Assembly (NCBI RefSeq): GCF_006345805.1
Contig: NW_021827189.1
Coordinates: 1 to 11,007 of the forward strand
From: Octopus sinensis
Lineage: Eukaryota
DNA: 11,007 nucleotides
Direction: 5' to 3'
Shown: one piece after another, positions 1-11,007 of the stretch
How positions within the stretch are numbered: position 1 is the first letter of the stretch
Layout: each line of letters opens with the position of its first letter
The notes under the pieces: generated by a model
Databases searched by the model: none
The model's input: the letters and a program-made list of their open reading frames with translations, nothing else
Told to the model about the DNA's origin: nothing
Position numbers and translations under genes: made by a program

Positions 1-8
1 TTTATACC

Positions 9-314
9 TTTTTGCCAAATAAACACATGCAGTATATATTCGTTCTTCATTCGTTATTACTGTTCTTATTCTAATAAATGTCCATGTCCGGAAACTTTTC
101 ACACATCTGTGACCTCTTCAGCGCCACTTTTTGTTTTCGTGAGTGCTCTTGCTGGAATAAGCAGAGCAAGAGAACACACAAAGACGGAAAGTGTTGCCGA
201 GTAGGTCACAGATGTGTGAAGAAAGATTTCCGGACAATGGACATGAATTAGAATAAGAACAGTAATAATAGAGTGAAGAACGAATAAATAGTGCGTGTGT
301 TTATTTGGCAAAAA
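9..314. repeat. Long imperfect fold-back (inverted repeat) element, ~305 nt hairpin
   Basis: Arm 9-115 (TTTTTGCCAAATAAACAC...CACACATCTGTGACCT) is the reverse complement of arm 203-314 (AGGTCACAGATGTGTG...GTGTTTATTTGGCAAAAA) with scattered mismatches and indels. The inner part also pairs (CACTTT/AAAGTG, CTCTTGCT/AGCAAGAG), leaving a ~10-nt loop near 150-162. Confidence 0.9.
88..125 (-). ncRNA. Decayed hammerhead-like motif inside the fold-back arm
   Basis: The minus strand reads CTGAAGA-GGT-CAC-agat-GTG-T-GAAA-AGTTT. The CUGANGA and GAAA boxes are perfect and flank a 3-bp stem II, but I find no convincing stem I. The mirror copy (~197-232, +) has a more degraded core (CCGAGTA...GAAG). Confidence 0.3.
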
Positions 315-362
315 ACAAACAAACGGACCATCCCAAAATACAGCAATATATATATGTATATA

Positions 363-545
363 GCGAGAATTCACAAAGAAAGCAAAAGACGAAAACAGGT
401 GGTGTAGACAACAAACAAATGTATTAGTATATCGCTCGGGAATTGAAAAACTCTTTTACGTTTCGAGCCTACGCTCTTCTATAGAAAGGAACACAGAAAG
501 AAACAAGGAGAGAAAATAAAGAATGTGCAGTGGCTATCATACTTA
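363..545 (-). mobile_element. Probable Penelope-like (pLTR) or non-autonomous repeat fragment with a minimal hammerhead relic; 3' end abuts the short (TA)n at 347-362
   Basis: Contains the minimal HHR-like motif at 453-488, followed by a ~90-nt pyrimidine-rich tail ending at TATATACATATATATA. Minimal type I HHRs with a palindromic stem III are a known feature of Penelope-like element (PLE) pLTRs. Boundaries are approximate. Confidence 0.5.
453..488 (-). ncRNA. Minimal type I hammerhead ribozyme relic, probably inactive
   Basis: Minus strand: CTTT-[CTATAGA]-A-GAGC-gtag-GCTC-GAAAC-GTA-AAAG. Stem I is CUUU/AAAG, stem II is GAGC/GCUC, stem III is the palindrome ACGU, and the cleavage triplet is GUA. 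The core differs from CUGANGA at the conserved G5 and A6. Confidence 0.55.
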
Positions 546-1250
546 GTGATTGAAGTTACTTTTAATCATCATTGTTAAATCATTTGTTAAAGTTTAACTC
601 TGTGGCCCCCGACGGGAACTGGAGGCTCCTTTCTAACCACACTAAAAGCCCAGCCATCCAGAGTCTTCTTAAACTTACTACCTAGTGCTAAATGTGTAAC
701 TCTAATATCTTGCAACTTTATTCCATGGGAAGTGAATGGAAAATTCACAGACGACTTCATGTAGCCAAATGACAGAGCTTGGTGCTCACAAGTGCAGATT
801 GTCACTTCTTACATCAAAAGTAGATTCGTAGTTGACGCCTACGAAACTATCAATCAATCCATTTATTCATCCACTGCTAAAAATTACATGACTTAAGAAA
901 CAAAATGCCTTCTTGGTACGTTTGACTTATGTAGGTCGTAACCCCGTTTTGCGTTTTATATCGATGGGAAAGTATTTAAAGTTGTCAAAGTTTGTTGTGT
1001 GTTGCCAACGGAATTACATACCGTTGTTTGAGTAAGCAGGTAGAAGTAACGTGCTGCTATCTACGTGTCGACACCATATGTGATAAAACCAAAGCGAATC
1101 AAAACAGAATACTTAAAACTTGCTCATAAATATAAAAAGACGCTGAAAAGCGGTAAATACAGGTTAATATGTATTCAAATTTATGAAATTAGCCAGAATA
1201 GACTGATTCTTACACGTCTGTTACGTAATCGTTTTTCTTACTAAGCTGTT

Positions 1251-1306
1251 TCATGAGGTAGTAATTTGGTTCGTTATCTATCATGAGGTTATAATTTGGT
1301 TCGTTA
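1251..1306. repeat. Two-copy 30-bp tandem duplication
   Basis: TCATGAGGTAGTAATTTGGTTCGTTA (1251-1276) and TCATGAGGTTATAATTTGGTTCGTTA (1281-1306). Confidence 0.85.
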
Positions 1307-1869
1307 GTCGTGCTATACTTGTCTGTAGTTTAAGTCACTTATGTCTTATTTTCATATAACTGCCGCTCTATTTAATTTATAAATAGCTATCTCGCAAATG
1401 AAGTGTCTAAAAATGTTTGTTGATGCATTCCTTGGTTGTTCTATATATCACAGTTAATTTGTGTTGTGGTTTATCTGTACATAAGCTCTCACATTCTATT
1501 ATTCTGAGATCTGCTAACTATTTTTATCCATATGTCCTTTAGTTTCTTCTCATTCAATTGTTCTTGAAGGTCTCCTCGTTATTATCATATCACTGTCTGA
1601 TTTGTCAAGCTGGGAAGAGTTACGCAAGGATAACTTGTTTGTTAGGGAGTCTTTATTTATCCTGGTCAAATACGACACAATTCAGCAAAACAGGATATGA
1701 GCCCGTTATTGACAGTATGAAGAGAACAATGCACGAGTGAAATTACTCAATTGGAAGTTATATACAGATATCAAATTCCATCACATGTTAGAGACTAGCA
1801 GCTTCATATTTTAAATGCTTATACTCTACACTATGAAATGAGTAATTTATATCGTTTATGAAACAAAGA

Positions 1870-2077
1870 TGTACATATATATTCATACATACGTACATGC
1901 ATTACGTATATATATATATATATATATGCATACATACATACATGTGCACACACACATACACACATACATATACATATGTGTATTTGTGTGCATATATATT
2001 CATGCATGTGTATATATGTATGTATATGTATATATAAGAGTTATTTATATACACGTGTGTGTATGTATGCACGTATA
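1870..2077. repeat. Compound (TA)/(CA)/(TACA)/(TG) microsatellite
   Basis: Read directly from the sequence. Confidence 0.95.
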
Positions 2078-2403
2078 ACCACGAATATATTATGAATATC
2101 TTCCTATATATCTGTGATTGTATGTATGTGTATATCTAAACACACAGACACAGAGGCACTCACACATGTATATACATATAAGAGAACAAATAATAAAAAG
2201 TGAGAGAAGGCGAGAGAAAGAGAGAAATAAAGGGATGGAGAAAGGGAAGTCAGGTGAAAAATTGTATTACCAACAGAGAAGGTTAAAACTAAAGGAATAG
2301 CAGAAAATGGAATTTGAGAAATGAAATTGTATTTCAGGCAATATAGTCTCAAATAAATAAATAAATAAAAAACTAGTAAAAACATCAAAATTGCAAATTA
2401 AAA

Positions 2404-2445
<42 letters not shown>

Positions 2446-2603
2446 CACCACCGCTACTACTAGTGTTTCTGCTACTACTACCACCACCATCACCTCTACC
2501 ACCACCATCACTACCACCACTACCATCACCACCGCCACCACCACTATACCTACTACTACCACCACCACCACCACTACTACTACTACTACTAATGATGATA
2601 ACA

Positions 2604-2660
<57 letters not shown>

Positions 2661-2712
2661 GTAATCGCAACAATAACAACATCAATAACAATAATAATAG
2701 TAATAATGTAAT
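2404..2712. repeat. Compound trinucleotide microsatellite: (CTA/CCA)n then (AAT)n
   Basis: TACTACTAC/CACCACCAC from 2404 to 2590, then AATAATAAT from 2591 to 2712. It explains the poly-L/P/I/V 'ORFs'. Confidence 0.97.
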
Positions 2713-2865
2713 AAAATTTAACATTAACTGAAATTCTTTGAAAAACAAGGAACAGTCATTGAAAATGAACGCAATAGGAATGTTGTACGTTTATTAGTAT
2801 GTGTGGTTTTGTCTTGTTTTTATGCTTCTATTTTTTTTTTGTTTTTTCATTGCTTATTCTAGGAT

Positions 2866-2884
2866 GGGGGCCGGGCGGGGTGGG
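2866..2884 (+). other. Canonical G-quadruplex-forming motif containing a GC box
   Basis: GGGGG-CC-GGG-C-GGGG-T-GGG: four G-tracts of at least 3 nt with 1-2 nt loops, including GGGCGG. Confidence 0.7.
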
Positions 2885-3085
2885 ACGATGTATTCAACAT
2901 GTTACACACCAAGGAACTAGATTCTTCGTTTTGCTTTATTATTATTTTTTTGGTACTATTTATTTACCATTTTATTATTTGTGTGTGTGTGTGTATGCGT
3001 GTGTGTGTGTGTTGGTGTCTAAGACTGTAATTGAATCCAAGATCAATATTTAAAGTTAATAATGAAAAATTTGACAACTTCTATA

Positions 3086-3128
3086 ATATATATATACATA
3101 TATATATATATATATGCATGTGTGTATT

Positions 3129-3211
<83 letters not shown>

Positions 3212-3227
3212 CGCATATATATAATAC

Positions 3228-3263
<36 letters not shown>

Positions 3264-3320
3264 AATACGTATATATTATATATATATAATTATATATATG
3301 TATATATATATATATATTGT
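3086..3320. repeat. (TA)n-(GA)n-(TA)n microsatellite
   Basis: Read directly; (GA)n at ~3180-3208. Confidence 0.97.
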
Positions 3321-3521
3321 ATATATGCAGGTATGTCTGCAAGCGTACATATATTGGAAGAAATGTTGCTTGTAATGGTTGTTCATTTATTTTACTTAGC
3401 TTCATTTATAATATTTTTTCTTGTGTTCTTTTGTTATTTTCAATAAATTTTATTTACAATGTAAAAAGTAAAGTAAAAAGTAAAAAAAAAATAATAACCT
3501 CCCCCGTTCATATTCTTGTCC

Positions 3522-3692
<171 letters not shown>

Positions 3693-3775
3693 TTCCATGA
3701 AAATAAAATAGAAAATAATTGATGCTTGGTTTTTATTTGTTGCATATAAAAATGGCGGTTATGCATATTATCTCT

Positions 3776-3866
3776 GTATATATATACATATATATATACA
3801 TATGTGCGTGCGTATCTGTGTGTGGTAAATATGCATATATATGTATATATATGTATATATATATAA

Positions 3867-3928
<62 letters not shown>

Positions 3929-3945
3929 TATATATATATGTATGT
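3776..3945. repeat. (TA)n-rich microsatellite
   Basis: Read directly from the sequence. Confidence 0.95.
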
Positions 3946-4258
3946 ATTATGCCTATTTCAGTAATATAATTTTCAATACGTATATGCGCGAGAGTAAGTG
4001 TATATAGAAAAGGAATGCAACGGAAGCAAGAATTAGAAAAAAGCATCACCAAAATAGGTAGAGCAGTCATTGCTGTTTATATTTTCTCCTGGTTTCTATT
4101 TTTGGGACTGTATTTTGGTTTATTTTTTAGGGTGAATATTTAGGTTTTCTATTTTATGTTCTAAATACAAATTTTATTAAAATTTATAAATAAGCTTTAT
4201 TTTCAATAAGGCAGTATGCATGCTTACATGCATATTTACATACCATGCAAACACACGC

Positions 4259-4273
4259 ACATACACACACACA

Positions 4274-4311
<38 letters not shown>

Positions 4312-4480
4312 CATATATATATATATATAACATGTATATATAATATATATTATATATATATATATACATGTATGTATGAATATGGACATATATTTATACA
4401 TACATATATACTTATACATAGATATGCATCAATATCTATTCATATACAAGCATGTATATAATTACATATATTTCTGAGCA

Positions 4481-4514
<34 letters not shown>

Positions 4515-4528
4515 CATGTCTATATACT

Positions 4529-4586
<58 letters not shown>

Positions 4587-4600
4587 CGTTATACATATGC
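4259..4600. repeat. Compound (CA)/(TA)/(TATC) microsatellite
   Basis: Read directly; (TATC)n at ~4482-4514. Confidence 0.93.
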
Positions 4601-4885
4601 ATATACATACATACAGGTTTATGAATATATTCATAAATACACATATGCAAGCGTGTATTTAATTATATATATTTTTGAGCATATGCATAATTGTAGTGTG
4701 TGTGTGTCTATATATCTATGTGTGTGGTGTACATATCGCTTCAGGCATTCGTACCGCAAGACCTCCTCCGTTCGGGTATCTGGGAAATGCCGGAGTTCGT
4801 CATAGCCTCTTCAGCACGCCCTTGTATCACAACCTCTGACCAGTACGGCTCCTCCTGCCTTGATGCAGTTCAACTTAACAAAAAA

Positions 4886-4915
4886 TATATATATGTATAT
4901 ATATATATATATATC

Positions 4916-4980
<65 letters not shown>
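4886..4980. repeat. (TA)n microsatellite
   Basis: Read directly from the sequence. Confidence 0.95.
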
Positions 4981-4982
<2 letters not shown>

Positions 4983-5269
4983 ACGTCTCGGCTTGATAGC
5001 CCTTATCGTTTGGTTTTACTGTTATTCTCCTAGCCCTGTCTTTTACTGTTTTTATTTGTATTGTTTTTACTGTTTTGTTCTTGTTACCACTTTTATCCCC
5101 CCGCAAAAAAAAACCGATATATGCATGTGGGACCTCCACGCTAATTGGTCCATCGCAGTGCAGAACCTGTACATCAGGAAAGCGATCCTGCTATCTGAAA
5201 TACAATATGGAGCGTAAATGACGAAGTTAAACTCATATCAGGATCTTGATTAGTTTGATGTATGGAGCC

Positions 5270-5876
5270 ATGCAATCCGTGGCGTAGAGGAAGAAAGGGG
5301 ACATGCTGCACTGCACGCCTTTATCTTCCTGCTGCAGGCAATGTCATAGCAGCTCCAAAGACGCTTCTCTCGAAGGCTAAAAGCCTTTGTGGTAGACTGT
5401 ATTCACCTCTCTCTTGGTACCTGGACTGGAAGCCCAAAGAGGCATTCTGGTGTGGGTACGATTCCAGCTGTCTTACTCACCATCCAAGGTGTTTTGTTCA
5501 GAGAAGTGTGAATCCCTGTGGCGATTGAGTGAATGTGACAGTAGTAGGTGTAAGAAACTGGAAGCTGGTAGCAAGAGCTCCAGCACAGAAGAGGCTCGCT
5601 CCCGATGGTCGCAATCAGTGCTGAACCCTGTGAGACAGCAGGCTGAGGCGGTGGATCGAGTGTGCGGGCAGCCGTTGTCCGGGAGCACAACCTGAAGGGG
5701 AATTCCTGCCCCCACGAAAAGATGAGGTACAGAAAGCGTGCTCAGAGCAGCAGCTGGCTGATTCACGGCAGCCACCGTATCTTCAGTTCAGCTGTAGAAA
5801 TTTTAAGTAAATGAAGATAACTATAACAACGTGGAATGAACACACACTGCTTGACGGAGAGTCCATACCCGAGCGG
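5270..5876 (+). mobile_element. 5' end (putative 5' UTR plus ORF start) of an RTE-clade non-LTR retrotransposon, 3'-truncated by a microsatellite
   Basis: A GC-rich ~550-nt block leads directly into the endonuclease-like start at 5811. The 5' boundary is approximate, and assigning the block as UTR is inference from its position. Confidence 0.6.
5811..5876 (+). pseudogene. N-terminal fragment of an RTE LINE apurinic-type endonuclease
   Basis: ATG at 5811 gives MKITITTWNEHTLLDGESIPER, which matches the RTE/BovB-type start motif (L)TIATWNVRTLLD...RPER. Similarity stops just before the CA/TA repeat. Confidence 0.75.
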
Positions 5877-5894
5877 TTGCGGTACGGTGTAAGT

Positions 5895-5980
5895 GTATAT
5901 GCATACATGCAAATCTGCACATACATATACACATACACACACATACACATAATACATACATACATACACACACACACATA
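5895..5980. repeat. (CA)/(TACA) microsatellite
   Basis: Read directly from the sequence. Confidence 0.9.
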
Positions 5981-6126
5981 TTGATATTTCGTTTTTGGAT
6001 TGAAAAGGTTGCAGGACGCAAGGAAAATTTTAGAAAAATAAAAAAAGAATTAAGTGGAAATTTTTCTGGTGAGTATGTTAAATTATAAAGCACCAAAAGA
6101 GAATGACAATCCCCAGACACAACAGC

Positions 6127-6185
<59 letters not shown>

Positions 6186-6250
6186 TAGATAGATAGATAG
6201 ATAGATAAGAACACATATGTATATATATATATATATAATATATATATATA
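6127..6250. repeat. (GATA)n followed by (TA)n, the left flank of the ribozyme array
   Basis: (GATA)n at 6127-6207 and (TA)n at ~6221-6250. Confidence 0.97.
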
Positions 6251-6403
6251 CCAATTAAGGACTGAACACGAAAAGTGGACAGTCAACATGCTAGATATAG
6301 ACGTCAAATCGCCATTCACCACAAAAGATTATGTTCTCAGATCAAACTCAACACAAAACCATAGCAATAAACAAGTGAAAAATATGCGAAATAAAATAAT
6401 TAC

Positions 6404-6467
6404 CCATGTACTAATTAGTTTCAGCTGTTATTTTCCGCAAGGAAAACTGCAGCCATCATCAGCATGG
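6404..6467 (-). ncRNA. Type I hammerhead ribozyme, copy 1 (predicted cleavage between 6409 and 6408)
   Basis: Minus strand: CCATG-CTGATGA-T-GGCTG-cag-TTTTCC-ttgc-GGAAAA-taa-CAGCT-GAAA-CTAATTAG-TA/CATGG. P1 is CCAUG/CAUGG, CUGAUGA and GAAA are perfect, P2 is GGCUG/CAGCU plus a 6-bp distal helix, P3 is the palindrome ACUAAUUAGU, and the triplet is GUA. Confidence 0.92.
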
Positions 6468-6906
6468 TCCGTTATAAATGTAATTTGCTGGACTAGATGC
6501 AAACACGATACCGAAATATCGCGTGCATGGAGTTCAGCCTATTACATTTGAATATATCTTTCAAATGCCTTTACTTTGGCGCGTTGAAACCCGAGAAAAC
6601 TAGCCTGCAGCTAATAATTAGCAGCAGTTAATTTATCGGTTAGAGACGATTTATTTATATAAAATTAATTAAGGTAGAAATTGATATTTATCAATTAAGA
6701 CCAGTGGTCTAGCATATTAAAAAAGAATCCGAAGATTAAAATATTTATATATACCAATTAAGGACTGAACACGAAAAGTGGACAGTCAACATGCTAGATA
6801 TAGACGTCAATCGCCATTCATCACAAAAGAGATTATGTTCTCAGATCAAACTCAACACAAAACCATAGAATAAACAAGTGAAAAATATACGAAATAAAAT
6901 AATTAC

Positions 6907-6970
6907 CCATGTACTAATTAGTTTCAGCTGTTATTTTCCGCAAGGAAAACTGCAGCCATCATCAGCATGG
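6907..6970 (-). ncRNA. Type I hammerhead ribozyme, copy 2 (predicted cleavage between 6912 and 6911)
   Basis: Same sequence as copy 1, shifted by 503 nt. Confidence 0.92.
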
Positions 6971-7409
6971 TCCGTTATAAATGTAATTTGCTGGACTAGA
7001 TGCAAACACGATACCGAATATCGCGTGCATGGAGTTCAGCCTATTACATTTGAATATATCTTATGCCTTTACTTTACTTTGGCGCGTTGAAACCCGAGAA
7101 AACTAGCCTGCAGCTAATATTAGCAGCAGTTAATTCATCGGTTAGAGAACCATATTTATTTATATAAAATTAATTAAGGGTAGAAATGATATTTATCAAT
7201 TAAGACCAGTGGTCTAGCATATTAAAAAAGAATCCGAAGATTAAAATATTTATATACTACCAATTAAGGACTGAACACGAAAAGTGGACAGTCAACATGC
7301 TAGATATAGACGTCAAATCGCCATTCACCATAAAAGATTATGTTCTCAGATCAAATCAACACAAACCATAGCAATAAACAAGTGAAAAAATATACAATAA
7401 AATAATTAC

Positions 7410-7472
7410 CCATGTACTAATTAGTTTCAGCTGTATTTTCCGCAAGGAAAACTGCAGCCATCATCAGCATGG
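7410..7472 (-). ncRNA. Type I hammerhead ribozyme, copy 3 (predicted cleavage between 7415 and 7414)
   Basis: Same core and helices, with a 1-nt deletion only in the P2 internal loop (CTGTA versus CTGTTA on the + strand). Confidence 0.9.
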
Positions 7473-7695
7473 TCCGTTATAAATGTAATTTGCTGGACTA
7501 GATGCAAACACGATACCGAAATATCGCGTGCATGGAGTTCAGCCTATTACATTTGAATATATCTTTCAAATGCCTTTACTTTGGCGCGTTGAAAGGCATT
7601 TGAAAGATATATTCAAATGTAATAGGCTGAACTCCATGCACGCGATATTTCGGTATCGTGTTTGCATCTAGTCAGCAAATTACATTTATAACGGA

Positions 7696-7758
7696 CCATG
7701 CTGATGAGGCTGCAGTTTTCCTTGCGGAAAATAACAGCTGAAACTAATTAGTACATGG
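7696..7758 (+). ncRNA. Type I hammerhead ribozyme, inverted copy (predicted cleavage after 7753)
   Basis: CCATG-CTGATGA-GGCTG-cagTTTTCCttgcGGAAAAtaa-CAGCT-GAAA-CTAATTAG-TA/CATGG. This is a fully canonical core without the extra U seen after A9 in copies 1-3. Confidence 0.93.
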
Positions 7759-8032
7759 GTAATTATTTTATTTCGTATATTTTTCACTTGTTTATTGCTA
7801 TGGTTTTGTGTTGAGTTTGATCTGAGAACATAATCTTTTGTGGTGAATGGCGATTTGACGTCTATATCTAGCATGTTGACTGTCCACTTTTCGTGTTCAG
7901 TCCTTAATTGGTATATATAAATATTTTAATCTTCGGATTCTTTTTTAATATGCTAGACCACTGGTCTTAATTGATAAATATCAATTTCTACCCTTAATTA
8001 ATTATATATATATATATATATATATGTATGTA

Positions 8033-8855
8033 CAGCAGTCCACAAGGTTGCTCATATTATCGGAGAAAAATGTTTTCGGAAGGTCGCTCAACCATTTAGG
8101 CACCGCTTCTTGCACTTTTTCGTGTAGTAAATCGACAACTTTTCTGAAGGGTGTTTGAGCGGTCCGGGGATGTGATAGTTGGAAGGGACGAAAACTTGAC
8201 AGTATGCAGAGTGTTTCGGCAACACGAAATACAATTTTTCAATGGTTTCAATTTTGTAGGCGGCCGTATGCGGGCGTGCATTGTCGTGCAAGAATAGTAC
8301 TTACTTTGAACATAGACCTCTCCGTTTGATGGAAATTGCTGGTTTCACTTTGTTGGTCATCATTTCACTCTAGCTTACATTGGTTTCAGTATAGGCTCTT
8401 CTGTGATCCAAAAACAACGGTTAGTACCACCTTTTCTGCTGAAGGTAGTCTTAAATTTCTTGTCTGCAGGCGATTCCATGTATTTCCACTACATACACTA
8501 CCTTTTGAAGGCTGGCTCAAAATGATTCACTCAGGACTCATCTCCTGTGTCTATATCTTCATCGATATAACGGTTGAGTAAGATCTCTTGGTATCTTGGT
8601 ATCTTGGTATCTTGCACAGACCTTACGGAAGCGAAATTTGTTACAGATGATTTCTTATACATAGCTATGACTAATTTGCAGAGAACATCTCACCTCATCG
8701 ATGGACACTCATCAGTTCTCCACAACCATCGAGCTTGTTCAAATTTCATGTCAGTTTGATGGGCATAATGATCCCTATTCATGCTTCACCCTTGTTGGGC
8801 ACTTTTTAAAATTCTCGATGTATGTGTTAGAGTGTTGTATCCGTATTGTACTGAA
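8033..8855 (-). pseudogene. Degenerate mariner-type (DD34D-like) transposase
   Basis: Minus-strand fragments, with stops and frameshifts: SVQYG...YIENFKK; SIDEV...LQISHSY*EII...RKVCAR; TGDES*VNHFEP (TGDE at 8537-8548); WKYMESP..KKFKT/PSAEKVVLTV; LHDNARPHTAA; PSNYHIPGPLK; VQEAVPKWLSDLPKTFFSD...LVD. Both ends of the element are missing. Confidence 0.92.
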
Positions 8856-8869
8856 GGCCTGCGGGGAAT

Positions 8870-9387
8870 ATTAGCTCCTAACACACGCTCCGGAATATGG
8901 CGCATACGTTCTTCACTGCGACATTGGGAAAGTCTTCGAACACTTCCTTGATCTTGGACACCAAATCGGCTTTGGTGTCGCAGGCAGCGCGGTTAGTGTA
9001 TTTATCTGAAGGTATGGCAAGGAGCAAAATCCTTCTGCCACACATGTTCTCCCAGTAACAAGCCTCCCCAGAAAGGATTTGACCTTAATCTCTGGTATAT
9101 TTGCATAATCACCTGAATTAAGTGTAAGACCCTGCTAAATGGCGTGCGTCGCCATGACATCAACCTCGCTAGAGACACACCCAGGATCAATACAGTTTGG
9201 CCTTCATGACCTAAGATCAATGCAGTTTGGTCTTCATGATGTCGCTTTTTATAGAGATGTGACATGTGCGTCTTAAGAGAAGTTCACAGAGTATTGATCA
9301 GCAGTCATCATATTGGCATTTTGATAACCAGCGCAAAACATCATCATGAACTCTTTCCCAATGTTTTGATGACTTCTAGTCCTCCAT
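8870..9387 (-). pseudogene. Internally deleted second Tc1/mariner-superfamily transposase, probably DD37D (maT)-like
   Basis: Minus strand: putative ATG at 9387; GCVSSEVDVMATH..QGLTLNS (compare GCVSSEGDVMPPH..GLRLNS); HVWQKDFAPCHT (compare YVWQQDSAPCHT); then directly DKYTNRAACDTKADLVSKIKEVFEDFP..VKNVCAIFRS. The third-Asp segment is deleted, so the D-D spacing cannot be counted, and the subfamily call rests on motif resemblance. Confidence 0.75.
9180..9239. repeat. 30-bp tandem duplication within the second transposase relic
   Basis: CCCAGGATCAATACAGTTTGGCCTTCATGA followed by CCTAAGATCAATGCAGTTTGGTCTTCATGA. Confidence 0.85.
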
Positions 9388-9509
9388 GTCGACTAACTTT
9401 TTCTTAATTACAATTTTAATCTTAATATTCACTAATGCCTTTCATTGTTGACCAATATATGAAACTTTTCTTGAAAAAAATTATAAAAACTCATCAAATT
9501 TAATATAGA

Positions 9510-9543
9510 TGTACATATATACATGTATATGAATATGTATACA

Positions 9544-9576
<33 letters not shown>

Positions 9577-9660
9577 GAATATGTATATGATATATACATC
9601 ATACATACATACATACATCGTGTATGCATACATACACACATACATACGTACATATATATG
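9510..9660. repeat. (TA)/(CATA) microsatellite
   Basis: Read directly from the sequence. Confidence 0.93.
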
Positions 9661-9661
9661 A

Positions 9662-9886
9662 CGAACTAACTGTTAACTTTCTCAGATGCAGCACGGATTT
9701 TTGTCGGTGAACAGGTCGCGGATTTTAGCGACGAAAATATTTTGACAAATGACTTAAATGTTGAAGTGAATCGAACGGCTTTTGTGTGTTTCTAAATGGC
9801 TTACAAACACCTTCCACGCTGCAATTGTTTTCGTTTCAGCACACGATCTCAGATTAAATTACTTGCTATGCGAGTACATCTCCGTA

Positions 9887-9887
<1 letters not shown>
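9662..9887 (+). mobile_element. Short microsatellite-flanked element carrying a variant hammerhead (possible solo pLTR or non-autonomous PLE derivative)
   Basis: A ~225-bp non-microsatellite block between two TA-rich tracts, with the HHR-like fold at 9700-9749 and a ~140-nt tail ending at (TA)n. Confidence 0.55.
9700..9749 (+). ncRNA. Minimal type I hammerhead with a covariant G3-C8 core (GUGAACA); predicted cleavage after 9742
   Basis: TTTGTCG-GTGAACA-G-GTCGC-ggatttta-GCGAC-GAAA-ATATT-T/TGACAAA. P1 is 7 bp (one G-U), P2 is a perfect 5 bp closed by G10.1-C11.1, P3 is the palindrome AAUAUU, and the triplet is UUU. Confidence 0.65.
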
Positions 9888-9927
<40 letters not shown>

Positions 9928-9983
9928 TATAATATATATATCTATTGAGTGTGTTGTGTGTGTAAGTATGTATGTATGTATAT
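9888..9983. repeat. (TA)n then (TG)/(TATG) microsatellite
   Basis: Read directly from the sequence. Confidence 0.93.
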
Positions 9984-10185
9984 ACGGTACATCTTGAAAC
10001 AGATAAATAAATAACACCGTGTAAATATTGGGTTGAAGAACCCTTTGGACTGAGGCAGTCCATGTCCCACGTGATGCCTTCCACTCTTTCTAGGCAAAAG
10101 GTTTTTCGGCGTTATATATTTCCATGTTATTATTTATAGCTTTATTTATTTCAAGATCAACCGTTCCAAAAAAAAAAAGAATTAT

Positions 10186-10300
10186 CTATGTATGTATGTA
10201 TGTACACACATCTATATATATGTGTGTGTATAGATATTTGTGTGTATGTGTGTGTATGTGTGTGTGCATGTGTGGTGTGTGTGTGTGTGTGTGCATATAT
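10186..10300. repeat. (TATG)/(TG)n microsatellite
   Basis: Read directly from the sequence. Confidence 0.93.
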
Positions 10301-10575
10301 ACTGACAAATAATATATTCGTTGCTCTAAAACTAACTGATCCGGGCTTGTATTTGTGTTTTCACCTCGATAAATATTTCACCCAAGTCTTATATTCCTCG
10401 GGATACGTTGTACTTCACAAATATGTGCAAAGACTTCATATACGTAACCCTATAATCAACTCTTTCGAAATTTGTTGAGTTCTGTGGAGCTATTTGAAAC
10501 CTTGGGGAAGAATCAACTTATCCATATCTAAAACAGACTCACAGTTCAACTTGACTAGCTCTCGTCCTGGCCATA

Positions 10576-10836
10576 ATGGAGAACGTGGCTTAGTGGTTAA
10601 GGGTGGTGGACTCAGGATTGTAAAGTTCTGGCTTTGGTTCCTGGACCGGGTGACACATTGTGTTCTTGAGCAAAACTCCATTTCACGTTGCTCCAGTCCG
10701 CTCAGCAGCCAAAAATGAGTAATCTTGCGGCGGACCGGCGTCCCGTTCAGGCAGGGACTATAAACTCCATCGAAACCGAGAAACCGAACCTTATGAGTCG
10801 GTATGATTCGAGAATGTAAAATTACCTTACCTTTCT
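10576..10836 (+). mobile_element. tRNA-derived SINE with a CORE-like central domain and an 11-bp TSD
   Basis: A-box TGGCTTAGTGG at 10586-10596 and a degraded B-box region GGCTTTGGTTCC at ~10630-10641. The central GTGTTCTTGAGCAAAACTCCATTTCAC...CTCAGC...AAAAATGAGTA resembles the CORE domain. The direct repeat TCCTGGCCATA lies at 10565-10575 and 10837-10847. Confidence 0.85.
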
Positions 10837-11007
10837 TCCTGGCCATATATCTGTTTGTTGCTCGTTATTACCGGAAGAATCTTACATTTTGTGCATTCAT
10901 TTAGACATTGCTGACGGCCACTTTCTCGCGAATACCGATCATTGCGAAGATAATCTGGTACTTGACTGAGGAAAGAAACTTCGAATGACCCGTCCTTATT
11001 TCTTTCT

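What the first reader, a model, noticed from the sequence alone, without database searches (positions are those of the whole stretch)
6251..7594. 503-nt tandem unit with an intact type I hammerhead in every copy: candidate retrozyme-like circular RNA replicon
Seen in sequence: three minus-strand HHRs with perfect CUGAUGA/GAAA cores, GUA triplets and paired P1/P2/P3. Predicted cuts at 7415/7414, 6912/6911 and 6409/6408 release two monomers of exactly 503 nt, and the unit encodes no recognisable protein. Established: animal non-LTR retrozymes, newt satellite 2 and Penelope-like pLTRs are tandem repeats with type I HHRs, and retrozyme monomers accumulate as linear and circular RNAs. Inference: this is a young non-autonomous ribozyme retroelement. 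Its monomer seems longer than the few-hundred-nt animal retrozymes I recall, and it may be an undescribed family.
Basis: partly seen in the sequence, partly recalled or inferred. Interest (0 to 1): 0.92.

Follow-up and report, generated by a model that had tools for sequence, protein, structure and literature searches.

The report
Hammerhead-ribozyme tandem retroelement (retrozyme)
This is a short non-coding tandem repeat in which every 503-base copy carries a self-cleaving hammerhead RNA motif; it is a new example of the already described animal "retrozyme" mobile elements, and its layout matches insertions made by Penelope-like retrotransposons.

Summary
Window 6234-7594 is 2.7 head-to-tail copies of a 503-nt unit. 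The motif is not chance: 0 hits in 3000 shuffles with my own descriptor.

- The element continues past 7594 as a 423-nt inverted, 5'-truncated arm (7595-8017) with a fourth HHR on the plus strand.
- Helix II starts with a G.U wobble, plus an unpaired U after A9 in three of the four copies.
- Helix III is a weak 3-bp stem but a perfect 10-nt palindrome. The lone motif prefers an inactive fold, while two copies fold into a double hammerhead.
- No Rfam hammerhead model matches.

These HHR traits, the tandem-plus-inverted layout and the (TA)n flanks are signatures of Penelope-like elements. GC is 33%, there is no sense-strand ORF, and the circular fold is stable (z = -6.6).

Best reading: a non-LTR retrozyme, probably mobilised by Penelope-like machinery. 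The 503-nt size is not unusual (published range 51-972 bp; the cricket pDo500 satellite is about 500 bp). No other copies, transcripts or source organism could be reached. New member of a known kind; moderate to low interest.

The parts
6220..6250 (.). Left (TA)n run that the array abuts; presumed half of the target microsatellite
   Evidence: TA runs at 6220-6237 and 6239-6250. The unit sequence merges into the run at GGTATATATA (alignment), so the boundary is uncertain between 6234 and 6251.
6234..6408 (-). 3'-terminal partial unit of the tandem array (sense positions 1-175, counted from the cleavage site)
   Evidence: blastn 95.5% identity to monomer positions 329-503; alignment.
6409..6911 (-). 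Full unit A, 503 nt from cut to cut
   Evidence: GC 33%. Circular fold -134.1 kcal/mol, z = -6.6 against 100 dinucleotide shuffles.
6912..7414 (-). Full unit B, 503 nt from cut to cut; the most diverged copy
   Evidence: 18 alignment columns differ from the majority sequence. Circular fold z = -4.35.
7415..7594 (-). 5'-truncated first unit of the tandem array (sense positions 323-503)
   Evidence: blastn 99.4% identity to monomer positions 1-181.
6404..6467 (-). HHR copy 1: CCAUG/CUGAUGA/U/helix II (33 nt)/GAAA/ACUAAUUAGU/A17, then CAUGG; cut at 6409/6408
6907..6970 (-). HHR copy 2, identical to copy 1; cut at 6912/6911
7410..7472 (-). HHR copy 3; one A missing from the internal loop of helix II; cut at 7415/7414
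7592..7594 (.). Head-to-head junction between the tandem array and the inverted arm, with a 3-nt AAA overlap
   Evidence: The plus-strand and minus-strand blastn alignments overlap at 7592-7594; sequence GTTGAAAGGCATTTG.
7595..8017 (+). Inverted, 5'-truncated arm (sense positions 340-503, then 1-263)
   Evidence: blastn minus-strand matches at 7592-7753 and 7754-8017. 96.7% identical to the adjacent partner and 98.5% to the leftmost register.
7696..7758 (+). HHR copy 4 on the plus strand; lacks the extra U after A9; cut at 7753/7754
8003..8024 (.). Right (TA)n run that the inverted arm abuts
   Evidence: The arm leaves the unit sequence at CTTAATTAATT|ATATAT.

Best explanation
The locus is one insertion of a non-autonomous, non-coding retroelement of the animal non-LTR retrozyme kind. 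Its hammerhead is of the Penelope-like (PLE) style.

Proposed mechanism, for the family rather than necessarily this copy:
1. The minus strand is transcribed across tandem units.
2. Neighbouring HHRs pair through their palindromic helix III (ACUAAUUAGU) into a double hammerhead.
3. Each cuts after GUA (A17), releasing 503-nt linear RNAs.
4. A host RNA ligase closes them into stable, highly base-paired circles.
5. A PLE reverse transcriptase/GIY-YIG endonuclease copies the circle, or a multimer, into a (TA)n microsatellite.

At this locus, copying primed on the left target end ran about 2.7 times round the unit. A second cDNA, primed on the right target end, gave the inverted 5'-truncated arm. 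The two met head to head at 7592-7594.

Shown here: the sequence anatomy, the statistical non-randomness of the motif, the predicted folds, and the absence of coding capacity. Inferred from published work on retrozymes and PLEs: transcription, cleavage, circularisation, and who mobilises the element.
For: HHR motif and array:
- Four HHR motifs pass a strict descriptor; 0 hits in 3000 shuffles of the window.
- Cut-to-cut spacing equals the repeat period, 503 nt, twice.

Folding:
- The isolated motif prefers an alternative fold (-21.4 to -21.9 kcal/mol) over the HHR fold (-15.4 to -15.7).
- The lowest-energy dimer of the 80-nt minus-strand motif is the double hammerhead: a 10-bp intermolecular helix III, both helices I intermolecular, -48.6 kcal/mol. 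Published metazoan type I HHRs with a short palindromic helix III behave the same way (PMC4209133; PMC7229834).

PLE-type HHR traits present (PMC4209133):
- An unpaired nucleotide between A9 and 10.1.
- A long helix II.
- A 5-bp helix I.
- Palindromic 15.2-16.2 and loop 3.

Retrozyme traits present:
- GC 33% (published below 45-50%).
- No LTRs.
- No sense-strand ORF of 40 codons or more.
- No Pfam match for the unit's ORFs.
- Stable circular fold, z = -6.6 and -4.35.

Insertion architecture:
- Partial tandem copies plus an adjacent inverted 5'-truncated copy, with (TA)n on both sides. This is how PLE insertions are described (PMC8557442).
- Both outer ends fall in TA-rich stretches of the unit.
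Against: - No Rfam hammerhead family matches, even at E<=10 on a 111-nt stretch.
- The 10.1-11.1 pair is G.U, whereas G-C is highly conserved in canonical and PLE HHRs. With the extra U the base of helix II could also be read as U.U.
- The monomer's lowest-energy fold sequesters CUGAU.
- All four motifs are near-identical copies, so there is no covariation and only one independent occurrence.
- No other genomic copy, transcript or circle could be examined.
- No RT or GIY-YIG remnant was found in the flanks that were scanned in six frames.
- (TA)n runs of six or more units cover about 4.5% of this window, so TA flanks are only mildly improbable by chance.
- Unit B is more diverged than the other copies, which a single rolling-circle event does not predict.
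Confidence: 0.8

Rival explanations
1. A local tandem duplication (small satellite) that carries a hammerhead-like relic which is no longer, or never was, catalytically competent. The array grew by unequal crossing-over or replication slippage, not by reverse transcription.
For: - No Rfam HHR hit.
- G.U/U.U at the base of helix II, and a more stable competing fold.
- Only 2.7 units; no other copies found.
- Unequal divergence of the units.
- Local amplification by unequal crossover is discussed for retrozyme arrays.
Against: - The motif passes a strict descriptor that never hits in 3000 shuffles, and the dimer fold is the double hammerhead.
- Slippage or crossing-over does not explain the adjacent inverted 5'-truncated arm, nor both outer ends lying in (TA)n.
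- The axolotl HHR_Amex2, with a U.U mismatch at the base of helix II, still self-cleaves as a dimer (PMC7229834).
Confidence: 0.12
2. The copies are pseudo-LTR fragments of an autonomous Penelope-like element (a heavily 5'-truncated PLE insertion), not a separate non-autonomous family.
For: - PLE-style HHR traits.
- PLE insertions are often 5'-truncated, partially tandem and partly inverted, and favour microsatellites.
- Retrozymes are reported to be close relatives of pLTRs.
Against: - The repeat period is 503 nt and equals the cut-to-cut distance. A truncated PLE in partial tandem would repeat with the period of the whole element (about 3-4 kb).
- No RT or GIY-YIG signal in the unit's ORFs or the scanned flanks.
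Confidence: 0.06
3. The inverted arm (7595-8017) is an assembly artefact, a fold-back chimeric long read, and only the direct array is real.
For: A long inverted repeat of about 420 bp with a loop of about 15 nt is a shape that chimeric long reads produce. Many differences between copies are 1-nt indels, which could mean weak polishing.
Against: - The arm does not mirror everything to its left. It stops after 423 nt at a (TA)n run and unique sequence follows.
- It differs from its adjacent partner at 13 places (96.7%) and is closer to the leftmost register (98.5%).
- This arrangement is a described feature of PLE-type insertions.
Confidence: 0.1

Closest known systems
Metazoan non-LTR retrozymes (Cervera and de la Pena 2020, PMC7229834; Li, Clavereau and Pollet 2026 preprint, 10.64898/2026.07.22.740005)
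   Same: - Tandem units, each with a type I HHR.
- Low GC (33%).
- No LTR, PBS or PPT, and no coding capacity.
- Monomer defined by the HHR cuts.
- Stable predicted circular fold.
- Weak helix III that calls for dimeric action.
[quoted passage not shown]
   Different: - The unit (503 nt) is above the 170-400 nt first described, though inside the 51-972 bp range now reported.
- Helix II is unusually long (33 nt, with an internal loop) and begins with G.U.
- Expression, circles and copy number are unknown here.
Hammerheads of Penelope-like elements (Cervera and de la Pena 2014, PMC4209133) and PLE insertion architecture (Craig et al. 2021, PMC8557442)
   Same: - Unpaired nucleotide between A9 and 10.1.
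- Long helix II and 5-bp helix I.
- Palindromic helix III.
- Insertion made of partial tandem copies plus an adjacent inverted 5'-truncated copy, in a (TA)n microsatellite.
   Different: - No RT/GIY-YIG ORF in or near the unit.
- The period is 503 nt rather than a 3-4 kb element.
- G10.1-C11.1 is replaced by G.U.
- A real 3-bp helix III with a tetraloop is present, unlike the minimal PLE HHRs.
pDo500 satellite of Dolichopoda cave crickets (PMC2837043)
   Same: Tandem repeat of about 500 bp (463-505 bp) with one type I HHR per unit. Both single and double hammerhead modes have been proposed for it.
   Different: The HHR sequence is unrelated (supplement). The pDo500 HHR is a compact 49-nt motif. 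pDo500 forms a large satellite (about 5% of the genome), whereas this is a 2.7-unit insertion.
Newt/axolotl satellite 2 retrozymes (HHR_Amex1 and HHR_Amex2, PMC7229834)
   Same: Weak helix III with a palindromic tetraloop. Poor activity as a monomer and good activity as a dimer. Amex2 has a mismatch (U.U) at the base of helix II.
   Different: Units are 330-350 nt with a short helix II. They come from a vertebrate host with about 10^5 copies.

Membership tests
Hammerhead ribozyme, type I | Conserved core: C3 U4 G5 A6 N7 G8 A9 ... G12 A13 A14 ... A15.1-U16.1, and N17 not G | tested here: met
   CUGAUGA, GAAA, A15.1-U16.1 and A17 are present in all four copies.
Hammerhead ribozyme, type I | Three helices around the core, with helix I open and helices II and III closed by loops | tested here: met
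   Helix I is 5 bp (CCAUG/CAUGG). Helix II is 5 bp, an internal loop, 6-7 bp and a UUGC loop. Helix III is 3 bp with an AAUU loop. The strict descriptor gave 0 hits in 3000 shuffles.
Hammerhead ribozyme, type I | G10.1-C11.1 pair at the base of helix II | tested here: not met
   The pair is G.U, with an extra unpaired U after A9 in three copies. Published precedents: an unpaired nucleotide at this place and a U.U mismatch in an active axolotl HHR.
Hammerhead ribozyme, type I | Match to a curated covariance model (Rfam Hammerhead_1, _3, _II, HH9, HH10) | tested here: not met
   No hit at gathering score, nor at E<=10 on 3.7 kb or 111 nt. My inference, not tested: the 33-nt helix II and the 9/10.1 insertion cost too much score.
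Hammerhead ribozyme, type I | Site-specific self-cleavage | not testable with these tools
   Needs in vitro transcription of monomer and dimer constructs.
Metazoan non-LTR retrozyme | Tandem repeat with a complete type I HHR in at least two consecutive units | tested here: met
   Three consecutive minus-strand HHRs, 503 nt apart. The criterion is given.
Metazoan non-LTR retrozyme | Short, AT-rich, non-coding unit without LTR, PBS or PPT | tested here: met
   503 nt, GC 33%. No sense-strand ORF of 40 codons or more. No Pfam hit for the ORFs. PBS and PPT motifs were not searched for specifically.
Metazoan non-LTR retrozyme | Dispersed multiple copies in the genome | not testable with these tools
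   No eukaryotic genome collection was available. Indirect routes found nothing.
Metazoan non-LTR retrozyme | Accumulation as linear and circular monomer RNA | not testable with these tools
   No transcriptome access. Only the predicted stable circular fold is available.
Penelope-like element (autonomous) | ORF with a PLE reverse transcriptase and a GIY-YIG endonuclease between pseudo-LTRs | tested here: not met
   No Pfam family in the unit's ORFs. None in six-frame translations of 1-1830 and 4980-5900, in the minus frames of 8020-9500, or in all frames of 9650-11007. The microsatellite-rich stretches 1831-4979 and 5901-6233 and the plus frames of 8020-9500 were not scanned.
PLE-type hammerhead | Unpaired nucleotide between 9 and 10.1, long helix II, short helix I, palindromic 15.2-16.2 and loop 3 | tested here: met
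   Read from the sequence against the description in PMC4209133. The extra U is absent from the plus-strand copy.

The most novel reading that the evidence does not exclude
The locus is the fossil of one Penelope-type integration of a circular (or multimeric) retrozyme RNA. A rolling-circle cDNA of 2.7 units was primed in a (TA)n target on one side. A second, twin-primed inverted cDNA of 0.85 unit was primed on the other side. The two joined head to head with 3 nt of microhomology. If the same layout recurs at other copies, it would be direct structural evidence, in an invertebrate, that retrozymes are moved by PLE machinery from circular templates. It would also define an HHR variant with a G.U 10.1-11.1 pair and an extended helix II with an internal loop.
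Probability: 0.35. Interest if true: 0.5.

Novelty: new member of a known kind. Interest (0 to 1): 0.35.

Why it matters
Retrozymes are one of the few known sources of abundant ribozyme-made circular RNAs in animals, and how they move is still not settled. This locus adds no new principle. It does show, in one place, an HHR with Penelope-style traits together with an insertion layout typical of Penelope-like elements: tandem copies plus an inverted truncated copy in a (TA)n run. That agrees with the recent proposal that animal retrozymes are non-autonomous passengers of Penelope-like elements. The proposal was made for vertebrates and left open for other animals. The G.U base of helix II and the long helix II also show why curated hammerhead models miss such elements in genome scans.

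Tried and rejected
- Rfam at three settings found no hammerhead. The sub-threshold miRNA hits at 7521-7648 are only the fold-back junction hairpin.
- Other copies through proteins: the 87-aa ORF of the unit has no homologue and is not on record.
- Other copies through DNA patterns. Metagenome contigs gave 7 hits, all without helices I and III and unrelated, so chance. Viral contigs gave 0. Prokaryotic genomes gave 0.
- Source organism: look-ups and searches with a SINE-like ORF and the transposase-like relic returned nothing. The organism stays unknown. By composition (GC 34%, dense microsatellites) it looks like an invertebrate animal, but that is only an impression.
- Linkage to a Penelope RT/GIY-YIG: six-frame Pfam scans of the scanned flanks were empty. 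Translating whole frames through the tool failed because of stop codons.
- Same family as cricket pDo500: rejected, the HHR sequences are unrelated.
- Chance motif: rejected.
- Viroid-like or two-polarity RNA replicon: rejected. My descriptor and CUGAUGA search find HHR motifs in only one polarity of the unit, and Rfam finds no ribozyme on either strand.
- Simple fold-back read artefact: unlikely.

Full report
**What is in the sequence.** A blastn of the cut-to-cut monomer (6409-6911) against the window shows two full units, 6409-6911 and 6912-7414 (94% identity, 5 mismatches, 15 gap openings). A partial unit lies on each side, 6234-6408 and 7415-7594. Beyond 7594 there are two reverse-strand matches, 7592-7753 and 7754-8017 (spacing 503). 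So the element has 2.7 direct units followed by a 423-nt inverted arm. TRF did not report the array because its longest period here is 500.

**The hammerheads.** CUGAUGA occurs on the minus strand at 6462-6456, 6965-6959 and 7467-7461, and on the plus strand at 7701-7707 inside the inverted arm. The motif reads as follows:
- 5'-CCAUG (helix I)
- CUGAUGA
- an extra U in the three minus-strand copies
- GGCUG-CAG-UUUUCC-UUGC-GGAAAA-UAA-CAGCU (helix II, 33 nt)
- GAAA
- ACU-AAUU-AGU (helix III)
- A17, the cut, then CAUGG (helix I)

Helix I is open, which makes this type I. I wrote a descriptor requiring helix I of at least 5 bp, helix II of at least 4 bp, helix III of at least 3 bp, N17 not G, and an optional one-base insert after A9. 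It finds exactly these four motifs, with N17 at 6409, 6912, 7415 (minus strand) and 7753 (plus strand). It finds nothing in 3000 dinucleotide-preserving shuffles of the window; a looser version gives 23 hits in 3000. The four motifs are copies of one ancestor, so this is one independent occurrence and no covariation can be assessed.

**Weak points of the motif.**
- No Rfam hammerhead family matches, at gathering score or at E<=10 on 3.7 kb or 111 nt.
- The first pair of helix II is G.U rather than the highly conserved G-C.
- Three copies have an unpaired U between A9 and G10.1.
- Helix III has only 3 bp.
- For the isolated motif the predicted lowest-energy fold is not the hammerhead. CUGAU pairs with AUUAG, giving -21.4 to -21.9 kcal/mol against -15.4 to -15.7 for the hammerhead fold.

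Helix III plus its loop (ACUAAUUAGU) is, however, a perfect 10-nt palindrome. When two 80-nt copies of the minus-strand motif are folded together, the lowest-energy structure is the classical double hammerhead. It has a 10-bp intermolecular helix III and both helices I intermolecular, at -48.6 kcal/mol.

This is the published behaviour of most metazoan type I HHRs: a short helix III with a palindromic loop, little activity alone, and activity as dimers in tandem transcripts (PMC4209133; PMC7229834). The unpaired nucleotide between 9 and 10.1, the long helix II, the 4-5-bp helix I and the palindromic 15.2-16.2 and loop 3 are the traits listed for the hammerheads of Penelope-like elements. A U.U mismatch at the base of helix II is reported in the axolotl HHR_Amex2, which still cleaves as a dimer. 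The motif therefore departs from the canonical HHR in ways that have precedents, apart from the G.U pair.

**The rest of the unit.**
- GC is 33%.
- The HHR strand has no stop-free stretch of 40 codons or more.
- The antisense ORFs (87, 70 and 62 aa) have no Pfam family. The 87-aa ORF, the only one searched, has no homologue among 5.8 billion predicted proteins.
- Folded as a circle, the sense monomer gives -134.1 kcal/mol with z = -6.6 for unit A and z = -4.35 for unit B. The antisense strand gives z = -5.65.
- My descriptor finds HHR motifs in only one polarity of the unit, and Rfam finds no ribozyme on either strand.

These are the properties described for animal non-LTR retrozymes. [quoted passage not shown]

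**How it got there.** In the sense orientation the tandem array starts 5'-truncated at 7594 (unit position 323) and ends at about 6234 (position about 175). The inverted arm starts 5'-truncated at 7595 (position 340) and ends at about 8017 (position about 263). Both 3' ends therefore point outwards. Each stops in a TA-rich stretch of the unit and runs into a (TA)n tract, 6220-6250 on the left and 8003-8024 on the right. The two 5' ends meet head to head with a 3-nt AAA overlap.

PLE insertions are described as highly 5'-truncated partial tandems, often with an inverted 5'-truncated copy immediately adjacent, and with a bias for microsatellites including (TA)n (PMC8557442). I read the locus as one such integration from a circular or multimeric template. 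One cDNA was primed on each target end, and the left one ran 2.7 times round the unit. This is inference.

Three caveats apply:
- (TA)n runs cover about 4.5% of this window, so the TA flanks are only mildly improbable by chance.
- Unit B differs from the majority sequence at 18 alignment columns, against 1-6 for the other pieces. A single event does not predict that.
- No RT or GIY-YIG remnant is present in the scanned flanks.

A fold-back assembly artefact is unlikely. The arm ends after 423 nt in different flanking sequence, and it differs from its adjacent partner at 13 positions while being closer to the leftmost register.

**Comparison with what is known.** Animal retrozymes were first described with units of 170-400 nt and tandem repeats of 150-450 bp. 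A 2026 survey reports consensus lengths of 51-972 bp and argues that retrozymes derive from PLE pseudo-LTRs. The cave-cricket pDo500 satellite is a 463-505-bp tandem repeat with one HHR per unit, but its HHR sequence is unrelated to this one. The 503-nt size is therefore not a novelty. Whether this particular family has been catalogued cannot be decided without a eukaryotic repeat library.

**What could not be done.** No other copy, transcript or circle could be examined, and the source organism was not identified. Self-cleavage, circularisation, copy number and the identity of the mobilising element remain inferred.

**Verdict.** This is a new member of a known kind. The PLE-style hammerhead and PLE-style insertion layout are the one mildly informative feature. 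Interest 0.35.

Noticed in passing
window 9-314: A near-perfect fold-back of about 306 nt. Arms: 9-52/271-314 (91%), 54-85/237-268 (94%), 85-100/221-236, 98-153/165-220 (80%). It looks like a MITE-like or hairpin-RNA locus.
   Followed up: partly
window 8030-8700, minus strand: The broken reading frames contain ...VLFLHDNARPHTAAYK..., which I recognise from memory as a mariner-type transposase motif. There are many stops and frameshifts. Pfam finds nothing in any frame and the protein search was empty, so this stays unconfirmed.
   Followed up: partly
window 7521-7648: Sub-threshold Rfam matches to miRNA precursor families (mir-2941, MIR949) on both strands. They only reflect the perfect hairpin at the head-to-head junction of the array. 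A plus-strand read-through transcript would form a hairpin of about 420 bp, a possible small-RNA source.
   Followed up: no
window 10560-10830: A stretch that looks by eye like a tRNA-derived SINE. ARAGORN finds no tRNA and the overlapping 118-aa ORF has no homologue.
   Followed up: partly
window 1830-5000, 5900-6250, 9500-10300: Very dense microsatellites: (TA)n, (TAC/CAC)n, (TAA)n, (TAT)n, (ATAG)n, (CA)n. The (TAC/CAC)n-(TAA)n block at 2404-2707 and the (TAT)n block at 3522-3690 are mutually inverted, with arms 78-87% complementary.
   Followed up: no
window 8586-8614; ~9186-9240; ~1249-1308: Three small direct repeats: (TCTTGGTA)x3.6 inside the transposase-like relic; two 25-nt copies of GATCAATRCAGTTTGGYCTTCATGA; two copies of about 27 nt of TCATGAGGTWRTAATTTGGTTCGTTA.
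   Followed up: no
window 6409-7414: Units A and B are both exactly 503 nt although they differ by 15 gap openings that cancel out. Most differences between copies are single-base indels. This could reflect real mutation, a heterogeneous template, or weak polishing of the assembly.
   Followed up: partly
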